Shown here: one piece after another, positions 1 through 51,548 of the stretch
Numbering within the stretch: the first letter of the stretch is position 1
Layout of the letters: each line of letters opens with the position of its first letter
From: Escherichia phage SKA49
DNA: 51,548 nucleotides
Reading direction: 5' to 3' (one strand)
Sequence record: NC_079180.1
Notes under the pieces: generated by a model
Seen by the model: the letters and a program-made list of their open reading frames with translations, nothing else
Database searches by the model: none
What the model was told of the DNA's origin: nothing
Translations under genes and position numbers: made by a program

Positions 1-170
1 GCTCACTTCGCCCGCTTTATATTATAATTTTATTTTGGGCCAGCGGGGAGGGGAAGTTGTGACATTATTATTTTAAAATTTTTTATCTCCGAGGAGGGGA
101 AGCCCAACGTCCTATCGGACTTAAAATACGGTCCCTACCCCAACTTTTTCCTACAGCCTATCGGCTTTCA
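1..170. repeat. left-end non-coding repeat region
   Basis: G-rich motif GGGGAGGGGAAG at about 45-56 and GAGGAGGGGAAG at 91-102; 12-bp palindromes GTCCTATCGGAC (109-120) and AGCCTATCGGCT (155-166); AT-rich runs; no ORF. Confidence 0.35.
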
Positions 171-250
171 AACAACACCAAGTTAGGCGCTTCGCTTATA
201 AGTCAAGGTCAAAGGCAATCAGAGTACGCTGTTGTAATGTGCTAGTCTCA

Positions 251-270
251 CCATTAGTTGGTTGTGATTA
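251..270 (+). promoter_or_regulatory. variant of the phage promoter-like motif (CCATTAGTTGGTTGTGATT) upstream of the RNAP gene
   Basis: Matches the core CATTAGTTGG-TGTGA shared by seven other intergenic copies; lies 60 nt upstream of the RNAP start. Confidence 0.4.
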
Positions 271-330
271 TGAATAGGCTACGCAAGTCTAATCCGTTTC
301 AGTTAAATCATAATCAATTGGAGACTTATC

Positions 331-2445
331 ATGACTAACGAAGAATACCGTGCACTGGCTGCTGATGGCGCTCGCTTGAAAGAAGAAGGCCAAGGTTGGA
401 AAGACGTGCTCGATACGATGGACCGTTGCAACCAGATGGTAGATGAAATCACCTCCGTTACACAAACCGAAACTAAAACCGAAACTAAATTGGAGACTCG
501 CAAAATGACAACTATCTCAACTCAAACTATCAAATCCGTTGTCCCTGCTATCACTGCTCTGGTATATCGTGCCAAAGAGAAACAGAACTACATGCAGCCT
601 CAGACCTGTGCTATTGCTGCTCTTGCAATCTTTAAGATGATGACCTCATTCACTCGTGATGACGTTGTTCCTGCCATTGCGATGGTTGAGCTGGCTTCTG
701 CTTCTATTGCTGATGCCAACCGCTACAACAACGACTTGAAAGCAATGCACTATGTTGACCCAGCTATCAACCTCATTGGTCTGGCTAAGCACTTCGGCTT
801 CATTACCATGAACGAAGACAAGTCATTCCAACAGACTGACACATGGGTTGAACTGGTTACAACCAAAGACACAGCAGTGCCATTCACTGAGCGTGTTACA
901 TCTGAATCTCGTCGCAAGCCTTTCGTTAAAGGTGGCAAAGTTAAGCCATCCAAAACTTTGAAAGCTGCAATCGAATTCCTGCAAGATACTGAGTACCATG
1001 TGGAGACTGAGATGGTTCGCATCATCCAGTCCATGATTGAACAGCGTACTTATGGTGGCTTGCAGATGCCAGAAGCAATCCAGACTGAACTCCATGTTTG
1101 GAACAATGCTGTAGCAATGATGAATCAGGACACACTGTATTCTGACTACTTTGCTGACAACCGTGGTCGCCTGTATCATGTAGCATGTGCTGGTCCTAAC
1201 CCACAATCCTCTGACTTTGCTCGTTGCTTGTATTCTCACAATGTTGAGAACATCGTTAAGAAGTTTAACGAAGATGGTTCTACTACCATTGCATACAACA
1301 TGTTCATGGCAGAGCTGGAAGATATTTCCGGTGGTGAATGGTGCAGTGCTAAACGTCTGACCTATGTTGCTCAGAATCCAGCTGGTTCACTTGCTCGCAT
1401 GATGAACATGCCTAAAGCTGAACGTCCTTCTAAGCCATTCACTTATGTTCGTCTGGCTCTGGATTGGTTCAAGTTTGAGACTACAGGTGAATGCGATTCT
1501 CGTGTAGGCTTTGGCTTAGATGCTAAATGTTCTGGTACTCAATATCTGGCATTCATTGCTGGTAACATGGAAATGGCTCGTGCAACAGGTCTGGTTGATT
1601 CTGAGACTAAAGCATCTGACCCATACCAGTTGAGTCTTCGTGAACTGTTGAAGCTGCTGGACAAGTCTTCAATGAAACCTTCTGTTGAAATCATGGATGA
1701 ATTCTTGAACCCTAAAGCTGGTCGTAAGTTTATCAAAACTCCGTACATGGCTATTCAATATGGTGGTGGTAAAGCTGCATTAACTGGTTCATCTGACTTC
1801 ATTAGCTACATGACAGAAGCGCTCCAGATTCCTATGGAGAAAGCTGAGGCATTTGCTGAACTGTGTGTAGAAGCAATCCATAACGCATTGGGTGCTAAGA
1901 TTAACATGTTCATCGAGAAAGCTGCTGATGCTGCATACAACCGTTGTGTTGAACTCAACAAAGAGTACATCACATATCGTCACACTGATGGTCAGGTTGT
2001 AATGAAGCCTTGCTTCCCATCTCGTGAAATCTGTGAGGCATTCAGCATTCGTGTTGACTCACAAACTCGTGTTATCTTTGGCCAGATTCAGGAGAATAAG
2101 CCTTGGACCATTCGTGAATCCAATCCAACTAAAGAAGAATTCAAGCGTACTTTCGTTGTTAACTACATTCAAGGTATTGACGCATTGGTTGCTCGTACTG
2201 TTGCAGTTAAGGCTAAAGAAGCTGGTCTTCGTGGCTTCACTTCAATCCATGATTGTTTCCGTTGCTGTCTGGCAGATGCTCCACGTATGATGGAAGTTAT
2301 TCGTGCAGCATATGTTGAAATCTTTGTAACCAACAATCAATTCGAGAATCTGTCTAAGCAACTCGGTGGCATTCAGATGTATCATGAGAACATCGTAACC
2401 GAAGAGCTTCTGATGAGCGAACACGCTTACTACTTCTGTCAATAA
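331..2445 (+). CDS. T7-type single-subunit DNA-dependent RNA polymerase (compact, 704 aa)
   Basis: Motif A-like FGLDAKCSGTQYLA, motif B-like GRKFIKTPYMAIQYGGG, motif C TSIHDCF with catalytic Asp; GGAG RBS before ATG. Confidence 0.85.
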   Translation: MTNEEYRALAADGARLKEEGQGWKDVLDTMDRCNQMVDEITSVTQTETKTETKLETRKMTTISTQTIKSVVPAITALVYRAKEKQNYMQPQTCAIAALAIFKMMTSFTRDDVVPAIAMVELASASIADANRYNNDLKAMHYVDPAINLIGLAKHFGFITMNEDKSFQQTDTWVELVTTKDTAVPFTERVTSESRRKPFVKGGKVKPSKTLKAAIEFLQDTEYHVETEMVRIIQSMIEQRTYGGLQMPEAIQTELHVWNNAVAMMNQDTLYSDYFADNRGRLYHVACAGPNPQSSDFARCLYSHNVENIVKKFNEDGSTTIAYNMFMAELEDISGGEWCSAKRLTYVAQNPAGSLARMMNMPKAERPSKPFTYVRLALDWFKFETTGECDSRVGFGLDAKCSGTQYLAFIAGNMEMARATGLVDSETKASDPYQLSLRELLKLLDKSSMKPSVEIMDEFLNPKAGRKFIKTPYMAIQYGGGKAALTGSSDFISYMTEALQIPMEKAEAFAELCVEAIHNALGAKINMFIEKAADAAYNRCVELNKEYITYRHTDGQVVMKPCFPSREICEAFSIRVDSQTRVIFGQIQENKPWTIRESNPTKEEFKRTFVVNYIQGIDALVARTVAVKAKEAGLRGFTSIHDCFRCCLADAPRMMEVIRAAYVEIFVTNNQFENLSKQLGGIQMYHENIVTEELLMSEHAYYFCQ

Positions 2446-2453
2446 GAGAAACA

Positions 2454-2497
2454 GGGCTGTCATCGAAAGGTGATGGCCCTTTCTTTATTCTTTATTA
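2454..2497 (+). terminator. intrinsic terminator after RNAP gene
   Basis: Hairpin GGGCTGTCAT-CGAAAG-GTGATGGCCC (with G-T pairs) followed by TTTCTTTATTCTTTATT. Confidence 0.55.
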
Positions 2498-2525
2498 ATT
2501 AAATCCTTTAATTCCCAATATTCAA

Positions 2526-3300
2526 GCAATATTGCTGCATGTAATATTGTTTCAATATTCGACATTAGTTGGATGTGAAGTAACAGAATACGGAGAAGTA
2601 TTCCGCATGTCATGTTGAATCATTCTAGAAACATTCAGCATGTCAGCTTTGAGTTACAGCGTTGTAATGATGTGGCAATCATTGAACTCCCTGGGAAGGC
2701 CACCTACAGTTCCAGCAACCATGACTTAGAGTAGGAATATCTATCCGAAACTTGGACTTCATTGTAGTTTGGTGTGCTTCATCGTGAGAAAGGTAGCGAC
2801 AACTTTCATAAGCAAATAGCATGACTCATTCCAGACAAACTTGGAACAGCTCATGTAGTACCAGCATGTTCAATTGCGACAATATTGCTCCATCTCCTAT
2901 TATAAAGGCCCACCCACAAGCCGGGAGATAACTTTGGTAATATTGGAACTTTTGGACATGCTTCTTTCTTTCAATCAGAATTCGAAAGAAGAGAAGAGTC
3001 GGAGCAAAGCCTCTCGTTTACACGCAGAAGCCGCCCCGATTTTGAGCAACAAATATTGTGACAATATTGTCGCAGTATGGCATGTAAATATTGCTACAAA
3101 TTGGCATGTTAGAATGTGGCAGAATTGTTAGAGGACTAATCACCTCGAAGATACAATCGTCTGCCAATCTGGCATGTTAATTTTGTAACAGTATTTGTGC
3201 CAATTTCGCATGTAGTATTTAACCCAATATTCTTGCAACCCGCATGAATACTGGCTTTCAGCCAAGCGAAGGCTTTATCATCGCATGTAATATTGTGACA
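2526..3300. repeat. cluster of AT-rich palindromic motifs (CAATATTG, GACAATATTGTC) and GCATGTAATATTG-like repeats
   Basis: CAATATTG or near copies at about 2527, 2545, 2877, 3049, 3058, 3087, 3294, 3302; (G/C)GCATGT(A/T)A-TATT at about 2536, 3080, 3102, 3169, 3205, 3282. Confidence 0.5.
2562..2580 (+). promoter_or_regulatory. phage promoter-like motif ACATTAGTTGGATGTGAAG
   Basis: Conserved about 19-bp motif in an intergenic position, one of eight copies. Confidence 0.55.
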
Positions 3301-3508
3301 ATATTGGGATAAAACCCTTTATTTAAATCATTTAGTTTATTAATTAAATGGTCGGTTTTCTGTACATAGGTATTCAGCTGTTTGTGCCAAATACAAACAA
3401 GTTGGCTGCTTCTACAGAACTCCAGTGCTACAAATGTTCGTGCCAATCTGCTGCAATTTATCTCATTTGGCGGGGTAATATTGTATTAGGTTGGTACGTC
3501 ATTATTTC

Positions 3509-3529
3509 GATTAGTTGCATGTGAATAAG
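3509..3529 (+). promoter_or_regulatory. degenerate promoter-like motif GATTAGTTGCATGTGAATAAG
   Basis: Partial match to the ACATTAGTTGGATGTGAAG consensus, upstream of the early gene cluster. Confidence 0.3.
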
Positions 3530-3717
3530 ACCAAATCTCTGTAAATTCTGTGACAGATTTTAGAGAGATTATGTCTCCAAGCTAATCATTGTAGTTTTTA
3601 GACACTTTGTGTGTCACATATATAGCCTGTGAAAAACGTGTGGTATATTGCTGGATTGCGACGCGCCCACCAGACTAGGAAGTCACTGACGGCGGCACAC
3701 ACAGGAATACTATATAA

Positions 3718-3780
3718 CTCCCTACAACTTTAAGGTGGATTGAGGTAAGACAAGACCTCCACAATCGTTCTGTAGGGAGT
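3718..3780 (+). promoter_or_regulatory. 9-bp inverted repeat (CTCCCTACA ... TGTAGGGAG) with nested GTGGA/TCCAC stem, upstream of first early gene
   Basis: Perfect reverse-complement arms 3718-3726 and 3772-3780 separated by 45 nt; candidate RNA structure or processing site. Confidence 0.35.
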
Positions 3781-3804
3781 TTTCCTTTAACTTTGGAGAA
3801 TAAA

Positions 3805-4053
3805 ATGGATACTGTGATTAAAGCTGCTTGTTTCAAAGACCTGCAAGATGGTCAAATCTTCACTGTTCGTTCTGTGAAGTGGATTAAAGTAAATGAGTCA
3901 GATAAGTACAATGCTGTAAAGTTCTTTGATTCAAGCAAAGCATGTACTTTTAGCGACAATATTGTTGTCAATATTGAAGTCGAATTAATTCCTGATGACG
4001 GAGATGTTGAAGCAACTCTTCGTAACACTGCTGGATATAACGAGGGATTCTAA
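3805..4053 (+). CDS. hypothetical early protein (82 aa)
   Basis: ATG with GGAG RBS 6 nt upstream; track ORF begins at TTG 3793. Confidence 0.6.
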   Translation: MDTVIKAACFKDLQDGQIFTVRSVKWIKVNESDKYNAVKFFDSSKACTFSDNIVVNIEVELIPDDGDVEATLRNTAGYNEGF

Positions 4054-4296
4054 ATGAATTATGCTTTATATCAATACATCAATCGCGATGGTGTTGTTTC
4101 TCATGCTTTGGTTAATACTGAAACCAGAGCAATAATGTTGGCAGACTTAATATCTTATACATCACTTTACGAAAACAAGCTGGTGTGGAATAATGCCGCA
4201 TATCCTGAATATGTTTGGCAAGCAATCCAGAATGACAAACATCACAAAGTTGTGGCAACTGCCACACATCCAGATTTCTTGAAAGTAAGAGGTTAA
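4054..4296 (+). CDS. hypothetical early protein (80 aa)
   Basis: ATG abuts upstream stop (TAAATG); track ORF. Confidence 0.55.
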   Translation: MNYALYQYINRDGVVSHALVNTETRAIMLADLISYTSLYENKLVWNNAAYPEYVWQAIQNDKHHKVVATATHPDFLKVRG

Positions 4297-4298
4297 CA

Positions 4299-4487
4299 AT
4301 GGACTTCATCGTCTACTTTAAGTTAAATGGTGTGGAGCAAAGATTGTACTTCAATTCTTTACTTCGTTTGCAACAGTGGGCGGAGAAGTTTATTGGTTAC
4401 GACTTTGAATACATCAACGCATGTACACCTGACGAACATGAGGAAATCGTGTTCAGTTCATTAAACCAGATTCTGGAGGCCAAATGA
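4299..4487 (+). CDS. hypothetical early protein (62 aa)
   Basis: AAGAGG RBS before ATG; track ORF. Confidence 0.55.
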   Translation: MDFIVYFKLNGVEQRLYFNSLLRLQQWAEKFIGYDFEYINACTPDEHEEIVFSSLNQILEAK

Positions 4488-4648
4488 AGTTGTCCCACTT
4501 CAAATCTTTTAAATCCTGTGTTTACGCTGCTGCCTATGGCAGTTCAAACAAACGTTTGAAGAAAATGGCTAAAGAAGCAAATCCACGTATGCCTGCTCGT
4601 GAAGTGGCAAGACGTGTTAAATCAATTTACGAATATCTGGAGTATTAA
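4484..4648 (+). CDS. hypothetical small basic protein (54 aa)
   Basis: ATG overlaps upstream stop (ATGA); GGAGG RBS; below the 60-aa track cutoff, found by reading. Confidence 0.4.
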   Translation: MKLSHFKSFKSCVYAAAYGSSNKRLKKMAKEANPRMPAREVARRVKSIYEYLEY

Positions 4649-4831
4649 GTGAGCTATGAGAATCTGCTACTAAGAACTGGTGGTGGGATGCTCATACTGA
4701 CCACACCTGAGTTCCATTTCACGAAGGTTTACTCCGAAGAATTTAAATCCTGGTTCCCAGCAAGTCTAAAAACACGATGGCTTAAAGATTGTGTACTTGT
4801 TGGGAAGAATGTGAAGTTAAGGAACAAATAA
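4649..4831 (+). CDS. hypothetical protein (60 aa, GTG start)
   Basis: GGAG 7 nt before GTG; track ORF. Confidence 0.35.
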   Translation: MSYENLLLRTGGGMLILTTPEFHFTKVYSEEFKSWFPASLKTRWLKDCVLVGKNVKLRNK

Positions 4832-5004
4832 TGAACGACCAGCAATTCAACACATTCATGCAGCAGATTAATCATCAAGAATTGATGGACACTCTCAAAG
4901 GCAAGAAGCCAGTCGAACGTAAATATAGTAAAATTGATAATTATATGCCAACAATCATTGCATGTGTTGGTGTTGCTATTGTTCTCTACTTCCTGGTGAA
5001 ATAA
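4831..5004 (+). CDS. small protein with hydrophobic C-terminal segment (57 aa)
   Basis: AAGGA RBS before ATG 4831; C-terminus TIIACVGVAIVLYFLV looks transmembrane. Confidence 0.45.
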   Translation: MNDQQFNTFMQQINHQELMDTLKGKKPVERKYSKIDNYMPTIIACVGVAIVLYFLVK

Positions 5005-5087
5005 TGGACATTGTTAAGAAATTAGTATTCTGCATTCTAATGTTCCCTCTGGTGCTGCTCGTTGTGGGCAGCTTCTTAATCTTCTAA
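5004..5087 (+). CDS. possible 27-aa hydrophobic peptide MDIVKKLVFCILMFPLVLLVVGSFLIF
   Basis: ATG overlaps upstream stop (TAATG); entirely hydrophobic; below track cutoff. Confidence 0.25.
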   Translation: MDIVKKLVFCILMFPLVLLVVGSFLIF

Positions 5088-5099
5088 TAAGGCAATTCC

Positions 5100-5396
5100 A
5101 TGTCAATTCAGAAATTCCTTGATGTATCAAACGTTGCTAAGAATTCGATTCCAAGCAATCCTGACATTCTGACCTCAATGCGTGTTGATGTTGCACTTCT
5201 GGCTTTGGCTGGTGAGCACATCAATGTACTTGAAAGGCAAGTATATGACTTACAAACTGAATCAGACCGTCGAGCAGAGGTGTTGATTGAGTTCCAGAAA
5301 TCTTACGATGCTCTGCAAGAAGACCGAAACAATTTGCAACAACGGCTTGCAGATGCACTTGAAGAAATCGAAAGGTTAACACCTCCAACCGAATAA
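5100..5396 (+). CDS. hypothetical protein, coiled-coil-like (98 aa)
   Basis: Track ORF; heptad-like C-terminus. Confidence 0.55.
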   Translation: MSIQKFLDVSNVAKNSIPSNPDILTSMRVDVALLALAGEHINVLERQVYDLQTESDRRAEVLIEFQKSYDALQEDRNNLQQRLADALEEIERLTPPTE

Positions 5397-5411
5397 CTAT
5401 TGGGAGTTATT

Positions 5412-5675
5412 ATGGCTACTAAAACCGGAATGATGATTGTCCCAAGCCGTAATAACTCTTTAAGCGGCTTCACTCCGTATAAAATCTATGAAGTAATTTC
5501 TGGCACTGGTGAAGCAAACCTGTCAGAAGTTGCTTTGAAGTTGGGCCGTATGGTCCACTCCGAAATCTCCTGTAACGTAGTTGATGATGAAGGTAAAATC
5601 CGTTTTGTAACAATGGATTTCTTTCGTGAATTTAACCTCAAATCTGAGATAGGTGTTTTATATCATGAAATTTAA
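5412..5675 (+). CDS. hypothetical protein (87 aa)
   Basis: ATG with GGGAG RBS; in frame with track ORF 5400..5675. Confidence 0.55.
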   Translation: MATKTGMMIVPSRNNSLSGFTPYKIYEVISGTGEANLSEVALKLGRMVHSEISCNVVDDEGKIRFVTMDFFREFNLKSEIGVLYHEI

Positions 5676-5892
5676 ATGTGTTGCTTCAACCAAAGATTAT
5701 GTTCCAGTTGGCTTCATCGTTGAAGGTGAAGCTATCTCGCCTTTGGAATTTAAAGTGGCCAAATCGGCTGAGAATGTTTCTCCAGCATTTCGTAAAGGTG
5801 CTGTAGTGCCTATGAATGGTGCATTCTGGACATGGCAGCGTGACCATGAAGCAGAATTTGCAGACATTTGTGAACAAGGCAGTCTTCAATAA
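5665..5892 (+). CDS. hypothetical protein (75 aa)
   Basis: ATG 5665 with AGGTG RBS; in frame with track ORF 5653..5892. Confidence 0.5.
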   Translation: MKFKCVASTKDYVPVGFIVEGEAISPLEFKVAKSAENVSPAFRKGAVVPMNGAFWTWQRDHEAEFADICEQGSLQ

Positions 5893-5898
5893 TTTCCT

Positions 5899-5925
5899 CA
5901 ACCACTTTTGTAATGAGAGTGGTTG
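5899..5925 (+). terminator. hairpin CAACCACT-(11 nt)-AGTGGTTG after gene 5665..5892
   Basis: Perfect 8-bp stem immediately after stop codon; no strong T-run. Confidence 0.3.
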
Positions 5926-5955
5926 CTGAATATTATTAATCAACTTGGAGCATTT

Positions 5956-6246
5956 ATGAAACAGCGCACCCGTTTACAACGCGACCCAGCCACAGGTCGC
6001 TTGTTGCCAGCATATTTGAAAGTTGGTGACTTAGTTTACACTCGTGACTTTGCTTTTGACATTTGCCCAAGCAAAGCATATGAAGTTCTTGCCACCAGCT
6101 TGTCTGGTCCTAAAGTAATATTTGGTGCACTTGAGCCAATCCAGTTAACCGGAACTCAGTTTGTCATTAAAGATGAATCTGGTTGCAATCGTATCTTCAA
6201 TCTTGAAGGTGGTTTATCCAAATGGGAGAAGGTGAAGCGTGGGTAA
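5956..6246 (+). CDS. hypothetical protein (96 aa)
   Basis: ATG with GGAG RBS; in frame with track ORF 5923..6246. Confidence 0.5.
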   Translation: MKQRTRLQRDPATGRLLPAYLKVGDLVYTRDFAFDICPSKAYEVLATSLSGPKVIFGALEPIQLTGTQFVIKDESGCNRIFNLEGGLSKWEKVKRG

Positions 6247-6472
6247 GAATTATATCGAAATGTTTAAGAGAATCTCTTTCAATGGGCGAGAGTTCTTGCT
6301 AAACGATGCAAGGCAAGATGTAGAGCTGTCTGATAAGTACAGCTCCTTATATCAGAGAACCCTTGTAAAATGGACGTTCTCTTATATATCTTACAATCTT
6401 CCAGAAGAGACGCTTGTAATTAGCGGTTCTGGAAATTCAGTTTTGGCAGCTTTGGAGAAACTAAAGCAATGA
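6239..6472 (+). CDS. hypothetical protein (77 aa, GTG start)
   Basis: AGGTGA 5 nt before GTG; track ORF. Confidence 0.45.
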   Translation: MGKNYIEMFKRISFNGREFLLNDARQDVELSDKYSSLYQRTLVKWTFSYISYNLPEETLVISGSGNSVLAALEKLKQ

Positions 6473-6756
6473 ACAAGAATTCAGTCTTACGTTATGTGGG
6501 TAAAACAAACTACAACTTTACCAACGGTAAGAAATACAAAATCGTCGCAGGTCGTGGTGACGGAGTTCCTCGCAACAACGGTACACTCGGTGCGTATATT
6601 CAATCTCCTTTGGGTTTTGTCGTTAATGACGATAACCGCAATTTATGTTATCGTACATTCTCCGATAATTGGGAACTTGTGAAAGATTCTGGTGAAGTTA
6701 GTTGGTATAAACCTGAATCAAACATGGACCCGATTCCAATTTCAAAGGTGATGTAA
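6469..6756 (+). CDS. hypothetical protein (95 aa)
   Basis: ATG overlaps upstream stop; track ORF. Confidence 0.5.
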   Translation: MNKNSVLRYVGKTNYNFTNGKKYKIVAGRGDGVPRNNGTLGAYIQSPLGFVVNDDNRNLCYRTFSDNWELVKDSGEVSWYKPESNMDPIPISKVM

Positions 6757-6954
6757 ATGCGTGTAAATACCCATTTGTACAGCCACAAAAGTCACAGTCC
6801 TATGAACATCTCTGCTGGATGGACTCTGTGGTTTGTTGGTGAAGAATGCAGTCCTTGGCATAACGTCAAATGCAAATTCTTTCCTGTGAAGCCGACCAAA
6901 AAGCAAGTGCGCAAATTACGTAGGAAGTTCATAAACGATTGTAAATCCTGTTAA
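6757..6954 (+). CDS. hypothetical Cys-containing small protein (65 aa)
   Basis: AAGGTGA RBS; track ORF. Confidence 0.45.
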   Translation: MRVNTHLYSHKSHSPMNISAGWTLWFVGEECSPWHNVKCKFFPVKPTKKQVRKLRRKFINDCKSC

Positions 6955-6994
6955 ATTAACAAGGAGCATTCATTGAGTGTTCCTGATTAATCTA

Positions 6995-7013
6995 ACATTA
7001 GTTGGATATGAGG
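6995..7013 (+). promoter_or_regulatory. phage promoter-like motif ACATTAGTTGGATATGAGG
   Basis: Conserved motif about 70 nt upstream of gene 7084. Confidence 0.55.
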
Positions 7014-7083
7014 GACAAAGCTATTCCGTGGTTAGCAATGTCACTGAAACTTAAACTGTAATTAACTTAAGAGAATCTTAATC

Positions 7084-7464
7084 ATGGCACAATATTCAGA
7101 TGTAAACACTGGCATTATCGGTCCTAACGGCTTCAAGAAAGACCCAAAACATCCTGACATTCGTGGACGTATTAACGTTGACGGAATCTGGTATTGGGTA
7201 TCCGGTTGGAACAAGCAAGCAAATGGTAATGAGTTTACCTCACTTGCATTAACCATCATGACCCAAGAACAGGTCGATGAAATGATGCGTAAGCGTGAAG
7301 AGAAAGCTAAAGCCAAAGCTCAACCTCAAGCTGCCGCTCAACAGCAACAGCCTCGACAGCAACCTTCCGCACAACAGCAAGCTCCTGCTCAGCAACAAGC
7401 TCCGCAGTCGTCTGCATACAACCCAAATGAACCACAGGACTTTGACAGCGACATTCCGTTCTAG
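7084..7464 (+). CDS. small protein with bacterial-SSB-type C-terminal tail (ends NEPQDFDSDIPF); candidate mini-SSB or SSB-tail mimic
   Basis: Trp/Gly-rich N-terminal domain, Q/A/P-rich linker, C-terminal acidic tip ending DIPF as in bacterial SSB. Confidence 0.5.
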   Translation: MAQYSDVNTGIIGPNGFKKDPKHPDIRGRINVDGIWYWVSGWNKQANGNEFTSLALTIMTQEQVDEMMRKREEKAKAKAQPQAAAQQQQPRQQPSAQQQAPAQQQAPQSSAYNPNEPQDFDSDIPF

Positions 7465-7585
7465 TGGAGATGCCCTATGAAAATTCTATGTTTTATAGGG
7501 CTACATAATTGGGAAATTTCACACGAAAACGATTATGTAACCATTTGGGTGTGCAGTCACTGTTCAACAATGCGTGAGGAATATC

Positions 7586-8062
7586 ATGGCAAATAAATTT
7601 GTCGAAATACCTGCCAACTTGGTTAAAGCTGGCGACGTATTAGTATACAGCAACAGGGAATATTTAATCGTAAAAGTTCTGCGATTTAGTTCTGTGGTTC
7701 AACTCCAATATTCCGGAGGATACTACAATTTTGAGTTTGGGCGCATAGTAAAAGTGTTGGACAGGCCACCAGCTTCGGGAACTCCAACAATCGAGTTCCC
7801 TAACCAAATAAATCCAGTATTCATTCCTGTGGAGAACAACATGGAAACTTTAAATATCCAAAATGCAATCGAAGCACAACGTATTCTTCTGCAAAAGCTG
7901 GAGCAAATGCTTGATTTAACACAGCTTCCTCCAACAGAAGATGGCAAGATGGCAATTGGCAATGCATCAATTCGCGTGGACAAGGCAACAGTTGTTAAAG
8001 CCGCACGCGATGAAATGAAAGCTGCCGCAAGCAAATCCGCAGAGCTTATCAAGAAATTATGA
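7586..8062 (+). CDS. hypothetical protein (158 aa)
   Basis: ATG with GAGGA RBS; in frame with track ORF 7574..8062. Confidence 0.55.
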   Translation: MANKFVEIPANLVKAGDVLVYSNREYLIVKVLRFSSVVQLQYSGGYYNFEFGRIVKVLDRPPASGTPTIEFPNQINPVFIPVENNMETLNIQNAIEAQRILLQKLEQMLDLTQLPPTEDGKMAIGNASIRVDKATVVKAARDEMKAAASKSAELIKKL

Positions 8063-8221
8063 GAATCTTCTGCAAACTGTTTGGGCATAGTTGGGAGTTG
8101 GTCACAAAGTGGAGAGGTGTGAAAACCTACATGTGTACCTGCTGCCTGAAAATCAAAGAAGAGTAATTAACAGAGGTCATTCCACTTCGAGTGGCCTCGA
8201 TTAATTGTCACTGGAGCATTC

Positions 8222-8572
8222 ATGAAAACTTTATACATTGCACTCACAATTTTGTTCGGGGTATTCGCATTCAAATCAGAAGCATCTGTTCGCAGCTTCC
8301 AGTGTGGCGGGTACAAAATGTCCGTTGAAACAATTACAATGAGCCAGCCACTCATTGCAACAATTTCTTTGCACGAAGGTACTTGGATTGAGATTCCAGA
8401 TAACGGAAATCCAAACCCAATGTCCACAGTGTTCTACAACACACAGAGCAGTAAACTGGCTTTAGTTGGTGTTGACGCTGAGGAACGTTTAGTGCTACAG
8501 ATTTATCGTGACATTGACTTCTTTCATGCCAAATTTCCACTTTTATCAACATATTGTAAGGAAGTTAAATGA
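8222..8572 (+). CDS. predicted secreted protein with N-terminal signal peptide (116 aa)
   Basis: N-terminus MKTLYIALTILFGVFAFKSEA is signal-peptide-like; GGAG RBS. Confidence 0.55.
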   Translation: MKTLYIALTILFGVFAFKSEASVRSFQCGGYKMSVETITMSQPLIATISLHEGTWIEIPDNGNPNPMSTVFYNTQSSKLALVGVDAEERLVLQIYRDIDFFHAKFPLLSTYCKEVK

Positions 8573-8802
8573 CGTCATCCGAATTTACCATTGATGGAGT
8601 ACCATACTTACTTGAATCCAGTTGCGAATATCGTCACTGGTCAGTAATTCGTGACCGAGTAGTTAAATTCTTGGAGCGAGTAGGGAAAGATGCGGCTATT
8701 CTGACTACAGCCACAGTAGAAGGAACAACCGAAATCAATCGGGAGCTTGTATCTTTTAAATTAACCATCAACCCAACAGGAAATCCATTCCGTGAAAGTT
8801 GA
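8569..8802 (+). CDS. hypothetical protein (77 aa)
   Basis: AAGGAAG RBS; ATG overlaps upstream stop. Confidence 0.5.
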   Translation: MTSSEFTIDGVPYLLESSCEYRHWSVIRDRVVKFLERVGKDAAILTTATVEGTTEINRELVSFKLTINPTGNPFRES

Positions 8803-9058
8803 AGAATTAGCTGACCGACTAACGGCAGCAAAGAAAGAGCTTGCAACGCACACCATTCGTGTTAATTCTCTTAAGGCACTCCCTTCTGGTGAGGAAATCT
8901 CACTATTCACAGACAATATTTGGTTTACCATGAATCGTGCGCAGTTTGTTGAGATTCAGGACCAACGTTTGGCTGAACTGGAGCAGAGAGTCAGAAATTA
9001 CGAAGGTTTGTTGCAAACTTTACAAGCAACTCTGGACCAGGAGTTGGGAAATGTCTAA
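8792..9058 (+). CDS. hypothetical coiled-coil protein (88 aa, GTG start)
   Basis: Track ORF; weak RBS. Confidence 0.4.
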   Translation: MKVEELADRLTAAKKELATHTIRVNSLKALPSGEEISLFTDNIWFTMNRAQFVEIQDQRLAELEQRVRNYEGLLQTLQATLDQELGNV

Positions 9059-9467
9059 TGTTAAGTTGGGCCAACGCTCACTTGACCGACTCAAAGGTGT
9101 AAATCCCTCATTAGTGGCAGTTTTCAAGCGTGCATGTGAAACAATGCCGTTTGATGTAACTGTTCTTGAAGGATTGCGCACTTATGAGCGGCAACAAGAG
9201 CTTTTAAAGCAGGGTGCAACCAAAGTTTCAGTTAGCCGACACATGTCAGGCAATGCTTTAGATATTGCACCGTATCCAATTGACTGGAATGACCTCGAAC
9301 GATTCAAAGTTTTAGCTCATCATATGTTCAAAGCTGCAAAAGAGCTTGGAATTACCATTCGTTGGGGTGGGAACTGGGGCCGTATTGATGAAAATCAACC
9401 GTATCCACCACTCGCACCAGGTAAGAAGAAGCTGATTGATATGCCGCACTTCGAACTTCCAGCATAA
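9051..9467 (+). CDS. peptidase M15-family peptidoglycan hydrolase (L-alanyl-D-glutamate peptidase-like)
   Basis: LEGLRTYERQQELLKQGATKVSVSRHMSGNALDIAPYPIDWNDLERF resembles the His/Asp zinc-site block of T5-type endolysins; GGAG RBS; in frame with track ORF 8937..9467. Confidence 0.65.
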   Translation: MSNVKLGQRSLDRLKGVNPSLVAVFKRACETMPFDVTVLEGLRTYERQQELLKQGATKVSVSRHMSGNALDIAPYPIDWNDLERFKVLAHHMFKAAKELGITIRWGGNWGRIDENQPYPPLAPGKKKLIDMPHFELPA

Positions 9468-9487
9468 CTTCATCAATGGAGCATCCG

Positions 9488-10033
9488 ATGGAAAACCAAA
9501 TTAATCAAGCAGTAGAACAGCTTAAGTCCTGGCGTAGAGATGAAACTTTATTGGTTCGTTTCTACACAGGCGAAACTAATTCTGAATTTGTAGATGCGTG
9601 GATTGATGGACTAGCATGGCGCCTTTATGATTTCAGTATGTCCGAATATTTGCATGAAGAATATGGCATTGAGTACCCTGCAACAGGAACTTATGACATA
9701 ATTGAATCAAGAGATGAAGATGTTACAGAGGTTTGCTTTGTTGATGGCCTGTTCAGCCTACGCAAGTATGACAAATTCAATGAGCTTTTAAATGACACTG
9801 ATTTGTTTGTAGTTCTTGCTGCATTCCGTAGTGGTGAAATTGACATTTTCACTGTGAGCAGTTTGAACGACATGTTCATTACTCGTTGTGATTCAATTGC
9901 AGACTACTTCAAAAATTACGATGGGATAGAAGTTCCAGACCATCTTCGTCCATATATTGATTGGGATGCAATCACCAAAGATTACGGCAGTGACTATATC
10001 TTCTCTGAAGGAGTATTGTTCTTAAATGCGTGA
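9488..10033 (+). CDS. hypothetical protein (181 aa; alternative start 9476)
   Basis: Track ORF 9476..10033; GGAG precedes second in-frame ATG at 9488. Confidence 0.5.
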   Translation: MENQINQAVEQLKSWRRDETLLVRFYTGETNSEFVDAWIDGLAWRLYDFSMSEYLHEEYGIEYPATGTYDIIESRDEDVTEVCFVDGLFSLRKYDKFNELLNDTDLFVVLAAFRSGEIDIFTVSSLNDMFITRCDSIADYFKNYDGIEVPDHLRPYIDWDAITKDYGSDYIFSEGVLFLNA

Positions 10034-10265
10034 TTTAAATATTGCTGAACTTGAGGCTGGATTGATTGTTCACCACCAGCCTCGAAACACTTTCTATCGT
10101 ATTCTTGGGCCTACAAAGATTAAAACTCACTGCGGAAGTTGGGTGGATGGGTTTGCTTACCAAGAAGTTAAGAAGTACGGGGACCATACTTTCTTAAGTA
10201 TTGATTCTTCTACTATCTACACACGACCGAAAGAGCTATTCGACTCAGATTGGAAAACGCTATAG
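10026..10265 (+). CDS. hypothetical protein (79 aa)
   Basis: Track ORF overlapping upstream stop. Confidence 0.5.
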   Translation: MRDLNIAELEAGLIVHHQPRNTFYRILGPTKIKTHCGSWVDGFAYQEVKKYGDHTFLSIDSSTIYTRPKELFDSDWKTL

Positions 10266-10334
10266 TTCCAGGCGGGTTTCTTCGAAGTGCCAAGCGGGTT
10301 TTGTGCTCGCATTGGCCTTCGGCTTTAGTCTGAA

Positions 10335-10353
10335 ACATTAGTGGGATTTGATT
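10335..10353 (+). promoter_or_regulatory. phage promoter-like motif ACATTAGTGGGATTTGATT
   Basis: Preceded by CTGAA as in other copies; intergenic. Confidence 0.45.
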
Positions 10354-10476
10354 CTGACCACTTAGGGGAAGAAAGGCATTATACACTTATCGCCAAATGG
10401 GTGTCAAGCACTTTCTTCATTTATTTAATTTTATTCTTATTATTCTTTTTGTTTGGAATATTGGAATAATTCTGAA

Positions 10477-10495
10477 ACATTAATTGGAATTGAAG
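10477..10495 (+). promoter_or_regulatory. phage promoter-like motif ACATTAATTGGAATTGAAG
   Basis: Preceded by TCTGAA; intergenic, second copy in the same spacer. Confidence 0.45.
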
Positions 10496-11134
10496 AGACA
10501 ACATCAGATAAGAGCTTTGTAACTAGGTAGTCCGTCTGGTACCAAGACGTGTGAGAACGTTCGATTCGTTCTACAAAGCTCTTTTCGATGGAATGTTTCC
10601 ATCATATACATTTATCTTTTTAACATAGGCCAAAGGGCCGGAATACTTATTCGCAGAAAAGCTATTCACTTGTTATAGGCGATGTATTGGGATGAATTGG
10701 AACTAAATAAGCAAGCTGCTAGGGCTGAATAATTAGAGGGGTAATGCCTCATGCTTATGTTAGTCATTCGAAAATAGGTTTGTGCCACAAGCTGCTGGTG
10801 CTCTGAGGAAGTCGGACAAACAGGGCTTAGAGTGGCATAATCCGCACAAAATCGCGCCACCAGCTATGCCAAAGCAGGTGGATTGGGTGAATGTATTGGG
10901 AAGGGTTGCAAAGCCTCTGCGACACGCCTGAGCCGCAAGGCGACGACACTCATGTGATTAGCGTATCGCACCCTAACGGGAGTAACCCTTCGCCAATGCA
11001 GTTATCCAGAATTGACACAAACGGTAGGCAGTGGTCCGATTTTCGGCCTTCCTGTGCTACTCTGTGGCCTGTTTCATGGGCCAAAAGATGAGAAGAGAAG
11101 TCACAAACACTGAATCGAAAATTGGAGAGTTCCT

Positions 11135-11452
11135 ATGATTCGTAAGCATTCTGCCAAAGTTTTAACATTGAGAAATGTTGAAAGAGCTTTTAGTGATAGT
11201 GTTGAAGAAACACTACACTTCGTACTTATTGGTGGGTCATGGTATTACAATGGTACGTCTAACTTAAACCATTTGAGTAAGTCTCACAAAGATGGTTTTT
11301 GGGAATATGATATTAAATATATTCTCGAAGATAGTCCAAAGTTCAGCCTCGGTGAAATAAAAAGAAGTTTCTACCACGGCCCAAACAAGTCCATGCAAAT
11401 TGCAACACGTGAGTGGACATCAAATCAACGAGCTTATGGAGAGCAATATTAA
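11135..11452 (+). CDS. hypothetical protein (105 aa)
   Basis: GGAGAG RBS; track ORF. Confidence 0.55.
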   Translation: MIRKHSAKVLTLRNVERAFSDSVEETLHFVLIGGSWYYNGTSNLNHLSKSHKDGFWEYDIKYILEDSPKFSLGEIKRSFYHGPNKSMQIATREWTSNQRAYGEQY

Positions 11453-11760
11453 TGGCTCGCAAAACATTGAAGCAAAAACTTCGAAAACAGATTCGTGAAA
11501 TCAAATCTGCTGCCGACCAGGAACATGAATTGGCTGGCATCACAATTAACTTTGAACTCCAGGCAATGCAAGCTGTTGCTTTAGGTCATGGCCTTATGAC
11601 CACACTCATTCATGCCAAGAATGTGCTGGGAGTAAACAACGAAGATTACCAAACCATTGAGAAAGTGGCGCAAGAGCGTATTTCGCAGTGCTTGGTGAAA
11701 TTAGTTGATATGGGAATTCCTGCTGAAGAAGCAAATCACCGAATCTTACAAGGCCACTAA
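11452..11760 (+). CDS. hypothetical basic helical protein (102 aa)
   Basis: ATG overlaps upstream stop (TAATG); in frame with track ORF 11413..11760. Confidence 0.5.
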   Translation: MARKTLKQKLRKQIREIKSAADQEHELAGITINFELQAMQAVALGHGLMTTLIHAKNVLGVNNEDYQTIEKVAQERISQCLVKLVDMGIPAEEANHRILQGH

Positions 11761-11761
11761 A

Positions 11762-12436
11762 ATGTCTTATCATGATGATGACAAAGAGATTGCACTATCA
11801 ACGTGTAAGCAATGGCTCAATGATAATGATGCCGTCTATCTTGCCAAGGAAGATGTTATCATTATGTGGGTCCATTTTAATCCAGAATCAAAGCGCGGTG
11901 AGTGGCAACGCTACAAGATGAAAGAGGCTTGTCGCATAATTAAAGCCACACGCGCTGGCTTCTCTGCTATGAAATACATCAAGCCAGAGATGCTGATGCT
12001 TGCTGCACAGGAAGAAGAACGTGCATACAAGCAAGCTGTTAAATCTCGTTCAACTGTTCCTCCAGAGTTCTTTAATTTGGAGCGCGCTGGACACTTCAAC
12101 AATTTAGAAATGTTGACACTGTGCCTGTTGCAAGAATTAGTTGGAAGAGGACAAAACATTGAAGCTGTTTGTCTTGGAGAACTCATGAAAGAGTTGTTCT
12201 CGGCAAAGGGCTTTGCTGTGCCAAATCGAACTTTACGCTGGAAATTGTTGCGAGCAGTCGCGCAAGAAGCTGGTGTAGTTGTTCGTGACAGAACAAACCG
12301 ACTTACTGTAACTGGAGTTGGGCGTTTTGTAGCAATCCAGATTGAGGGTTATGACGAATCAATCATCACTGAACTCACTGTCGCTGAGACAAAGGATTTA
12401 GTAAATAAAACACTAGAACGATTCAATAGATATTGA
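11762..12436 (+). CDS. hypothetical protein (224 aa)
   Basis: ATG directly after upstream stop; in frame with track ORF 11705..12436. Confidence 0.5.
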   Translation: MSYHDDDKEIALSTCKQWLNDNDAVYLAKEDVIIMWVHFNPESKRGEWQRYKMKEACRIIKATRAGFSAMKYIKPEMLMLAAQEEERAYKQAVKSRSTVPPEFFNLERAGHFNNLEMLTLCLLQELVGRGQNIEAVCLGELMKELFSAKGFAVPNRTLRWKLLRAVAQEAGVVVRDRTNRLTVTGVGRFVAIQIEGYDESIITELTVAETKDLVNKTLERFNRY

Positions 12437-12465
12437 GTCGTTTGACGAATCAGAGCAGTTCTGAA

Positions 12466-12484
12466 ACATTAGTTGGATGTGGAA
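12466..12484 (+). promoter_or_regulatory. phage promoter-like motif ACATTAGTTGGATGTGGAA
   Basis: Best consensus copy; about 75 nt upstream of the codon-optimised gene 12560. Confidence 0.6.
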
Positions 12485-12559
12485 AGAGAAAGGCTCTTTA
12501 ATTTTATCTAAGTCACGTCACCGTGGCGTGCAAAACTATTCAATATAAGGTATATACAA

Positions 12560-12898
12560 ATGGCTAAGATTGTAACCGTAACTCAGTACGAAGCTAACGA
12601 TGGTTCCCTGTTCCTGACCGAAGCAGAGTGTAATGCACATGACTTCAAACTGGAAAACGGTGCTAAAATTGAGAAAGCTGCCGAAGCGTACCTGAACACC
12701 GTTGGCGCTATCGACCGTTCTCGCTCCATGCAGAAGAACACCATCGAGCAGTTCCTGGCATTCTACCTGCCGTGGGTTGAATCTGGTGAGCCGGAAGTTG
12801 AGCGTACTAAGTTCGATACTCCGAAAGAAGCTAAAGTTGCTGACGCAAGTGTTGCAGAAGCTGCCGAAGCTGCTGTTGAAGAAGCTCCGGTATTCTAA
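12560..12898 (+). CDS. small acidic protein with host-optimal codon usage (112 aa)
   Basis: AAGG RBS; codons dominated by CTG/CCG/CGT/GGT; strongly acidic, C-terminus AEAAEAAVEEAPVF. Confidence 0.7.
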   Translation: MAKIVTVTQYEANDGSLFLTEAECNAHDFKLENGAKIEKAAEAYLNTVGAIDRSRSMQKNTIEQFLAFYLPWVESGEPEVERTKFDTPKEAKVADASVAEAAEAAVEEAPVF

Positions 12899-13795
12899 GT
12901 TGCCGATGGCAAACTTGAGAGACTAAGCTAAATCGATCTGGCATGCACTGGAAGTTTCCGGTGCTGCCTTGAACCCATTCCAGAGTGAGTGGGCTTCAAT
13001 TTGTACATAATTCAAACACCAGTGCATGAGCCTTCGACGGAAGGCAATGTTGGGAAATTTGTTGTGTACAAATTGAAGTAGTTTTCTGAGTCTTACGACG
13101 GGCCTAAACTGCCTGGAGTTATTGCGACTGTTTTATTCATTTAAAATAAATGCAAATGATTCTGAAATGCGAGTTGCGGCTTAATTAAATTTAAGTCCTC
13201 TCCGTGGTCTTCCAATCCCACGTAACCAAATTTGGCGCATTGTGGCTTCGAGATGTGATTAATAAATCGGAGCAATAATTAATTTGTATTCTGCGATGCA
13301 AAGCAGGCTTAAGTCCTCCAGTGCGCGTGGGGATGTGACAGAGTACAAACTTAATTATGCAGTTGGATATTTCTAGAGGACGGACGAGCACACTGGAATG
13401 TCTTCAATTGGTTTAGTGTGAGAAGCTATGCCAATTTGAAACGTAACTCCTTGGGGAAGTGCTCCTCTGGATTTCCCTCCACGCAGGAATCTCAAGCCTG
13501 TGGCAGTGACTTCGAAGCTGCACTGCGTAACCTAATTCACCCTAAAGTGAATTGCCCTGAGCATGGAAATAAACTGCTCAAACCGATGGTATCTACAAAG
13601 GTAGATTAAATCAGGTTGCCTGTTGGTACTTGGGTTCAACACCTGCTTGCACTCGCAAAGTAGTGCCTCGTACCTGAGATGAAGTGAGTCGGGACCATCA
13701 ATCCCACGTTATGTCAAAACACAGTAGGCGACTCACGGATTCTACAAGCCTCGCAGTTCGGGAAAACCTGCGTTATCAAAACCCCCCACCTATTT

Positions 13796-13887
13796 GGACG
13801 AGTAGCTCAGAAGGTTTGCATTGTGCTCAGTCAGGTAGAGCAATCTGTTCGACAGATGTGTCGTTGGTTCGAATCCAACCTCGTCCA
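13796..13887 (+). tRNA. tRNA-like element (possible tRNA gene or pseudogene; isotype undetermined)
   Basis: Perfect 7-bp acceptor stem GGACGAG/CTCGTCC, canonical T-arm GTTGG-TTCGAAT-CCAAC, discriminator A; core about 19 nt longer than standard, with duplicated GCTCAG flanking a 20-nt insert. Confidence 0.4.
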
Positions 13888-13917
13888 CCCATTTTCAACA
13901 ATAAACATGGAGTCCTC

Positions 13918-14058
13918 ATGGACATTGATGCACTAGACAATTTGGACTTCGGTGCTGCCGAAGAAGCAATTGAAGAACTCAAGAAAAAGCAGGACGAAGA
14001 AGCAATCGTTCCTGGTGCTGGCGATAATGACTGCTCAAGCGGTGCGTGTGCCATCTAA
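13918..14058 (+). CDS. possible small acidic protein (46 aa)
   Basis: ATG with GGAG RBS 7 nt upstream; C-terminal part of track ORF 13684..14058, whose 5' part overlaps the tRNA-like element. Confidence 0.3.
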   Translation: MDIDALDNLDFGAAEEAIEELKKKQDEEAIVPGAGDNDCSSGACAI

Positions 14059-14066
14059 GGTGATTT

Positions 14067-14303
14067 ATGCAACAGCTTAAATCAGTAATTCTTGGCGTCC
14101 TGACTGCATTTGGTATTATCATTGCAGTGTTCCTCAAAGGCAAAAGCTCAGGCAAAGCCGAGGAGCGTCAGGAAGCCAAAGAGAAGCAATTCGATTCCAT
14201 TAAAGAATCTATCGAGATTAAAACGCATGTTCAGAAAGAAGTGTCTAGCAGTTCTGATAGCAATGTCGATAGTGAGTTGCTCTCAAAGTGGGTTCGTAAG
14301 TGA
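14067..14303 (+). CDS. small membrane protein (N-terminal TM helix, charged C-terminus; 78 aa)
   Basis: AAGGTGA RBS; TM segment SVILGVLTAFGIIIAVFL. Confidence 0.45.
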   Translation: MQQLKSVILGVLTAFGIIIAVFLKGKSSGKAEERQEAKEKQFDSIKESIEIKTHVQKEVSSSSDSNVDSELLSKWVRK

Positions 14304-14436
14304 TTATTGCTTAATTGCACAACCAATCTATTTGGATGTTGCAGAAGTGAAAATCTTATCACGCGAAACCAAAACACAGATTCTAGTCCACAATGAAACG
14401 TGGGCACAAAAGTGTTCTCAACTTACCCGACAGTGA
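14227..14436 (+). CDS. possible lipoprotein (69 aa) overlapping the 3' end of 14067..14303 in another frame
   Basis: Signal-like MFRKKCLAVLIAMSIVSC with lipobox-like IVSC; weak RBS. Confidence 0.25.
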   Translation: MFRKKCLAVLIAMSIVSCSQSGFVSDYCLIAQPIYLDVAEVKILSRETKTQILVHNETWAQKCSQLTRQ

Positions 14437-15499
14437 GTGAACAAGATGAGCCTGTTGCATCTATAAATAAGTACAGTGAAACAAATGCTCGCCATCGCAT
14501 TTCATTTGGCAGTCCGGTACGGGACTTTAAACACACGTATATCATAGTCGAGGGAGTGCGCGACTTTAAATAACGAGACTCTAGCTACTTGTAGCATAGT
14601 AGGTGTAATTCCTGGTGCTCTGGGCATAACACATGATAAATTGCTGCCTCCTAGGATTGGAACGTCCCGCTACACATCGTTAGTGTGAGAAGGTTAGTCC
14701 ACCGAGACAAAGGCTTGCGGCTTGACTCCGGCCAAAGAAGAAAACGGCGTGCTTGAGAACGAAGCTCCGATGACTCCGTAAAGTCAACGTAATGAACGCG
14801 AAAAGTTCAGGTGGTCACTTCCTAAAACAGTGTCCGAGAGCATCCTCGCCAAAGTGCTTGAGAACGTTAGCTCTGTCTTGCCAGCATTAATGGCACGTTG
14901 GCCGCGTAAAGGCCACAGCGTCTGACCAACGTATCGGTCACCAAATTCAATGGATTCGTAGAGTTAATTAAACCTGCACGATGGGATAGGGATATAGCAT
15001 CCGAGGCCGACTGTGTAATTGCTGGCTTACTATAAACCAGCCGAATCCGCCAAATCAATGGGCTAGTGCAAATGTCAGTCACTAGAAGATGTGTTGCAAA
15101 ACGTCTTCCATGATGTGCAAAGTGTCAGTCACGTGCCCGCCAATTTCCTCCAACAGTTATGCCTCTGTTCAAAAGGCTCAAGAGAGCGTCTGGCATACCG
15201 TAGCGATACGGCTTAGTTGCGCTGATTGTGTTGTGCAGAAAGAAAGTTCAGGCTTTCGTTTGGGTTACTCCTCATCCCGAAGTTAGCTGGATTCAAAATC
15301 CAGACTATGTTCCTATACACATGAAATATGCAAGTCGAGGGTTCTTAATGTTCAAACATGATGCGAGCATTAAGCGGGTTTATACTTTTCCCCGATGGTC
15401 CCCATAAACAAGGCTGATTCACTTGGGCGGTTCGAATCAAATTTAATAAGTGTTTTGTAATACTCAGGGCACTTACTTAAATTTTAACTGGAGAGAAAC

Positions 15500-15730
15500 A
15501 TGAAAACTGCTGAAATTGCCGAAGAGATTTATAAGGCCGTAATAGCCAACCAAATCACAAGTGAAGTCCTGCACATGGATATTGAAGAAGTTCGCAATGC
15601 CTTTGGTGGTTTTGCAATCTTGTCAATAGAAGCTGCGGAAGCACTGACAAACACGTACAATCAACGCGAATATGAAAAGCGTTCTGTACTAAATGCGTCG
15701 ATGAAAGAAATTCAGGCGTCATTAAAATAA
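15500..15730 (+). CDS. hypothetical protein (76 aa)
   Basis: GGAGAG RBS; track ORF. Confidence 0.55.
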   Translation: MKTAEIAEEIYKAVIANQITSEVLHMDIEEVRNAFGGFAILSIEAAEALTNTYNQREYEKRSVLNASMKEIQASLK

Positions 15731-15786
15731 TACCATTATCATGGTGCGGAGCTAATTAATCTCCCACCATATGAACCGGAGAGCAA

Positions 15787-16437
15787 ATGATTACTGCAAC
15801 ACTCGTTGACCACATGGGCAGCGACCTCACCACTGTTAATGCTGCACGAGTTTCTTATGGTGCAGAGTCGCATGAAATATCTTTACGTGACGAGAAGCTG
15901 ATTGAGTTTCTTGCAAAGCATAAGCACATTACGCCGTTTCGCCACGCACAGGTAACATTGCGTTGCAAAGCTCCAATCTTCATTGCACGTCAGCTTGGCA
16001 AACATCAAACTGGCTTTAGTTGGAATGAGGTTAGCCGTCGTTACAAAGATGGCGAAGCAATCTCTATTGAATGCTTTGTACCAGGTGTTGTATTTGGTCG
16101 TCCTGAAAAGTTGATGACTCAGACTGCACAACCGTTGCCACAAGATTTTGCTGACGATATTCATTATCGCATGGAAAGCCATAACAAGGCTTGCATCGCA
16201 GAGTATGAAACGTTAATTGGTTTGGGGATTGCCCCAGAGCAAGCTCGCATGGTTCTCCCACAATCCATGATGACTGAATGGATTTGGACTGGCTCACTTT
16301 ATGGCTGGGCATCTATGTATAATCAACGTTCCTCCGAACATGCGCAATATGAAGTTCGCTTGTTTGCGGAAGAAGTGAATAAAATCATGTCAGAACTGTT
16401 CCCAATTTGTTGGAAGGCTCTGACCAACCAGGAATAA
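15787..16437 (+). CDS. thyX: ThyX-like flavin-dependent thymidylate synthase (divergent)
   Basis: ARQLGKHQTGFSWNEVSRRY resembles the ThyX RHRx7S signature, with KHQ in place of RHR; N-terminal AARVSYG block. Confidence 0.55.
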   Translation: MITATLVDHMGSDLTTVNAARVSYGAESHEISLRDEKLIEFLAKHKHITPFRHAQVTLRCKAPIFIARQLGKHQTGFSWNEVSRRYKDGEAISIECFVPGVVFGRPEKLMTQTAQPLPQDFADDIHYRMESHNKACIAEYETLIGLGIAPEQARMVLPQSMMTEWIWTGSLYGWASMYNQRSSEHAQYEVRLFAEEVNKIMSELFPICWKALTNQE

Positions 16438-16441
16438 ATAA

Positions 16442-18205
16442 ATGAACGTCAAGCAATGTGTGGCTAAGATTAAGCACGATGTACCAGACTGTAAATCCAC
16501 ATCTGGCAAGTCTTTACAGGTTTGGTTGAATGTCGATGAAGCTGGTAATAAGAACTTCTCTGGTTACTGCTTTGCGTGTGGCGTTCTAGTACCAAATCCT
16601 TATGGCAATAATCCGGAGAACATTCCAGAGATTAAAGTCAAAACTCCAGAAGAAATTCAGGAAGAAGTTGATGAAATCACTGCTTGTCCTCCGTTTGATT
16701 TAACCCATCGCAGCATCGAGCCAGAATTCTGGAAAGCTGCTGGTGTCCGACTTCTGTATTCAGAGTATGATGGAAAGACTCCAAATGCTCTGGCACATGG
16801 CTACACCAAAAATGGTAAACTTGTTCGTTGGAAGATTAAACTTCTGAACAAGAAAGTTATGTGGTCAGTTGGCGACACTCAGGGTAACGACCCTTACAAC
16901 TGGATGGCTGCAAAAGCAATTGGCGGTAAGACACTGTTCATCACAGAAGGTGAAGAAGACTGCATCGCATTGCGTCAAATCCTCAAAACTATGAACCGTG
17001 GTGGTGCATATGAAGATTTGGATTTTGCTGTAATTAGTTTGAGTGACGGAAGTGATTCCGTACACAAATGCTTGTCGCCAGTTGCAGAAGAAATTAAGCA
17101 ACGTTGGGAGCAGGTTGTTATCGTATTTGATGATGATGAACCTGGACGTAAAGCTGCAAAAGAAGCGTGTCGATTGTTGCCTGGTGCAATGATTGCAACA
17201 CTTCCAGCTAACGATGCCAACGATTGTTTGAAGCGTGGCTTGCTCAAAGCTACTCAATCTGCTGTTGTGTTCCGTGCTGCTCGTCCTCTGCCTACAGCAC
17301 TTGTCAACAAAGAACTTCTTATGGAAGAGCTTGATGACGAGGTTGAACAGGGTGTGGACTATCCTTGGCCCAAGCTAACTGACTTAATGTTTGGTCAACG
17401 TCGAGCCGAAGTTATTACAATCGGTGGTGCAGAAGGTGGTGGTAAAACTACCTTGTCCCGTCAGATTGTGCATCACAACATTACCAAGCACGATTGGGGA
17501 GTGTTTACTGCATACATGGAGGAAACTCCTACAGAAACATTGCGCCGAATGGCTGGCCTTAATGACAACTTGCCATATTGGGAACCTGCGTTTACTCGTG
17601 AAGACCCTCGATATGATGAAGCTAAGTTCCGTCAAACTGCTGCGAAGATGCTTCGTAACATGGAGATTTGGGACCGCAAGCAAGCTGGAGAAGACCCTTA
17701 TGAAACCTGGGATGGGTTAAAGACGATTCTTCGTCAGATTGGACCAGACATTGATATGTTTGTCCTTGATAACTTAACCTACTTATCGGAAGGGATTTCT
17801 GCGTCAGAGAAGAACGACTTTCTGGGCAAGCTGTATGCAGACATTACAAAGTTAGCAGACCAGTACCAGTTCCACGTGAATATTCTGTCGCACCTTAACC
17901 CTGTGGCAAAAGGTCAACGACCTCATGAGGATGGTGGACGTATTAAGAAGTCAGACTTTACTGGCTCACGTGCTGCTGCTAAATATTCTCATGGTATGTT
18001 CGGCTTTGAGCGTAATAGCCAGGCAGTTGACCCAAACTGTTCTATTATTCGTTCCATCAAAGCTCGTAAGAGTGGTAAAACAGAAGGCTTCAAGACGTAT
18101 TATGACACCGAATCTGGTCGAATTATTCAACGTTCTTGGGATGACTCTCTGTTCGAAACTAAAGAGATTGTTCAACTTACTAAGAAGAACGGTCCACACC
18201 AATAA
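16442..18205 (+). CDS. DNA primase/helicase (zinc-finger, TOPRIM and DnaB-like helicase domains)
   Basis: Zn-binding SGYCFACGV; TOPRIM LFITEGEEDCIAL and VFDDDEPGRKAA; Walker A GGAEGGGKTT; Walker B-like MFVLDNLT. Confidence 0.85.
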   Translation: MNVKQCVAKIKHDVPDCKSTSGKSLQVWLNVDEAGNKNFSGYCFACGVLVPNPYGNNPENIPEIKVKTPEEIQEEVDEITACPPFDLTHRSIEPEFWKAAGVRLLYSEYDGKTPNALAHGYTKNGKLVRWKIKLLNKKVMWSVGDTQGNDPYNWMAAKAIGGKTLFITEGEEDCIALRQILKTMNRGGAYEDLDFAVISLSDGSDSVHKCLSPVAEEIKQRWEQVVIVFDDDEPGRKAAKEACRLLPGAMIATLPANDANDCLKRGLLKATQSAVVFRAARPLPTALVNKELLMEELDDEVEQGVDYPWPKLTDLMFGQRRAEVITIGGAEGGGKTTLSRQIVHHNITKHDWGVFTAYMEETPTETLRRMAGLNDNLPYWEPAFTREDPRYDEAKFRQTAAKMLRNMEIWDRKQAGEDPYETWDGLKTILRQIGPDIDMFVLDNLTYLSEGISASEKNDFLGKLYADITKLADQYQFHVNILSHLNPVAKGQRPHEDGGRIKKSDFTGSRAAAKYSHGMFGFERNSQAVDPNCSIIRSIKARKSGKTEGFKTYYDTESGRIIQRSWDDSLFETKEIVQLTKKNGPHQ

Positions 18206-18212
18206 CAGAGCT

Positions 18213-18244
18213 GCTACGCTGCATGGTTCGCCCACCAGCGTAGC
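18213..18244 (+). promoter_or_regulatory. stable hairpin GCTACGCTG-(14 nt)-CAGCGTAGC between helicase and polymerase genes
   Basis: Perfect 9-bp inverted repeat; candidate RNA processing or attenuation site. Confidence 0.3.
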
Positions 18245-18270
18245 CCTCACCAATCCATTGGAGCCATACT

Positions 18271-20205
18271 GTGTTGTATCCTTGGGAAAATATGTATGCC
18301 AGTGACATTGAAACAACTGGCCTGTTGGAGCAAATGCGCAAGCAAGCTGCACCACGTCTTCACAACATCGGATATATTGATGTTCTGACTCGTGAAGAAA
18401 CTGTAATAGAATGGACCGACAGAAAATCTATCCAGGCATTTCTGGATACAGGCCCAACACTAATCATGCACAACGGCGCAACCTTTGACTTTGAAGCACT
18501 GAGGTTCCTTGGTTACGACGTTTCAAAATGTACACTAGTTGATACCTTGTTTATCAGTTGGTATCTGCAACCTCGTCGTGTTAAGCACGGTTTAGAAGGT
18601 TACGGCGAAGAGTTTGGTGTGCCAAAACCAGTCATTGAGGATTGGGAAAATCAAACTCAAGAAGAGTACAACCATCGTGTGATGGAAGACTGCAAGATTC
18701 AGTTGAAGCTGTGGGAACAGCAATACATTCAACTCTTGAAGATTTATAAATCTCCTAGCGAAGTTAAGCGCTTCGTTGAATATCTGATGACAAAAGCTCG
18801 TCAACAAGTTATTCAACAACGTACTCGCTGGAAGTTAAACATTGAGAAGGCATTGGCATTTAAGGCCAAGCTGGAACCAATGATTAAAGAGAAGACGGAC
18901 GCATTGGAAGCATCAATGCCACGTATTCCAGAATATGTTATCAAAACCCGTCCAGCTAAATGCCACAAGTTGAACGGACAACTGTCTGCCGCTGGTATTA
19001 AGTGGAAGGCTATATGTGATGCGAACGGTTTGGATTGGAAAGACCCAGAGATAGGTATCAGAATCTTAAAGGGCTATAAAGAACCGAACGCTGGTTCTCA
19101 CGTACAGATTAAGGATTGGTTGTTCAGCTTAGGTTGGGAACCAGAAACATTTAAGTTTGACCGCAATAAGGAAACAGGTGAAACCCGCCAGATTCCTCAA
19201 ATCACTGTGAAGGATGAAGATGGCAATCCTGAAATATGTCCAAGCCTGCATAAGTTGGCGGAAAGAAACCCCGAATCTGGTATTCAACATCTTATTGGGA
19301 TGGGCGTGTATAAACACCGTCTCTCTGTTGTTAATGGTTTCCTTCGCGACGTCGATGAAGACGGATACCTTACTGCACGATGTGGTGGCCTTACCAATAC
19401 TTTACGTCTTAAACACCGCGAACTTGTTAACCTCCCTTCTATTCGTGTATTTGGCGGTGAAGAACTGCGTTCAATGTTGGAAGCGTGGCGCGAAGACTAC
19501 GAACAGTTAGGCTCTGACTTGTGCTCACTGGAAGACCGTTGTAAACACCACTTCCAATGGATGTATGACCCTGAATACGTTAAGAAGCAGTTGGCACCAG
19601 ACTATGATGCTCACCTTGCAATTGGCGTAATTGGTGGATTTATTACAGAACAGGAATCTCAGGACCACAAGGACGGAATTAAGAAGTGTAAACAACGTCC
19701 AATGTTTAAGACCACAAACTATGCTTGTCAGTATGGTGCTGGTGTGCCAACTGTAGCTCGTTCTGCTGGCTGTGACCAGACTACTGCTGCACGACTGCAT
19801 AAAGCATATTGGGACTTGAACTGGTCTATTAAAGAGATTGCTGCAAACACCAAAGTTATCACAGTTGATGGTCAGATGTGGCAACAGAATCCAGTAAACA
19901 AATTCTGGTATTCATTGCGTACAGAGAAAGACCGCTTCTCCACATTGTGTCAGGGTACTGGTGCATATGTGTTTGATGTTTGGTGTAACAACATCATTGC
20001 AATTTGTAATGAACGTTGGGGATGTGACCCACTTCTGTCTGGACAATTCCACGATGAATTGATTCTCCAGGTTAAGAAAGGTTTCCGTGATTTGTGGACG
20101 GACTTGCTTAATGAAGCAATGGACCGAACCAACAAAGAACTTAAACTCAATCGTGATTGTGCATGTGATGTACAATTTGGCGACAACTACGCGGAGATTC
20201 ACTAA
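18271..20205 (+). CDS. family A DNA polymerase with 3'-5' exonuclease motifs
   Basis: Exo I DIETTGL, Exo II HNGATFDFEAL, motif B KQRPMFKTTNYACQYG, motif C FHDE; GTG start with GGAG RBS (alternative ATG 18292). Confidence 0.85.
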   Translation: MLYPWENMYASDIETTGLLEQMRKQAAPRLHNIGYIDVLTREETVIEWTDRKSIQAFLDTGPTLIMHNGATFDFEALRFLGYDVSKCTLVDTLFISWYLQPRRVKHGLEGYGEEFGVPKPVIEDWENQTQEEYNHRVMEDCKIQLKLWEQQYIQLLKIYKSPSEVKRFVEYLMTKARQQVIQQRTRWKLNIEKALAFKAKLEPMIKEKTDALEASMPRIPEYVIKTRPAKCHKLNGQLSAAGIKWKAICDANGLDWKDPEIGIRILKGYKEPNAGSHVQIKDWLFSLGWEPETFKFDRNKETGETRQIPQITVKDEDGNPEICPSLHKLAERNPESGIQHLIGMGVYKHRLSVVNGFLRDVDEDGYLTARCGGLTNTLRLKHRELVNLPSIRVFGGEELRSMLEAWREDYEQLGSDLCSLEDRCKHHFQWMYDPEYVKKQLAPDYDAHLAIGVIGGFITEQESQDHKDGIKKCKQRPMFKTTNYACQYGAGVPTVARSAGCDQTTAARLHKAYWDLNWSIKEIAANTKVITVDGQMWQQNPVNKFWYSLRTEKDRFSTLCQGTGAYVFDVWCNNIIAICNERWGCDPLLSGQFHDELILQVKKGFRDLWTDLLNEAMDRTNKELKLNRDCACDVQFGDNYAEIH

Positions 20206-20450
20206 TGGTTGTTGTATCTATATTCGACAAAGTGGACCATTTACACTTTGTCAATAAAGGCGAAGACGCACGGGAAGCTGTGCTGTCTGTAATTACCGAG
20301 AATGCTGAAACATTATTTGGAAGTGATTCTGCTACCAATTCAGTGTATCAGGCATTCATTAAAACTTTATCTGGTCCTGTCGTCAATGAGCAAGAGTTAA
20401 TCTCTTGTATGAACGACCTGGACTTCTCCCTAGTTATCACTCAACTGTAA
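20205..20450 (+). CDS. hypothetical protein (81 aa)
   Basis: ATG overlaps polymerase stop; track ORF. Confidence 0.5.
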   Translation: MVVVSIFDKVDHLHFVNKGEDAREAVLSVITENAETLFGSDSATNSVYQAFIKTLSGPVVNEQELISCMNDLDFSLVITQL

Positions 20451-20466
20451 TTTAAAGGTACTCAAA

Positions 20467-21333
20467 ATGGCATTTGCTGCTCCTACACTGGCCTCGAACA
20501 AGACTCCTTCTGCTGCACCATTACTGGAAGCGGGTGGTTATCCTGCTCGTGTTTGCCGTATTATCGACCTGGGCTTACAGCCTGGTTCTGCTAAATATCC
20601 TACCCCGTCTCTGAAACTTCTGGTGACTTTCGAACTGCTCGACGAGTACATGAAAGAAGTTGACAGTGAAGGTAAAATGGTCATGGTTCAAGACCCAGAC
20701 GAAGATGACGGCATCATGATGGCGAAGAATCTTGAAGACAAGCCGCGTTGGTTTGACTTTGAGTTTACCTATAATGCTGACGGCTTCATGGGAGAGAACT
20801 CCCACATCTACAAATTCGCTAAGGCGATTGATGCACTGGAAGTTAAACCTAATCTGGAACAAGGCATTCAGGGCCATCCTGCCAAGAACCTGCCGGATTG
20901 GTTGGGCGAACCTCTGATTGTTGGCATTGTTCAGTATACCAAGCAGTCAGGTAAGAATGCGGGTCAGGTTGCGAACAAAGTTGCTACCTTCTCTCCGATG
21001 AAATCCAAAGAGAAGAAAGAAGCCAAAGCTCTGGTTAACCCGACTGTCTTCTTCGACATGTCCGAGCCGGACCTGGAAGTATTCAACAAACTGCCAGGTG
21101 GCGAATCTCCGTATGCAATCAAGAACCGTATCACTTCCGGTGTTGATTTCTACAAGACTAAGCTGTCTGCACTGTTAGGTGGCAAACCTGCTGATGATGG
21201 TGCTGTACCGAATCAGGCTTCTGATGAAGAAGTTGATGCAGCTATGAAAGCTGAACTAGAAGCACAAGCTGCTGCGAAAGCACAGCGTGAAGCTGAAGGT
21301 GGTGCTGCTGGCGGCACAGGTATGCCCTTCTGA
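20467..21333 (+). CDS. abundant replication-module protein of unknown function (288 aa); candidate ssDNA-binding or annealing protein
   Basis: Host-optimal codons; C-terminus ends Gly/Ala-rich then MPF; followed by strong terminator. Confidence 0.55.
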   Translation: MAFAAPTLASNKTPSAAPLLEAGGYPARVCRIIDLGLQPGSAKYPTPSLKLLVTFELLDEYMKEVDSEGKMVMVQDPDEDDGIMMAKNLEDKPRWFDFEFTYNADGFMGENSHIYKFAKAIDALEVKPNLEQGIQGHPAKNLPDWLGEPLIVGIVQYTKQSGKNAGQVANKVATFSPMKSKEKKEAKALVNPTVFFDMSEPDLEVFNKLPGGESPYAIKNRITSGVDFYKTKLSALLGGKPADDGAVPNQASDEEVDAAMKAELEAQAAAKAQREAEGGAAGGTGMPF

Positions 21334-21347
21334 TTGTTGAACAATAT

Positions 21348-21372
21348 GGCTCCTTCGGGAGCCTTTAATTTT
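21348..21372 (+). terminator. rho-independent terminator
   Basis: GGCTCC-TTCG-GGAGCC hairpin followed by TTTAATTTT. Confidence 0.7.
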
Positions 21373-21381
21373 GGAGTTTAA

Positions 21382-21810
21382 ATGAAGTGTTGTCGCATTT
21401 GTGGTGAATCCAAACCTCTTACTGACTTTGGTTGCACCAAGAAGAGTAAGGATGGTCGTGATACTATGTGCAAATCTTGCAAGAATGTGAGAAGCAGACA
21501 GCATTACAATCTAAACTCTAGTAGGATAAAAGAGCATCAACGAACTTACCTGGCAAGCAATAAAGAAACCAAGTATGCGTCGTCTGCTGCATATCGTAAT
21601 GGCTTCCCAAACAAAATTCGTGCACACCGTATGGTGAATGATGCGCTGCGAAGAGGGAAGATTTCAAAACAACCTTGTGAGTGCTGCGGAAACTTATCAG
21701 CGATTGCTCACCACGATGATTACCTCAAGCCAATGGTTGTACGTTGGCTGTGCAGAAAGCACCACGCTGAATGGCACAGAGATAATGGAGAAGCACTAAA
21801 TGGCAAGTAA
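21382..21810 (+). CDS. HNH endonuclease
   Basis: N-terminal CxxC...CxxC and CECCGNLSAIAHHDDYLKPMVVRWLCRKHHAEWH. Confidence 0.65.
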   Translation: MKCCRICGESKPLTDFGCTKKSKDGRDTMCKSCKNVRSRQHYNLNSSRIKEHQRTYLASNKETKYASSAAYRNGFPNKIRAHRMVNDALRRGKISKQPCECCGNLSAIAHHDDYLKPMVVRWLCRKHHAEWHRDNGEALNGK

Positions 21811-22825
21811 GAAGAAAATCCTTTTGCTGGTCGATTTTGATATGGTGGCATTTAGTCATTGTGCGGCAGAAGAATTTGGGAAAGAGCCAGAAGATATAAA
21901 TTTCTCAAAGATTCAAATGTCAATGGACTCTAAGATGGAGTTCTTGTCGAAGCGTTCTGGCGCAACTCATGTTATGGGTTTCGTATCTCCTTCTAAGACA
22001 ATGCGAAACGTGTTTGCCGAAAATTATAAAGGCAATCGAGATAACGTGTGGCGTCCAGAAAACTTAAAGAATGCCAAGGCCCACTTGCTTGTTGCATGGA
22101 ATGGGTATTGGATGAAAGGTCTGGAAGCAGATGACCTTCTCGCTGTATTCGCACGTCATGAATACGAAATGACAATGGGTAAACGTAATGAGATTAAGAG
22201 CCTCACTCGTATTGGTCCGTGCACATATGACGAAGTCTGGATTGCATCGTTGGACAAAGACTTGCGCCAAATCGGGCAGAATGGTGGTGTTGGTCCAGTA
22301 ATCAAACATTACCAATGGGAACGAGAAACCCAGGGTATTGGTGAGAAGGTTGTAACTCCTCAGGATTACGGCGAACTCAAACTAATCATCAAGGACAATG
22401 GCAAGTCGAAGAAGAAAGAAGTCAAAGGCAATGGCCCTAAATTCTTCTTGCATCAATTGCTTATTGGCGACTCAACGGATAACGTTATGGGTTGCGGAGT
22501 TCTTGAAGAAAGAATTTACAAAACTGGTGCCAAAGCCGGAGAAACTTATTTCCGTCGTGATGGCATTGGTGCAGTTGCTTCATTCGAAATGCTGGATGGT
22601 ACAACATCCTATGCAGAAGGTTTGAAGAAAGTTATTGGTGCATACATTATGCGCTTCGGAGATGGTTGGGAACAAGAGCTGCTCAAAGTGGGCCGTCTTG
22701 TTTACATGCACCATCAAATTGAAAAGGGTAATTGTGTTCGCTTGTGGCATTACAAGAACATTAACGAATACTTTGACCTTAAAGAGAATCGTATCCTCAC
22801 TCAAGAAGAGTATCTCCAGAAATAA
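21800..22825 (+). CDS. 5'-3' exonuclease / flap endonuclease
   Basis: ILLLVDFDMVAFS, GLEADDLLAVFA and LIGDSTDNVMGCG resemble Pol I 5'-exonuclease motifs. Confidence 0.8.
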   Translation: MASKKKILLLVDFDMVAFSHCAAEEFGKEPEDINFSKIQMSMDSKMEFLSKRSGATHVMGFVSPSKTMRNVFAENYKGNRDNVWRPENLKNAKAHLLVAWNGYWMKGLEADDLLAVFARHEYEMTMGKRNEIKSLTRIGPCTYDEVWIASLDKDLRQIGQNGGVGPVIKHYQWERETQGIGEKVVTPQDYGELKLIIKDNGKSKKKEVKGNGPKFFLHQLLIGDSTDNVMGCGVLEERIYKTGAKAGETYFRRDGIGAVASFEMLDGTTSYAEGLKKVIGAYIMRFGDGWEQELLKVGRLVYMHHQIEKGNCVRLWHYKNINEYFDLKENRILTQEEYLQK

Positions 22826-22836
22826 TTGGAGTTGGA

Positions 22837-23361
22837 ATGGCTTACGGTTATTGTGGAACGGAAGCCAAGTTTGTATCTTGGCTCCAATCTGCTATTCGAA
22901 GTGTTTGGTCTAAACACCCAAGCAAACTCGCGCTGATACAATCTCGACGCATTGCATTGAAGGTCGGCGATTCAAAGAAACCAATCTTCCACATTCAATG
23001 CTACCATTGCAAGAAGTTGTATAAGCTCAAAGAGATTGAAGTAAACCACAAAGTTCAGGTTGGTGGGCTCCTTAAGTTGGAAGACCTACACCGCTTTGTG
23101 GACAACCTTCTACTGGTTCAGCCAGAAGATTTGGAATTGCTGTGTAAAGATTGTCACGGCATTATTACATACATGGAACGATATGGTGTATCCCGACGTG
23201 ATGCAGTCATTGAGAAGAAGTGTATTGCATTTGCCAAATTAACTGACGAAGAGCAAATTGCCAAGTGCAATCTTGCTAAAATAGAGCCAGTTCCTAAAAC
23301 CAAAATCGGACGCAAGAATGCTGTTCGAGAATACCTGAGAAAGAATCTTAATGTCTATTAA
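22837..23361 (+). CDS. HNH-like endonuclease domain protein
   Basis: CYHCKK...EVNHKVQVGG...LCKDCHG arrangement. Confidence 0.55.
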   Translation: MAYGYCGTEAKFVSWLQSAIRSVWSKHPSKLALIQSRRIALKVGDSKKPIFHIQCYHCKKLYKLKEIEVNHKVQVGGLLKLEDLHRFVDNLLLVQPEDLELLCKDCHGIITYMERYGVSRRDAVIEKKCIAFAKLTDEEQIAKCNLAKIEPVPKTKIGRKNAVREYLRKNLNVY

Positions 23362-24106
23362 GCTCCTCGATGACGGTACAAGATACACAAAGGCTCACGC
23401 ACATGATTGGGAAGACCCAGACTGCCGTATCAAAGGGCGCTGTGAACTCTTCATCAAGATTGACGGAATTCGAGCTATCCGTAATAAATCAGGTAGTGTC
23501 TGGAGTCGTAATTCCAAACCCCTACCTCATTTGGACCACTTACAGTTCAGAGATGCTGAGATATTCCGTAATAGTTGGAATGAGACTTCTAGCATCCTCG
23601 GACGTATTGACCCGCCAAGCATCCCACTAACCCAGGACAATGTGTATGAGTTGAGTGATGGTGCTGTTGACCCACGCCTGTACATCGGCTGGTGCAAAGA
23701 CCCAAGCAATGAAAACCTTAAGGCATTGATGGATAAATATCTGGCGCTTGGTCATGAAGGTATCATTGTCCGTGATGCAAGAGGTAAATGGTGGAAGATT
23801 GTACCATATAAATACGCCGATGTGAAGATTACTGGTATGAAAGAAGGTACTGGTGCTCTTAAAGGTATGTGTGGTTCTATCTCCTCGAACTACGGCAGTG
23901 CTGGTTCAATGGTGAAAGATTGTCTGGCAGACCACGGCATTCCAGAATCTAACACATTGATTCGTAAGTGGTTGTGGGAACATCGCCACGAACTAATTGG
24001 TTCGATTATGCAAGTTCGATATCGTGAGAAGACAGAAGCTGGTAAGTTCCGGTTCCCGTCACTCGTCCGTTTACGTGCAGACAAAAGTGAGGAAAGTTTT
24101 GATTAA
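23351..24106 (+). CDS. ATP-dependent DNA ligase (compact)
   Basis: Motif I FIKIDGIRA (KxDG); LGHEGIIVRDARGKWWKIVPYKYADVKI resembles motifs IV-V. Confidence 0.75.
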   Translation: MSIKLLDDGTRYTKAHAHDWEDPDCRIKGRCELFIKIDGIRAIRNKSGSVWSRNSKPLPHLDHLQFRDAEIFRNSWNETSSILGRIDPPSIPLTQDNVYELSDGAVDPRLYIGWCKDPSNENLKALMDKYLALGHEGIIVRDARGKWWKIVPYKYADVKITGMKEGTGALKGMCGSISSNYGSAGSMVKDCLADHGIPESNTLIRKWLWEHRHELIGSIMQVRYREKTEAGKFRFPSLVRLRADKSEESFD

Positions 24107-24725
24107 ACGATTAGCTGTTATTCTCAATGGACCTCCTGGCTGCGGCAAAGACACCATTGCAAATAAGATTGTTGCTGCTGAGGAACCTTACTTCCTCGGC
24201 AAACGCAAATTCATTAAACACCAGTTTAAGGATGCACTGTATGAGCATACTGCCAAACACTTTCAAGTTGATGTGGACAAGTTTATCCACTACGCTTCGG
24301 ACCGTGACCTCAAAGACTCTATCTCCCTTGCAGGTCTTGGTGGCAGAACACCTCGTCAGGCTCTTATTCACGTTAGCGAAGACGTGTATAAACCTCGCCA
24401 CGGACAAGACTACTTCGGTAAGGTTGAGGCTGCTCGTGTTGAAGAACTCGCGGGGCGTATGGGTGGCATTATTAATGTCATTTATCCCGATGGCGGTTTT
24501 GGTGATGAAGTCGTTGCCATTGAGTCTGCTTATGATTTTGTCCTCATTGTGCGTTTGCATCGTGATGGTTTTGATTTCACGGGCGATTCTCGCAGATACA
24601 TCAACCTCCCAGACACACCTACCCGCGTAACAGTGGATGAACATCTAGTTGATGGTAAAGTGGGTGATTCTGTATTCAAAGTGTTCAACTGGATTGAACG
24701 CGTAACTTATCAAGTAGAGAAATAA
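24099..24725 (+). CDS. deoxynucleoside monophosphate kinase-like P-loop protein (start uncertain: TTG 24099 or GTG 24087)
   Basis: P-loop LNGPPGCGKDT resembling T4 gp1 GxxRSGKDT; GAGGA before TTG; in frame with track ORF 23997..24725. Confidence 0.55.
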   Translation: MIKRLAVILNGPPGCGKDTIANKIVAAEEPYFLGKRKFIKHQFKDALYEHTAKHFQVDVDKFIHYASDRDLKDSISLAGLGGRTPRQALIHVSEDVYKPRHGQDYFGKVEAARVEELAGRMGGIINVIYPDGGFGDEVVAIESAYDFVLIVRLHRDGFDFTGDSRRYINLPDTPTRVTVDEHLVDGKVGDSVFKVFNWIERVTYQVEK

Positions 24726-24727
24726 TC

Positions 24728-25327
24728 ATGTCTTGTATGACCCAAGTTGTTGCAGTTAAACGAGTGCATCCTAATGCGAAATTACCTGTGTACGCTACTG
24801 CTGGCGCTGCTGCTGCTGACGTTTGCACTATCTCCGATAGCACTGTTGTTATCAATCCCGGCTGCTCTGCTGTTTTCGATACAGGCCTCCAATTCGAGAT
24901 TCCAGTTGGATACGAACTCAAAGTACATAGCCGTTCTGGTCATGGCTTTAAGTCTGGTATTCGCTTGGCAAACTGCACAGGAATTCTGGACTCCGATTAT
25001 CGTGGTAATCTTATGGTTAAGCTGCACAATGACTCGGACACAGCCTTTGTGGTTCAACCAGGTGAACGTATTTGTCAGGTGCAAGTTAGTAAAGCTACTC
25101 AACACCATTTCGTTGAAGTTGACAGCTTGAATGAAACTGCTCGTGGTGTAGGTGGCTTTGGTTCTACTGGACGTGTAGAAGTTGGTCAGTACGACCCAAG
25201 TCTTATCGTTCCATCAAACGGCTCACACTCGCACAGCATGTCTGTTGTTGGCGAAGGCACAACGGCCTTTGTTTCAGGAACAACTTCAATTGGTACCCAC
25301 ACTCGCGGGGCCGAACGTTACAAATAA
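24728..25327 (+). CDS. dut: dUTP pyrophosphatase
   Basis: dUTPase motifs RSGHG, GILDSDYRG, GERICQ, RGVGGFGSTG. Confidence 0.9.
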   Translation: MSCMTQVVAVKRVHPNAKLPVYATAGAAAADVCTISDSTVVINPGCSAVFDTGLQFEIPVGYELKVHSRSGHGFKSGIRLANCTGILDSDYRGNLMVKLHNDSDTAFVVQPGERICQVQVSKATQHHFVEVDSLNETARGVGGFGSTGRVEVGQYDPSLIVPSNGSHSHSMSVVGEGTTAFVSGTTSIGTHTRGAERYK

Positions 25328-25345
25328 ATCTGGAACCTATCTGAA

Positions 25346-25675
25346 ATGAAACTGTCCTCACCTGTTGTAGTAAATAGCCGCAAAGTTAGATTTGCATATC
25401 TCAAGTCCAATGTCACCTCCACTGGTGGCGGGACTTATCTCACCCGTGCACTTGCAGTTCGCAACGAAACAGGTGCGGATGTTATCGTTTTCATGCTCCC
25501 TCATGGTGAAAACACAATCAAGAACGTCGAACGTATCAAGCGTGGGCGCGAAGATTTAATGTCGGCTGTTAAGCCGCTGATACTGCCATTTAAGATTGTG
25601 GTGGTTGTTGGTTCTACCCAAACATATCTGGAAGATTTCTATAAAGATATGGCCTGGAGCGATATTAAATATTAA
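25346..25675 (+). CDS. hypothetical protein (109 aa)
   Basis: Track ORF upstream of packaging module. Confidence 0.5.
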   Translation: MKLSSPVVVNSRKVRFAYLKSNVTSTGGGTYLTRALAVRNETGADVIVFMLPHGENTIKNVERIKRGREDLMSAVKPLILPFKIVVVVGSTQTYLEDFYKDMAWSDIKY

Positions 25676-25692
25676 GCGACACGCGTAATTAT

Positions 25693-25710
25693 GGAGGCTA
25701 TCTGGCCTCC
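25693..25710 (+). promoter_or_regulatory. hairpin GGAGGC-TATCTG-GCCTCC nested in GCGAC...GTCGC inverted repeat
   Basis: Perfect 6-bp stem in the 55-nt spacer before gene 25731. Confidence 0.3.
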
Positions 25711-25730
25711 TATCTTATTCGGAGTCGCTT

Positions 25731-25916
25731 ATGCGCACAATACAATGTCCTAACTGCCATTATGAAATTGCAGAAGATGATTTCATAACGCAGCAATGTC
25801 CTATCTGTGATTCATACATGCCACTAAACCGCCTGTATTTAAAGGCCGATTCTGGTTTAGGCAGCATCATTCGCATCAATCCCGTGCAAACTCAGCCATT
25901 AGTGGATTGTGATTAA
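25731..25916 (+). CDS. small zinc-ribbon protein (CPNCH...CPICD)
   Basis: Two CxxC pairs; GGAG RBS. Confidence 0.5.
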   Translation: MRTIQCPNCHYEIAEDDFITQQCPICDSYMPLNRLYLKADSGLGSIIRINPVQTQPLVDCD

Positions 25917-25936
25917 AAAACAAAGAGAACGAATCA

Positions 25937-27955
25937 ATGTCAAAGACTGATGACCTCGGACCGGAGTTTAATGATACAGTAGCCTCGTATCTTGCCAAGC
26001 ACTACGGTGACGTATTAAAAGTCTCAAGAGAAAGATTCTGTATTCTATCTTTGCCATTGCTCCGTCGATATATTTCAGAAAATACTGCAATAGTTGACAG
26101 CTATGAAGAACAAATTCAAGCAGAGTTAGAAGGCCAGGGTCTTGAAAACGATGCTGTATTGCGTTCCGTTTTCAGAGCACAACTTGAGCGTCTTCGCTCT
26201 GGCGACAAGAAAGACTCGACTGCCTATGCAGATGAGTTGAAGAAAGGTATTCAAGCAGGTGTTACTGACCGTGTTGCAGGTTCCACATTAGAGGAGCCAA
26301 ACTCGGAGCATGATAACACCGATGAACTTGTAGACAAGATTCTGCATGACCCACACAATGTGGACCCAACTGTAATCCCTGCCAAGGTTGCAGAACGTGT
26401 TCGCAAAATCTTGATGAAAAGTTTCGAAGCCTTTGGTAAATGGCAGTTCCATATTCAGATGGGATTTCCATTTCAAGCACAAGACTTTCACGATGTAATA
26501 TTCAGTGTTGGTCAGAAGGTTGTTGATGGTGAAATTGACCGCTTAATAGTGACAATTCCTCCACGACACTCTAAGACTCAGCTTATGAGTATTGCATTGC
26601 CCTTGTATTCATTTTGCCACAATGAATCAAGCCATAACATTATCACCTCGTATGCAGAAGACGTTGTTCTTGAATCGAGTGGTTACATTCGTGCTGTAAT
26701 GATGGACCCACTGTTCCAACGCATATTCCCGAAGGTGAGAATCGACCCTAACAAACGTTCTCTTGAACGCTGGGGTACAACCAAAGCTGGAGTTATGCAC
26801 GCAGTACCTACTGGTGGTAAGCTAACTGGTAAAGGTGCTGGACTTCTTGTTGCAAAATACTCCGGTTGTTTCGTGGTGGATGACGTTATCAAGCCGAAAG
26901 ATGCCTACTCTGACACAGTTCGAGCAGAAATCAACGACCGATTTGATAACACCTTTATGTCACGTCTTGCCAACGATGGTTGCATAACTGATTCGTACGG
27001 AAACCAAATTAAGTGTGCCCGTACACCAATGGTTATCATCATGCAGCGAGTCCATGACCAGGATTTAGTTGGTTATATACTCCGTGGTGGCTCTTCTGAT
27101 AAATATCATTACCTCAATATCCCAGCGATTATTGAGAAAGGTGTCGGAAGTGCTGAATGGTATGATAAGTTAATCAAGAAGCAGAACTACACTCATGCTA
27201 TACCCATTCTGTATAATTTGAACAGGAAGGAAGAGAAGTCTGCATTATGGCCTTCACGTAAGAGTTTAGAATCTCTGGAGGCAATGAAAGAGTCTAACCC
27301 ATACACATACAATTCACAGTATGCTGGCGACCCATCTGCACAAGGCCATGGCCTTATCAAAGAAGATTGGTGGCAAGAGTATGAGCCAGACGTTTTCGAC
27401 AGAAGTCGCATAGTCAGAAGTTTTATTACAGCGGATACGGCATCAACTGCCAAATCCTATTCTGATTATTCGGTCCTTAAGCATTGGGGCGTGACTAAAG
27501 AGCGTGACGTTTATTGTTTAGATATTATGCTCGGTAAGTTTGAAACTCCAGAACTCAAGACTGCTATCATCGACTTCTGGAACAAATGCAACAAGTTGGA
27601 CTTGAAATGCGTAGGTTGTATTCCTCGTGCATTGTACATGGAAGACAAGTCTGCCGGACAATTCTTGAACCAACAATTTATCAGAGATGGGAGTGTCCGA
27701 GTTTTACCATTGCCTCGTGATGGCATTAATGGTAATGACAAGGTAACTCGATTCCTTAACGCAATCCCATATTTCTCGCAAAAGAGAATATTCTTCCCTG
27801 CTGGTCATGAACACATCGACCACGTTAGACGTGAAATACTTGGATTCACTTCTTTGGGTAGTGGTACTGGACACGACGATTGTGTCGATAACGTTTCAGA
27901 TATGGTTGCAATCGAATTCTCAGGCCCAAGTGCCAACTACTCCGCATGGATGTAA
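25937..27955 (+). CDS. terminase large subunit
   Basis: Walker A-like PRHSKT, Walker B VVDD, nuclease Asp blocks ITADTAS and GHDDCVDN. Confidence 0.85.
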   Translation: MSKTDDLGPEFNDTVASYLAKHYGDVLKVSRERFCILSLPLLRRYISENTAIVDSYEEQIQAELEGQGLENDAVLRSVFRAQLERLRSGDKKDSTAYADELKKGIQAGVTDRVAGSTLEEPNSEHDNTDELVDKILHDPHNVDPTVIPAKVAERVRKILMKSFEAFGKWQFHIQMGFPFQAQDFHDVIFSVGQKVVDGEIDRLIVTIPPRHSKTQLMSIALPLYSFCHNESSHNIITSYAEDVVLESSGYIRAVMMDPLFQRIFPKVRIDPNKRSLERWGTTKAGVMHAVPTGGKLTGKGAGLLVAKYSGCFVVDDVIKPKDAYSDTVRAEINDRFDNTFMSRLANDGCITDSYGNQIKCARTPMVIIMQRVHDQDLVGYILRGGSSDKYHYLNIPAIIEKGVGSAEWYDKLIKKQNYTHAIPILYNLNRKEEKSALWPSRKSLESLEAMKESNPYTYNSQYAGDPSAQGHGLIKEDWWQEYEPDVFDRSRIVRSFITADTASTAKSYSDYSVLKHWGVTKERDVYCLDIMLGKFETPELKTAIIDFWNKCNKLDLKCVGCIPRALYMEDKSAGQFLNQQFIRDGSVRVLPLPRDGINGNDKVTRFLNAIPYFSQKRIFFPAGHEHIDHVRREILGFTSLGSGTGHDDCVDNVSDMVAIEFSGPSANYSAWM

Positions 27956-27957
27956 AT

Positions 27958-28170
27958 ATGGCGGTTATCACTCGTTTAGATGCCCGCTCACGCAAGAACA
28001 ACTCCTTCCAGATTCAGGATTTGGAAGGAAACATTTTATGTGTGATTGAGGCAGTTTCTACCACAGAGAGCGACTGTGTTAAGTTAAAGCACGAGTCAAA
28101 TCTGCGACTCCACACCTCCGACAACATCCAAATTGTTAAGGGTAATGGAACTATTCTGAGGAAGAAATAA
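27958..28170 (+). CDS. hypothetical protein (70 aa)
   Basis: ATG directly after terminase stop; in frame with track ORF 27946..28170. Confidence 0.45.
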   Translation: MAVITRLDARSRKNNSFQIQDLEGNILCVIEAVSTTESDCVKLKHESNLRLHTSDNIQIVKGNGTILRKK

Positions 28171-29486
28171 TGACTTCCAAGAAGAAAAACAATCTTTCTG
28201 TTAAAGTTGCAGATGGGTTAGAAAACCTTGTAACGGGGTTGGGCGGTCAAGCAGATAAGTCTACTTTCAACCAGTGGACTTTCTCAAACAAGAACGCGAA
28301 CTATCGCGAACTTATGAACCGCTTCCGTGAGGACTGGGTTGCACAGAAAGTGTGTACCGTCATTCCTCAAGATATGACGCGTAAGTGGCGGCATATTGAT
28401 AGTGAAGAAGGACGCAAAGCGGATAAGAAACTTCGTATTCGTAAGCTGTTCCGTGAAGCATATCAATGGGCCAGATTGTATGGTACTTCATTTGTTCTGC
28501 TCGACCTGAAAGGTACGGGCAAACTTGATACACCATTGCGACTGGATAACTTGAAGACTGGATGTATTAAATCCATGAGAGTTATTGACCGCTCACGCTT
28601 ATTTGCCGCAGGGACTATGGTTCTGGACCCTTTGAGTCCTCACTATGGTTTGCCAGAGTATTACACTTTGGCCGGATATCCCGGCTATATCCACTACACT
28701 CGTTTTCTTCGGTTCGAGGGTACTGAACTGCCGCTGTTCGAATTCCAACGTAACATGTGGTATTCCGATTCGGTACTTATTCCACTGCTGAAAACGATTG
28801 ACCAATTCTACACAACTGCCGCTGCTGCTGCCAGCCTTGCCCAAGAAGCCACCATTGATGTGGTAACTGTTGAAGGCTTACAATCTCTGCTTACATCGCC
28901 GGAAGGTGAAGCTGCTGTGATGAAGCGCTTCAAACTTATGAAGCTGGCAAAGAGTATTTATAACGTCCTAATTCTCGACAATACTGAGAAGTATGACACC
29001 AAGTCAATTGCACTATCTGGTGTGAAAGATTTGATTTGGGAATACTTGAAGATAGTTGCTGCCGCAGTTGGTATTCCGGCTACACGTTTCCTTTCTGCAT
29101 CTCCAGACGGTATGAATGCTACGGGCGAATCTGACCTCGTAAACTATATCGACTTGTTGACAGGCTTGCAGACTTCTGTGTTCGACCCTCGTTTAGATGT
29201 GGTAGACAAGATTGTCCAGGCGCACTTTGGCATTGAAGAATATAACTACGAATGGTTAGACATCTTCCCTGAATCCAATGTTGAGAAAGCGAAGCGAGCT
29301 AAAGATTTGGCATTCGCTGTTGACCTGTTGGTTAACAATGGCACCATAACTACCGAAGTTGCAAACGAAGTCATGTTCCATTCGGGCGTGTTCGGCACTT
29401 GTGACCTTGGCAAGCCAAATCCTAATCCTCCTAACATCCAAAAGGGTAACGCAAGTGAAGCAAAACCAAAACCTGGTTCAGCTTAA
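28170..29486 (+). CDS. portal protein
   Basis: 438 aa, immediately after terminase and before scaffold/capsid genes. Confidence 0.7.
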   Translation: MTSKKKNNLSVKVADGLENLVTGLGGQADKSTFNQWTFSNKNANYRELMNRFREDWVAQKVCTVIPQDMTRKWRHIDSEEGRKADKKLRIRKLFREAYQWARLYGTSFVLLDLKGTGKLDTPLRLDNLKTGCIKSMRVIDRSRLFAAGTMVLDPLSPHYGLPEYYTLAGYPGYIHYTRFLRFEGTELPLFEFQRNMWYSDSVLIPLLKTIDQFYTTAAAAASLAQEATIDVVTVEGLQSLLTSPEGEAAVMKRFKLMKLAKSIYNVLILDNTEKYDTKSIALSGVKDLIWEYLKIVAAAVGIPATRFLSASPDGMNATGESDLVNYIDLLTGLQTSVFDPRLDVVDKIVQAHFGIEEYNYEWLDIFPESNVEKAKRAKDLAFAVDLLVNNGTITTEVANEVMFHSGVFGTCDLGKPNPNPPNIQKGNASEAKPKPGSA

Positions 29487-30519
29487 CGACGAAGATACCG
29501 TGAATGAAGTAGTTTTGTTGAACGACAAGGCTACTTTAACGACCCGTCGTTTACGTGACTCTGGCGAAATGATTGCAGAATGCACCATCGCTCGTACTGG
29601 CATCATGCTGTACAAAGCGAAAGAACTTGGTGAAATTGCAAAACATCTGGACCCAGAATCTATTTGCCGTGTTCGTACCAAGCCGGAAGTATTATTTGAC
29701 GAAGCAACCATCGAAGGCTGTCGTTCAATTCCGGTTACTATCGGCCATCCGAAAGATGATGTTAACATCAAGAACAACAAAGAACTCCAGAAAGGGTTCA
29801 TCGAAGGGCGTCCAGTTGCAGACGGCTCTTTCTTGGCTGCATCAATCGTTTTGAATGACGAGCAAGCTGTTCGATTAGTTGATTCTGGTGTTGACCAAAT
29901 CTCCTTGGGCCATAATGCTAAACTGGCTGTATCAGAAGATGGTGAAGCCGACTTCGATAAAGTTCGCATTATCCCTAACCATGTTGCAATTGTTGTTCGT
30001 GGTCGTGCTCAGACTACTCGCATTGGTGACTCTGGTGAAGAGATTGCCATTGTTGATAAGGCAACCTTTGATGTTGTTGAAGCAGAGCGTGATGCAGCGC
30101 TTGACAAGATTAGTGTCCTTGAACAGAAACTTGCTGATGCAGAAACTGCACGACTATCCGATGAAGCTATTCAGGCTGAGGTAGACAAACGTGTAGTTGC
30201 TCGTACAGCATTGCTTGTTGATGTGGCCCGTCTTGGCGACGAGTTCTCCAACCTCGATTTCTCCGGCAAGACCGATGCAGAAATTAAGTTGGCTGTAGTT
30301 AATAAATTGCATGACAAGGATTTCAGCGATAAGAGCGAAGACTATATCTCCGCCCGTTTCGATGCAGCTCTTGAAGATTGCGATTCCATTACTTTGGGAG
30401 ATGCCCTGAATCAGTCTATGCAATTCGCTGCTAAGAAAGATTCAGAAGCTCGTAAACCTAAAGTTTCTATTTCCGAAGAAGCTAACAAACGTCGTTTAGA
30501 ACGCTTCAACTCTTTATAA
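29455..30519 (+). CDS. prohead protease/scaffolding protein (putative; GTG start uncertain)
   Basis: Between portal and capsid genes; C-terminal coiled-coil ISVLEQKLADAETARLSDEAIQAEVDKR. Confidence 0.5.
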   Translation: MKQNQNLVQLNDEDTVNEVVLLNDKATLTTRRLRDSGEMIAECTIARTGIMLYKAKELGEIAKHLDPESICRVRTKPEVLFDEATIEGCRSIPVTIGHPKDDVNIKNNKELQKGFIEGRPVADGSFLAASIVLNDEQAVRLVDSGVDQISLGHNAKLAVSEDGEADFDKVRIIPNHVAIVVRGRAQTTRIGDSGEEIAIVDKATFDVVEAERDAALDKISVLEQKLADAETARLSDEAIQAEVDKRVVARTALLVDVARLGDEFSNLDFSGKTDAEIKLAVVNKLHDKDFSDKSEDYISARFDAALEDCDSITLGDALNQSMQFAAKKDSEARKPKVSISEEANKRRLERFNSL

Positions 30520-30528
30520 GGTAAGACA

Positions 30529-31002
30529 ATGCCAAAGCAAGATTGGTCTATTAATACTGGTGAAGCATATGCAGGTGAACAATACGGCCTGGCTACCACC
30601 AACTCCCAGCGCCTGACTTACGTTGCCGAAGAAGAAATGGCAAACTTTGGTCTGGCTGTTGTTCAAGGCACGGCATCTAATCAGGTTAAACCTGGTATTG
30701 GAGCAGACGGTACTGTTCTGGGCGTTACTATGCGCCAGCTTAACATCGAATCTGCCACCCGTCCTGGTGACGGTACTGTTGCAATCAAAGTTGGTTGGCC
30801 TCTGGGTGTTATGCTGTCTGGCCCAATCATGGTCAAACTGAAAGCCGCAATCACCGACAAGAACATTGGTGTATCCACTAAAGGTGAATTTGGTGGCGTT
30901 GGTGCTGGCTATACTAAAGCAACCAACCTGACTGCACTGCGTTATCCGGCTTCCGCTGGCGATGTTGTTCCGGTCATGATTAACGTAGTCCCAAAGCCGT
31001 AA
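30529..31002 (+). CDS. head decoration protein-like structural protein (157 aa; zero-frame product)
   Basis: Host-optimal codons; position between scaffold and major capsid genes as for lambda D. Confidence 0.6.
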   Translation: MPKQDWSINTGEAYAGEQYGLATTNSQRLTYVAEEEMANFGLAVVQGTASNQVKPGIGADGTVLGVTMRQLNIESATRPGDGTVAIKVGWPLGVMLSGPIMVKLKAAITDKNIGVSTKGEFGGVGAGYTKATNLTALRYPASAGDVVPVMINVVPKP

Positions 31003-31295
31003 CGCCACCTCCATCTCCTACAGTATCTGCTGTAGCAGGAGTTGTAACTGCTGACGCATCTGTATCTGATGCTACTGTAACTGTGGACAAGCTGTTTAAG
31101 TTTGAGAACTCCACAGCAACAGACTATAACTTCACTGTTACGCCTCCCGTGACTGGTGTTTCTGTGGCGGCAAACGGCACTGTGACTGTTCTGAATGAAA
31201 CGACTACTGATACCTCTGCCACGATTAAGGCAACAAACAAAACAACCTCCAGCGTGACTGCAACTAAAGAAATTGCTATTACGCCGAAGTCTTAA
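30529..31295 (+). CDS. predicted -1 frameshift product: decoration protein fused to C-terminal Ig-like domain (about 254 aa)
   Basis: Slippery heptamer C_CCA_AAG at 30990-30996; -1 frame stop TAA 30981-30983 immediately upstream; -1 frame open to 31295 with no start codon or RBS before GTG 31083; Pro-rich linker TPPPSPT then beta-rich T/S/V domain; frame confirmed against minus-strand track ORFs. Confidence 0.55.
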
Positions 31296-31303
31296 GTTGT
31301 GAT

Positions 31304-31324
31304 GGCGCAATTAATAGTTGCGCC
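31304..31324 (+). promoter_or_regulatory. hairpin GGCGCAA-TTAATAG-TTGCGCC upstream of major capsid gene
   Basis: Perfect 7-bp stem. Confidence 0.3.
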
Positions 31325-31350
31325 TCACCAAACAAAACGGATTAATTTAC

Positions 31351-32358
31351 ATGCCTAAGATGATTAAACTGGCGGACGGTTCTGAATTCGAACTGAACGA
31401 CGCCATCGCTCGTATTCAGGATTCTGGTACTGTTCCTCTGAATGATGACGACGCAGTATTCTTTCAACGCCAGCTTGAGTTCATTGAAGCTCAAACTTAC
31501 GACACTCTGTATCCAGAACTGGAGGCTCGTGCTGCTTTCGGTGTGGACACTACTGGTGGTGCTGGCGTAAACACTCTGACCTACCGTTCTTACAACCATG
31601 TTGGTAAAGCACAGGTAATTAACGCTCGTGCAACCGACCTGCCGAAGTCCAGCATTTCTGGTAAAGAATACAGCATCCCTGTTAAGTCTGTTGGTACTGC
31701 ATTCGACTACGATATTGACGAAGTGGCTTCTGCTGCTGTTACTGGCCTCCCGCTGGAAACCCGTAAAGCAAATGCTGCCATCCGTGGTTACGAGCAGTAT
31801 GTTAACTCCGCTGCATGGTACGGCGATAAAGCTAACGGCTTTGTTGGCTTCTTCGAAAACCCAGACATCACCAAAGCAACTGTTGCTCAGGGTGCTGGCA
31901 AGTCTACCAAGTGGGCCGAGAAGACTCCGACCGAAGTTATTGCCGACCTGACTGCTGCTGTGTCTGCAATGTATGCTTCTACTCTGAAAATCATGCGCCC
32001 GGACGAAATCTGGATGCCTGTTGAGCATGAGCAGTACATCTTCAACACTGCACGTTCTGAACAGTCTGACAAGACGATTGGTCAGTTCTTCATTGACAAC
32101 AACCAGTTCATCAACTCCCGCGATAAAATCAAGGGTCTGAACGCAATCAAAGGTCACGGCGATGCTGGCTCTGATTGCTTCGTTGTTGTTTGCCGCAATG
32201 CAATGGGCAACCGTACCTTCCGTCTGCGTGAACCTCTGCCGCTGACCTGGCAACCGGTACAGCTTCATGGCCTGGTTTATGAAGTTCCTGGTCGTGGTCG
32301 TTTCGCTGGCTTCCAAGCGATGTATCCGGCAGCAATCTCCATCAACTCCGGCATCTGA
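31351..32358 (+). CDS. major capsid protein (start uncertain; track ORF begins TTG 31318)
   Basis: Strongly host-optimal codons; follows portal-scaffold-decoration genes; followed by stable hairpin. Confidence 0.7.
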   Translation: MPKMIKLADGSEFELNDAIARIQDSGTVPLNDDDAVFFQRQLEFIEAQTYDTLYPELEARAAFGVDTTGGAGVNTLTYRSYNHVGKAQVINARATDLPKSSISGKEYSIPVKSVGTAFDYDIDEVASAAVTGLPLETRKANAAIRGYEQYVNSAAWYGDKANGFVGFFENPDITKATVAQGAGKSTKWAEKTPTEVIADLTAAVSAMYASTLKIMRPDEIWMPVEHEQYIFNTARSEQSDKTIGQFFIDNNQFINSRDKIKGLNAIKGHGDAGSDCFVVVCRNAMGNRTFRLREPLPLTWQPVQLHGLVYEVPGRGRFAGFQAMYPAAISINSGI

Positions 32359-32364
32359 TAAATA

Positions 32365-32384
32365 GGGCGGGACTGTTCTCGCCC
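32365..32384 (+). terminator. stable hairpin GGGCGGGA-CTGT-TCTCGCCC after capsid gene
   Basis: 8-bp stem including one G-T pair; no T-run. Confidence 0.4.
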
Positions 32385-32404
32385 ATAACTTAAGAGAAAT
32401 AGTA

Positions 32405-32845
32405 ATGCAGATTAAGAACAACGAATCACGCAATCTTCAATTCTTCTTCTATAAGAAGGGAAAGTCTGGCAAATCTGAGTTAGACTTTATTCACATTCCT
32501 GGTGGCGCAACTGTAGAAATCGACGATGAAATCTACAAATCTCTTACGGAATCTTTGACGGAAGTTGAAGAACTGCGCGAAGAAGTGGTTCCGCTTGATG
32601 ACGAGAATATCGGTGCTTCTGTTAAGACCGGTAAAGAAGCTCTTGTCATTAAAGAGTATTACAGCACTGGCAAAACTCGCAAAGTCAACTTGGTTAAAGA
32701 AGCAATCAAAGCTGGCTCTCTTACCATTGTTGAACGTGTGAAAGTTGGTATGCCTGACATTGATGCTATTCTGACTAAGAATGGTATTGATATTAAGGGT
32801 ATGCCGGAAGACGTTAAACTGGCACTCTACGATAAGTTGGCGTAA
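32405..32845 (+). CDS. structural (head/neck) protein, hypothetical
   Basis: Track ORF in morphogenesis module. Confidence 0.5.
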   Translation: MQIKNNESRNLQFFFYKKGKSGKSELDFIHIPGGATVEIDDEIYKSLTESLTEVEELREEVVPLDDENIGASVKTGKEALVIKEYYSTGKTRKVNLVKEAIKAGSLTIVERVKVGMPDIDAILTKNGIDIKGMPEDVKLALYDKLA

Positions 32846-33235
32846 ATGATAACACTAACCGATTTGGTTAAACGTTATCCGGCAATGGCTGACATGACCC
32901 CAGAGCGTTTTGATATCTTAGTTGAAGATGCGAAACTTATCATGGGGACAATCGAATCGCGTTGGTGTGGGTTTTATGACCCAGCTATGGCATCACTTGT
33001 GGCGCATTGGTCTGCAACAATTGACGACCTAATGCCTGGTGATGCCGCAATGCCAGCTATGCCTGTTAGTCGTACCGATGTGGACGATGTTCAGGTAGAG
33101 TTTAGCGACCGAATCATTTCAACAATTCCTTATGTTGAAGCTGATTTCATGTCTACTGTGTACGGTCAACGTTACTTGCAATGGCGGCGAATGGCATTTG
33201 CTGGGCCGAGGGTTAGCCCTGGGTCACAGTTTTGA
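32846..33235 (+). CDS. head-tail connector/adaptor protein (putative)
   Basis: Track ORF, position only. Confidence 0.45.
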   Translation: MITLTDLVKRYPAMADMTPERFDILVEDAKLIMGTIESRWCGFYDPAMASLVAHWSATIDDLMPGDAAMPAMPVSRTDVDDVQVEFSDRIISTIPYVEADFMSTVYGQRYLQWRRMAFAGPRVSPGSQF

Positions 33236-33594
33236 TTAACCAGCGTCGAGCATTCAACCGCTACACAACCACTCGTATGTATCTTGAGGTATATCAAGAG
33301 GGTTACTACGATGACAAAAATAATTGGGTTGGTGATTCATATGCTCCAAAGAAACCCATCCGATGTACTCCCATACCTTATGGTGACAGGGATTCTGGCG
33401 TAAGCGGCCAATCGCTTAAAGCTACAGAAGTCGGAGAGCGCCAACCTGCATTCATGCAAGTACATTCCCGAACTGAAATGCCGATGAAGTCTATCCTTAC
33501 TATCTACGGCCTTCGTTATAAAGTTATTTCTGTTTCTGACTACAAGGCGGCTGGGTTCTTTGAAGTTATTGCTGCCAAGGAGTTAGAGAAATGA
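33232..33594 (+). CDS. head-tail joining protein (putative)
   Basis: Track ORF, position only. Confidence 0.45.
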   Translation: MINQRRAFNRYTTTRMYLEVYQEGYYDDKNNWVGDSYAPKKPIRCTPIPYGDRDSGVSGQSLKATEVGERQPAFMQVHSRTEMPMKSILTIYGLRYKVISVSDYKAAGFFEVIAAKELEK

Positions 33595-34103
33595 TTTACG
33601 ATGAAGATATTCAGGCGATTAAGGATATTGTGGACGTCTGTGTGGGCGTCCCACGCTTCTCCTATGAGATGCAGGTAAACGCACCTCGACCATCTGATAA
33701 CTATGCCGCAATAAAGTGTGTGTCGTCAGTTAATCCAGGCTTTGATGAAACTCGAATCGAAGTCCGTAATGGCGAGGAGGTATTTGTTACGAGAGGGATT
33801 CGAATTCTAACTTTCTATATTCTCTTCTCACGTCGTGGGAGTGAATATGTTAAGTTCGACAATTCCTTCTTCCGTCCAGATGTTCAGGCCATGCTTAAAA
33901 GTAAAGGCTTTGCAACACTCGACAAAAATCCACTGAATCTTGCCTCGTTAACTCTTGAGACGAATTGGGAATTCCGAGAAGGAATCCAAATCAAATTCAA
34001 TGTTCTGCGTGAAGACGTAATGAATATTGGAACAATGTCTGACGCCAGTGTTGGCGGCAAATTCTATGATGGTGGTGAACCCATCCTAATTAAGGGAATC
34101 TAA
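33591..34103 (+). CDS. tail completion/neck protein (putative)
   Basis: Track ORF, position only. Confidence 0.45.
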   Translation: MIYDEDIQAIKDIVDVCVGVPRFSYEMQVNAPRPSDNYAAIKCVSSVNPGFDETRIEVRNGEEVFVTRGIRILTFYILFSRRGSEYVKFDNSFFRPDVQAMLKSKGFATLDKNPLNLASLTLETNWEFREGIQIKFNVLREDVMNIGTMSDASVGGKFYDGGEPILIKGI

Positions 34104-35552
34104 ATGGCAATTCCAATTTCCGATATCATCCAGGTCAACATTGCGGTATCTCCGAATGCTGTTGCCGTGGAAGGTTTTGGTCCTCTGCTCTTTCTTTCGA
34201 AGGAGTTTAAACCGACTGCTGCCGAAGTAGTTCCTGTTCGTCAATATACGAGCATGGCTGCGGTGTCTGCGGATTTCCCATCCGGTGAAATCTATAATGC
34301 AGCTTTGGCGTGGTATTCTCAGAAACCTACTCCGAAATATTTCCTGGTTGGTGCAATCACTCATGAAGACGTGGTTCCTGCAACTGCTGGCACTATCACT
34401 GCTTCTACTGCTGCAAACCTGGACGACATTAAGGCTGTAACCTCTGGTGTAATTTCCATCAACATCAACGGCGTTGATATGCACACTGGTGCTATCAACT
34501 TCTCTACCGTAACAGACTTTGCTGGTGCTGCTTCTGCAATGACTGCTGCATTCGTGACTGCTGGCATTCCTGCAACCGTCTCCCAGACTACTGGTGTGTT
34601 CAAAATCACTACCAACCTGACTGGCGACACTGCTGTTATCGGTGATGTATACGGCACTGCTGCAAGTGCTTTCAAGCTGGATGCAAACTCAAGTCCAGTA
34701 TTTGCCCAGGGTAAAGACGAACAGTCTATTGGTTCTGACCTGTCTGCAATTCTGAACTCCACTTACAACTTCTTCTTCGTTGCTATTGACCGTAAGTACC
34801 GCGGCGGCGCCTCTGGTGATAACCAGATGACTGTTGCTAAGTGGGCAGAAGCGAACGAGAAAGTGTTCGGCTGGGCTGACAGTGACCCGCAGATTCTGGT
34901 TGTTGGTGCAGAGTCTAGCTTTAAGCGCGCCAAAGAACAGAACCTCCAGCGTACCTTGCTGGTTTATGATGCGTCTGATAATGGCGACGAATATCCAGAA
35001 ATCTCCATCCTTGGTCGTGCATCAACTGTCAACTTCAACGTTGCAAACTCTTCGCTTGTCCTGGCGTTCAAACAGGGTCCGGCTATCAAGACTGCTGACC
35101 TGTCTCCGAACCAGCTTGCTGCCCTCGAACGTGTAAATGGTAACGCATTCATCAACGTTGGTGGGAACACTATGTTCTACAACGGCAAGATGGCTGACGG
35201 CACTTGGTTCGATACCGTTCAGGGTGTGTCTTGGCTGACCTCCAAGATTCGTGCGAACGTGTTCAACCTGTTCTATACCTCCACTACCAAGATTCCTTGG
35301 ACGGATACCGGCGTTGCCCTGGTCAACCAGCAAGTAACTCTGGCACTGGAACTGGCTGTAACCAATGGTCTGATTGCCCCAGGTTACGACAATGAAGGCA
35401 ACTTCTACCCAGATGGCTACAAAGTCTTGTCTACCGACTTGGCTCTGATGCAATCTCAGAAAGGTGCTCGAATCTGGGAAGGTACTTCCTTCATTGCAAT
35501 TGGCTCTGGCGCATTGCAGGGTGCAGTTATCTCCGGCAACTTCGTTCAGTAA
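34104..35552 (+). CDS. tail sheath protein
   Basis: 482 aa, host-optimal codons, directly before tube, chaperone and tape-measure genes. Confidence 0.6.
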   Translation: MAIPISDIIQVNIAVSPNAVAVEGFGPLLFLSKEFKPTAAEVVPVRQYTSMAAVSADFPSGEIYNAALAWYSQKPTPKYFLVGAITHEDVVPATAGTITASTAANLDDIKAVTSGVISININGVDMHTGAINFSTVTDFAGAASAMTAAFVTAGIPATVSQTTGVFKITTNLTGDTAVIGDVYGTAASAFKLDANSSPVFAQGKDEQSIGSDLSAILNSTYNFFFVAIDRKYRGGASGDNQMTVAKWAEANEKVFGWADSDPQILVVGAESSFKRAKEQNLQRTLLVYDASDNGDEYPEISILGRASTVNFNVANSSLVLAFKQGPAIKTADLSPNQLAALERVNGNAFINVGGNTMFYNGKMADGTWFDTVQGVSWLTSKIRANVFNLFYTSTTKIPWTDTGVALVNQQVTLALELAVTNGLIAPGYDNEGNFYPDGYKVLSTDLALMQSQKGARIWEGTSFIAIGSGALQGAVISGNFVQ

Positions 35553-35563
35553 GGGTGCGATAA

Positions 35564-36019
35564 GTGAAACAATATTCTTTCTATAATACCGACCTCATTA
35601 TCGACGGTGCTCGCGTAGATGGTTTTACCTCTGGTAACGCCATCATCACTGCTCGTCGTAATGCACCTCAGCACCTGCCAGTGATTGACGCGTATGGTAA
35701 GTTGGCTGTGGCTACCACGGCTGACTTGTCTGGTACTATTACGTTCCCGCTTCTGCAAACCGCAGACTGGAACGAAATCCTATACAACCGTGCTCAGCTC
35801 ACTCAGGCAACTGGCTTGTCTGGCAATAAATCTTTGTGGACTCCACTACAGATTCAAATTGTTGACAAGATGGGTGATGTGCTGGTCAATGGTGTAAACG
35901 GCGCTATCTTGCAGCAACCTGCAATTCAGCGTGGTGTGTCCTTCACGTCTAACGTGTGGTCTATCTTTGTAGAGCGCCTCCAGATTAAGACTGGTTCTTA
36001 TCCGGAAATTGGCGTTTAA
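35564..36019 (+). CDS. tail tube protein (GTG start)
   Basis: 151 aa between sheath and chaperone genes. Confidence 0.55.
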   Translation: MKQYSFYNTDLIIDGARVDGFTSGNAIITARRNAPQHLPVIDAYGKLAVATTADLSGTITFPLLQTADWNEILYNRAQLTQATGLSGNKSLWTPLQIQIVDKMGDVLVNGVNGAILQQPAIQRGVSFTSNVWSIFVERLQIKTGSYPEIGV

Positions 36020-36030
36020 TTGGAGTAAGT

Positions 36031-36489
36031 ATGGCTTGTGAATTGCTTCAACGTGAATTCACAAACTCCAAAGGCGAAACAGTGTTAGTCGTTGTTCGAC
36101 AATTGTCGGCTTCGGCTGCACTGTCTCTTCACGCGGAGTTGGTAAGCAAGTTAGGCTCACGAGTATTTCCATTCATCGAAGGTAAATATAACTTCGCTGA
36201 TATTATATACTTGATGCAGCAAGTAGAGCATACCGTATTCACAGAATTGTTTAAGCGTGTTATCAGCATGCACTCGTCCATAGACGGACAAGAAATCAAA
36301 CCTGCATTATATGATATGCAGTTCAATGGCGAATTGATGTTGTCTTGCCATGTCTTTGCTTTCGTGCTCGAAGCAAACTTCCTTGATTTTTTCAAGCAAG
36401 GGCTCGAAATCCACGAACAGAGACGATTGGAGGCGGAGGAAGCATCCAAGCTGGCAGAGCAGAAGAATTCGAGTCCGGAGACAGTTTAG
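36031..36489 (+). CDS. tail assembly chaperone (zero-frame product)
   Basis: Position between tube and tape-measure genes; contains slippery site near 3' end. Confidence 0.55.
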   Translation: MACELLQREFTNSKGETVLVVVRQLSASAALSLHAELVSKLGSRVFPFIEGKYNFADIIYLMQQVEHTVFTELFKRVISMHSSIDGQEIKPALYDMQFNGELMLSCHVFAFVLEANFLDFFKQGLEIHEQRRLEAEEASKLAEQKNSSPETV

Positions 36490-36665
36490 TATCCCTGTTC
36501 CCCGACATAAAATATTTTCTGCATCGTCCTATAATCGAAGACAGTTCTCTCTGCAAGTTACGTGAATTGCAAGATGGAACCTATTCGATTATGGACTTAT
36601 TGCTATTCCACGACATTCTCGATTTGCGTAAGAAACTCGAACCAGTAGATGAAGACAATGGCTAA
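36031..36665 (+). CDS. predicted -1 frameshift product of tail assembly chaperone (G-T / E-E'-like)
   Basis: Slippery heptamer T_TTT_TTC at 36387-36393; -1 frame stop TGA 36384-36386 immediately upstream; -1 frame open for 93 codons to TAA 36663-36665, overlapping the tape-measure start. Confidence 0.5.
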
Positions 36666-39600
36666 TCAAAAAGATTTAATGAAGTTGAGCGTTAATGAGT
36701 TAATTGCATTAGGCTCTCAAAGCGGTCTGACTTTCCATGCTGGTATGAAGAAGTCGCACATGGTTCAACAACTTAGTGCGAGCGCTGCTTCGGGATGGCT
36801 GGATACAAATGCAGAATTAATGGGTGGGTCGTTTGAAGATGACAGTTTAATTACTGAATCTTTGGGCGACTCTTCCATGATTTCAGACGCTGCCCACATT
36901 GCACAAGTGCTTTCAAGTGCTGGCTACACAGAAGCATTTCATGCAGCAATGAATGGCCCAACACACCATGTAGAAGCTGTTCACGCATACATGGAAAGGC
37001 TTGGTGTCAACACAGATGATGTGTGGATGCACATGCCAAAGCCAAATCCGAACTTACCGCAAGGTAGCTTCAACATGCTTAATGCCTATATGCGAGATAC
37101 TTTGCAAGGGCATCAAGATATTATGCCAGAAATCCCAGGCCACTATGCTGGGGATATTATGGCTGAATACTCCACCAACCGTGGAAACATTGCTGACTCA
37201 TATAACTACATGGCTCACATGTATGTTGACCGTGAGCAATACAGCAATCATGAACAATACGCAAGAGACATTAGTCGAGTTGCCAAACGTCTGGAACAAG
37301 AGTTACCCGCAGCCTTTAAGGAAGTTGGGTATACCTCGGCCTCTAATGTAGGAAATAAATCGGCCCCACATATTTCTTACATGGATGCACTTCCTCAGAT
37401 TGGTTCTCCTTCAATTGTTTCTGGCATTGCACATCCTCGTGCACCTCTTAACGCATCTGGACTTCCTCTTGGTTCTTATGGTTCTGGCATAAATCCAGAA
37501 TACTCCCTCACTGCATCATTAACTGGTGGCACTGGTTGGAGTGAACCAAGCAAGGCTTTATATTCCTCTATTAGTGAAGCTGTTAAATCTGCTGCCAAAG
37601 TTTATTCTGGTTCCAAAGGGATGATGAATACTCGTCACGAAGTATCTGACCGTGACATGATTATGGACAGCGCAACTCGCTATACAGATTTGGAAGAAGC
37701 CAGAAGCGGGTACGAAAACCTTCGTTCTGAACTTGCAGATGAACCGGCTTATTCTGCATCGAGTGTTCGAGCTATTCTCGAAAACACTTATGACAAAATG
37801 GATTCCGAACCTGTTCGCATTCCAAAGATGAAGGGAGCATCTCAGCGAGTCGAAAAAGATTCGCAATCAACATCTACAGAATTTACAGCACAACTTGGAG
37901 AGGCCACCAATTGGAACTCTGCAAGAATGCGTCGTGAGGAAATTGCGATTGCAAATATGGATAGTGCTGGATTCCGTGATGTATCAGACTATGGTACAGG
38001 ACGTTCCGAGTCTCCCGTCAGATTCCATGACTTAGAACAGGGCAGCCAAGAGTGGCTAGACTTCCGTAAAAACTATGACATAACTGGTTCAACTGTTGGA
38101 ACTTTCTTAGGAAACAACCCATACACCCGACCTTGGGCGGGAATGATTGACAAGATTGGTCTATCTCGTAGTAAAGAGCACAGCGATTTCACTAAGAAGA
38201 TGTTCGCTGATGGTCACAGGACGGAAGAAGAAGCACGCGCTCGTGTTGGTAAGGAATTTGGATTCGATATCAAACAAACTGGCGCTATAACAAATGACAA
38301 CTATCCCGCCTTCATGTATTCTCCTGATGGTCTTATTGGCGATGATGCCATTTGGGAGCACAAGAATCCGCAAAGGGCTGGTAAGTTTGCTGACCTTCTT
38401 AAAGGCGACCATCCAGATTACATGGACCAAATTCAATTTGGTATGCACGTTTCTGGCCGTTCTCGTGCTTTGTTCTCACAAACCATCAACGACGAAACAC
38501 GTTCACAGTGGATTGAGAAGGACGAAGGATGGTACGAGAGAAACAGAAATCGCCTTGATTCTGTTCTTGGCCGTCTTGATGCTGGGCGAGAGTTTGTTAG
38601 AAACAATGCTGGACTAGACCGAGAAGAACTGATTGCTGGTGCAAGAAGTGCAATGACTGGTGATGGTATCTGGAAGGATATTCGTCAAAGGTCAACTCGT
38701 GGCTACTCTGCCATTGCTGGAACTCCAGAAGACCCATTTATTGGTTCACGTTCTTCGTACAATCCAAAGGCATCATATTCTGACTACCAGCCAAACTTTG
38801 TAATGCACGAGCAAAACTTTCCAGCAACCACAGGAAACGGTGATACTGGAAACGACTCGATGGCATTGTCTGTTAAGAAAGGTATCCTTGCTGCTCAGGA
38901 AGAAAACAGGCAGAAGGGTATTGGTGCAGATGCAGACTTTAATGGCAAAGCCGATTCAATGGGTTGGGACCGCGAAAGATTTGATGCTGCCAATGGCGGT
39001 GGATATTCTGGCGGTGGTGGTGGTCGTGGCGGCAACTTCACAAGCGGTGGCAACTACTATGATGACTACGGTCGCATGGGTGGTTCACTAGCTGCTGGCA
39101 TTGCTGGAGGTAGTATTGGTTCAGCAACCAACGGAGTTATGCAAGCATTAATGGCAACTCCTGCGGGACGTATGGCTGCTGTAGGCATTGGTGCTATTCA
39201 GATTGGCAATGAAGCTGCTGAATACATGAATGACTTTATCGGCAACTCGCTTGATGCTGGCGTGATAAATCCTAATGAATACTCTTCTATGTCGCAAGGC
39301 TTGGAGATGTTAGGACTCAACTCACAACAAGCGGCACGTCTGAATCAAACCACACATAGTGCCTACAACACCATGCTTAACGGCGACCCCAGCGCCGCTG
39401 TGAACATCGTTCGCGGCAGTAGGGGATTGCTCACCATAGGTGATATTCGTGCGACAGGCGGCGACCCTGTGGCCCTAGCTCGCATCATGCAGGAAAGGGG
39501 CAAGGAGCGTGGCTGGAGTCAGGCCCGTATCGCAGGTGCTGCCGAAATGGCTGGCCTGAATGGGATGGCGCGAGCCTACGACCGCACGGAATACAGCCAT

Positions 39601-40374
39601 GAGCAAGCTGGTTCGGTGGTAGAAGCGGGTAGAAACTCTGACTTTGCCGAAGGTATGGCCCAGTCGGAAATGTTGCAGGGAAGCCGCGCACGGATGCTGC
39701 CGAGCTACAACGTGCCACAAAGTGTCTTATCTAACGGTGCTTCCGTATTCGAGGCTGGCAGTGATTCACTTGATAGTGTACGCACTGGATTCAATAATAC
39801 GCGAGAATTTGCTGGAAGTGTTTACGACTTTATCGCCCAGGAAGAATCTGGCGGTCGTGAATATAACAAAGATGGTTCTCGTGTAACAAGTCGTACTGGT
39901 GCTCGTGGGATAATGCAGATTCTTCCTTCAACAGCTCGTGACCCAGGATTTGGAATCAGGCCGTCTGATGGAACTCCGGAAGATGATGCACGAGTTGGTC
40001 GTGAATATTATGACGCAATGTACAAGCGTTATGGCGACCACGAAAAGGCAATGGCTGCTTACACCGATGGTCCTGGAACTGTTGACAAAGCTGTTGATAA
40101 GAATGGGCTGGATTGGCTAACTGCTGTTCCTGTACAAGCACAGAATCGCGTCAAAGCATTCCGTGAATGGGCCAAGTCTTCTCAGACTTTGGAAGAAGGT
40201 GCTACAGGGTTTACTCGCAATGGAATGTCGTACGGTCAAACCCAAACTGTTGTTAATGTTAAGATTGATGCTAAGGTCAACAACCAGACTGCTTCTGCTA
40301 CAGTGGCAATTCCTGGTGGTCAGACTGTGACTCAACAAATGAACATGCACAATGGTGCGCAACAAAGAAGATAA
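36649..40374 (+). CDS. tape-measure-like large virion protein with C-terminal lytic transglycosylase domain
   Basis: Transglycosylase motifs QEESGG, GARGIMQILPSTA, AYTDGPGTV; Gly-rich segment; N-terminal Rho_N-like LSVNELIALGSQSGL; mid-region YqaJ-like motifs ITGSTVG...NPY, EHKNP, DQIQFGMHVSG. Confidence 0.6.
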   Translation: MKTMANQKDLMKLSVNELIALGSQSGLTFHAGMKKSHMVQQLSASAASGWLDTNAELMGGSFEDDSLITESLGDSSMISDAAHIAQVLSSAGYTEAFHAAMNGPTHHVEAVHAYMERLGVNTDDVWMHMPKPNPNLPQGSFNMLNAYMRDTLQGHQDIMPEIPGHYAGDIMAEYSTNRGNIADSYNYMAHMYVDREQYSNHEQYARDISRVAKRLEQELPAAFKEVGYTSASNVGNKSAPHISYMDALPQIGSPSIVSGIAHPRAPLNASGLPLGSYGSGINPEYSLTASLTGGTGWSEPSKALYSSISEAVKSAAKVYSGSKGMMNTRHEVSDRDMIMDSATRYTDLEEARSGYENLRSELADEPAYSASSVRAILENTYDKMDSEPVRIPKMKGASQRVEKDSQSTSTEFTAQLGEATNWNSARMRREEIAIANMDSAGFRDVSDYGTGRSESPVRFHDLEQGSQEWLDFRKNYDITGSTVGTFLGNNPYTRPWAGMIDKIGLSRSKEHSDFTKKMFADGHRTEEEARARVGKEFGFDIKQTGAITNDNYPAFMYSPDGLIGDDAIWEHKNPQRAGKFADLLKGDHPDYMDQIQFGMHVSGRSRALFSQTINDETRSQWIEKDEGWYERNRNRLDSVLGRLDAGREFVRNNAGLDREELIAGARSAMTGDGIWKDIRQRSTRGYSAIAGTPEDPFIGSRSSYNPKASYSDYQPNFVMHEQNFPATTGNGDTGNDSMALSVKKGILAAQEENRQKGIGADADFNGKADSMGWDRERFDAANGGGYSGGGGGRGGNFTSGGNYYDDYGRMGGSLAAGIAGGSIGSATNGVMQALMATPAGRMAAVGIGAIQIGNEAAEYMNDFIGNSLDAGVINPNEYSSMSQGLEMLGLNSQQAARLNQTTHSAYNTMLNGDPSAAVNIVRGSRGLLTIGDIRATGGDPVALARIMQERGKERGWSQARIAGAAEMAGLNGMARAYDRTEYSHEQAGSVVEAGRNSDFAEGMAQSEMLQGSRARMLPSYNVPQSVLSNGASVFEAGSDSLDSVRTGFNNTREFAGSVYDFIAQEESGGREYNKDGSRVTSRTGARGIMQILPSTARDPGFGIRPSDGTPEDDARVGREYYDAMYKRYGDHEKAMAAYTDGPGTVDKAVDKNGLDWLTAVPVQAQNRVKAFREWAKSSQTLEEGATGFTRNGMSYGQTQTVVNVKIDAKVNNQTASATVAIPGGQTVTQQMNMHNGAQQRR

Positions 40375-40380
40375 GGAGTT

Positions 40381-40406
40381 GGGGAGAAATCCCCAGCTTT
40401 CCTTTT
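40381..40406 (+). terminator. intrinsic terminator (GGGGA-GAAA-TCCCC then AGCTTTCCTTTT)
   Basis: GNRA tetraloop hairpin with T-rich tail directly after tape-measure stop. Confidence 0.55.
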
Positions 40407-40425
40407 ACATTAGTTGAACATGTAT
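40407..40425 (+). promoter_or_regulatory. phage promoter-like motif ACATTAGTTGAACATGTAT
   Basis: Immediately after terminator, 23 nt before baseplate gene 40448. Confidence 0.45.
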
Positions 40426-40447
40426 TAATTTCAATAGGTATATCGCA

Positions 40448-41542
40448 ATGCCGTGGATGCGCAGAGTTGAGATAATTGTTTCTCGTAAAGATGACCCAAG
40501 TGTGCAGACGATATTCAAATCACATCGAATTGATTTCGAAGTTCGTTCTACTGTTGGGTGGCCCGCCGATACGGCAAACGTAACTCTGTTCAACTTGTCT
40601 TTGGAAGAAGTTAAGTTCTTGCAGGATAAGTCCTATGGAGATATGTATATCGAAATTCGTGCAGGGTATGCAGAAGATGAACGTGGTGCTTCTTCTGGTG
40701 GCGTTAAAAACTACCGAAGGTCTGAATCTTCTAGCAATGTTATCGAAGTAAATACTTCACTGCCTACGCTATTCTCTGGGATAATTACAAACGCAGTTGG
40801 CTACAGAAAGCCCCCTGAACATATCACACAATTATTCTGCATTTCGAAAGCGTATGGTGCATCAACCGACTTCTCCCAAATGAGGGCAATCCCTACTGGC
40901 TCAACCTTGAAGGATGCTATTCGCTCTATGTGTTTGGACTATGGCTTCAATACCATATCCACATTTGGCGTAGAAGATGAGGTAATGAATCAAGTTATGC
41001 CTCGTGGTCGTGTGTTCCATGATACATTCCTAATTGAGTTTCGTGCGATGTTGGGAGAATACAATCTCCTGTTTTCTGTAACTACTGGTGAGGTACAGAT
41101 ATTCCCAGATACCTTTGGGGATAAAGATGCAGTAAACAGAATGTCCAAAGACCGTGAACCAATCAAGTTGGATGCCAACTCAGTTATTGGAAACCCTGTT
41201 GCTGGAATTTGTACCTACACACTTAGCACCTTCCTGAACCCAGCATACCAGCCAGGGATGATTCTTGATGTTTCACCGCTACTGGGAACTCAGCTCCTTG
41301 CAAATGGTGTGACGGCAATACAGGGCGATGGCGTTGTTCTTAACACCGACCAATCTGTATTCCGATGGGCTGTTGAAGATAAATACTTCATCATGGAAGT
41401 TGTTCATAAAGGTTCTACACACGCCATTGATTATAAGACTTCCATCACTGCAATACTTGGTGGCAATACTATGATGGGTGGTAAAGAGGCTGCGTGGCAA
41501 GAAATGTATGCCAATAGTGGCATGGCTATGGAGTCATTCTAA
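40448..41542 (+). CDS. tail/baseplate protein (Mu gpN / P2 gpD-like position)
   Basis: 364-aa ORF directly after tape measure. Confidence 0.45.
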   Translation: MPWMRRVEIIVSRKDDPSVQTIFKSHRIDFEVRSTVGWPADTANVTLFNLSLEEVKFLQDKSYGDMYIEIRAGYAEDERGASSGGVKNYRRSESSSNVIEVNTSLPTLFSGIITNAVGYRKPPEHITQLFCISKAYGASTDFSQMRAIPTGSTLKDAIRSMCLDYGFNTISTFGVEDEVMNQVMPRGRVFHDTFLIEFRAMLGEYNLLFSVTTGEVQIFPDTFGDKDAVNRMSKDREPIKLDANSVIGNPVAGICTYTLSTFLNPAYQPGMILDVSPLLGTQLLANGVTAIQGDGVVLNTDQSVFRWAVEDKYFIMEVVHKGSTHAIDYKTSITAILGGNTMMGGKEAAWQEMYANSGMAMESF

Positions 41543-42444
41543 TGTCTATTTTCGATACAAACTTAGTTGATAGTGCTGCTGGTGTACTAAAGAACTTTAG
41601 CTACGGGCATCACCCTTCAATTGTTATGTGGTCCAACGGAGTAGTTGACCAAAAGGAAGATGATGAGTCTTTCCTTGGAAGCATAACTGGTGGCGTGTCC
41701 CGTGCACTGGAAAGTATCCCGCTTGTTGGTGATTCTCTTCCAGAAAGTTTTAGCTCTTTTAAGTTTGATGCAATGGTTAGTGAGGAACACGAAGCCGCAT
41801 CAACTGTAACCAAGTTTCCTGTAAGTTCTGGCTTTCTTGTCAGTGACCATGTTATCAACCAGAACCGGGTCTTGAAGTTAACTGCTGTTGCTGTCAACAT
41901 GCAAAACTCTTCAATGTGGTCTGCCTCACTACAGGGCTTGTCTGTAGCAACTGGTGCAATCTTCAACTCCCCAGCTTTGTCTGTTATGGGGAGTGCAATT
42001 GGCGCTGTTGCTTCAACATTTGAAACAAGCAACCGAATTCAATCAACCTATGATTTGTTTAACAATTTCCGAACGACAGGAAAGAAGCTCTACATATCCA
42101 CAATACTCGGCCCGTATCTGAATTGTGTAGTGACGTCAATCAAGGCGAAGCACGACAAGAACACTTCGGCAATGCTGGCAGTAGAGATTTTGTTGGAAGA
42201 GCTTCAAACAATAGGCACGGATGCCTTGGCGGTGGAAGCAAGAAAGGCAATGGAATCAATGTATGACTATTCCGACTTTGCCAAGACTGCAACAAACTTA
42301 GGCATGGGTGCGCTTGGTGGCGTTCCTCTCCCAGGATTGGGTGATGTATTTGGTGTATCTTCTGTGACACAACTTGCCAACCTTAAAGGCAAACTTGAGT
42401 TACTTAATTCTCCAGTATCTTCTGTTAAGGGTGTTCTCCTGTGA
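41542..42444 (+). CDS. baseplate hub protein (putative)
   Basis: Position between tape measure and spike genes. Confidence 0.4.
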   Translation: MSIFDTNLVDSAAGVLKNFSYGHHPSIVMWSNGVVDQKEDDESFLGSITGGVSRALESIPLVGDSLPESFSSFKFDAMVSEEHEAASTVTKFPVSSGFLVSDHVINQNRVLKLTAVAVNMQNSSMWSASLQGLSVATGAIFNSPALSVMGSAIGAVASTFETSNRIQSTYDLFNNFRTTGKKLYISTILGPYLNCVVTSIKAKHDKNTSAMLAVEILLEELQTIGTDALAVEARKAMESMYDYSDFAKTATNLGMGALGGVPLPGLGDVFGVSSVTQLANLKGKLELLNSPVSSVKGVLL

Positions 42445-42809
42445 CAAACGCTGAAACACAAGCACAGGCATTTAATGAAATCATTAGCCTTCTTCCTACA
42501 GGCTACGTGAAGACTGTCCCGTTTGATGTTTCCAAGGATGTATCCTTTGAGTTCTCTGGCGTCACAGTTAAAATGTCTGCCCTTTATTTAAACACGTATT
42601 TGAACTGCTACATGTTTGACCTGGCCTGGGGAGCGACGAATAAAATATTCGGAATCCCCATCCGTTGTGGTATTGACATTCTTGAACAATACTCGACGCC
42701 ACTTCCAAACATGTATGCAACAAATACGATATTCCCTGGACAAGAGGTTGTGAGCTACAAGCAACTTTCTCTGTTCATTATTGATGCGAGTGTTCTTGAA
42801 CGTGGCTAG
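42441..42809 (+). CDS. baseplate-associated small protein (GTG start)
   Basis: Track ORF. Confidence 0.4.
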   Translation: MTNAETQAQAFNEIISLLPTGYVKTVPFDVSKDVSFEFSGVTVKMSALYLNTYLNCYMFDLAWGATNKIFGIPIRCGIDILEQYSTPLPNMYATNTIFPGQEVVSYKQLSLFIIDASVLERG

Positions 42810-43596
42810 TCATAACAACAATCAAAATGCTCCAGATATTAATACCAGTTATCCAGGGCATATCTACAACTTTGATGCTGTAACGCAAACGTGTGAAGTA
42901 CAACTTGCAATAGAAAACTTGTTTGTTGGATATGCAGAAGCGTATTCATTACAACCTAAACAAAGATTGCAAGGAGTTCCGGTTCAATTCATTCAGGGTG
43001 GTGGGTGGAGTTTGACTCACCCTGTTCCTGACGGTACTCCATGCTATGTACACTTCTCACAGCGTGGTATCGACCACTGGTTATCAGAGAACAAGGATGC
43101 TGCTGGAATGATTGGTTCAAGACCTTCACCAGCATTCAGTCAACTGTTCTCGCACAATGCTGCCGTATGTACGATTGGTACTCAGCCGATTCCAAAAGTT
43201 ATTGCCGGATTTGCTGGTGATGTTACAGAACTTCGTAATGCAGACAGAAGCCAGCGACTGACAATGCACGCAAGTGGTTTAATTGAAATCATTACGGGTG
43301 CTGCCAAAATTCAAATCACGAAAGATTCGGAGATTTTAATTGAAGTTACGTCGCAAGCAACAGTTAAAGCGCCGCAGATTACTCTGGACGGCGACACAAC
43401 AGTCACCAAATCATTAACTGTTTTAGGTGGCATGGCTGTATCTGGAACCAAGAATGGTTCTACTGCAACGTTCACTGGCAACTTCAAGATGGACGGCAAC
43501 ATGACTCAAACTGGCTCCCTCACCCTTAATGGTATTAAGGTTGATGGTCACACCCACACTAACCCAGAAGGCGGCGATGTTGGGCCGATGAAATAA
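42784..43596 (+). CDS. baseplate central spike protein (gpV-like)
   Basis: C-terminal IKVDGHTHTNPEGG His-x-His tip; in frame with track ORF 42781..43596. Confidence 0.55.
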   Translation: MRVFLNVASHNNNQNAPDINTSYPGHIYNFDAVTQTCEVQLAIENLFVGYAEAYSLQPKQRLQGVPVQFIQGGGWSLTHPVPDGTPCYVHFSQRGIDHWLSENKDAAGMIGSRPSPAFSQLFSHNAAVCTIGTQPIPKVIAGFAGDVTELRNADRSQRLTMHASGLIEIITGAAKIQITKDSEILIEVTSQATVKAPQITLDGDTTVTKSLTVLGGMAVSGTKNGSTATFTGNFKMDGNMTQTGSLTLNGIKVDGHTHTNPEGGDVGPMK

Positions 43597-43967
43597 TGGC
43601 TGGTAATTTAGCTTTAGATTCAAACCACGACATTATTATTGGGCGTGGTGCAACACGTATATCGGGGGCCGCTCAGGTGGCCCAACTGGTTAAGTGCAGA
43701 CTGTTAACATTATTTGGCGAGTGGGCTTTGGATGACACTATCGGTCTTCCTTGGTATGAGTCCATATTCACCAAACAGGTTCGTGTATCCGATATAGAAT
43801 CCGCTGTTGCAAACATTATTCGTGGCACTGCGGGAGTTCAGCAACTCTTGTCTATTGACATTGATGCTGACTTCCGAACTCGCCAACTTAATATTTCATT
43901 CGTAGCCATCTCTGACTATGGCGATATTTCGGAAACTGTAACATGGCTACAATACAGTATGGCGTAA
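43596..43967 (+). CDS. baseplate wedge protein (gpW/gp25-like)
   Basis: 123 aa, directly before J-like gene; LTLFGEW...D..GLPW pattern. Confidence 0.5.
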   Translation: MAGNLALDSNHDIIIGRGATRISGAAQVAQLVKCRLLTLFGEWALDDTIGLPWYESIFTKQVRVSDIESAVANIIRGTAGVQQLLSIDIDADFRTRQLNISFVAISDYGDISETVTWLQYSMA

Positions 43968-45100
43968 CAGAAGACGGGTTTGTAAGAAAGCCCGTTACAG
44001 AAGTTGTTAAAAGTCTTAATAACAAATTCATTGCAGCGTTTGGTGCTAACTTCGATGTAAGTCCTGAATCCCCAGATGGGCAGGTTATCGGAATAGTTGC
44101 TGACGAAATCGCAACATGCTGGGAGCAAGCTCAGCAAGTATTTAACGCATATCGACCTGGCGCTGTTGAAGGAGTCGGACTTGATAACGTTTGCGAACTT
44201 ACCAATACTAAGCGATATGTTAATAAACCATCCCAAGCAACTGTGTATTGCGACGGTACTGTTGGCACTTTGGTTCCTGCTGGCTCGCTTGTTAGTGATG
44301 GTAGTCGTCAGTTTAGGCTAGATACTGATGTAACCTTACCTGGTGATGTTACCGTTATCGCAACAGAGCCTGGAGAGTATTACATTGCTGCTAATACAAT
44401 CATTAACATAGTGACACCTATTGCTGGCTGGACTTCTGTAACCAACCCAACAATTGGTACAACTGGTATTGACTATGAATCAGACCCAGAACTCCGAGCA
44501 CGCCGTGACAAAACAACGGCAGTCAATTCAGCCACGACAGCAGAAGCCATCTATGCTTCACTCGCTGACCTTGATATTGATTACATTCGTGTTCGTGATA
44601 ATGATACCGATGCTGCTATTGGCAGTCAGCCTCCAGGCACTGTCTTTGTTGTAGTTGATGGCGGCACAAGTAACGATATTGCTCGACGCATTTATAATGC
44701 CAAAACTGGTGGTGTTCCTACTCATGGTGACATTGAAATCACAATCAATGACTCTCGTGGCTACCCGCACCCAATCAAGTTCAGTCGGCCAGTTCGTACC
44801 CCAATCTTTGTCAAAGGTACTTTCCGTCGTCGTTCTTCTGCAAACATTAGTTCCAATGATGCTGCTGAAAGATTGCGAGAAGCTGCCATTGCATATTTAA
44901 ACAGCTTACAGCCTGGTGATGATGTAGTTTGGTCAAACATGTTTGGGCCGATTATGTCTGCCGTGCAATATATTGAAGTTGATTCGTTGTTCATTGGCCT
45001 GTCTGCAAATCCGACAAGCACTGCAACAATTGAACTCGACATTGATAAGCGCGCCCAAGGTCTGGAAGCTAATATCAAATTCACTGACGTAACGGTGTAA
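43943..45100 (+). CDS. baseplate J-like protein
   Basis: 385 aa, position in baseplate module. Confidence 0.6.
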   Translation: MATIQYGVTEDGFVRKPVTEVVKSLNNKFIAAFGANFDVSPESPDGQVIGIVADEIATCWEQAQQVFNAYRPGAVEGVGLDNVCELTNTKRYVNKPSQATVYCDGTVGTLVPAGSLVSDGSRQFRLDTDVTLPGDVTVIATEPGEYYIAANTIINIVTPIAGWTSVTNPTIGTTGIDYESDPELRARRDKTTAVNSATTAEAIYASLADLDIDYIRVRDNDTDAAIGSQPPGTVFVVVDGGTSNDIARRIYNAKTGGVPTHGDIEITINDSRGYPHPIKFSRPVRTPIFVKGTFRRRSSANISSNDAAERLREAAIAYLNSLQPGDDVVWSNMFGPIMSAVQYIEVDSLFIGLSANPTSTATIELDIDKRAQGLEANIKFTDVTV

Positions 45101-45101
45101 C

Positions 45102-45743
45102 ATGGCTACTAAACATGGCTTGGAGATGTTGTTATCTCAGTATTACAACTCGCCAAACTTAAAGAAGTATATTTCAATCTTTGTTGAAGAGTTTGCGGAA
45201 GTTAAACAAGCCATGTCCGATTCTGTAAAGTATCGCTACCTTGCAGATTCCTTTGGCGTCATGGTTGACGACATTGCCTATATTGTTGGCACTGAACGTG
45301 TAATCTACGGCGCCGAAGCTCTCGGATACTTTGGCTTCTATCGTGACCCGTCTGCATTCCCAGCTGGGGATGACAACGACCCAGATATTGGCGGCATACT
45401 TAAGTCCGATTATGATAAAGATTCTGGCGACTTTATTCGTACAGACTTGCAACTTAAGAATGCTATCAAGGCCAGGATTACCAAAATCACTGGCAACTGT
45501 AATATCGAGCAAATCATTACATACCTTGAGCTTCTAATTGGGCGTGACTTAGACCTTGAAATCAAAGAAGGGTTTAAGCGTATGGACTACATTGTCCACG
45601 AAAGTTTGTCTGTTGCTGATAAGGTTATGCTGGCCCACACGATTCCACAATTTAAACCTGTGGGAATCACTGTAACACTTCGAGATAATAATGGCGTTAT
45701 CGACCTGGTGTTCAGTTCTAAAGACTACCCGCCGGAGACATGA
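45102..45743 (+). CDS. baseplate protein (gpI / Mu gp48-like)
   Basis: 213 aa following J-like gene. Confidence 0.45.
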   Translation: MATKHGLEMLLSQYYNSPNLKKYISIFVEEFAEVKQAMSDSVKYRYLADSFGVMVDDIAYIVGTERVIYGAEALGYFGFYRDPSAFPAGDDNDPDIGGILKSDYDKDSGDFIRTDLQLKNAIKARITKITGNCNIEQIITYLELLIGRDLDLEIKEGFKRMDYIVHESLSVADKVMLAHTIPQFKPVGITVTLRDNNGVIDLVFSSKDYPPET

Positions 45744-46888
45744 TGACTAAACGCTTAACATTTAAATTCCCTTGGGCGCAAGATGGTGAAATTGCTGACC
45801 CAGACTTAGACACAACCAACCCAAGTTATGTTGCAAACCGATATGCAAGCATGGGCTGGGAAGCTGAGAAGCCACCAAACGAATGGCAGAACTTCTTAAC
45901 ACAGATTAGTGATTTAAAGATTATGTCTTTACTCTTCTCTGGTGTGGCAGAGTTTGATAGTAGTGTTACATATCAAACTGGTGCAGTGTCTGTTCTCAAT
46001 GGTGTTGTGCAAATTAAGGTTGCCTCTGGCTGGGAACAAATCCTAGACATGAAGACTGTAGATTATCTAAATGATGTTGCAGCATTGAAACTCATTTATG
46101 ACAATCACATGGCTACCGAGAATCCGCACAACGACACAGTTGATACGCTGGTGGATAAAGGAAGAACAAAGGCAAATATTGATATTGCCTTTGGGAGTGC
46201 TACCGACCCTCAAACAATTGTTTATCACAAATTGCAACAAGGTCGTGTTCACCAGGAAACTCCAGAGCAGGTTGGCACTCTTCCAACATCTGGTGGTACA
46301 TTCACTGGTCCTGTGTCGTTCCTTGCTGGGATGAAATTTGCGACAGACAACACTGTTAGTATGAACGGTGCAACAGGTCGTTTGGAACTTCGTAGTGGTA
46401 GTCGTATTCTGTCTATTGATGCTCTAGGAAATGTTGTCTGGAGCATAGTTGGTGGTGAAGAATATCCCGTGATGACGGAGCTGAATTACTCAGAGTTTCA
46501 GATTCGTTGGGGAAACAGATTTGCCCTACCGACACCATACTTGAGTATGAACCTATCAGCCAGTATTAACGATGCTTGCTCTGTTCGTGGTTGGAAGATT
46601 TCAACAACGGGAACACCAGTATTTCACCCTATGGGTGGGTTGAAGATGGATGACAATACTGTAACCTTCTCCGGATTTGATGTTTCTTGTCCAACCACAA
46701 TAGTGGCCTTTACAAGAAATGCTTCCGGCACTCTTGGGAGAGGTAACTCTGATGCTCCGTCTGGTGGTTATACAAGCCTTAACACACTCCTTACGAATCT
46801 TGGAATAGTTGATGCTGCTTACGTCGTGAGTATCACTTGCTATCCAACATTAACCGCTTATCAGAAATCAATGTTAGTGAGGCCATAA
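45740..46888 (+). CDS. tail fibre protein
   Basis: 382 aa after baseplate genes. Confidence 0.5.
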   Translation: MMTKRLTFKFPWAQDGEIADPDLDTTNPSYVANRYASMGWEAEKPPNEWQNFLTQISDLKIMSLLFSGVAEFDSSVTYQTGAVSVLNGVVQIKVASGWEQILDMKTVDYLNDVAALKLIYDNHMATENPHNDTVDTLVDKGRTKANIDIAFGSATDPQTIVYHKLQQGRVHQETPEQVGTLPTSGGTFTGPVSFLAGMKFATDNTVSMNGATGRLELRSGSRILSIDALGNVVWSIVGGEEYPVMTELNYSEFQIRWGNRFALPTPYLSMNLSASINDACSVRGWKISTTGTPVFHPMGGLKMDDNTVTFSGFDVSCPTTIVAFTRNASGTLGRGNSDAPSGGYTSLNTLLTNLGIVDAAYVVSITCYPTLTAYQKSMLVRP

Positions 46889-48279
46889 TGGCGCTTCGTC
46901 CTAAATTAAATCGCGTATGGACTTCAAATAACACTGTTGCCAGACGTGACCCAGGGGATGCAAAGTATCTCCAAGGTTGGGTTGCTGAGATACCAACCTA
47001 TCAAGTTTTAAACTATTTGCAGTATAAAGTTGATACCACAATGCTTGCTCAGGCGGAACGTGGAATCTTCGAGTGGGGTGGTGATGTTTCTTATGGTGTT
47101 GGCAGTTTGGCTTGGGACGAAACAAACAAAACTATTTATGTTTGTACTGTAACAAACCCAAGCAAGACTTTGGCCCCAAGTGCCAACCCAGCACAATGGA
47201 GTCCGAGCGCCATTCAGGTATCTCGTGCCAACTATGACTCTGTTGTATCTGCAATCAATACCCATATTGCAAACCGAGCAAACCCTCACCAAGTAACTGC
47301 TGCACAGGTTGGTACATACAACCGTGCTGAAATGGATGCACTTGTATCCAACTATCGAGCAATGGTGTTGGCGCATGCCTCTGACTACAACAACCCACAT
47401 AAGCTAACTGCTGTTCAAGTTGGTGCTGTTCCTGTAACTGGTGGTGAGTATACTGGTCAGGTAACTATGCCGACCGCCTACTTCAATGCCTCCAAGACTG
47501 CACAACTGTTGCAAGACAATGGACTATGGTTGAAGAATGGCAACTACTTACTAGGTATTAACGGTACGACAGGGAATCCCGAAGCAGGAACTGCTGCAAG
47601 CAAGTCCAGGATAGTCACAGAATCTAACTTCCCAGACTTGAAAGCTGCACAAGAGCCTAAATATGCAGTAGAAGCGCCATACTATGAAATGGCACTAATA
47701 GGTTCTGTAAACATACTTCGTGGCGCAGGAACATTCAGTACCGGAGACTCCGAGCCTATGTACTTGGCATCATCTGGGAATGCTCTAACATTCGACAGCA
47801 CACCAACCAGCCCAGCACAGAGATTCGAAGCCTCTTCACAACTTCCTGCTAGCTCAAGTATTACAGTCTGTGCCGATGTTATGAGGGTGTCACAGTCTGA
47901 TACGAGTGATGGCAACTGGCAGCTGAGTTTCGGCACCGCAGATTTCAATATCACTATTGGGTACAATGGGTATACGACCATCAGGTTCAGAGGCCCAACA
48001 GGAGGTATTGTTGCAATGCAGGGGGTAATCTCCCAAGATTTGAAAACTGTTGGTGTGTGGAACAGGTTGTCGGCAACACTTTCTGGAAGCACTATTAAGG
48101 TGTTTGTAAACGGTGTACTGCTATTCTCCAGAGAGCAAGAAGTGGGTGTTGCAGTTGGGAGAGCGCCATTTATAACTAAATGGAGTATGGTTGGGGCTAC
48201 CACAAACTCTAGAATATCTATTAGGTCTTTTAGGTTGTGGAACTCGGCACTAACAGACAAACAAATTTCAACTTTATAG
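46888..48279 (+). CDS. tail fibre protein
   Basis: ATG with GAGG RBS; in frame with track ORF 46837..48279. Confidence 0.5.
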   Translation: MALRPKLNRVWTSNNTVARRDPGDAKYLQGWVAEIPTYQVLNYLQYKVDTTMLAQAERGIFEWGGDVSYGVGSLAWDETNKTIYVCTVTNPSKTLAPSANPAQWSPSAIQVSRANYDSVVSAINTHIANRANPHQVTAAQVGTYNRAEMDALVSNYRAMVLAHASDYNNPHKLTAVQVGAVPVTGGEYTGQVTMPTAYFNASKTAQLLQDNGLWLKNGNYLLGINGTTGNPEAGTAASKSRIVTESNFPDLKAAQEPKYAVEAPYYEMALIGSVNILRGAGTFSTGDSEPMYLASSGNALTFDSTPTSPAQRFEASSQLPASSSITVCADVMRVSQSDTSDGNWQLSFGTADFNITIGYNGYTTIRFRGPTGGIVAMQGVISQDLKTVGVWNRLSATLSGSTIKVFVNGVLLFSREQEVGVAVGRAPFITKWSMVGATTNSRISIRSFRLWNSALTDKQISTL

Positions 48280-48287
48280 GATTCAAA

Positions 48288-49361
48288 ATGGCTAAAGGTT
48301 ATTCTTTAGATGCGCTAGTTCAAGAGCACTACATTAAAGATGCAGTTGGTTTAGATGTCAGCAATATAAATGATAAGTGGGGCGCGGATAATGTAGGGAC
48401 ATTCTTCCAAAACCTGCATGTAAATGCAACAGTTGAGAACGGGTATCCTTACGGAGCCTCGGCAGGCAACTTGGAAGTGCTACTTACTAATGCCGGTACT
48501 CTTGATAACTGCGTACAGAGATACACAAACTTTAATGATTTAAGAATGTGGATTCGCTCTCAAGACCGTGGAGCTGGAAACAGGACTTGGACACCTTGGA
48601 TGGAGCTTATAAATGCGAACAACATTTATAAAGCAATCTACCCAATTGGAATTGTTCTCCAGTTTGACAATGCCACCAACCCAAATAACTCCTTCACAGG
48701 AACATCTTGGGTACAAATCGTAGATGGTCGCTCTGTTCGTGCAGCGTCTTCTGCGGAAGTTGGCACTGAACTTGGTCAGATTGGTGCGATTGTTGGTGAA
48801 GATGAAGTTACCATTGCTGTGGCTAACCTCCCATCCCACACTCACAACATGCGTAACCATACACACTCCATCGCGTCCCACACACACACTATGGCCCACA
48901 CGCACTCAATCAACCACGACCACGGTGCAGTGACCTCAAGTTCAGGTGGTGCTCACACGCACAGCTTAAGCGGCACTGCTGCTTCTGCTGGTGCACACCA
49001 ACACACAGAAGGTTCGCCGTTTACTGGTGATGTCAATTTTGGTGCTACCTCAAGCACCAGTAAGAATAATATCAAAGACTGGTTGTACAGCCCATCTACA
49101 AGATACCCGCTAACCTCATCTTCCGGTGCCCATACACACAGTGTTAGTGGAACTGCCAACTCTGCTGGCGCTCACACGCACTCTGTAGACCTGCCTAACT
49201 TCACTGGCACTAGCGGAGGCTCTAGCGCAGGAAGCACTGGTGGAACAGCTTTGACAACTGGTGCTCCTAGCTCTAACGAATCGGATGCGACTGGTGGTGG
49301 CTCTAAGCTGACCGTCCGTAACGCCTCACACTATTATGCCCTCTGGAAACGAGTGGCTTAA
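48288..49361 (+). CDS. tail fibre protein with collar-like domain and HxH repeat tract
   Basis: HTHNMRNHTHSIASHTHTMAHTHSINHDH followed by GGAHTHS and GAHTHS repeats; ATG with AGGA RBS; in frame with track ORF 48237..49361. Confidence 0.55.
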   Translation: MAKGYSLDALVQEHYIKDAVGLDVSNINDKWGADNVGTFFQNLHVNATVENGYPYGASAGNLEVLLTNAGTLDNCVQRYTNFNDLRMWIRSQDRGAGNRTWTPWMELINANNIYKAIYPIGIVLQFDNATNPNNSFTGTSWVQIVDGRSVRAASSAEVGTELGQIGAIVGEDEVTIAVANLPSHTHNMRNHTHSIASHTHTMAHTHSINHDHGAVTSSSGGAHTHSLSGTAASAGAHQHTEGSPFTGDVNFGATSSTSKNNIKDWLYSPSTRYPLTSSSGAHTHSVSGTANSAGAHTHSVDLPNFTGTSGGSSAGSTGGTALTTGAPSSNESDATGGGSKLTVRNASHYYALWKRVA

Positions 49362-49369
49362 GGAAAATA

Positions 49370-49711
49370 ATGGAACGATTATCCATTCAGATGTTTATCG
49401 ACCTCATGCACCAATATGGTGTTTGGCATGGATTGCTGGCTGGTCTGACGGCTTTAATCCGTGGGGCATATGAAAGTGAGGGATTAAGCAAAGCGTTGCT
49501 GGATGCAGCGCTATGCAGCTTGATTGGCCTGTTTGCCTTTCATGTTGCTGGCACATTTGAAACTTTTACGACTAACGTCACAATGCAGTTAGTTCTGGCT
49601 ATCGTGATTGGTGTCATTGGTGCTAACCTCATTATCACAACTGTCAGGGAAAGTTTCTCTGGCGCAATCAAACAACTTAACCCTTTAACGTGGTTCAAGA
49701 AGGCACGATGA
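49370..49711 (+). CDS. holin (lambda S-like)
   Basis: AAGGA RBS; 113 aa with hydrophobic segments GLLAGLTALI, LCSLIGLFAFHVAG, LVLAIVIGVIGANLIITTV. Confidence 0.65.
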   Translation: MERLSIQMFIDLMHQYGVWHGLLAGLTALIRGAYESEGLSKALLDAALCSLIGLFAFHVAGTFETFTTNVTMQLVLAIVIGVIGANLIITTVRESFSGAIKQLNPLTWFKKAR

Positions 49712-49728
49712 AATGATAAGGAACTCGA

Positions 49729-50283
49729 ATGCTATCATTCAAAGTCCTTGCACTTCTGGCAGCTTTAGTTCACATCAACGCCCCAGCTTCGGTTGGGGCA
49801 GTGAATTCTGCTATTACAGATTTTGCAAGTCATTCTTATTTAAATGGAAGTCTGAAACTATCTTCTTCACAACGCAAAGAGCTAGAATGCTACACTAAAG
49901 TTATCTGGTATGAAGCTCGCGGAGAAGACAAACATGGAAAGATTCTGGTAGCTAATGTCGTCCGTAATAGAACTGAGTTCGGGAAGCCATTCGCTAACAC
50001 CGTTTGTGATGTTGTCTATCAACGCAATCAATTTGCATGGACACGAGAAGCAAAGAAGAAGAATGCTCAATGGAAGCATGTAGCAAAGATTAATTATGCC
50101 ACAGAACAACAACAAGTTCTGGACACCATTAGTGTTGCAATCTCTTTTGTACTATTTAATCAACCCTCTGTCACCAAAGCAACCCACTTTTGTACAGCAT
50201 CTGAGAAGTGCAACTTCAAGAATGTTAAAGGTCTGGGACGTTATGGTGGCCATAAATTCTATGAGTATCTAGGAAATCTGTAA
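49729..50283 (+). CDS. SleB/CwlJ-like cell wall hydrolase with N-terminal signal sequence (endolysin candidate)
   Basis: [25 protein letters not shown]...[15 protein letters not shown]; N-terminus [24 protein letters not shown]; AAGGA RBS. Confidence 0.7.
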
Positions 50284-51383
50284 TGGCTTACACTACCTTT
50301 TCACAAACCAAGAATAACCAACTACTAGAGCCAATGTTCTTTGGTCAGAACGTTAACGTTGCTCGATATGACCAACAGAAGTACAGCATCTTCGAGAAGT
50401 TAATCGAGAAGCAGTTGTCTTTCTTTTGGCGACCTGAGGAGGTTGATGTTAGCCAGGACCGAATTGACTATGCTGGTCTTCCTGAGTGTGAGAAACACAT
50501 TTTCACCAGCAATTTACGATACCAAATCTTGCTTGATTCCATTCAGGGACGTGGGCCAACTACAGTTTTGCTACCAATTGTGAGCATTCCTGAGCTTGAA
50601 ACTTGGATTGAAACTTGGTCATTCTCAGAGACAATTCACTCTCGTTCTTACACGCATATTATTCGCAATATTGTCACCGACCCAAGCGTCATCTTTGATG
50701 AAATTGTGGAGAATGAGCATATTAAAATGCGTGCAATTGGCATCTCCCAATATTATGACGAGCTTCAACACCTGACTTCCATGTGGCATCTGCATGAAGA
50801 TAAAGTTTCTCTTCGTGAGCTTAAGAAGAAGCTGTATTTATGCCTAATGTCCATCAATGCACTGGAAGCAATTCGCTTTTATGTCAGTTTTGCTTGCTCA
50901 TTTGCCTTCGCTGAACGCAAGTTAATGGAAGGAAATGCCAAGATTATTCGCTTAATTGCTCGTGATGAAGCGCTCCATTTGACCGGAACTCAACACATGC
51001 TGAACCTTCTTGCAAGCGGTGCTGATGACCCAGAAATGGCCGAAATTGCTAAAGAATGCCGCCAAGAATGCCAAGAAATGTTCGAAAATGTGGCCCAACA
51101 AGAGAAAGATTGGGCTGATTATTTGTTCAAAGATGGCTCAATGATTGGCTTAAACAGGCAAATTCTGTGCGGATATGTGGAATATATTACAAATATTCGT
51201 ATGCAAGCAGTTGGATTGGATGCTCCATTCAAAGGTGCTACTAACCCGATTCCTTGGATTAACGCATGGTTGAATTCGGATGCTGTACAAGTTGCTCCAC
51301 AAGAAACGGAGATTAGTTCGTACCTTGTTGGGCAGATTGACTCCGAAGTTGACACCAATGCTCTAGGCGGATTTGAACTATGA
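50283..51383 (+). CDS. nrdB: class Ia ribonucleotide reductase beta subunit
   Basis: Near-colinear with enterobacterial NrdB as I recall it: [54 protein letters not shown]-terminal [13 protein letters not shown]; one short internal deletion. Confidence 0.85.
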
Positions 51384-51470
51384 TTGGGTACGGTGAAGGC
51401 TGACGTTTGTCAGTTAATATGTGAGAAGAGATTCGATGCGTTAGCGTCGTTTCTCTTTGAACTAGAATAA

Positions 51471-51548
51471 AATAAGTAAGTTAAATATTACTTATTCCCA
51501 ATATTGCTACAATATTAAGAGTAATATTAGGAATGCGTAAAGTTCAAA
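51471..51548. repeat. right-end non-coding region with 9-bp AT-rich hairpin and three AATATT(G/A) motifs
   Basis: AATAAGTAA-GTTAAATA-TTACTTATT hairpin; CCAATATTGCTACAATATTAAGAGTAATATTAGG echoes the 2.5-3.3 kb cluster. Confidence 0.35.

Follow-up and report, generated by a model that had tools for sequence, protein, structure and literature searches.

A control region and a predicted modular RNA of about 640 nt with a tRNA-like module in an intergenic gap of Escherichia phage SKA49 and its relatives

Genomic Setting of the Gap

The window, i.e., the whole stretch of 51,548 nucleotides from Escherichia phage SKA49 (NC_079180.1), represents a Carltongylesvirus genome (phiEcoM-GJ1/ST32-like, Chaseviridae). 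Its plus-strand gene map includes the RNA polymerase (331-2445), primase/helicase (16442), DNA polymerase (18271), and terminase (25937). The gap studied here is bounded by an upstream gene at 10026-10265 and by a downstream gene whose ATG is located at 11135. Its neighbourhood, which contains an ArdA-like antirestriction gene along with small-ORF cassettes that vary, is an accessory/anti-defence hot spot. A tRNA gene (13795-13891, ARAGORN) follows 2.7 kb downstream of the gap RNA. A phage CCA-adding enzyme as found in Myduc was considered and dropped, since the window carries ThyX at that position.

The initial annotation had described an ORF-free spacer of approximately 870 nt with two promoter-like motifs about 140 nt apart, an AT-rich tract at 10420-10470, and a GC-rich body without a convincing ORF. 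The spacer is indeed present; its longest ORF comprises 66 aa, and none is conserved in relatives. Both motifs are found as well, 142 nt apart and at slightly shifted coordinates, but they are not sigma-70-like and rather belong to a putative phage-RNA-polymerase promoter repeat. The tract 10420-10470 has a GC content of 13.7%. The GC-rich body extends over 10777-11092 with 53.5% GC, compared with 44.1% for the whole window, and ranks in the top 0.7% among windows of 316 nt. No sign of a host origin of this body was obtained by blastn among 5,426 E. coli genomes.

The gap splits into two parts, a DNA control region (10266-10494) and a modular structured RNA on the plus strand (10495-11134).

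The DNA Control Region

The control region opens with a long terminator-like hairpin on the plus strand (10269-10332; MFE -29.4 kcal/mol, z -3.25), which has a mean pairwise identity of 0.946 among relatives and whose counterpart in SA91KD is annotated as a rho-independent terminator. This hairpin would close the upstream gene block that leads from the RNA polymerase to the antirestriction gene.

It is followed by two plus-strand members of a repeat family, the putative phage-RNA-polymerase promoters P-A (10329-10351, TCTGAAACATTAGTGGGATTTGA) and P-B (10471-10493, TCTGAAACATTAATTGGAATTGA), both identified by motif only. The family consists of four copies of a 27-nt repeat, at 10330, 10472, 12461, and 20305. 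Three sites match the 22-mer motif with at most 3 mismatches (0.00 expected), and the core CATTAGTTGGA occurs 11 times compared with 1.08 expected occurrences, ten of them on the plus strand. Repeat copies and core motif mostly lie just upstream of genes. The records of phiEcoM-GJ1 and SA91KD label the repeat as putative phage-RNA-polymerase promoters, P-A and P-B being putative phage promoters 4 and 5 in the phiEcoM-GJ1 annotation; according to the ICTV profile, promoters of the Chaseviridae have not yet been identified (PMC12842549). P-B is the likely start of the structured RNA. It doubles as an insertion site, where relatives carry extra cassettes bounded by repeats of the P-B 3' half. A paralogous hairpin RNA of approximately 120 nt forms such an extra promoter-bounded cassette in ST32, SA91KD, TH25, TH26, and PYps16N. 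The flopper record stops 6 nt from the RNA start; we interpret its end as a break in the assembly at the promoter repeat rather than a physical genome end. As a repeated DNA signal or second promoter class, AGCTGNTAGGGCTGA was rejected because it is present in a single copy in the window.

A perfect-consensus sigma-70 promoter, TTGACA-18-TATAAT, occupies 10378-10407 on the minus strand (12/12 hexamer matches) and is directed leftward, facing P-A. No other exact sigma-70 consensus exists on either strand of the window, and of 30 related loci that represent several genera, 26 retain this one, with varying bases between the hexamers. The adjacent AT-rich tract (10408-10471) has a GC content of 18.8%; only 0.07% of the genome's 64-nt windows are as GC-poor. 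It contains repeats resembling iterons or operators, with TTGGAATA present twice at 10453-10468 along with inverted TTATTC copies. Repeats of the GGAATA type reach higher copy numbers in Faunus and 4HA13, and the block GGAATATTGGAATAAT of the tract is invariant across genera.

Domains of the Predicted RNA

All elements described in this section lie on the plus strand. Domain 1 (10495-10606; MFE -36.2, z -4.02) is a 5'-terminal long hairpin with a tRNA-like cap. It is built from helix P0 (10495-10500 with 10594-10599) and helix P1 (10502-10520 with 10573-10590; 17-19 bp). P1 is 90.6% paired, compared with 39-50% in slid controls, and 10 of its 17 pairs are compensatory. The enclosed tRNA-like module (10521-10572) combines a T-arm and a GG-containing D-loop-like segment. 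Its T-arm, GAACG-TTCGATT-CGTTC (10554-10572), possesses the 5-bp stem and the 7-nt loop U-U-C-R-A-N-N of a tRNA; it is 95.8% paired among eight variants, with five of six pairs compensatory and an invariant loop TTCRA. A full cloverleaf is not recognised; the module has a truncated D-arm, and its acceptor stem runs into the 19-bp helix. With an identity of 0.65, no higher than the neutral level, the cap is hypervariable, yet the T-arm geometry and the closing stem are kept. The invariant GATGGAATGTTTCCATC follows the module at 10587-10603.

ARAGORN reports 13795-13891 as the sole tRNA of the window and does not detect the gap module, and the Rfam tRNA model (RF00005) has no match in 10100-11300, even at E up to 10. 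Among 17 loci, the only addition to the known tRNA is an ARAGORN call in the metagenome relative L052, whose homologous module is reported as 'tRNA-???' with a 2-nt anticodon in an abnormal anticodon loop.

The linker (10607-10701; identity 0.824; RNAalifold, per-pair counts) combines a small, invariant hairpin (10628-10639, GGCC-AAAG-GGCC) with a variable segment. It leads to the three-way-junction core (10702-10764), in which a closing helix surrounds the hairpin AGC-UGCUAGG-GCU, the single-stranded GAAUAAUUAG, and a second, variable hairpin. The junction is 92.2% paired, compared with 34-45% in slid controls, and 14 of 19 pairs are compensatory. It is the most widely conserved module of the RNA. 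Its bases in the loop and at the junction hardly vary between genera, and we consider it the likely binding site for a protein or another partner. Three further ideas were dropped: a hammerhead-like CUGAUGA core has an A as its G8 equivalent, a three-frame stop signal in the junction is lost in Y2, and a pairing of the junction loop with CCCUAA at 10971 is absent from other genera.

Downstream, an irregular long hairpin (10777-10843; identity 0.970), whose apical loop GGAAG is conserved, is recovered as the same fold by independent MFE predictions of ten homologues. Its pairing amounts to 81.7%, with 9 of 22 pairs compensatory, including all five of the apical stem. The GC-rich domain (10883-11009) consists of a 26-bp helix (25-26 bp; 10883-10909 with 10982-11009) that encloses a hypervariable branched apex (10918-10970) and a small hairpin CCC-UAAC-GGG (10971-10980). 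This helix is 89.9% paired (39-52% in slid controls), has 11 of 25 pairs compensatory, and accumulates 56 G.U compared with 11 A.C combinations. Separate folds of 4HA13, phiA050, Faunus, L033, Y2, and PM1 lead to the same long helix from different sequences. With 25-26 bp, it attains the length of double-stranded RNA that an RNase III site calls for (at least about 20 bp); P1 comprises 17-19 bp.

The RNA is completed by 3' hairpins predicted by RNAalifold (11017-11092; 11023-11039 with 11043-11061, and 11066-11070 with 11078-11082), the first of which has four compensatory pairs among 20 Carltongylesvirus sequences. The ribosome-binding region and downstream start codon (11093-11137, GGAGAG at 11124-11129) have an identity of 1.000 in 17 sequences. 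No terminator was found before the gene at 11135; thus, a free-standing RNA would need processing.

Distribution of the Modules among Phages

Syntenic homologous regions occur in Sabourvirus, Faunusvirus, Loessnervirus, Suwonvirus, Myducvirus, an Aeromonas phage, and uncultured contigs. The three-way junction is present once in every Cleopatravirinae genome examined. Along this line, the covariance model R1 has a single match in the window (78 bits) and one per Cleopatravirinae locus examined; no R1 junction was found in four Nefertitivirinae loci (pAh6-C, PVN02, Spp001, VPs20). A search of 185,579 species genomes with the junction pattern yielded three chance-level matches, all devoid of the enclosing helices; such chance matches score approximately 20 bits, compared with 46-81 bits for real copies. 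Scans of metagenome and IMG/VR collections with 17-mer and 15-mer patterns mostly returned chance matches as well, and only L028, L033, L052, L066, L088/L125, L193, and L236 were real homologues after filtering.

Other modules are individually missing in relatives. About 10765-10993 is absent from phiEcoM-GJ1, Myduc and L236 retain the three-way junction only, and L088 has no tRNA-like cap. Hence, the GC-rich body is not essential.

The Rfam search proposed in the initial annotation identified no family, be it a riboswitch, ribozyme, intron, 6S, tmRNA, Y-RNA-like, or other model. With Rfam 15 at gathering and permissive thresholds, matches of the window within the gap were at chance level only, the hits (CrcZ 15.9 bits, Ysr209 16.9 bits) scoring far under the gathering thresholds, and eight related loci gave nothing at E up to 1. 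The region is not mentioned in the ST32, Yersinia-phage, Tiny, and ICTV papers.

Strand and Selection

The non-coding blocks have identities of 0.87-0.97; in the neighbouring gene, third codon positions reach 0.69 and second positions 0.90, and two apical segments of the RNA are at 0.65. Folding of the plus strand gives an MFE of -213.8 (z -3.67), compared with -179.1 (z -2.27) for the minus strand, and the predicted helices overall contain 353 G.U versus 35 A.C combinations. The G.U excess and the folding energy together point to an RNA on the plus strand, the direction of both promoters. Five helices were tested formally in alignments of 8-18 distinct sequences, many of them from close kin and several of the structures having been derived from those same sequences; each helix scored above all or nearly all shuffles and above every slid control. 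Furthermore, distant homologues folded independently converge on the same helices. The earlier idea of a non-coding RNA or structured long leader transcribed from tandem promoters thus gains support at the sequence level from the lack of a conserved ORF, the covarying helices, and the plus-strand specificity.

Alternative Explanations

ORFs of 30-70 aa are annotated in the homologous stretch of several relatives (Mangalitsa, BSBP01, 2KOFFS, PYps3T, PYps23T, and others), which speaks for unannotated small protein genes. However, the annotated ORFs vary between records, the lengths of indels are not divisible by three, and entire segments are exchanged. Every ORF of at least 30 aa on either strand of the gap is interrupted in most of 16 relatives, and its substitutions do not favour the third codon position. 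In the control gene, by comparison, which all 16 relatives keep intact, 56% of the substitutions fall on codon position 3. We regard small protein genes as very improbable, and the conflicting 'hypothetical protein' annotations at this place in related GenBank records are probably wrong. Scarcely credible, too, is a neutral spacer or decayed recombination remnant at an insertion hot spot, as might be suspected from the cassettes after P-B, the replaced segment in phiEcoM-GJ1, and the gain and loss of modules between genera. It is already contradicted by conservation and covariation: the blocks far exceed synonymous sites in identity (0.87-0.97 versus 0.69), they can still be recognised between genera whose flanking genes share only 70-75% identity, and the helices stay paired through double changes.

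The initial annotation had overlooked three features, namely the sigma-70 promoter on the opposite strand, the iteron-like repeats, and the tRNA-like module; these make an origin role possible for the first 230 bases. In a T7-type primary origin of this kind, transcripts from P-A or P-B, perhaps also from the leftward sigma-70 promoter, would open or prime the DNA. T7 replication starts at phi1.1A/1.1B, and every T7 origin requires a T7-polymerase promoter (PMC8373140). The corresponding layout, phage-polymerase promoters beside an AT-rich tract after the polymerase gene, is found here: the tandem repeats flank the 18.8% GC tract, the GGAATA repeats, direct as well as inverted, are conserved and have multiplied in other genera, and the site lies, like phi1.1A/1.1B, between the RNA polymerase gene and the primase/DNA polymerase genes. 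The control region is 93-96% identical among relatives, which is above coding-sequence conservation. Against an origin, the AT-rich tract lies between the promoters and not 3' of both, and 640 nt of strand-specific covarying helices with G.U pairs would be left unexplained; the cumulative GC skew rises monotonically with no inflection at 10.4 kb, which is uninformative as a test. An origin is in our opinion rather unlikely, and it could coexist with the RNA, being located at 10330-10495 with the RNA downstream. A serious though doubtful possibility is that the RNA, whole or in cut pieces, acts in trans in host takeover or counter-defence. Its tRNA-like cap could bind a host factor that recognises tRNAs, as a decoy or a platform; alternatively, the whole RNA could belong to the abundant ornate RNAs of the ROOL/GOLLD type, which are large phage-borne RNAs near tRNAs (PMC12286853). 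Hypervariability of the cap combined with a preserved T-arm geometry and closing stem is an arms-race pattern, and both the paralogous hairpin cassettes and the anti-defence neighbourhood would fit. On the other hand, no similarity to ROOL, GOLLD, or Y-RNA-like models was detected, and the place directly upstream of the operon's first gene suits a cis role equally well.

Comparison with Known Systems

Like GOLLD and ROOL, the gap RNA is phage-encoded, several hundred (more than 500) nucleotides long, rich in covarying helices, and associated with tRNA features near or inside it. GOLLD has one universally conserved part and a variable linker that sometimes holds tRNAs (PMC12286853); the gap RNA follows a similar plan with a universal three-way junction, variable modules, and a nested tRNA-like element. 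In contrast to GOLLD and ROOL, it occurs in virulent myoviruses of Enterobacterales and Aeromonas that carry a T7-like polymerase and forms a promoter-proximal leader directly upstream of an operon, and neither the window (E up to 10) nor the eight related loci match their Rfam models. Homo-oligomeric cage assembly is a further trait of GOLLD and ROOL.

The interval between T7 genes 1 and 1.1 contains the RNase III site R1.1. The gap shares with it the place between the RNA polymerase block and the DNA-metabolism genes, the tandem phage-polymerase promoters with an AT-rich tract, and long double-stranded helices downstream that could be RNase III substrates. The T7 interval, however, is short and has neither a multi-domain RNA of approximately 600 nt nor a tRNA-like module, an opposite-strand consensus sigma-70 promoter, or GGAATA repeats.

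YrlA, a bacterial Y-RNA-like RNA, combines a long stem with a tRNA-like domain. The gap RNA resembles YrlA and tRNAs in that its flanks build a long stem whose cap includes a canonical T-arm, with a 5-bp stem and the loop UUCRA, and a D-loop-like segment that contains GG; in contrast to a tRNA, the window copy has no normal D-arm or anticodon loop. E. coli K-12 is not known to have a Ro protein. Cis-acting phage leader RNAs include 5' stem-loops of the T7 type and put of HK022. In common with these, the gap RNA is structured right after its promoter, would share a transcript with the genes, and has a helix beginning at about the first transcribed base. It differs from them in being far larger and modular, and no terminator was found on which it could act.

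Proposed Role and Significance

We consider it probable that the gap combines a control region with a non-coding RNA of approximately 640 nt that acts through its fold, either as a leader or as a processed non-coding RNA. Most likely, it would be a processed or stabilising leader or non-coding RNA of the middle transcription unit. Transcription from P-B, the RNA ends, processing, and any function are what we infer here. Under this model, the gap would represent the border between the left-end block (RNA polymerase, endolysin, and antirestriction genes) and the DNA-metabolism block in a transcription programme of the T7 style. The terminator hairpin would end the upstream block, and P-A and P-B would restart rightward transcription, with the opposite-strand sigma-70 promoter and AT-rich repeats of a protein-binding type between them. 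From P-B, the phage polymerase would synthesise the RNA of about 640 nt and read into the first downstream gene without a recognisable terminator. The 5' long hairpin, beginning at about the first transcribed base, may shield the transcript end, while the long helices and the tRNA-like module may serve as cut sites for host RNases (III, P, E), yielding stable pieces. The three-way junction would be the functional core, and the GC-rich domain would be built on helices of 20-26 bp.

More tentatively, the gap RNA might belong to a new class of large modular ornate phage RNAs, an early product of a T7-like polymerase in virulent Enterobacterales phages, with an embedded fast-evolving tRNA mimic and an invariant junction that act in trans. 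Such an RNA would either engage a host or defence factor, as decoy or as scaffold, or self-assemble in the manner of ROOL and GOLLD, and would thus be more than a passive leader.

As far as sequence comparison can tell, this predicted covarying RNA with its tRNA-like piece, conserved across a phage subfamily, is previously undescribed. RNAs of the GOLLD/ROOL type mostly originate from hosts that are hard to work with. The gap RNA occurs in lytic phages infecting E. coli, Yersinia, Erwinia, and Pectobacterium, which can be grown on laboratory strains, and the natural losses of single modules make genetics, structure probing, and the search for partners directly feasible. Together with the promoter motif, the early/middle boundary, the opposite-strand host promoter, and the possible origin, the gap provides a first candidate regulatory map for the Chaseviridae.

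Genomic Setting and Coding Status of the Gap

BLAST analysis of the region yielded 49 matches among phage records, headed by Escherichia phages JL1, DE15, PO103-1, Bp7, and ST32 with 95–98% identity. The relatives all belong to the Chaseviridae, Cleopatravirinae, mostly to the genus Carltongylesvirus (phiEcoM-GJ1 group). The window comprises a near-complete genome with every gene on the + strand: the gene of a single-subunit, T7-like RNA polymerase (331–2445), small genes, among them those of an endolysin and of an ArdA-like antirestriction protein (end 10033), further small genes downstream of the gap, primase/helicase (16442), DNA polymerase (18271), exonuclease (21800), and terminase (25937), followed by portal and structural genes. 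Also downstream of the gap lies a tRNA (13795–13891), which at 97 nt is unusually long, carries 23 additional bases in its D region according to the Rfam alignment, and is Leu(CAG) according to ARAGORN; the ST32 paper assigned tRNA-Arg to a 95-bp tRNA that is apparently its counterpart. A second stretch of about 1 kb (14436–15500) lacks ORFs of at least 70 aa on either strand, and the Rfam gathering scan was empty there.

The ORF-free spacer described by the initial annotation is real: it lies between a gene that ends at 10265 and one that begins at 11135, preceded by GGAGAG at 11124–11129, and the longest intervening ORF has 66 aa. Of the two compositional features noticed before, the AT-rich tract (10408–10471, 18.8% GC) ranks among the lowest 0.07% of windows and the GC-rich body (10777–11092, 53.5% GC) among the top 0.7%. 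For a coding test, 16 relatives were aligned with the window, with the gene at 10026–10265 as control. This gene is intact in 16/16 relatives, and 56% of its substitutions fall on codon position 3. Gap ORFs of at least 30 aa on both strands are each broken in most of the 16 relatives, with no excess of third-position substitutions in any of them; on these grounds we rejected a protein-coding gap. The small 'hypothetical proteins' annotated here vary between GenBank records.

Mean pairwise identity in a neighbouring gene is 0.69 at codon position 3 and 0.90 at position 2. Within the gap, it reaches 0.93–0.96 in the control region (10266–10494), 0.97 in the hairpin 10765–10845, 0.965 in both strands of a long helix, and 0.87 in a three-way junction, and falls to 0.65 in the apical segments 10513–10580 and 10918–10970. 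In the alignment, near-invariant stretches alternate with tips that are replaced wholesale. Blocks of the gap were found by blastn in 4HA13, Faunus, and Aeromonas phiA050 at 79–90% identity, compared to 67–76% for the flanking genes. Judged from these alignments, the gap is under selection.

A Covarying RNA Fold on the + Strand

RNAalifold predicted a multi-domain fold from 20 Carltongylesvirus sequences. Its main helices were tested on alignments including distant homologues, with shuffled partners and partners slid by 1–3 columns as controls. In the P1 stem (10502–10520 with 10573–10590), 90.6% of the alignment cells are paired (slid controls 39–50%) and 10 of 17 pairs show compensatory changes. 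A T-arm-like hairpin (10554–10572) with the invariant loop TTCRA is paired in 95.8% (29–50%; compensatory 5/6), the three-way junction (10702–10764) in 92.2% (34–45%; 14/19), the hairpin 10777–10843 in 81.7% (23–46%; 9/22, apical stem 5/5), and the long helix (10883–10909 with 10982–11009) in 89.9% (39–52%; 11/25). An alignment-independent comparison of single-sequence MFE folds of homologous stretches recovered the same long helix from differing sequences of 4HA13, phiA050, Faunus, Y2, PM1, and the uncultured locus L033; these folds also agree on the hairpin 10777–10843 and on P1.

Folding of 10495–11134 yields −213.8 kcal/mol (z −3.67) on the + strand versus −179.1 (z −2.27) on the − strand. 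G.U pairs outnumber A.C pairs by 353 to 35 in the predicted helices; for the long helix across genera, the counts are 56 and 11. Therefore, the structure is that of an RNA on the strand which P-A and P-B, the two putative phage promoters of the control region, would transcribe, and a DNA cruciform was rejected.

Domain 1 (10495–10606) forms a helix from about the putative first transcribed base: GAGACA pairs with UGUUUC, then CAUC with GAUG, followed by the 17–19-bp P1. It is capped by a tRNA-like module consisting of a GG-containing segment (CTAGGTAG), a hairpin, and the T-arm GAACG-TTCGATT-CGTTC. Relatives have exchanged this cap for other versions; the version in the metagenomic locus L052 combines a canonical D-arm with a canonical T-arm and is reported by ARAGORN as a tRNA with abnormal anticodon loop, and that in L088 has shrunk to a plain hairpin. 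The almost invariant 17-mer GATGGAATGTTTCCATC after P1 could fold into a separate hairpin, but not while the base of domain 1 is paired; covariation cannot decide between the two because both are invariant.

Distribution and Modularity

No other piece of the RNA is as widespread as the three-way junction. R1, its covariance model, has a single match in the 51.5-kb window (10702–10764, 78 bits), one match per Cleopatravirinae locus examined (Carltongylesvirus, 4HA13, phiA050, Faunus, Y2, PM1, Myduc, and the uncultured L033, L052, L193, and L236), and none in four Nefertitivirinae loci. Its closing helix varies from AAGCA/TGCTT to AACGA/TCGTT, TACGA/TCGTA, AATGA/TCATT, and AACCA/TGGTT, while the sequences of loop (UGNUAGG) and junction (GA(A)UAAUUAG) remain constant. 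Scanning 185,579 species genomes for the junction pattern gave only three chance matches, all without the helices, and no sequence similar to the RNA was found in E. coli genomes.

In many relatives, an insertion sits precisely behind P-B and is delimited by a repeat of the promoter 3' half (CATTAGTTGGAATTGAA). One such insertion, present in L001 (1795–1913), L017 (629–747), L013 (633–747), L019 (628–738), and L011 (815–935), is a hairpin RNA roughly 120 nt long, whose stems apparently covary and whose interior (GGAGTCCACTGC...CAAGTCTGGACAACTTGG) is conserved; it looks like a paralogue of phiA050 domain 1. Another is a 58-aa ORF of the form CxxC...CxxC. As a promoter-bounded cassette, a zinc-ribbon-like ORF of 58–65 aa with two CxxC pairs, whose stop codon TAG falls within the promoter repeat CATTAGTTGG, recurs at differing places within the non-coding region of several genera (L014 629–805, L002 1794–1970, L011 629–806, L193 in reverse complement 3995–4192); in L193, promoter and ORF separate the junction from the 3' domain. 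Other insertion types exist. The GenBank and IMG/VR record of flopper (L035) stops at the promoter repeat, 6 nt before the structured RNA begins, which is probably an assembly break at a repeat and not a physical genome end.

In phiEcoM-GJ1, approximately 10765–10993 is replaced by a 133-aa ORF without a Pfam match, and Myduc and L236 retain the junction alone, 70–90 nt from the next gene. Since modules are replaced or missing in these relatives, the phages are viable without the GC-rich body, and each part behaves as a module independent of the others. An extra conserved hairpin module (GTGAC-AAAGGCTAGTCAC-CGGAG) of other genera (L004 2040–2090, L159 2520–2560, L052), absent from the window, sits between the hairpin 10777–10843 and the long helix.

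Control Region

The two promoter-like motifs that had been proposed are present at 10329–10351 and 10471–10493, spaced by 142 nt. They belong to a repeat family of four copies (10330, 10472, 12461, 20305). Against an expectation of 1.08, the core CATTAGTTGGA occurs 11 times, and ten of these copies are on the + strand. Further + strand copies lie at 252, 2563, 6996, 12467, 20311, and 40408, most of them (252, 2563, 12467, 20311, and 40408) in short intergenic gaps directly upstream of genes; one copy precedes the RNA polymerase gene by 79 nt. The phiEcoM-GJ1 record annotates the two gap copies as 'putative phage promoter 4' and '5', with similar annotations in SA91KD. A hairpin at 10269–10332 (z −3.25) corresponds to a terminator annotated in SA91KD.

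Between P-A (10330–10351) and P-B (10472–10493), TTGACA-18-TATAAT runs from 10407 to 10378 on the − strand, directed leftward and facing P-A. It is the only exact sigma-70 consensus (TTGACA-N16-18-TATAAT) on either strand of the window, lies opposite to all genes, and is kept without mismatch in 26/30 related loci of several genera with variable spacers between the hexamers. No conserved ORF was found downstream of it. The adjoining AT-rich tract contains two copies of TTGGAATA as well as inverted copies reading TTATTC; its iteron- or operator-like GGAATA(A/T) direct repeats are 8 bp apart, and repeats of this type are more numerous in Faunus and 4HA13 (L006 1940–2045, L004 1450–1545).

Putative Roles

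The gap carries an RNA architecture that is conserved, strand-specific, and covarying, and whose family has so far not been catalogued. The Rfam search that had been suggested returned no family in Rfam 15, neither in the gathering scan of the window nor at E<=10 in 10100–11300 or at E<=1 in eight related loci. Full-text searches on Chaseviridae, Carltongylesvirus, and phiEcoM-GJ1, the phiEcoM-GJ1 genome paper aside, revealed no account of an RNA at this locus. The earlier proposal that tandem promoters feed a non-coding RNA or structured leader is supported, with the promoters as predictions.

We adopt a leader or processed non-coding RNA as the putative role. Protection of the transcript would fall to the 5' helix, the helices of 17–26 bp and the tRNA-like cap would offer RNase entry points, and the invariant three-way junction may be a partner-binding core. 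A role in trans is a serious alternative, e.g., as a tRNA-mimic decoy or as an ornate RNA of the ROOL/GOLLD kind (PMC12286853). Either role may coexist with an origin function of 10330–10495. With its repeat-bearing AT-rich tract and tandem phage promoters after the polymerase gene, the control region resembles phi1.1A/1.1B, the primary origin of T7 (PMC8373140); the GC skew has no signal for or against an origin. As to the leftward sigma-70 promoter, one may speculate about a roadblock or interference at the early/middle boundary, or about origin activation.

P-A and P-B are still predictions because the ICTV profile states that promoters of the Chaseviridae have not been identified (PMC12842549). 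For this family, the copies of CATTAGTTGGA constitute a candidate promoter map.

Follow-up and report, generated by a model that had tools for sequence, protein, structure and literature searches.

The window analysed here is the whole 51,548-nucleotide sequence of Escherichia phage SKA49 (NC_079180.1), a phiEcoM-GJ1-like phage (Chaseviridae, Cleopatravirinae, Carltongylesvirus). At 12560..12898 its plus strand carries a real open reading frame with an ATG start, encoding a 112-residue homolog of GJ1 gp29 that we call gp29-like; over 801 bp around the gene, the window shares 98-99% identity with Escherichia phages vB_EcoP_Bp7, Bp10, and phiEcoM-GJ1. The phiEcoM-GJ1 homolog is YP_001595424, and the label in every record is "hypothetical protein." In PHROGs gp29-like matches a family of unknown function, phrog_17419 (E 3e-65). 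Searches with the single sequence and two profiles found no match in Pfam (E <= 1), NCBIfam, PADLOC, or PDB sequences (the last by phmmer and profile), and we found no functional study of the gene in the Chaseviridae literature. The gene is already known but uncharacterised. LC-MS/MS of particles banded twice in CsCl covered 53% of its 4HA13 homolog, AC4HA13_0029 (= QEM43000.1; PMC9699118 Table S2), so the protein is made.

Upstream of gp29-like, at 11762..12436 on the plus strand, lies a gene for a 224-residue homolog of GJ1 gp28 (gp28-like; phrog_13087) with a predicted C-terminal winged helix. About 3.5 kb 3' of gp29-like, a T7 gp4-type primase-helicase is annotated (16442..18205, plus strand). 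The window also encodes a canonical OB-fold SSB (phrog_7364; 7084-7464, plus strand), with a promoter at 6993-7006, and an ArdA-like anti-restriction protein (9476-10033) that matches phrog_14321. A T7-like single-subunit RNA polymerase is encoded at 331-2445 on the plus strand (CAI 0.64); it has only 704 residues, T7 RNA polymerase having about 880, and the SA91KD record gives an even shorter polymerase that matches the C-terminus of the GJ1 polymerase only.

Transcription unit and codon usage

The gp29-like gene has its own promoter. A consensus copy of the promoter for the T7-like phage RNA polymerase lies at 12460..12482 on the plus strand and is annotated at the homologous place in phiEcoM-GJ1, as "promoter 7," and in SA91KD; its sequence, TCTGAAACATTAGTTGGA, occupies 12460-12477, 82 nt 5' of the gp29-like ATG. 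Allowing up to two mismatches, the core AAACATTAGTTGGA occurs on the plus strand at 2560, 6993, 10333, 10475, 12132, 12464, and 20308, with an extra copy at 44842 that is probably due to chance. Of the seven, only the copy at 12464 matches the position-wise majority exactly, making it fair to place the gene downstream of the "best promoter copy," as a preliminary description had done. This promoter is kept in 4HA13 and Myduc.

Untranslated regions flank the gene on both sides. Folding and comparison define a 5' UTR of ~77 nt (12483..12559, plus strand) with two small hairpins, a TTAATTTTAT box, and a Shine-Dalgarno AAGG (12547-12550). The hairpins are no better than those of shuffled sequences (z -0.7); the TTAATTTTAT box is also kept in 4HA13 and Myduc, and the Shine-Dalgarno context and start, ATATAAGGT...ATGGCT, are invariant in three genera. 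The 3' UTR (12896..12999, plus strand) folds into three stable hairpins (12896-12917, 12940-12968, and 12969-12999) with an MFE of -40.6 kcal/mol (z -3.6) that none of 200 shuffles equalled. It contains a terminator-like site at 12974-12993, and SA91KD has a terminator annotated at the homologous place; the hairpins are probably a transcription terminator or an RNA-stabilising end. Promoter, Shine-Dalgarno, and 3' hairpins are all conserved across the three genera. Because the gene has its own promoter and 3' hairpins, and because annotated terminators flank the SA91KD homolog on both sides, we conclude that gp29-like is a monocistronic, insulated, high-output unit.

The ~900 bp that follow, between the gp29-like gene and a tRNA gene (12899-13790), are apparently non-coding and strongly structured, and include a 17-nt inverted repeat (12994-13010 / 13062-13078, 94% complementary); an Rfam search of 12899-13790 found no family. 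ARAGORN identifies the tRNA as a 97-nt tRNA-Leu with anticodon CAG at 13795-13891 on the plus strand (Rfam tRNA, 45 bits). The phiEcoM-GJ1 record labels the homologous gene tRNA-Arg and adds that it "may contain an intron."

Codon usage sets gp29-like apart from the rest of the genome. We derived CAI weights from 23 E. coli K-12 ribosomal-protein genes and scored the 71 plus-strand genes of the window. At 0.807, gp29-like ranked first (mean 0.418, sd 0.114, z about 3.4), above the major capsid protein (0.757), head protein (0.694), and tail sheath (0.649), and inside the range of the ribosomal-protein genes themselves (0.59-0.81). Adjoining genes scored 0.30-0.46, bearing out the earlier remark that the gene is host-optimal where its neighbours are not. 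The choice of codons is near-uniform: Leu is CTG (6/6), Pro CCG (4/4), Phe TTC (6/6), and Tyr TAC (3/3), while Arg uses CGT or CGC only and Gly GGT or GGC only. All six Leu codons can be compared with the tRNA-Leu (CAG) of the window. The effective number of codons, 32.3, also ranks first. The homolog from Proteus phage Myduc (56% identity) ranks first of 62 by two measures, one using the E. coli weights and the other weights from Myduc's own capsid, sheath, and head genes. In more distant loci carrying a member of the family, the effective number of codons places the family gene first in three of five and mid-table in two, so high expression across the family is only suggested.

Top-ranking CAI, a dedicated consensus promoter, and a Shine-Dalgarno and 3' hairpins conserved across genera uphold the proposal that expression is very high. 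We conclude that gp29-like is a genuine small phage protein, expressed at a very high level and without an assigned function. The conserved top-rank codon adaptation of its gene appears to be new, as we found no paper on it.

Expression at this level invites the reading that gp29-like is virion-associated, whether as a structural, decoration, scaffold, or packaged protein, given its capsid-like codon adaptation and the 53% coverage of the 4HA13 homolog in twice CsCl-banded particles (PMC9699118). We consider this highly improbable: non-structural SSB was recovered from the same preparation at 62% coverage, making carry-over likely, the homolog falls outside the twelve most abundant proteins of Figure 7 in that study (PMC9699118), and the gene is remote from the structural module, neighbouring replication genes in all relatives.

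Protein family and gene neighbourhood

An AlphaFold2 model built from an alignment of 47 sequences predicts a small folded domain followed by a disordered tail. Mean pLDDT is 74, reaching 80-88 over residues 11-80 and falling to about 48-57 in the tail. The predicted elements are a β-hairpin (10-18), two helices (21-48 and 52-74) forming an α-hairpin, an extended, conserved VERTxFDTPK segment (80-89), and the disordered tail (91-112). Across the 47 homologs the N-domain (residues 1-90) is strongly conserved, while the tail varies in sequence and keeps its acidic composition. Invariant residues are Y10, A12, D14-G15-S16, F18, H27, F29, L31, N33, I37, N46, D52-R53-S54-R55, N60, F65-L66, G76, E81-R82, D86, and K89. 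The 85 homologs, of 101-168 residues, are all unnamed, hypothetical, or uncharacterized, and lie mostly on ~53-kb contigs.

Searching the N-domain profile against 1.84 billion representative proteins retrieved 37 proteins, including distant members of 76-150 residues (25-35% identity) that keep the motifs DG..F...EA.AH, N, [DG]R.R, and ERTvFD. A viral-contig search with two single remote proteins gave no confirmed loci. Residues 8-28 of gp29-like form a unit, xYxxxDGxxFxxxxEAxxH, that resembles a zinc-less ββα finger and for which Pfam has no model. The same unit occurs in tandem, in 5 to 10 or more copies, in the large surface proteins P0099, which carries S-layer-homology domains, and P0105, in which the repeats are mixed with sequences resembling real C2H2 fingers.

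The family gene keeps constant company. A gp28-like homolog is the open reading frame directly upstream in all seven remote loci (hmmsearch E 3e-39 to 3e-07; homology was assessed by hmmsearch and also BLASTP), and also directly upstream in Myduc. In the phage database gp28-like matches 107 records and gp29-like, with the window protein as query, 79; a remote-member query adds Aeromonas, Shewanella, and Vibrio chaseviruses to the gp29-like matches. Judged by these sequence matches, the two genes are a core gene pair of the family. The two differ in codon usage, with a low CAI of 0.34 for gp28-like. A consensus-like promoter copy lies inside the gp28-like reading frame (12132-12145), with a perfect copy in Myduc at 14364-14377. 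Just 3' of this internal promoter is a weak 29-nt direct repeat (12333-12361 / 12424-12452); iteron-like repeats around the gp28-like and gp29 genes amount to weak two-copy families only.

Beyond the pair lies the replicative helicase. The remote family gene lies upstream of the primase-helicase, with a gap of 10 bp in loci L015-17 and 11 bp in L022; in L009, L011/12, L018, L024, and L025 the gap amounts to one or a few genes. Pol A follows beyond the primase-helicase wherever a remote contig reaches that far. The window and seven remote contexts thus share a T7 gp2.5-like placement, upstream of a gp4-type primase-helicase and Pol A. An SPP1-like order of DNA-binding gene, small gene, and helicase is found in the remote loci, while in the Chaseviridae ~3.5 kb separate gp29-like from the helicase and the gene has a transcription unit to itself. 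The pairing of a winged-helix gene with an acidic-tail gene ahead of T7-type primase-helicases appears to be new; we found no paper on it. On L022, a 7.1-kb JGI contig (3300029265), 11 bp separate a distant member, accompanied by a shortened gp28-like gene, from the DnaB-type helicase that follows; RepL and ParA/CbiA genes are also present, and the contig may be a phage-plasmid.

Two further features of the window touch on replication. Two phage promoters stand in tandem at 10333 and 10475, at a spacing of 142 bp, and the ~650 bp after them hold no convincing open reading frame (10329-11130). This layout resembles the T7 phi1.1A/1.1B primary origin, and the region could be the replication origin. 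Following Pol A, with its own promoter at 20308-20321, is a gene for a 288-residue GJ1 gp39-like protein (20467-21333, plus strand; phrog_862, function unknown; CAI 0.63). It scores below threshold against the NCBIfam NGO0469 phage replication initiation family (E 2.8e-16, 59.6 bits, cut-off 75), and ends in GMPF, or GGQPF in Myduc. We also considered whether it is a homolog of the protein that follows Pol A in L015; the comparison found no homology.

Acidity and the C-terminal tail

The protein had been described as strongly acidic. Its pI of 4.49 and net charge of about -10 (21 D+E against 11 K+R) support acidity as such; the emphasis was overstated, because among 71 window proteins gp29-like has only the fifth-lowest pI and comes third when net charge is taken per residue; the ArdA-like protein, at pI 4.14, exceeds it in acidity. 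Overall composition is 19% D+E and 10% K+R, and the folded domain holds 16 acidic and 10 basic residues in 90.

These values bear on the preliminary proposal of an Ocr-like dsDNA mimic, or other anti-defence protein, that blocks restriction enzymes or DNA-binding defence systems. The protein is indeed acidic, small, and highly expressed, novel folds are common among anti-defence proteins, and in L011/L012 the family member directly adjoins an ArdA gene. Ocr has a charge density far above that of the gp29-like folded domain. The model of gp29-like differs from the all-helical elongated dimer with which Ocr mimics bent B-DNA, and its mildly acidic folded domain departs from the extreme carboxylate density and very few basic residues of Ocr. 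Neither fold nor sequence resembles any solved DNA mimic, gp29-like matches neither the ArdA profile (PF07275) nor any other Pfam or PADLOC entry, and the phage already carries a separate ArdA-like gene, to which the phrog_14321 match belongs. The gene is under a phage-RNA-polymerase promoter and not at a first-entering early position. Unlike anti-defence cargo, which is typically variable, it belongs to the core genes of ~107 genomes from many hosts, with its partner and its synteny with replication genes both conserved. On this evidence an anti-restriction role is very unlikely, which corrects a tempting mis-annotation of the gene as Ocr-like. Mimicry in a narrower sense, that of a tail competing with ssDNA, may survive, because SSB and T7 gp2.5 have acidic Phe-ended tails that are known to act as tethers competing with ssDNA.

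High abundance and a place in the replication module would also suit an architectural protein associated with nucleic acid, comparable to phi29 p6 or p5, one that coats phage DNA or ssDNA, or organises a replication compartment, with the tail regulating it. The abundance is at the level of structural proteins, invariant Arg, Asn, and aromatic residues cluster at the hairpin tip (N46, D52-R53-S54-R55, and N60), and the protein contains the ββα finger-like unit. Yet the folded domain is net negative, no nucleic-acid-binding fold was detected in gp29-like, and the phage already encodes a canonical OB-fold SSB; we regard an architectural role as improbable.

The tail itself is as first described, Ala/Glu-rich and closed by Phe: residues 91-112, AKVADASVAEAAEAAVEEAPVF, contain 9 Ala, 4 Glu, and the final F. 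Among close homologs the terminal Phe is present in 81 of 82, preceded by V, L, or M at position -2 in 70/82 and by P at position -3 in 47/82. The tails, ~20-45 residues long, are hypervariable in sequence and length, yet always rich in Ala, Glu, Val, and Asp and nearly free of basic residues, with an average past DTPK of 9.7 acidic and 2.1 basic residues (82 homologs). Most distant members likewise close with acidic sequence in which Phe is the last residue or nearly so (EDDLF, EEDMF, EDELF, DDSLFL, EDDFL, ADLSDFS, and EDLFAAE), and F falls within the last four residues in 27 of 41 remote members; in several, residues follow the Phe (FAAE, FL, FS, and FAG). The protein therefore has the SSB-type feature of a disordered acidic C-terminal tail with a conserved hydrophobic-Phe tip. 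Its invariant terminal Phe appears not to have been reported before, as no paper on it was found.

The phage SSB has such a tip as well, ending in DFDSDIPF (PPMDFDDDIPF in Myduc). These tips are of the canonical enterobacterial type, implying that the phage SSB engages the interaction network of the host SSB. A consensus-like promoter stands directly in front of three Phe-ended genes, SSB (DIPF), gp29-like (PVF), and gp39-like (MPF), and this shared pattern among three replication-linked genes hints at a common tail-docking logic.

A tail of this kind might instead serve as a decoy, with gp29-like a host-takeover factor that competes with host SSB tails for exonuclease I, RecQ, RecJ, PriA, Pol III chi and the like, or for the β-clamp, so that host replication and repair are shut down or phage ssDNA intermediates are protected. 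This is the main rival to a replication role, and we judge it unlikely. Expression at or above capsid level suits titration of an abundant host target, takeover genes such as that for ArdA share its early/middle region, and the tail resembles SSB tips, the EDSIPF end of remote member P0118 being nearly the DSDIPF of the phage SSB. However, the phages bear the exact host motif on their own SSB, while the tips of close gp29-like homologs consistently read P-[VLM]-F; their Pro is set back from the C-terminus by one more position and Asp is scarce beside it, which suggests a different pocket. Remote members with residues past the Phe could not use carboxylate-dependent SSB-tip pockets, and a decoy leaves the strict winged-helix pairing and helicase adjacency unexplained. 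The protein could still be another abundant host-takeover factor.

A candidate replication adaptor and its likeness to known systems

Conserved neighbours and the acidic Phe-ended tail point to a role in phage DNA replication. We propose, with a probability of roughly 40%, that gp29-like is an abundant, non-enzymatic accessory or adaptor protein of the T7-type DNA-replication module; we infer this role, and every binding step in it, from the expression signals, predicted architecture, tail tip, gene pair, and synteny. E. coli SSB, T7 gp2.5, and T7 gp4 dock on replication proteins through acidic tails that end in Phe. In a comparable arrangement, the N-domain of gp29-like, with its zinc-less ββα unit running into the α-hairpin and its VERTxFDTPK segment, would bind a phage partner, most likely the co-inherited winged-helix gp28-like protein, the primase-helicase, or both. 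The disordered acidic tail would be a flexible tether, and its hydrophobic-Phe tip could dock in a pocket of Pol A or the helicase or in an ssDNA-binding cleft. With gp28-like as initiator and gp29-like as adaptor, the two would act as a pair ahead of the helicase.

Several observations count against an adaptor. Its main weakness is abundance: expression at or above capsid level far exceeds what a helicase loader or initiator partner needs, and, because the CAI of gp28-like is 0.34 against 0.807, the stoichiometry of the pair would be grossly unequal. The same abundance keeps the decoy and architectural readings alive. In the Chaseviridae the 3.5 kb to the helicase and the solitary transcription of the gene also speak against it, T7-type gp4 helicases are generally thought to self-load, and the residues past the Phe in several remote members do not fit docking that strictly depends on the C-terminal carboxylate. 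The presence of the 4HA13 homolog in CsCl-purified virions is a further objection, although it may be carry-over, as for SSB.

A more ambitious form of the adaptor proposal is possible but doubtful: gp28-like and gp29-like may constitute an unrecognised two-protein origin/helicase-coupling system for T7-type primase-helicases, or the adaptor may also serve as a decoy and rewire the host SSB interactome. In the coupling system a hyper-abundant adaptor with an SSB-like acidic Phe tail would partner a winged-helix initiator; in T7 the tail that docks on polymerase or SSB is part of gp4 and gp2.5 themselves, and here the adaptor would provide it in trans.

The most codon-optimised gene of the whole Chaseviridae family (~107 sequenced genomes) has no assigned function. 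These phages infect Escherichia, Erwinia, Yersinia, Pectobacterium, Proteus, Aeromonas, Shewanella, and Vibrio, and several are under development for biocontrol. If gp29-like is a replisome adaptor or tail decoy, it would represent a new small-protein solution for assembling or coupling T7-type replisomes and a further case of the SSB docking code of acidic tail plus terminal Phe, and its compact peptide motif and partner pocket could be tested as a replication inhibitor.

Among known systems, T7 Ocr (gp0.3) and ArdA resemble gp29-like in being small, acidic, and abundantly expressed, but differ in fold, charge density, promoter class, genome position, and conserved synteny. The phi29 proteins p6 and p5 are abundant small replication-associated DNA-binding proteins, and the C-terminal end of p6 is acidic. 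Like gp29-like they are of about 100-120 residues, extremely abundant, and encoded among replication genes; they differ in that homology is undetectable and the gp29-like folded domain is net acidic.

The nearest parallel in gene order is with SPP1 G38P-G39P-G40P and lambda O-P, where a DNA-binding protein, a small protein, and the replicative helicase follow one another, as in the remote loci. G39P, described in part by work cited in PMC11087808, is of similar size (126 residues, against about 110-140 in this family), and it shares with gp29-like a helical N-domain and an unfolded C-terminal region. Homology to G39P was considered and rejected, as neither sequence nor fold matched (PDB 1NO1; Pfam Inhibitor_G39P). 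The Pfam model Inhibitor_G39P is presumably the one that covers PDB 1NO1. DnaC, lambda P, and DciA likewise gave no sequence or fold match to gp29-like.

The tail finds its closest likeness in SSB and the T7 replisome. An OB-fold SSB identity for gp29-like was itself rejected, since AlphaFold2 gives a β-hairpin and two long helices and there is no Pfam or NCBIfam SSB match; T7 gp2.5 gave no PDB sequence match (phmmer and profile) and no fold match. In contrast to the OB fold of SSBs, gp29-like has its predicted β-hairpin and α-hairpin, alongside a separate canonical SSB in the same phage, and it ends in P-[VLM]-F or ED-[LM]-F instead of DDDIPF or DF. T7 gp2.5 and gp4 are both Phe-terminated. 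E. coli SSB (...DDDIPF), T7 gp2.5, and T7 gp4 nevertheless have, like gp29-like, a disordered acidic C-terminus whose last residue is a Phe after a hydrophobic residue; SSBs, too, are very highly expressed; and T7 gene 2.5, like the gp29-like gene, lies upstream of the primase-helicase in a T7-type replication module.

Follow-up and report, generated by a model that had tools for sequence, protein, structure and literature searches.

The RNAs reported here are best compared with base-pairing small RNAs, with phage tRNA clusters and with tmRNA together with its phage-borne derivatives. Trans-acting sRNAs with 5′-terminal seeds and the anti-sRNAs of phages and prophages form a comparison class known from general work, and sRNAs that act by base-pairing typically carry their seed at the 5′ end. 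The tRNA region of phage T4 is a tRNA cluster that also produces the extra stable species 1 and 2 RNAs. In E. coli tmRNA (ssrA), positions -5 and -4 before the resume codon set the frame of the tag. The tmRNAs known from phages, found in Bxz1-like mycobacteriophages, Bacillus phage G and others, are complete molecules, and mycobacteriophage DS6A is described as carrying one half of tmRNA only, the tRNA-like domain (TLD) (PMC4131195, PMC11915505). Because such a TLD-only RNA has been reported to inhibit tmRNA, phage interference with tmRNA has a precedent (PMC4131195). The RNA family described below belongs to enterobacterial phages, which neither survey names; the first of them names mycobacteriophages and Bacillus phage G only (PMC4131195).

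We analysed the block 12899-15499 of the window, the window being the whole 51,548-nt stretch of phage DNA under analysis. We found that this block represents an island of non-coding RNAs in a phiEcoM-GJ1-like (Chaseviridae) phage, in which small structured RNA modules on the + strand are arranged as a mosaic. The share covered by ORFs of 100 aa or more is 27% in the block compared to 81% in the whole window, and this 27% consists of two mechanical ORFs that run through a tRNA or overlap a real gene. The block had been described as ORF-poor and GC-elevated. The first half of this description stands with the amendment that two genuine small genes lie inside; the second does not hold, as the GC fraction of the block is 0.449, that of the window is 0.441, and 31% of stretches of the same size equal or exceed the block.

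13918-14058, + strand: small protein gene, 46 aa, acidic with a C-terminal CxxxxC, preceded by a GGAG ribosome-binding site
14067-14303, + strand: small protein gene, 78 aa, Rz-like spanin family (PHROG 1026, E = 3e-19)

Homologous ORFs of the first gene, whose 46-aa product has no PHROG match, are annotated in SA91KD, PYps3T and Faunus and readable in Erwinia phage Y2, and the second gene is annotated in GJ1 and Faunus. The non-coding parts of the block are 12899-13917 and 14304-15499, and these two gaps are also kept in the Chaseviridae genera Carltongylesvirus, Loessnervirus and Faunusvirus. The flanking genes (12560-12898 and 15500-15730) match PHROG families at 3e-65 and 1e-52, respectively, and none of six candidate ORFs of 57-71 aa within the block has a convincing PHROG family (best E = 0.0037).

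The direct repeats and hairpins listed in the preliminary description are indeed present, among them GTGCTTGAGAACG at 14749 and 14854, the pair AAATGTCAGTCAC / AAGTGTCAGTCAC at 15070 and 15120, and the hairpin GCCTTC-GACG-GAAGGC at 13030-13045. Together with an AT-rich patch, they could be taken as signs of an iteron-type replication origin. However, the repeats are dispersed and two-copy, with no phased array of three or more, and the cumulative GC skew rises smoothly and monotonically through the block with no inflection. By our own estimate about three such 10-mer repeats are expected by chance in 2.6 kb; the 10-mers are located in sequence resembling partial duplicates of the tag module described below, and several direct repeats sit in segments missing from relatives. 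The “AT-rich island” at 13140-13190 is the conserved resume-codon context and the tag of this same module. Protein genes hidden by frameshifts would agree with the small ORFs that depositors annotated here, such as GJ1 gp30 or the “endolysin” of PYps3T, but these annotated ORFs vary between records and are broken by indels in relatives. Decayed genes, also suggested initially, find no convincing PHROG match outside the two small genes, while the gaps persist across genera, and 13276-15499 has no similarity to any E. coli genome. Relatives differ from the block by module-sized indels, and conservation tracks base-pairing rather than reading frames, with the sole exception of a 10-codon tag lacking a start codon. 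A search of relatives for a conserved protein gene here, proposed at the outset as the test against an RNA reading, came out negative. We therefore consider a replication origin or frameshifted genes highly improbable. ORF-poor gaps of Chaseviridae are to be read as RNA islands, and the small ORFs that depositors placed in such gaps (“endolysin”, “tail tape measure protein”) are untrustworthy.

The tag module encodes an RNA that we term “tag RNA”, with the following parts:

13078-13273, + strand: tag RNA, about 196 nt, a tmRNA-like mRNA-like domain without tRNA-like domain (defined by covariation in A1, an alignment of 57 homologues)
13152-13184, + strand: tag frame GCA AAT GAT TCT GAA ATG CGA GTT GCG GCT TAA, encoding ANDSEMRVAA*
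13178-13197, + strand: helix-5-like hairpin GGCUUAA / UUAAGUC, recognised from sequence and predicted fold, with the stop codon UAA in the 5′ strand of the stem
13203-13235, + strand: pseudoknot A, stem CGUGG (13203-07) / CCACG (13218-22), loop CCAA (13212-15) pairing with UUGG (13232-35)
13236-13273, + strand: pseudoknot B, CGCAUU (13236-41) / GAUGUG (13252-57) and GCUUCGA (13245-51) / UCGGAGC (13267-73)

The tag RNA has a minimum free energy of -52.3 kcal/mol (z = -2.56). Three of its helices, including a pseudoknot, are paired in 99.5% of the cells of A1 with compensatory changes at 9 of 15 pairs; the observed covariation score was reached in none of 500 shuffles, and slid controls stayed at or below 50%. 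For pseudoknot A, the stem is paired in 98.9% of cells (3/5 pairs compensatory) and the helix from the loop to the downstream strand in 100% (4/4 pairs compensatory). The first helix of pseudoknot B, whose loop 3 is AUUAAUAAA, is paired in 99.7% of cells, one pair being C-G in 36, U-A in 12 and G-C in 9 sequences, and its second stem is represented in A1 by at least nine different complementary sequences (by eye). The helix-5-like stem also varies in sequence by lineage with its complementarity kept (A1, by eye), and in main-group relatives the stop codon is at the loop. Collectively, these results show that the tag RNAs form a family with a conserved structure.

Furthermore, we found that the tag is under a translation-like constraint. 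All 77 unique tag modules have exactly 10 codons and a stop, and the frame at 13152-13184 has no in-frame start codon. Residues A1, N2 and A10 are invariant, residue 3 is D or E, residue 7 is L or R and residue 9 is A or V. Diversity is 4.54 for third codon positions, compared to 2.56 for first and 2.38 for second positions. In the overlapping ATG frame, the length ranges between 5 and 13 codons, and three modules have GTG or CTG in place of the ATG. The resume determinants match those of E. coli tmRNA, with A at -4 in 77/77 modules and U at -5 in 72/77. Unlike the 3′ side with its pseudoknots, the region 5′ of the tag is predicted to hide the phage resume codon in a helix.

The tag RNA shares with tmRNA (RF00023, permuted RF01849 and RF04321) the GCA resume codon preceded by an A-rich stretch and -5U/-4A, a tag of 10 codons starting A-N-D/E and ending A-A or V-A (ANDENYALAA in E. 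coli), a stop codon in a helix-5-like hairpin, and H-type pseudoknots after the tag. In contrast to tmRNA, it is about 170-200 nt long instead of about 360 nt, has two downstream pseudoknots instead of three with no recognised equivalent of PK1, adds a 5′ arm antisense to host tmRNA, and has no acceptor stem, T-arm, G3-U70 pair or CCA. Without a tRNA-like domain, charging of this RNA with alanine on its own is impossible. In phage Sf11, a promoter (TTGACA-17-TAGATT) ends 12 nt upstream of AGUUUUCG, and in Felix variants L029 and L054 the promoter likewise abuts the 5′ motif (by eye), leaving no room for a 5′ acceptor strand. Search models agree with this picture. The only Rfam models responding to the tag RNA are those of tmRNA, aligned on the tag region at sub-threshold scores (alpha_tmRNA 17.7 bits, gathering 50; tmRNA_permuted 20.5 bits, gathering 47); none reached its gathering threshold in the window or in nine loci, and ARAGORN at default settings gave no tmRNA call for the window or any of 22 related loci. 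The best explanation is that the tag RNA derives from the mRNA-like half of tmRNA. Like the phage tmRNAs and the DS6A RNA, it would be a phage-borne derivative of the trans-translation RNA, but it corresponds to the half opposite to that of DS6A, the template only.

Homologues of the tag RNA were found in 752 phage records of unrelated groups, including Felix O1-like, Vi1-like, N4-like and GJ1-like phages, P1/P7, siphoviruses of about 46 kb such as Sf11 and others, as well as in IMG/VR contigs. Almost all are unannotated; the RNA has no Rfam family, and we found no literature on it among open-access papers and preprints. In Felixounavirus, Ackermannviridae, P1 and Sf11, it is located within or just upstream of tRNA genes.

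A missing acceptor could be supplied in trans, the tag RNA being the coding piece of an autonomous two-piece phage tmRNA whose acceptor is a separate phage tRNA-like RNA, for example TL-1 of the island or the T-arm-bearing hairpin modules beside the tag module in other phages.

14952-15052, + strand: TL-1, non-canonical tRNA-like RNA with a 7-bp acceptor stem (GGAUUCG / CGAAUCC) and an encoded CCA
15060-15142, + strand: TL-2, second putative tRNA-like unit, GGGC...GCCC-G-CCA, containing the GCAAA(T/G)TGTCAGTCAC repeat

TL-1 has a discriminator G, no D-stem and a T-like arm without a T-loop, and it is detected by neither ARAGORN nor Infernal. Among eight distinct homologues from several Chaseviridae genera, 12 of 12 tested pairs are always paired and 6 of 12 have compensatory changes. 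With covarying acceptor and T-like stems in this family and covarying pseudoknots in the tag RNA, the structured non-coding RNAs listed among the initial candidates for the block are supported. TL-2 is only tentatively called a tRNA-like unit from its sequence, because its acceptor pairing is imperfect (7/9); in Faunus, a tRNA-like unit follows TL-1 at the corresponding place. The presence of such RNAs with encoded CCA in the same island, a G3-U70 pair in one TL-1 homologue (L169, by eye) and T-arm-like hairpins just 3′ of the tag module in several phages (by eye) all speak for a two-piece tmRNA, as does a permuted tmRNA called by ARAGORN at 12889-13275 when stringency is lowered to 70%. We rejected this last candidate: its proposed tRNA-like domain is not conserved in close relatives, with the CCA lost in GJ1 and the segment replaced in SA91KD and Mangalitsa, and the same threshold gave five obviously false calls. 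The G3-U70 pair is the exception, with A3-U70 in 7 of 8 TL-1 sequences, and to our knowledge A3-U70 is not an alanine identity element. Moreover, a scan for the TL-1 motif returned only Chaseviridae-sized contigs whereas the tag RNA is found in many other groups, none of the modules accompanies the tag RNA in every group, and a two-piece tmRNA leaves the antisense match to host tmRNA unexplained. We thus regard it as improbable.

This match involves the conserved 5′ arm of the tag RNA, which by sequence is complementary to E. coli tmRNA nt ~68-107, including the resume codon and codons 3-6. The complementarity was found after looking for it, with no prior hypothesis, and the host tmRNA compared is that of E. 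coli only. In the window, the arm comprises two blocks:

13078-13086, + strand: 5′ seed GUAGUUUUC, complementary to E. coli tmRNA nt 99-107 (host tag codons 4-6)
13122-13134, + strand: second antisense block UUGCGACUGUUUU, pairing without interruption over 13 positions (one G-U) with AAAAUAGUCGCAA, E. coli tmRNA nt 81-93, a segment that covers the resume codon and the upstream determinant

The first 14 nt pair in a helix of 9-12 bp (median 10 bp) starting from tmRNA nt 94-99 in 76/77 modules, compared to a median of only 6 bp with their own RNA, and helices of at least 10 bp were obtained in 6 of 300 trials with shuffled tmRNA. The antisense motif GCGAC fits the host GUCGC and not the AAUGC of the phage itself. 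Collinear second and third segments match tmRNA nt 79-93 and 68-81 in every lineage via different sequences. For the main group, duplexes between the whole 5′ domain and full tmRNA reach -40 to -50 kcal/mol (z = -3 to -8), always at tmRNA nt ~54-107, and for nearly all variants none of 100 shuffles reached this energy. With the opening of its own fold accounted for, the window's RNA has a net binding energy of -13.2 kcal/mol compared to -7.1 +/- 2.2 kcal/mol for shuffled targets (0/60), and that of Sf11 has -20.3 compared to -8.6 +/- 2.7 kcal/mol; for JH2, the cofold gain with tmRNA was not significant. The global duplex statistic is weak in the window's own lineage (z = -0.7 to -2.2), and RNAduplex energies in a tile scan of the whole window are noisy, with the tag site outside the 15 lowest-energy tiles. 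For this reason, the case for the window is based on the two helices of 9 and 13 bp, on the cofold minimum-energy structure, which uses exactly both blocks, and on the family pattern. We infer that the tag RNA pairs with tmRNA in vivo.

These results suggest that phages interfere with or re-programme bacterial ribosome rescue through the tag RNA. Our preferred reading, held tentatively and at slightly less than an even chance, is that the tag RNA of this island docks on host tmRNA and masks the host template so that the phage tag is used instead. The free 5′ end would provide the toehold, on the unpaired part of host tmRNA that encodes the tag (nt 96-107). From there, pairing would extend across the host resume codon and upstream determinant (nt 81-93) and, for the majority of the other phage lineages, reach the 3′ strand of host pseudoknot 1 (nt 68-81). 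Such pairing would mask the host tag template and open the phage helix in which the phage resume codon is otherwise hidden. The phage template would be held by base-pairing alone to the host tRNA-like domain, which together with SmpB would then bring the ribosome to the tag encoded by the phage. Rescue of stalled ribosomes would go on, with nascent chains receiving the tag of the phage. Most phage tags still end in AA, which makes a benefit of swapping tags less evident. As a general scheme for many enterobacterial phages, namely a parasitic half-tmRNA that invades by a toehold, silences the host template and appends the phage tag, we consider this possible but doubtful.

The same antisense evidence equally fits a pure anti-tmRNA sRNA that blocks or destabilises tmRNA at its template and pseudoknot 1, with the tag part an untranslated structural mimic, and the 5′ position of the seed is in line with such an sRNA, which might also sequester SmpB or S1. 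Like base-pairing sRNAs, the tag RNA has a short, invariant and probably single-stranded 5′ end matching an accessible host RNA region, with extended imperfect pairing beyond this seed. Unlike them, its target would be tmRNA and not an mRNA or sRNA, it carries a copy of the very element it would mask, and no Hfq-type terminator module is evident. Yet the tag behaves as a translated frame, with its fixed number of codons, third positions about 1.8 times more variable and conservative replacements, and a plain antisense RNA needs neither the -5U/-4A, the stop-codon hairpin nor the two pseudoknots that are kept. We accordingly judge a pure anti-tmRNA function unlikely and propose that the outcome of pairing is use of the phage tag and not simple inhibition.

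If the docking and tag replacement proposed above are true, hundreds of sequenced phages, including P1, P7 and Felix O1 relatives, carry an unannotated conserved RNA whose likely target, trans-translation, is among the most conserved bacterial quality-control systems. It would be the first template-only tmRNA derivative and the first natural RNA proposed to act on tmRNA via base-pairing, and would amount to viral re-programming of ribosome rescue and proteolytic tagging. If the antisense half alone is true, phages would still modulate ribosome rescue, with bearing on phage therapy strains, on the tmRNA-dependent virus resistance of recoded genomes, and on gene finders for tmRNA, which overlook RNAs of this class.

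The tag RNA is surrounded by further modules:

12994-13078, + strand: long hairpin (inverted repeat) immediately preceding the tag RNA, with 94% complementarity between its 17-nt arms
13275-13358, + strand: second long hairpin (inverted repeat and sequence), present in GJ1-like relatives with variable “mini-tags”
13673-13794, + strand: conserved structured element, 77-84% identical in L169 and Erwinia phage Y2, also in Fifi44
13796-13887, + strand: tRNA-Arg(UCG)-like gene with a 23-nt D-loop insertion
14543-14581, + strand: conserved hairpin CAUAGUCG-AGGGAGUGCG-CGACUUUAAAUAACGAGACUC, kept in GJ1, SA91KD and Fifi44 and partly in Faunus
14796-14943, + strand: conserved module ending in a minihelix, UGACC (14923-27) / GGUCA (14936-40), then CCA

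The first hairpin has a counterpart at the same place in Felixounavirus JH2 (about 83% identical, covarying stem) and is optional: SA91KD, Mangalitsa and Felix variants L029 and L054 lack it or have another sequence in its place. Its role may be in processing, by releasing the tag RNA at its 5′ end. The apex of the second hairpin repeats motifs of the tag module (GCA AAG CAG GCU UAA, then UUAAGUCCUC), and from its sequence this hairpin looks like a degenerate partial copy of that module. The arms of the hairpin at 14543-14581 resemble the host resume motif AUAGUCG and the tag RNA antisense motif GCGACUUU. The element at 13673-13794 has an 8-bp stem, GUGAGUCG / CGACUCAC, and a hairpin, CGCAG...CUGCG, followed by UUAUCAAAACC, and precedes a tRNA or tRNA-like gene in several genera.

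The tRNA-like element reported initially is upheld by Infernal (RF00005, 45.2 bits; gathering 29). ARAGORN calls the unit Leu(CAG), 97 nt, and the GJ1 annotation reads “tRNA-Arg, may contain an intron”. Its 3′ end is ACCC in the window, where the CCA is not fully encoded, compared to GCCA in GJ1; SA91KD has a different D-loop insertion, and PYps3T lacks the gene. GJ1 and SA91KD keep the module at 14796-14943, of which Fifi44 and Faunus share the 5′ part. As in T4-type tRNA clusters, the island is polycistronic, ORF-poor and mosaic, with tRNA or tRNA-like RNAs with encoded CCA, and homing endonuclease genes are inserted in its relatives. In contrast to phage tRNA clusters, only one unit passes the tRNA model and the others have no D-stems or T-loops. 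Matches to the phage-RNA-polymerase promoter consensus are absent inside the block, the nearest lying upstream at 12136 and 12468. Transcription may run rightward from these and be followed by cutting into small RNAs, in which case the odd tRNA-Arg, the CCA-ending tRNA-like RNAs and the hairpins would be separate small RNAs or processing elements of the island.

The frequent gain and loss of modules in relatives, with insertions of HNH endonuclease and other genes, the tRNA missing from PYps3T and the likeness of the second hairpin to a decayed copy raise the question of whether the block is largely functionless, made of spacer or processing sequence of a degenerate tRNA cluster and recombined relics of host ssrA. 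Relics are difficult to reconcile with a tag module present in ~750 records of unrelated families with compensatory changes and a 10-codon frame, with the compensatory changes of TL-1 across genera and with the persistence of both non-coding gaps in three genera, and we regard this explanation as quite improbable. Two further stretches of the island differ in their conservation:

14609-14787, + strand: variable insert, wholly or largely missing in SA91KD, GJ1, PYps3T and Erwinia phages
15143-15499, + strand: conserved non-coding stretch up to the next gene

ORFs within the latter have no PHROG match, and the stretch is 76% identical to Erwinia phage Faunus over 15156-15434; the variable insert bears one copy of the GTGCTTGAGAACG repeat.

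In phiEcoM-GJ1-like phages (Chaseviridae, Carltongylesvirus and relatives), we found a counterpart of the 2.6-kb block at 12899-15499 with 92-96% identity, located between the gp29 and gp32 homologues and upstream of thyX. The block had been described as poor in ORFs, and this is borne out: ORFs of at least 100 aa occupy 27% of it versus 81% of the window, and the 27% consists of two mechanical ORFs. The direct repeats and hairpins listed for it are also found there. The elevated GC content does not hold up, with 0.449 for the block versus 0.441 for the window and 31% of equal-sized windows as high or higher. The flanking genes match PHROGs at 3e-65 and 1e-52, and six other candidate ORFs in the block lack a convincing PHROG family. 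The readings of the block as an iteron-type origin or as a hidden gene were both rejected. The features of the block are as follows.

Features of the block (window positions)
12994-13078: H1, long hairpin flanking the tag RNA
13078-13273, + strand: tag RNA, structured, about 196 nt, with the 10-codon tag ANDSEMRVAA
13275-13358: H2, long hairpin flanking the tag RNA; its apex carries a mini tag-like frame GCA AAG CAG GCT TAA, then UUAAGUCCUC as in the real tag module
13673-13794: conserved element, kept across genera
13796-13887: tRNA-Arg-like gene, 45.2 bits as tRNA; anticodon loop Arg(UCG) by eye
13918-14058: small protein gene, 46 aa, mid-block
14067-14303: small protein gene, 78 aa, mid-block; PHROG 1026, Rz-like spanin, 3e-19
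14543-14581: conserved hairpin CAUAGUCG...CGACUUU, kept across genera
ending at 14943: minihelix ending in CCA, flanking TL-1
14952-15052: TL-1, non-canonical tRNA-like RNA with a 7-bp acceptor stem, discriminator base and encoded CCA; no D-stem, no T-loop
15060-15142: TL-2, putative second tRNA-like unit, flanking TL-1

The Erwinia phages Y2 and Faunus (Faunusvirus), together with Fifi44 (like Y2 a Loessnervirus), share this layout of a ~1-kb non-coding gap, two small genes and a second gap of ~1.1 kb. In close relatives the block is a mosaic, with segments of 60-200 nt gained or lost and, in some, HNH endonuclease or other genes inserted; positions 13276-15499 have zero matches in 5,426 E. 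coli genomes. The small ORFs that depositors placed across this RNA island differ by record (ORF035 and ORF041 in PYps3T, gp30 in GJ1, gp36-gp45 in Y2), and some carry functional labels such as 'endolysin' or 'tail tape measure protein'; our analysis gave no support for them and they are likely over-annotation. Elsewhere in the window, a 3.5-kb stretch at 2446-5922, longer than the block, also has no ORF of at least 100 aa and presumably holds small early genes.

Parts of the first gap match unannotated spacers of unrelated phages: positions 13007-13086 match Felixounavirus phages, and ~13124-13274 matches Erwinia Chaseviridae and Ackermannviridae. In the Felixounavirus JH2, the match sits in a tRNA cluster between tRNA-Ile and tRNA-Arg, directly after a TTGACA-17-TATAGT promoter, which is P45 in the list of the Felix O1 genome paper (PMC3185647). 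With GCA taken as the first codon, the shared core gives the peptides ANDSEMRVAA* (window), ANDNVFLAVA* (JH2), ANDDVVLMAA* (Klebsiella phage Magnus) and ANDNEMRAAA* (Y2); the tag of E. coli ssrA is ANDENYALAA. Among Rfam models, only those for tmRNA responded, below threshold and aligned on the tag and the sequence 3' of it; in gathering and E-value modes alike, Rfam returned no family for the tag RNA or TL-1.

A scan of IMG/VR with the 14-mer GGTCTTCCAATCCC gave nearly all chance matches and was replaced by a gapped pattern. From IMG/VR together with the loci retrieved, the gapped pattern recovered 97 elements, 87 of them unique. Applied to the species genome collection, it gave a single real match among the 120 listed, the rest being chance, and that search carries no host-range information. 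A blastn search with one copy of the module matched 752 phage records (by the first word of the organism name, 272 Salmonella, 218 Escherichia, 110 Klebsiella, 38 Erwinia and others), which span Ackermannviridae, Felixounavirus, siphoviruses of ~46-48 kb such as Sf11, podoviruses of ~72 kb, P1 and P7. Almost all of the phage records listed have no annotation, or just a tiny hypothetical ORF, under the match. The module is also matched in 691 of 5,426 complete E. coli genomes, with 591 of the 741 places on plasmids. It lies upstream of tRNA-Ser and tRNA-Arg in Sf11, and a diverged copy in P7 (2495-2680 of the fetched locus) lies in the ban operon leader, ahead of tRNA-Asn and tRNA-Thr. P1 and P7 both have this diverged module, with the tag ANDDLMMAAA, in the leader of the C1-controlled ban operon, and it bears no annotation despite how much these phages have been studied.

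An alignment of 57 tag RNAs, together with RNAalifold, supports four structural elements: a hairpin that contains the stop codon, pseudoknot A (a stem with a 10-nt loop, from which four bases pair to a strand lying 10 nt farther 3'), pseudoknot B directly adjoining it, and a 5' helix in which the surroundings of the resume codon pair with upstream sequence. Three helices align cleanly; in these, 99.5% of cells are paired, compensatory changes occur in 9 of 15 pairs, and the covariation score of 0.400 is reached by none of 500 shuffles, which give 0.169; slid controls are at most 50% paired. Each of the 77 unique modules has a frame of exactly 10 sense codons followed by a stop. Residues A1, N2 and A10 of the tag never vary, position 3 takes D or E, position 7 L or R, and position 9 A or V, and diversity is highest at third codon positions (4.54 versus 2.56 at first and 2.38 at second positions). 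An overlapping ATG frame ranges from 5 to 13 codons and has GTG or CTG for its ATG in three modules. The resume context has an invariant A at -4 and U at -5 in 72 of 77 modules, both as in E. coli tmRNA, while -3 to -1 differ. Judged from these sequence patterns, the tag behaves as a translated frame under peptide-level constraint.

The module has no tRNA-like domain (TLD). ARAGORN at default settings found no tmRNA in the window or the related loci; at 70% stringency it placed a permuted tmRNA, with the tag correctly read, at 12889-13275, and we rejected the TLD of this call, which is unconserved in close relatives and comes at a threshold that yields five false calls. A strong sigma-70 promoter of Sf11 stops 12 nt ahead of the invariant motif AGUUUUCG, and by eye the Felix variants L029 and L054 are laid out in the same way; the RNA would therefore begin only a few nucleotides before the motif, leaving no space for an acceptor strand. 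Where the module lies away from a transcript start, AGUUUUCG directly adjoins a long near-perfect hairpin (H1 in the window and also in JH2, other hairpins elsewhere), and such hairpins presumably serve as processing sites from which the 5' end is released. A supposed homology of the H1 apex to the 5' region of tmRNA was discarded as coincidence, as the shared motifs, UUCGACGG and GUGCAUG, come in the wrong order and are unconserved in JH2.

As for transcription, the GJ1 phage-promoter consensus ATTAGTTGGAWGWGGA has two perfect matches, at 12136-12151 and 12468-12483, both upstream of the block, and nine in the window with at most three mismatches versus 1.5 expected, eight of the nine on the + strand. 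Inside the block there is neither a match to this consensus nor a notable sigma-70 promoter, and the block appears to be transcribed rightward within a longer transcript.

The tag RNA differs from tmRNA on the defining test, having no TLD and scoring below the Rfam thresholds, but it shares the features of the template. Collectively, these results show that it is a conserved, structured, template-only derivative of tmRNA. The phage carriers named in tmRNA database papers are only mycobacteriophages, Bacillus phage G and, for a TLD-only RNA, DS6A, and 79 unique sequences from bacteriophages are counted in the 2025 update (PMC4131195, PMC11915505). A marine methylophage and Bradyrhizobium phages have been discussed as further carriers of complete tmRNAs. 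Full-text searches of open-access papers and preprints turned up no account of a phage RNA that is template-only or directed against tmRNA.

The 5' arm of the tag RNA is, by sequence, complementary to the template region of host tmRNA, a relation that was noticed post hoc. The invariant 5' motif is reverse-complementary to E. coli tmRNA nt 96-107, GAC GAA AAC UAC, which are host tag codons 3-6, and lineages lengthen the match on different sides (CCAGUUUUCGUC for nt 96-105, AUAGUUUUCGU for nt 97-106 and, in the window, GUAGUUUUC for nt 99-107). The first 14 nt make a 9-12-bp helix with tmRNA, starting at nt 94-99, in 76 of 77 modules, versus only 5-8 bp with their own RNA; shuffled tmRNA gives at least 10 bp in 6 of 300 trials. 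A search for a partner of the motif, both inside the phage RNA and 3' of pseudoknot B, found none that is conserved. Every lineage has further collinear antisense segments, made by different sequences: UUGCGACUGUUUU in the window pairs with tmRNA nt 81-93 (13 bp, one G-U), and others are CGAUUAUUUUU in Y2, ACUAUUUUUU in L195 and UGCGACUGUUUUU in L154. In the main group, GCGACU pairs by eye with nt 86-91. UUUGCGG(N)UUUUUUA of the same group pairs with nt 68-81, a segment in which we place the 3' strand of pseudoknot 1 of the host RNA. The conserved GCGAC complements the host GUCGC, not the phage's own AAUGC.

Because a whole-window RNAduplex tile scan against tmRNA was too noisy to rank or single out the site, we relied on contiguous helices, dinucleotide shuffles and cofolding. 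For the main group, the whole 5' domain pairs with full-length tmRNA at -40 to -50 kcal/mol (z = -3 to -8), always on nt ~54-107, and in nearly all variants none of 100 dinucleotide shuffles reaches this; in the window's own lineage this global statistic is weak (z = -0.7 to -2.2). The cofold gain with tmRNA nt 67-112, net of the energy needed to open the internal structure of the phage RNA, is -13.2 kcal/mol for the window versus -7.1 +/- 2.2 for shuffled targets, none of 60 of which reaches it. The gain is -20.3 kcal/mol for Sf11 and -16.0 kcal/mol for Y2, again with 0 of 60 shuffled targets reaching it, and a non-significant -11.3 kcal/mol for JH2. The complex predicted for the window uses exactly these blocks, GUAGUUUUC and UUGCGACUGUUUU.

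We propose that the arm may gain a toehold, through its free 5' end, on the host template, which is single-stranded, and that pairing would next zip over the host resume codon, which would mask the host template and free the phage resume codon from its internal helix. Such pairing could amount to plain inhibition of tmRNA by the tag RNA, which we regard as rather unlikely, or the phage tag could replace the host tag on the host TLD. We tentatively prefer tag replacement because the phage RNA retains all that a template needs. That phage and host tags differ precisely in codons 3-6 fits a need to avoid self-pairing with the seed.

Hairpin 14543-14581 carries the host tmRNA resume motif AUAGUCG in its 5' arm and the tag RNA antisense motif GCGACUUU in its 3' arm, and might mimic or regulate the proposed duplex between tag RNA and tmRNA. 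The H2 mini-frame varies in relatives (AMQA, AGQA, VMQT), and H2 is probably a decayed partial duplicate of the tag module. Tandem long hairpins also flank the module in L237 (2160-2240), Magnus (3125-3290 of the fetched locus), L132, L129 and numerous IMG/VR loci, whose surroundings are siphovirus-like, temperate-like or those of Ackermannviridae. With conserved bases CACAACAGGTAAGAGCATT ... CAGTGCTCTTTCCGTTGTG, variable apexes and, in some, a canonical T-arm GGTTCGAATCC, they look like a cassette system. In phage lambda, a 'GGTAAGAGCATT...' hairpin module may lie downstream of tR'.

The tRNA-Arg-like gene is the sole tRNA that standard tools find in the window and has a 23-nt D-loop insertion, as placed by Infernal. 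ARAGORN calls it Leu(CAG) and the GJ1 depositors Arg; the insertion differs in SA91KD, PYps3T has no such gene, and the 3' end is ACCC here and GCCA in GJ1. Tandem tRNA-like RNAs of the TL type go undetected by ARAGORN and Infernal. TL-1 has eight homologues across genera, 100% paired, with 6 of 12 pairs compensatory; position 3-70 is G3-U70 in one (L169) and A3-U70 in seven. Similar tandem CCA-ending units are present in Y2, Faunus and L169. Tandem units with 7-bp acceptor stems and encoded CCA occur in the window, at 5585-5665 in the Y2 locus, at 3229-3411 in L240 and at 2946-3025 in L169, separated by spacers such as AAAUCAAUGG. In Magnus, a match to the Rfam gammaproteobacterial sRNA STnc100 (4805-5019 of the fetched locus; 52.9 bits versus a gathering threshold of 47) shares an ORF-poor region with the tag module, near tRNA genes.

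Follow-up and report, generated by a model that had tools for sequence, protein, structure and literature searches.

A known tRNA mimic, mascRNA, has a compact anticodon loop; it is matured by RNase P and RNase Z, is given a CCA end and does not become charged with an amino acid (PMC11693755). A TLD-only RNA of mycobacteriophage DS6A was proposed to titrate SmpB (PMC4131195). Phages also carry pseudo-tRNAs, genes that resemble those of tRNAs but contain insertions or deletions, and that standard finders report as aberrant (PMC3185647). The "pseudo" tRNAs of Felix O1 are an example. RNAs C and D of T4 are a further example of small stable tRNA-like phage RNAs.

Here we analyzed a tRNA-like element (13796-13887, + strand) of Escherichia phage SKA49 (NC_079180.1), a phiEcoM-GJ1-like (Carltongylesvirus) coliphage; the window is the whole stretch of 51,548 nt. 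Like mascRNA and menRNA, the element retains the acceptor/T-arm elbow and has an anticodon arm that ends in a compact, non-conserved loop (PMC11693755). The likeness may extend to the way of working, as a tRNA shape lying inside a longer transcript (MALAT1 and MEN-beta for the known mimics) and excised by RNase P. Nevertheless, mascRNA and menRNA are eukaryotic and unrelated in sequence to the phage element, and mascRNA has a reduced D-arm without the linker residues, while the sequence of the phage element contains a full class I core and an enlarged D-loop. Compared to the pseudo-tRNAs mentioned above, the damaged parts are pinpointed here and purifying selection on the body is demonstrated; we know of no such demonstration for the Felix O1 and T4 cases. 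With the TLD of tmRNA and the DS6A RNA the element shares the tRNA shape and, probably, the lack of a decoding anticodon, but it has A3-U70 instead of G3.U70, a 5-bp anticodon-arm stem and a D-stem. The tmRNA families of Rfam did not match the element, and the tmRNA mode of ARAGORN reported nothing.

Anatomy and genomic context

The element matched the Rfam tRNA family RF00005 with 45.2 bits, above the gathering score of 29 (whole-window E = 1.7e-6); ordinary phage tRNAs scored 44-70 bits in a comparable search. The match was full-length (model positions 1-71) and assigned the element by covariance score to the class I tRNAs. The first-pass annotation, made from the letters of the DNA, had judged the tRNA-likeness to be beyond chance and had proposed a covariance-model check; this above-threshold match agrees with that judgment. 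The acceptor stem is perfect, and the T-arm is canonical and followed by the discriminator A, both as described in that annotation (Table 1). The 7-bp acceptor, the 5-bp T-stem with a GTTCRANY loop, the discriminator and the CC(A) tail all correspond to a tRNA, and every pair is standard.

The core is aberrant, as had also been noticed. The stretch between acceptor and T-arm is too long (60 nt, where class I tRNAs have about 41 nt), and GCTCAG is duplicated (13805-13810 and 13825-13830, starts 20 nt apart). In the RF00005 alignment a 23-nt insertion follows G18G19 in the D-loop, and 2 nt are absent from the anticodon loop. The D-loop therefore measures 29 nt, and 24-30 nt in relatives, outside the range of about 7-11 nt for tRNAs and the 8-9 nt of a canonical class I tRNA. 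The best anticodon helix, ATCTG/CAGAT (13843-13847/13853-13857), closes a 5-nt loop, TTCGA, instead of the 7-nt loop that a tRNA has on its 5-bp stem. Minimum-free-energy folds of the whole RNA differed between the insert haplotypes and beat shuffled sequences modestly (z = -2.2 to -2.9), and none of the conclusions here relies on them.

Table 1. Features of the tRNA-like element and its surroundings (positions in the window).
Feature	Position	Strand	Remarks
Conserved hairpin CGCAG(N11)CTGCG	13752..13772	+	24 nt upstream of the element; context, candidate only
Acceptor stem, 5' strand GGACGAG	13796..13802	+	7/7 paired with 13880-13886; invariant in 25 genomes
U8 A9 linker	13803..13804	+	same in all phage alleles and L028
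D-stem, 5' strand GCTC	13805..13808	+	partner GAGC 13838-13841; D-stem in the Rfam alignment; invariant
Expanded 29-nt D-loop	13809..13837	+	AGAAGG (13809-14, A14-G19 register), variable core, second GCTCAG (13825-30), GGTA (13834-37)
Variable insert core	13815..13828	+	two haplotypes; mini-hairpin GCA-TTG-TGC (13818-13826)
D-stem, 3' strand GAGC, and A26	13838..13842	+	invariant; identical in L028
Capped "anticodon" hairpin	13843..13857	+	5-bp stem ATCTG/CAGAT, 5-nt loop TTCGA (13848-13852)
Class I variable loop GTGTC	13858..13862	+	invariant; identical in L028
T-arm GTTGG/TTCGAAT/CCAAC	13863..13879	+	canonical; sole variation T/C at loop position 60
Acceptor 3' strand CTCGTCC, discriminator A13887, CCC tail	13880..13890	+	discriminator A or G in relatives
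46-codon ORF (ORF46)	13918..14058	+	start 31 nt past the element; annotated in relatives

The element lies on the same strand as all other genes and is common to about 25 relatives, in agreement with the conservation check proposed beforehand, and is highly conserved among them. The records of these phages label it as tRNA-Arg (phiEcoM-GJ1, Ecp_YSF and Pel53, in phiEcoM-GJ1 with the GenBank note "may contain an intron"), as a 71-nt tRNA-Arg beginning inside the insert, or not at all. The tRNA-Arg locus has already been mentioned in the literature (PMC6266442; PMC8762354), and its presence/absence polymorphism has been described (PMC8762354). The phages PYps3T, 4T and 16T are without the element, and in some relatives the absence is precise. 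The element is therefore dispensable, and its benefit conditional.

The nearest match to a putative phage-promoter motif, taken from the phiEcoM-GJ1 record, is at 12464. The block around the upstream hairpin (13737-13776) varied in 3 of 40 columns; this hairpin occurs once in the SKA49 stretch and is also kept by PYps3T, a phage without the element. In the same ORF-poor island, 640 nt upstream of the element, lies an RNA module resembling a tmRNA tag (ANDSEMRVAA*), which is unannotated and conserved widely; a tRNA-like domain was looked for inside the module and not found. Downstream, ORF46 is coding, as the diversity among relatives was 0.156 at third positions compared to 0.007-0.022 at first and second positions. 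It had no match in PHROG, and Rz/Rz1-like spanin genes follow on its 3' side. A 124-codon ORF (13684-14058) runs across the element and had been considered non-coding there; codon-position diversity indeed limited coding to its last 46 codons (ATG 13918).

Variation among related phages

Across 25 genomes, 3 of 73 body columns were variable, compared to 9 of 19 columns in the loop and insert core (Fisher p = 1.7e-5) and 24 of 46 third codon positions of ORF46 (p = 1e-9). Diversity was 0-0.02 in the body, 0.18 in the loop (0.184), 0.13 in the insert core (0.128, near neutral) and 0.20 in leader and trailer; leader, trailer and synonymous sites showed about ten times the diversity of the body. 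The three body changes, an acceptor G-C to G.U change (C to T on the 3' side), T-loop position 60 and A/G at 73, are those that a folded tRNA tolerates. In 13 sequences, 99% of the pair cells were paired, compared to 34-38% when the partners were slid, and eight pairs were altered on both sides; the diversity is shallow, with 12 alleles, and the majority of stems show no change at all and are thus uninformative either way. C74 and C75 were retained in 24 of 25 genomes, with A at position 76 in 11 and C in 13. G+1, the U-rich leader, R73 and C74C75 are sequence features that fit maturation by RNase P and CCA addition. The features of an RNase P-processed mimic, namely the acceptor/T-arm elbow, a compact non-conserved anticodon loop, G+1 and an RCC tail, are all present in the sequence.

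This pattern indicates a real, conserved phage gene with a body under strong selection. The even, neutral substitution expected of an unconstrained pseudogene was not found; as the body is constrained while loop and insert change at the neutral rate, a decaying pseudogene was rejected. Of the three possibilities offered by the first-pass annotation (a pseudo-tRNA, a tRNA with an insertion or a tRNA mimic), the insertion holds in the form of the D-loop expansion and the mimic is best supported, given the freely evolving 5-nt loop; the pseudo-tRNA, understood as a decaying pseudogene, does not agree with the pattern of constraint.

The D-loop expansion was 20, 21 or 15 nt long, depending on the phage, and SA91KD has a 6-nt deletion inside it. 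Two haplotypes of the insert core were observed, the SKA49 type TTTGCATT-GTGCTC and the majority type TCTGCTCCAGAGCTT, between which the third pair of the insert mini-helix is swapped (A-U and U-A).

The stem of the anticodon arm was invariant in 13 of 13 sequences, and its loop was 5 nt in all 25 phage genomes. Four loop alleles were found: TTCGA, present in 19 of 25 genomes, TTAGG, TAAGA and TCGAA, the last of which, in TH29, matches TTCGA exactly when reverse-complemented and is therefore an inversion. The central triplets are UCG, UAG, AAG and CGA, so that no anticodon is conserved among orthologues. The ends of the loop are U and a purine in all alleles and are able to pair, leaving a 6-bp stem and a 3-nt loop. 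The closed loop is about 4 kcal/mol more stable than the 7-nt loop formed by opening the closing G-C pair. The arm also contains the heptamer ATCTGTT, the class II pause/termination signal of T7 RNA polymerase. This lead was dropped; the heptamer is lost in two loop alleles, and its genome-wide depletion was weak (4 found, 10.7 +/- 3.6 expected).

Ancestry and a metagenome relative

Without the insert, the element was 79% identical (83% in the core) to a canonical tRNA-Arg(UCU) of Klebsiella phage VLCpiS13b, a relative found by synteny, compared to 46-65% identity to 14 other phage tRNAs. Both have a 7-bp acceptor, U8 A9, the D-stem GCUC/GAGC, G18G19, A26, a 5-bp anticodon stem, a 5-nt variable loop, a canonical T-arm and R73 with a CC tail, and both sit downstream of the same tag-like module. 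The gaps in their alignment are exactly A20 and loop positions 32 and 38; the element differs by lacking these residues and by a loop triplet that is not conserved among its orthologues. In BLAST searches the insert-less element had no match in E. coli genomes, and its phage matches were only generic, about 80% similarity with various tRNAs.

E. coli ArgRS has A20 as its main determinant, and the identity set of bacterial tRNA-Arg comprises A20, C35, U/G36 and A/G73 (PMC9976931). In the element, U follows both GG motifs, and A20 is missing. Taken as an anticodon loop, the TTCGA allele (19 of 25 genomes) would have C35 and U/G36, whereas the three other alleles lack C35; position 73 is A or G.

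The exact 21-mer of the anticodon arm and a gapped pattern, searched in viral, metagenome and genome collections, led to the same phage group and to a single metagenome contig (L028). L028 differs in the acceptor, where both partners are changed in 5 of 7 pairs, and in the T-stem, where this applies to two pairs; its D-stem, A26, anticodon stem and variable loop are those of the coliphage element. A 4-nt GNRA tetraloop (GTAA) replaces its anticodon loop, and its D-loop insert is larger than that of the coliphages and contains a hairpin. With a model built on the phage alleles only, L028 reached 55.8 bits and ordinary phage tRNAs at most 33.1 bits, a score that is partly circular because L028 was located via a 21-nt exact match. 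The proteins encoded next to the L028 element had no relatives among viral contigs; contigs with homologues of its integrase (70-92% identity) share the promoter region and lack the tRNA-like element. A tRNA with a 7-nt loop on the ATCTG/CAGAT stem was not found in the bacterial genomes searched. Other candidates were rejected as chance matches, L025, L029 and L032 in unrelated or coding DNA and L034-L044 from two looser viral scans.

Competing readings and possible role

We consider the chances about even that the element is a former phage tRNA-Arg kept as a non-decoding tRNA mimic that is processed by RNase P and completed with CCA. It probably is not a decoder. Anatomy, conservation and ancestry are demonstrated by the comparisons above; from sequence features we infer its expression, processing, lack of charging and role. 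The RNA would fold into an L-shaped class I tRNA body, be cut by RNase P at G+1, be trimmed, and have its CCA completed at the R73-C74-C75 tail. The anticodon arm would form a closed hairpin with a 5-bp stem (6 bp if the ends pair) and a 3-5-nt loop of arbitrary sequence, and a D-loop expansion of 15-21 nt would be tolerated. The closed, variable loop, the tolerated expansion and the missing A20 suggest selection on tRNA shape and ends, not on codon reading. Two uses of such an RNA appear likeliest. The element might serve as an RNase P-dependent processing or punctuation signal between the RNA-gene island and the ORF46/spanin mRNA, as mascRNA does for MALAT1. However, a pure RNase P signal would not require the conserved D-stem, anticodon stem and variable loop, which counts against this use. 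Alternatively, the mimic might occupy a tRNA-binding host or defence factor.

A serious alternative, though one we rate clearly lower, is a working but odd tRNA-Arg(UCG), in which ribosome binding would open the G-C pair at the base of the loop, so that a 7-nt loop, G-U-UCG-A-C, forms and CGA can be decoded, a codon poorly read by the host. CGA makes up 15% of the Arg codons of SKA49 (7.1 per 1000), about twice the frequency in E. coli, and would be read by the majority allele, which also has C35. The tRNA-Arg label in the records and papers mentioned above, the A/G73 polymorphism, compatible with bacterial Arg identity, and the strong conservation of the body, as in accessory phage tRNAs, point in the same direction. 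The first U and last purine of all four loop alleles are also expected of U33 and R37 in a real anticodon loop, which counts against the mimic. Yet no genome departs from the 5-nt loop, whose opening is costly, G32/C38 can form a Watson-Crick pair, without which the anticodon stem would have just 4 bp, A20 is missing from a D-loop of 29 nt, and the triplet varies at the neutral rate, even by inversion, among near-identical phages. A young pseudogene, a dead tRNA whose conservation only reflects close kinship or recent spread of a cassette, is unlikely. Damage is indeed what the insertion, the shortened loop and the absence of A20 look like, the element is dispensable and polymorphic in its presence (PMC8762354), and the phages diverged by only about 5-15%. 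Nevertheless, variation is heterogeneous within 92 nt, the flanks and synonymous sites are far more diverse than the body, and the few body changes keep the pairing; moreover, alleles recombine freely with their flanks, which makes a single recent sweep improbable.

There is also a small chance that the element is the tRNA-like partner of the tag-like module in a joint, trans-translation-like phage device. The order of tag module and then tRNA-Arg is seen repeatedly, with tRNA-Arg(UCU) about 45 nt after the module in Felixounavirus SP116 and about 250 nt after it in VLCpiS13b, as the Arg-derived element follows it in SKA49, and no tRNA-like domain was found in the module itself. PYps3T, however, has the module without the element, modules in other phages neighbor Leu, Ile or other tRNAs, the G3.U70 required by AlaRS is replaced by A3-U70, and all helices of the element are self-contained. 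A complementarity of 8-9 nt between the SKA49-type insert and the resume-codon region of the tag was rejected, as the tag region is identical in phages with the other haplotype and the pairing does not covary. Removal of the D-loop insert as an intron, leaving a normal tRNA, appears very improbable. It agrees with the GenBank note of phiEcoM-GJ1, and taking out 20 nt between the GCTCAG repeats would restore a textbook D-arm, GCTCAGTCAGGTAGAGC. Twenty nucleotides are far below the size of group I introns, though, no Rfam intron family matched, the insert lies in the D-loop with no bulge-helix-bulge drawable at its junctions, and its length (15, 20 or 21 nt) and sequence drift; the product would still have a 5-nt loop and no A20. 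Moreover, E. coli is not known to possess a tRNA splicing endonuclease. Hardly credible is the type II tRNA-Leu(cag) that ARAGORN reports at 13795-13891, in which the canonical-looking D-arm becomes the anticodon arm (CAG) and ATCTG/CAGAT a long variable arm. A hypervariable loop would be unremarkable on a variable arm. But this fold has about 2 D-stem pairs and an A.A mismatch in the anticodon stem, and leaves GTGTC unpaired after the supposed variable arm; the presence of this class I-like variable loop argues against it, and Rfam aligns the element as class I. ARAGORN calls Leu in 5 of 25 genomes and nothing in 19, and calls SA91KD, whose 6-nt deletion removes CAG, Ser(gct).

As a broader and doubtful proposal, the coliphage element and L028 may belong to an unrecognised class of non-decoding phage tRNA mimics with a class I core, a D-loop expansion containing a hairpin and a 3-5-nt loop capping the anticodon arm. 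Such mimics would derive from the tRNA-Arg that regularly accompanies the previously undescribed tmRNA-tag-like RNA of enterobacterial phages; they would either work together with the RNA island to rescue or tag at the ribosome, or be decoys for tRNA-targeting host defences. In view of the tag-like module, many enterobacterial phages might also disturb or mimic trans-translation.

In databases and papers the locus has been counted as an ordinary phage tRNA-Arg, a tRNA-Leu or nothing, and has been used in statements on codon adaptation. The comparative evidence indicates that the anticodon is not the conserved part of the element. If the mimic is true, tRNA finders would be shown to miss and mislabel such genes, as ARAGORN missed 19 of 25. 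Lytic E. coli phages with natural deletion variants (PYps3T) and four natural loop alleles offer a tractable system, and a selected non-decoding mimic would be among the few cases in bacterial viruses of a tRNA turned into a tRNA-shaped tool.

Fold of the tRNA-like element

Re-reading the sequence recovered every feature described for the tRNA-like element by the first-pass annotation, including a perfect acceptor stem, a canonical T-arm and an overlong core, and each lay where it had been placed. The 5′ part reads GGACGAG-TA-GCTC-AGAAGGTTTGCATTGTGCTCAGTCAGGTA-GAGC-A-ATCTG-TTCGA-CAGAT and the 3′ part GTGTC-GTTGG-TTCGAAT-CCAAC-CTCGTCC-A, followed by CCC. The Rfam tRNA model matched the element from end to end (45.2 bits, gathering score 29, E = 1.7e-6), in agreement with the proposed tRNA-like character; its alignment contains a 23-nt insertion after G18G19 and an anticodon loop 2 nt short. 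No other Rfam family reached threshold anywhere in the window.

ARAGORN also made a call on the element, but as a 97-nt type II tRNA-Leu(CAG) whose D-stem is almost without pairs. This call was obtained in only 5 of 25 orthologues, with no call in 19, and in SA91KD, where a 6-nt deletion takes out the supposed CAG anticodon, it switched to Ser(gct). Because the call is not kept in orthologues, the second, downstream copy has the textbook form of a D-arm (GCTCAGTCAGGTAGAGC), and the ATCTG/CAGAT hairpin lies exactly at the anticodon-arm position, bordered by A26 and by GTGTC as a 5-nt variable loop, the class I fold is the right reading.

Pairs were counted in 12 distinct phage alleles and a distant relative on a metagenome contig (L028). 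In this set 99% of the pair cells of the cloverleaf were paired, versus 34–38% when the partners were slid. Eight two-sided pair changes were observed. Seven come from L028, with five of them in the acceptor stem and two in the T-stem; the eighth affects a 3-bp mini-helix of the insert, which is GCA/TGC in the window type but GCT/AGC in the majority type. In the simplest picture, the D-stem is formed by the first GCTC paired with GAGC, and the D-loop is enlarged to 24–30 nt with a small hairpin; G18G19 may be supplied by the first or by the second GG.

Coordinates of the features (window positions unless another source is named)
Feature	Position	Strand	Remark
tRNA-like element	13796–13887	+	
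ATCTGTT motif	13843–13849	+	covers part of the anticodon-arm stem and loop
Upstream block	13737–13776	+	hairpin CGCAG-N11-CTGCG, about 20 nt upstream of the element
tmRNA-tag-like module	about 12985–13275	+	unannotated
Near-perfect hairpin	12994–13078	+	85 nt, 5′ part of the module
Tag frame	13152–13184	+	10 codons
ORF46	13918–14058	+	acidic, 46 codons, product MDIDALDNLDFGAAEEAIEELKKKQDEEAIVPGAGDNDCSSGACAI
Rz/Rz1-like spanin pair	14067–14303 and 14110–14436		directly after ORF46
20-nt motif AAACATTAGTTGGAWNTGR	249, 2560, 6993, 10333, 10475, 12132, 12464, 20308, 25894	+	
PYps3T junction (L030)	about 1080–1100		element absent
tRNA-like sequence of L028 (Ga0265298_10054731)	about 3576–3674	+	metagenome contig
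tRNA-like genes of Pantoea phage SSEM1 (L053)	about 926–991 and 1163–1231		unannotated

The 5-nt loop occurs as TTCGA (19 genomes), TTAGG (Bp7, JL1), TAAGA (TH26, PYps16N, FXie) and TCGAA (TH29). The TH29 allele equals the reverse complement of TTCGA exactly; it probably arose when the segment flanked by the two perfect 5-bp inverted repeats was inverted. In all alleles the first base is U and the last a purine, which is compatible with U33/R37 and equally with a sixth U-A or U·G pair closing a triloop. RNAfold predicted the triloop with the sixth pair for all four alleles, and a 7-nt loop made by forced opening of a G-C pair would cost about 4 kcal/mol. The motif ATCTGTT, at which T7 RNA polymerase pauses or terminates (class II signal), also lies here, and the phage encodes a T7-like polymerase. 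The window contains 4 copies, with 10.7 ± 3.6 expected; since the TAAGA and TCGAA alleles no longer contain the motif, it is probably coincidental.

L028 differs from the element in its acceptor stem (AGATATA/TATATCT) and T-stem (GCAGG/CCTGC) but shares U8A9, the D-stem, A26, the ATCTG/CAGAT stem and the GTGTC variable loop. A GNRA tetraloop (GTAA) stands at the place of the anticodon loop, and the 39-nt D-loop carries its own GNRA hairpin, CCTC-GTGA-GGGG. L028 reached only 20.8 bits with the Rfam tRNA model and 55.8 bits with a model from the phage alleles alone, a score that is partly circular because the sequence was found via 21 shared bases; the best of 15 ordinary Felix O1-type tRNAs scored 33.1 bits with the latter model. 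A sigma-70-like promoter (TTTACA-N17-TATAAT) lies a few bases ahead of the start of the sequence, which is divergent from the adjoining integrase (tyrosine-recombinase) gene, and ends in a T-run followed by a 78-codon ORF. Contigs with 70–92% identical integrases keep the promoter and lack the element. A scan of metagenomes and 185,579 species genomes, covering loops of 3–9 nt, yielded no 7-nt-loop tRNA with the ATCTG/CAGAT stem. Because only two lineages are involved, a family of the element and L028 is a lead, not a result.

Variation and ancestry

The source phage is a phiEcoM-GJ1-like myovirus (Chaseviridae, Carltongylesvirus). The first-pass annotation had considered the locus very unlikely to be due to chance, and its conservation agrees with this: the element was found in 38 phage records of E. 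coli and Yersinia phages, representing about 25 distinct genomes. Twenty-five genomes were aligned over 900 nt.

Variation in the 25-genome alignment
Region	Columns	Variable	pi
tRNA body (three segments)	73	3	0.000–0.021
5-nt loop	5	4	0.184
Insert core	14	5	0.128
5′ leader	28	13	0.205
3′ trailer	112	18	0.203
ORF46 third codon positions	46	24	0.156

The body differed from loop plus insert core (Fisher test, p = 1.7e-5) and from the third positions of ORF46 (p = 1e-9). Its three changes are an acceptor-stem G-C to G·U, a substitution in the T-loop (position 60) and an alternation of A and G at position 73, all of a kind tolerated by a folded tRNA. The alleles occur in many combinations and are therefore recombining, and a single recent sweep fails to explain the pattern. 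From the sharp split between the body and the loop, insert and flanks, we infer that the body is under purifying selection and that the loop and the insert interior are not.

At the RNA ends, G+1 is invariant and the end of the leader is T-rich. The discriminator is A or G among the genomes; C74 and C75 are retained in 24 of 25, position 76 is A in 11 and C in 13, and the trailer beyond is highly variable. When tRNAs mature in E. coli, G+1 and the RCC tail serve RNase P, and the 3′ terminus is completed or repaired by the CCA-adding enzyme. The end features would fit a processed, CCA-ended RNA.

After removal of the insert, the sequence had no close canonical relative in E. coli, and its BLAST similarity to assorted phage tRNAs was only generic, at about 80%. 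Its ancestry was revealed because the upstream tag module recurs near tRNA-Arg: by synteny, a canonical tRNA-Arg(UCU) was found downstream of the homologous module in Klebsiella phage VLCpiS13b. Its identity to the element without insert is 79% over the full length and 83% for the core, compared to 46–65% for 14 other phage tRNAs. A direct comparison of the two gave E = 7e-6, and the gaps fall exactly at A20 and the loop-flanking positions 32 and 38. Among the identity determinants read by E. coli ArgRS, A20 is the main one (PMC9976931). Because of this closest identity and the gap positions, the element looks like a former tRNA-Arg that lost A20 and 2 nt of the anticodon loop and acquired a D-loop expansion. 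Each of these changes should be harmful to arginylation or decoding; the other parts stay constrained.

Records and papers annotate the element inconsistently. It is a 95-nt “tRNA-Arg, may contain an intron” in the phiEcoM-GJ1 record, a 95-bp tRNA-Arg without intron in the ST32 paper (PMC6266442), and a 71-nt tRNA-Arg starting inside the insert in the Ecp_YSF and Pel53 records; the Mangalitsa paper reported “0 tRNAs” (PMC6753284) and the Yersinia-phage paper “arginine or leucine” (PMC8762354). The latter also reported exactly this gene as missing from PYps3T, 4T and 16T. We confirmed its precise absence from PYps3T, where the flanks are otherwise collinear and the junction reads ...AACCCAC-ATCC-TTAACAAC; PYps23T has the whole element at the same site. 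Short flanking CCAC motifs suggest loss by microhomology deletion. The locus is thus already known as an annotation, but mislabelled or missed, and no description of its anatomy or evolution was found in accessible papers.

The upstream tag-like module and other neighbours

The ORF-poor stretch upstream of the element holds a tmRNA-tag-like RNA module. Its homologue in Felixounavirus SP116 is the tRNA-Ile/tRNA-Arg(UCU) spacer within the tRNA cluster (E = 3e-18, 65% over 270 nt). The frame of the window module, preceded by AAAAUAAAU, reads GCA AAU GAU UCU GAA AUG CGA GUU GCG GCU UAA and specifies ANDSEMRVAA*, which is patterned like the proteolysis tags of tmRNA (ANDENYALAA in E. coli). The stop codon lies in a hairpin, followed by conserved blocks and a hairpin with a GUGAUUAAUAA loop. 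The module's 5′ hairpin, common to Felixounavirus phages, has 17-nt outer arms (−38.2 kcal/mol, z = −6.0 versus shuffles); Loessnervirus copies start instead with GUGGGCUUCUGGAUGAUUCGAAU, resembling the 5′ end of E. coli tmRNA.

Matches were found in 114 records of the phage collection, always in unannotated DNA, including 45–48-kb Klebsiella and Shigella phages and often in tRNA clusters adjoining tRNA-Arg(UCU). The tags are ANDSEMRVAA and ANDNEMRAAA in Loessnervirus, ANDNVFLAVA in Felixounavirus, ANDSEVLMAA and ANDNTFLAVA in Ackermannviridae, ANEEVYLAVA in VLCpiS13b, ANDDVVLMAA in Shigella phage DS8, and ANDSEIRVAA, ANDDTILMVA and ANDAQFLAVA in IMG/VR contigs. The module looks functional because identical tags differ synonymously (e.g., GTT GCG, GTG GCT, GTT GCA), conservation does not extend to the alternative AUG frame, and the hairpin 3′ of the tag frame shows at least five different two-sided changes of its stem around an invariant loop. 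Rfam tmRNA families matched every copy at 15–27 bits, below the thresholds of 47–84. ARAGORN called no tmRNA on module copies but did call permuted tmRNAs in other viral contigs of the same scan, and a search for a tRNA-like domain in the module identified none. PYps3T has the module without the element, and the two are therefore separable. No mention of such a module was found in the literature searched; it may represent a new family of phage ncRNAs with a relation to trans-translation.

Unannotated tRNA-like genes also occur downstream of the tag module in Ackermannviridae (L051, L052) and in a similar RNA island of SSEM1. The minimal RNA in such islands has an acceptor stem, a T-arm and a single hairpin (GGTTGGT...CTCGGTTCGATTCCGAG-GCCGACC-A), and ARAGORN called a 69-nt tRNA-Cys(GCA) there. 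YX22 and cp16 carry a RNA of about 140 nt with paired ends (GCCGTT.../...AAACGGC), a GGGTTCGACTCCC T-arm and then an ACCA end.

The upstream block, with 3 of 40 columns variable, equals the tRNA body in conservation; it is unique in the genome and kept in PYps3T, which lacks the element; it could be a processing site, terminator or promoter. The repeated 20-nt motif is labelled “putative phage promoter” in the phiEcoM-GJ1 record; the ICTV profile gives no identified promoters for Chaseviridae. ORF46 has no PHROG family. Its diversity at third codon positions, compared to 0.007–0.022 at first and second, indicates strong purifying selection.

Possible roles of the element

The first-pass annotation had left a pseudo-tRNA, a tRNA with an insertion and a tRNA mimic side by side. 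Our analysis supports and sharpens this interpretation: judged by its structure, the element is best read as a tRNA-derived mimic of putative function. The data support an RNA of tRNA shape in which selection acts on the body and the ends, not on an anticodon. A working tRNA-Arg(UCG) would agree with the U33-, C35- and R37-like bases of the majority loop and with CGA making up 15% of the Arg codons in the phage; given the altered positions and the variable loop, we consider it unlikely, if with an appreciable chance of being right.

For the tRNA-derived mimic, mascRNA offers the closest parallel in function. This tRNA mimic, whose anticodon loop is compact and not conserved, is cut from a longer transcript by RNase P, gains CCA and is not aminoacylated (PMC11693755). 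All genes of the phage lie on one strand, and the match to the phiEcoM-GJ1 putative promoter motif (AAACATTAGTTGGA...) nearest to the element is at 12464. The 1-kb ORF-poor stretch ends with the element; ORF46 starts 31 nt further on and is followed by the spanin genes. One plausible role, by analogy, is that processing at the element would detach the RNA upstream of it from the mRNA that follows; another is that the element may sequester a tRNA-binding host or defence protein.

Follow-up and report, generated by a model that had tools for sequence, protein, structure and literature searches.

A probable overlapped two-component spanin gene pair, unlinked from the holin and endolysin genes, in a Carltongylesvirus coliphage

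The stretch of DNA analysed here (the window; 51,548 nucleotides, Escherichia phage SKA49, NC_079180.1) carries all of its genes on the + strand. A megablast search with positions 13000..16000 found 57 phage records, with phiEcoM-GJ1 as the best match at about 95% identity, and on sequence similarity the window is assigned to a Carltongylesvirus coliphage (phiEcoM-GJ1-like; Chaseviridae, Cleopatravirinae). Among replication and nucleotide-metabolism genes of this phage lie two short open reading frames, ORF A and ORF B, which overlap in different frames and probably encode the i-spanin and the o-spanin of a two-component spanin. The features of the locus, together with the lysis genes and the nearest upstream copy of a phage promoter core, are the following.

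12468..12477, + strand: promoter core ATTAGTTGGA, the nearest exact copy upstream of the pair and a candidate promoter of the spanin transcript
14058..14064, + strand: Shine-Dalgarno sequence AGGTGAT of the putative i-spanin gene, read from the sequence and conserved in relatives
14067..14303, + strand: putative i-spanin gene (ORF A), 78 aa, with a transmembrane (TM) peak, a match to phrog_1026 and orthology to phiEcoM-GJ1 gp31
14214..14217, + strand: weak Shine-Dalgarno-like GAGA, read from the sequence, 10-13 nt upstream of the putative o-spanin ATG and inside the i-spanin coding sequence
14227..14303, + strand: dual-coding overlap of 77 nt, read in frame 0 as residues 54-78 of the i-spanin and in frame +1 as the signal peptide and first mature residues of the o-spanin
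14227..14436, + strand: putative o-spanin gene (ORF B), 69-aa precursor and predicted 52-aa mature lipoprotein, with a lipobox, a match to phrog_1275 and identity to the phiEcoM-GJ1 protein
49370..49711, + strand: holin gene, 113 aa (PF05106 Phage_holin_3_1, E = 7.5e-8; orthologue annotated as holin/anti-holin in phage Mangalitsa)
49729..50283, + strand: endolysin gene, 184 aa (PF07486 Hydrolase_2, E = 1.3e-15; orthologue annotated as endolysin in Mangalitsa)

The product of ORF A starts with MQQLKSVILGVLTAFGIIIAVFLKGKSSGK and is most hydrophobic at residues 7-23 (mean Kyte-Doolittle value of 2.92 for this 17-mer). Its predicted topology is that of an N-terminal TM anchor at about residues 3-25 followed by a helical, highly charged periplasmic domain, which would place the N-terminus inside and the C-terminus outside. 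Charged residues make up 41% of the remaining 54 residues, which contain no cysteine, and the C-terminal end of the protein is formed by the conserved motif SDSNVDSELLSKWVRK. An AF2 single-sequence model (mean pLDDT 74) has helices at residues 3-25, 31-60 and 68-77, read as the TM helix, a long helix and a short C-terminal helix.

ORF B starts 160 nt into ORF A and is read in the +1 frame relative to it. The N-terminus of its product is MFRKKCLAVLIAMSIVSC, of which the signal portion, up to Cys18, is MFRKKCLAVLIAMSIVS; this portion has K/R near the N-terminus, an uncharged hydrophobic core and the lipobox I-V-S-C with Cys18 as predicted lipidation site. A PROSITE PS51257-type rule for lipoprotein signals was passed with the cysteine at position 18, and when the rule was applied to all ATG-started ORFs of at least 40 aa in the six frames of the window, ORF B was the only one of 592 to pass, so that its lipoprotein signal is not explained by chance. 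Serine occupies position +2 after the lipobox cysteine and the Asp inner-membrane retention signal is absent. The predicted mature protein contains one proline and two further cysteines, Cys28 and Cys63, both invariant in the family. An AF2 single-sequence model of low confidence (pLDDT 51) places one helix in the signal and another near the C-terminus, at 46-67, and the models of both proteins agree with published secondary-structure predictions. A unimolecular spanin of the T1 gp11 type was considered and rejected, as the lipoprotein has no C-terminal TM or hydrophobic segment (its end is …WAQKCSQLTRQ) and the membrane anchor resides on the separate protein encoded by ORF A.

The original prediction had placed the first ORF at 14067..14303, with an N-terminal TM helix and a charged C-terminal part, and the second, a putative lipoprotein gene starting inside the first and running past its end, at 14227..14436; both sets of coordinates, which include the stop codons, proved exact, and the predicted properties of the two products and the topology of the two frames were borne out. 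The description of the arrangement as embedded was not: because ORF B runs 133 nt past the stop codon of ORF A, the architecture is 'overlapped', the term for an o-spanin gene whose start lies within the i-spanin gene, in a different frame, and whose end lies beyond the i-spanin stop; an embedded o-spanin gene would be contained completely in the i-spanin frame. The phiEcoM-GJ1 orthologue is likewise entered as 'ovl' in SpaninDB.

Sequence variation at the locus was analysed in an alignment of 14 Carltongylesvirus-like sequences, in all of which (14/14) both ORFs are intact and have ATG starts. Only 2 of the 77 sites of the overlap vary, compared with 47 of 274 sites in the single-coding parts (32/160 in the part coding only for the i-spanin and 15/114 in the part coding only for the o-spanin; Fisher p = 6e-4). 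In the o-spanin-only part, 10 of the 15 variable sites fall at third codon positions of ORF B and none at second positions (binomial p = 0.0085). In the single-coding region of the i-spanin, 14 variable sites fall at first, 6 at second and 12 at third codon positions, so that third positions are not enriched. Across 44 records, identity amounts to 95-100% for ORF B and 78-96% for ORF A. From the conservation, the third-position bias and the constraint on the overlap it follows that ORF B is a protein-coding gene under purifying selection, and both reading frames are under such selection.

Profile searches place both products in catalogued spanin families. ORF A matches phrog_1026 'Rz-like spanin' over its full length (E = 3e-19; profile of 85 positions) and ORF B matches phrog_1275 'Rz-like spanin', also over its full length (E = 1.1e-17). 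Neither protein matched the Pfam profiles of lambda Rz (PF03245) or Rz1 (PF06085) at E-values up to 10, no spanin match was obtained for either in NCBIfam, and the Pfam and NCBIfam scans gave only sub-threshold noise; the pair therefore lies outside the lambda Rz/Rz1 profile families and belongs to sequence families of its own.

The pair is already known through its orthologue in phiEcoM-GJ1, which was catalogued in 2018 with identical geometry and an identical o-spanin sequence. In SpaninDB (Kongari et al., 2018, PMC6139136), phiEcoM-GJ1 is listed under 'Overlapped' in the family tables of both i-spanins and o-spanins, its i-spanin as a singleton family and its o-spanin in a family of two together with that of Pectobacterium phage PM1. 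The supplement of the same paper gives an i-spanin gene at 14724-14961 (237 nt), an o-spanin gene at 14884-15094 and a 77-nt overlap ('ovl'), a geometry that matches the pair of the window exactly. According to its protein entries, the i-spanin has 78 aa, one coiled coil (residues 26-58) and a 55-aa periplasmic domain with 64% helix, and the o-spanin has 69 aa and a 52-aa periplasmic domain with 42% helix and 17% strand (PMC6139136). Public annotation of the pair is uneven. Orthologues of ORF A in RefSeq (phiEcoM-GJ1 gp31, flopper gp67) are labelled 'Rz-like spanin', ORF B is annotated as spanin, Rz1 or o-spanin in Mangalitsa, BSBP01, PYps23T, PYps16N, 2KOFFS, 4HA13 and PM1, and in five of these (Mangalitsa, BSBP01, 2KOFFS, 4HA13 and PM1) the spanin annotation covers both ORFs. 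In many of the public Carltongylesvirus records the o-spanin is missing or cut short, or the 78-aa i-spanin is mislabelled as 'endolysin' or 'L-alanyl-D-glutamate peptidase'. A literature search turned up no experiments (complementation, knockout or lipid labelling) in which this spanin family or another spanin of the Chaseviridae had been tested.

A wider alignment was made of the pairs from 11 phages, namely the window, five Carltongylesvirus-like phages, 4HA13 (Sabourvirus), PM1 (Suwonvirus), Faunus (Faunusvirus), Aeromonas phage phiA050 and the lambdoid phage mEp390. In every phage of this set, which represents five or more genera, a gene for a TM-anchored protein is followed by an ORF with a lipobox. 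The C-terminal regions are the most conserved parts of both proteins. Invariant in the o-spanins of the 11 phages are the lipobox cysteine, Cys28, Pro33-Ile34, Lys50, His55-Asn56, Trp59 and Cys63, and conserved in the i-spanins are a juxtamembrane G.S and a C-terminal D..VD.EL..W.R, while cysteine is absent from 11/11 i-spanins. The length of the overlap varies: the two genes share 4 nt (ATGA) in 4HA13, Faunus and phiA050, whereas they have 77 nt in common in Carltongylesvirus, 86 nt in mEp390 and, in PM1, up to 140 nt. Carltongylesvirus has the shortest proteins of the set, the alignment leaving gaps of 7 aa within the helix of its i-spanin and of 6 aa behind the lipobox of its o-spanin. Homologues of ORF B with 30-50% identity occur in the other genera and in lambdoid lysis cassettes, and in mEp390 and HK639 the homologous pairs are located directly downstream of holin-holin-endolysin genes, a context which ties the family to lysis.

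Taken together, these data indicate with a probability of roughly 0.9 that ORF A and ORF B are the i-spanin and o-spanin genes of an 'overlapped' two-component spanin in a Carltongylesvirus coliphage, a functional assignment based on homology, topology and context. The properties used to recognize two-component spanins (after Summer et al., 2007; Kongari et al., 2018) are seen as follows: one protein has a single N-terminal TM segment and a mainly helical, coiled-coil-type periplasmic domain, the other has a signal peptidase II lipobox without Asp at +2 and, predicted from its sequence, at least one periplasmic cysteine for homotypic intermolecular disulfides (Cys28 and Cys63), the genes are overlapped, both products and their SpaninDB-listed orthologues (phiEcoM-GJ1) belong to catalogued spanin families, and the phage, a coliphage and thus one of a Gram-negative host, encodes a holin (PF05106) and an endolysin (PF07486). 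The resemblance to Rz/Rz1 spanin pairs that had been put forward for the locus is supported by the PHROG families, the SpaninDB orthologue, the cassettes of mEp390 and HK639 and the purifying selection.

A mechanism can be proposed by analogy with the model for lambda Rz/Rz1 and T4 (Berry, Rajaure, Young and colleagues, summarised in PMC6139136). The inner membrane would hold the N-terminal anchor of the i-spanin, whose C-terminus would reach into the periplasm, and the o-spanin, after cleavage by signal peptidase II and lipidation at Cys18, would be carried by the Lol system to the inner leaflet of the outer membrane. Binding between the C-terminal regions of the two proteins would create a periplasm-spanning bridge caged by the peptidoglycan mesh, with Cys28 and Cys63 of the o-spanin probably forming the required homotypic intermolecular disulfides and the i-spanin lacking cysteine as in T4. 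Once the holin has triggered and the endolysin has destroyed the murein, the freed complexes would collapse and fuse the inner and outer membranes, and this fusion would remove the last barrier to virion release.

Three doubts had been attached to the spanin reading, namely the distance from the holin, the shortness of both proteins and the weak ribosome-binding site (RBS) of the lipoprotein gene; as facts they are correct, and as arguments against a spanin they do not hold. The holin and endolysin genes, the latter coding for a cell-wall hydrolase domain and a hydrophobic N-terminus of secretory or SAR-like type, are indeed located about 35 kb away near the right end of the window, just before nrdB. 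This unlinked position is conserved across the Chaseviridae, the pair lying upstream of thyX in all Chaseviridae genera examined, and the T4 spanin genes pseT.3 and pseT.2 are likewise unlinked from the lysis genes (PMC6139136), so that the distance does not speak against a spanin. As spanins are inert until the wall is degraded, neither the timing nor the location of their genes has to match that of the holin, which would account for the position of the pair among DNA-metabolism genes. Both proteins are short, and their periplasmic parts of 54 and 52 residues are near the lower end for bridging the periplasm, but they are not extreme: SpaninDB contains pairs that are shorter or of similar size, such as those of phiHSIC (69/64 aa) and phi1M2-2 (77/69 aa) (Kongari et al., 2018, PMC6139136). 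The GAGA at 14214..14217 is the sole Shine-Dalgarno-like element in front of ORF B, so that this gene has only GAG(A) compared with the AGGTGAT of ORF A; the same GAG is annotated as RBS in phage Mangalitsa, and the region is conserved in 14/14 relatives.

With regard to transcription, the core ATTAGTTGGA is common to both annotated phage promoters of phiEcoM-GJ1, and allowing up to one mismatch it occurs 16 times in the window (4.3 expected), 14 of the 16 matches being on the + strand. The position of the nearest exact upstream copy, at 12468, suggests that the pair may be co-transcribed with middle genes. Around the locus, sigma-70 promoters (5 found, 4.5 expected) and intrinsic terminators (4 found, 3.0 expected) were at background, and Rfam scans detected tRNA only, in addition to two tmRNA-like matches far below threshold.

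A more far-reaching version of the spanin reading would see in the pair a natural near-minimal two-component spanin, with periplasmic parts of 54 and 52 residues and deletions of 6-7 aa relative to the sister genera, whose single-helix subunits might bridge and fuse the membranes in a manner unlike the collapse of a two-helix hairpin modelled for lambda Rz; or else the pair, if its expression goes with that of the middle genes, might have a further role before lysis. We regard either proposal as a long shot.

The small size of the proteins could also mean that the pair is what remains of a spanin that has lost its function and is decaying, and that a different factor, for instance a disruptin-like peptide, disrupts the outer membrane. 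The deletions of 7 aa in the i-spanin and 6 aa in the o-spanin that make both proteins the shortest of the family would fit such decay, as would the lack of third-position enrichment in the single-coding region of the i-spanin (14, 6, 12). However, neither frame is disrupted in any of the 14 genomes, the o-spanin hardly varies, there is next to no change in the dual-coding overlap, the C-terminal motif of the i-spanin is fully conserved, and even shorter pairs that look functional, for example that of phiHSIC, are found in SpaninDB. A remnant is rejected as very improbable because intact frames and conservation reflect selection rather than decay.

The location of the genes among replication and nucleotide-metabolism genes, some 35 kb from holin and endolysin, raises the alternative of a membrane protein/lipoprotein system with early or middle expression and a role other than lysis, such as superinfection exclusion or receptor masking; T5 Llp and the Cor lipoproteins are the comparison cases for lipoproteins of that kind. 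In Mangalitsa, a gene for a T4 Imm-like exclusion protein is present about 500 nt upstream of the pair in the same variable region, but when this gene was looked for in the window it was absent. Moreover, both proteins are homologous to pairs that directly follow holin and endolysin genes in mEp390 and HK639, and a TM-anchored helical protein combined with an overlapped outer-membrane lipoprotein is the defining combination of a spanin. A Gram-negative phage with holin and endolysin normally needs a spanin, ORF B as the sole ORF passing the lipobox rule leaves no other spanin candidate in the window, and unlinked spanin genes have the precedent of T4. A non-lysis membrane function is therefore unlikely, and less credible again than decay.

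That ORF A alone is real, as the gene of a small membrane protein, and ORF B a chance lipoprotein-like open frame is hardly conceivable and is excluded by the conservation data, for although ORF B has a weak RBS, no match in Pfam or NCBIfam and no complete annotation in many public records, it is better conserved than ORF A, is intact with its ATG in all relatives aligned, shows third-position bias in its own frame and suppressed nucleotide variation in the overlap, matches phrog_1275 at 1e-17 and has homologues of 30-50% identity, both in other genera and in the lysis cassettes of lambdoid phages, that share its invariant Cys, Pro, His-Asn and Trp residues.

As a spanin the pair is ordinary, and its importance is mostly a matter of annotation quality: the reading given here can correct the omissions and truncations of the o-spanin and the mislabelled i-spanins in public Carltongylesvirus records, while the spanin pair of the phiEcoM-GJ1 group has been part of the curated spanin census since 2018 and several GenBank/RefSeq records are already correct. 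Beyond annotation, the almost invariant 77-nt overlap is a clean textbook case of dual-coding constraint, and within one homologous spanin family the overlap length shifts between genera (4, 77, 86 or at most 140 nt). The small pair could serve as a convenient minimal system for studies of the spanin mechanism, which is an opportunity rather than a discovery.

Among known systems, the pair of phiEcoM-GJ1 (gp31 and an o-spanin that is unannotated in RefSeq) is the closest, with genes of 237 and 210 nt, a 77-nt overlap, the +1 frame and a position upstream of thyX as in the window. The o-spanins are 100% and the i-spanins 91% identical, and the seven substitutions, all conservative, are confined to the TM/helix region of the i-spanin and entail no structural difference. 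The pairs of the other Chaseviridae (PM1, 4HA13, Erwinia phage Faunus and phiA050) have both components homologous to those of the window and share with them the invariant Cys, Pro-Ile, His-Asn and Trp of the o-spanin, the C-terminal motif of the i-spanin and the place before thyX, but their proteins are 6-24 aa longer, o-spanin identity is 45-54% and the overlap differs in length. In the BcepNazgul o-spanin family (HK639, mEp390 and Pseudomonas phage AF), the motif C..PI…K..IL.HN..W…C is found at 29-38% identity, which is below the 40% family threshold of SpaninDB, and the i-spanin partners of this family have the same C-terminus D..VD.EL..W.R and the same overlapped architecture, whereas their genes stand in a classical holin-endolysin-spanin cassette.

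With lambda Rz/Rz1 the pair shares the combination of a type II inner-membrane protein with a lipoprotein of the outer membrane whose gene uses the +1 frame of the same DNA and, presumably, the membrane-fusion mechanism. There is no sequence similarity (no Pfam match), and the lambda genes are fully embedded and part of the lysis cassette whereas the pair of the window is overlapped. Lambda Rz has 153 aa, two helical domains and two cysteines, in contrast to the 78 aa and absence of cysteine in the i-spanin of the window, and Rz1 is proline-rich with one cysteine, in contrast to an o-spanin with one proline and two periplasmic cysteines. The T4 pair PseT.3/PseT.2 is similar in having an i-spanin without cysteine and an o-spanin with two conserved periplasmic cysteines and a predicted C-terminal helix, but it differs by its separated architecture and by the size of its proteins (117 and 83 aa), and no sequence homology was detected between the two systems.

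Just upstream of the spanin pair lie a tRNA for which the type calls disagree, a very acidic ORF and a mosaic stretch poor in ORFs:

13082..13790: ORF-poor, mosaic stretch, especially at about 13358/13545
13795..13891, + strand: tRNA
13919..14059, + strand: very acidic ORF of 46 aa (MDIDALDNLDFGAAEEAIEELKKKQDEEAIVPGAGDNDCSSGACAI), with its stop 8 nt upstream of the i-spanin start

ARAGORN calls the tRNA as a tRNA-Leu(cag) of 97 nt, Rfam matches a tRNA with 45 bits across 92 nt, and the record of phage phiEcoM-GJ1 (GJ1) labels the same tRNA as 'tRNA-Arg, may contain an intron'. Its counterpart in phage Pel53 is a normal tRNA-Arg of 71 nt that is identical in the 3' two-thirds, and the D-arm region of the copies from the window and GJ1 holds GCTCAG twice, with about 20 extra nt in between. 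The anticodon loop GTTCGAC would read Arg(UCG). The window may thus carry a tRNA-Arg gene that is interrupted or has received an insertion.

Two ORF-poor stretches enclose this region. In the equivalent of 13082..13790, Mangalitsa carries an inserted T4 Imm-like superinfection-immunity gene that the window lacks. Two annotated genes, GJ1 'gp30' and Mangalitsa 'gp35', map to this stretch and look like weak gene calls, the latter running into the tRNA start; at 12991..13239, Rfam gave two tmRNA-like matches that were far below threshold. On the other side, no convincing ORF was found in about 1 kb (14437..15500), and an Rfam scan of the same interval gave no match. The first ~100 nt 3' of the o-spanin stop are an indel hot spot, into which an HNH endonuclease is inserted in DE15. 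By contrast, identity with GJ1, Mangalitsa and flopper reaches 92-99% across 14793..15457, even though no long ORF lies there. This could reflect a non-coding element under conservation, or small genes that have escaped annotation.

The 46-aa acidic ORF is kept at the same position in all close relatives, where it is labelled 'hypothetical', and family searches with it returned no match except a weak PHROG one (E = 0.05). It may share one transcript with the spanin genes. Candidate promoters were sought with the core of the annotated phiEcoM-GJ1 phage promoters:

2564, 6997, 12136 and 12468, + strand: promoter core ATTAGTTGGA, with near matches elsewhere in the window

At no more than one mismatch the window holds 16 matches vs 4.3 expected, 14 of them on the + strand, and the copies crowd into its left 24 kb. 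This distribution is consistent with promoters for a single-subunit RNA polymerase of the phage's own.

The distant lysis genes include one further feature:

49729..50283, + strand: endolysin, a PF07486 cell-wall hydrolase with a hydrophobic segment at its N-terminal start

Because it starts with this segment, the endolysin may be secreted or of the SAR type, which, if true, bears on the type of holin encoded at 49370..49711.

Annotation errors were found in public records of related loci, namely PYps23T (L006), Pel53 (L012), MLP1 (L013), DE15 (L016), PYps16N (L018) and BSBP01 (L019). The 78-aa i-spanin is wrongly labelled 'endolysin' in PYps23T, PYps16N and PO103-1 and 'L-alanyl-D-glutamate peptidase' in Pel53. 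In some records the o-spanin is cut back to the internal Met13, with loss of the signal peptide, and other truncated calls are 38-42-aa ORFs starting 3' of the i-spanin stop. A 73-aa ORF upstream of thyX erroneously bears the label 'tail tape measure protein'.

The recorded host of PP952070.1 ('Staphylococcus phage Pel53') is Staphylococcus hyicus. Pel53 is a member of the Chaseviridae, about 91% identical to this region of the coliphage, and both its spanins, the inner-membrane protein and the outer-membrane lipoprotein, are intact. Such a pair is without function in Gram-positive bacteria. The host assignment looks doubtful.
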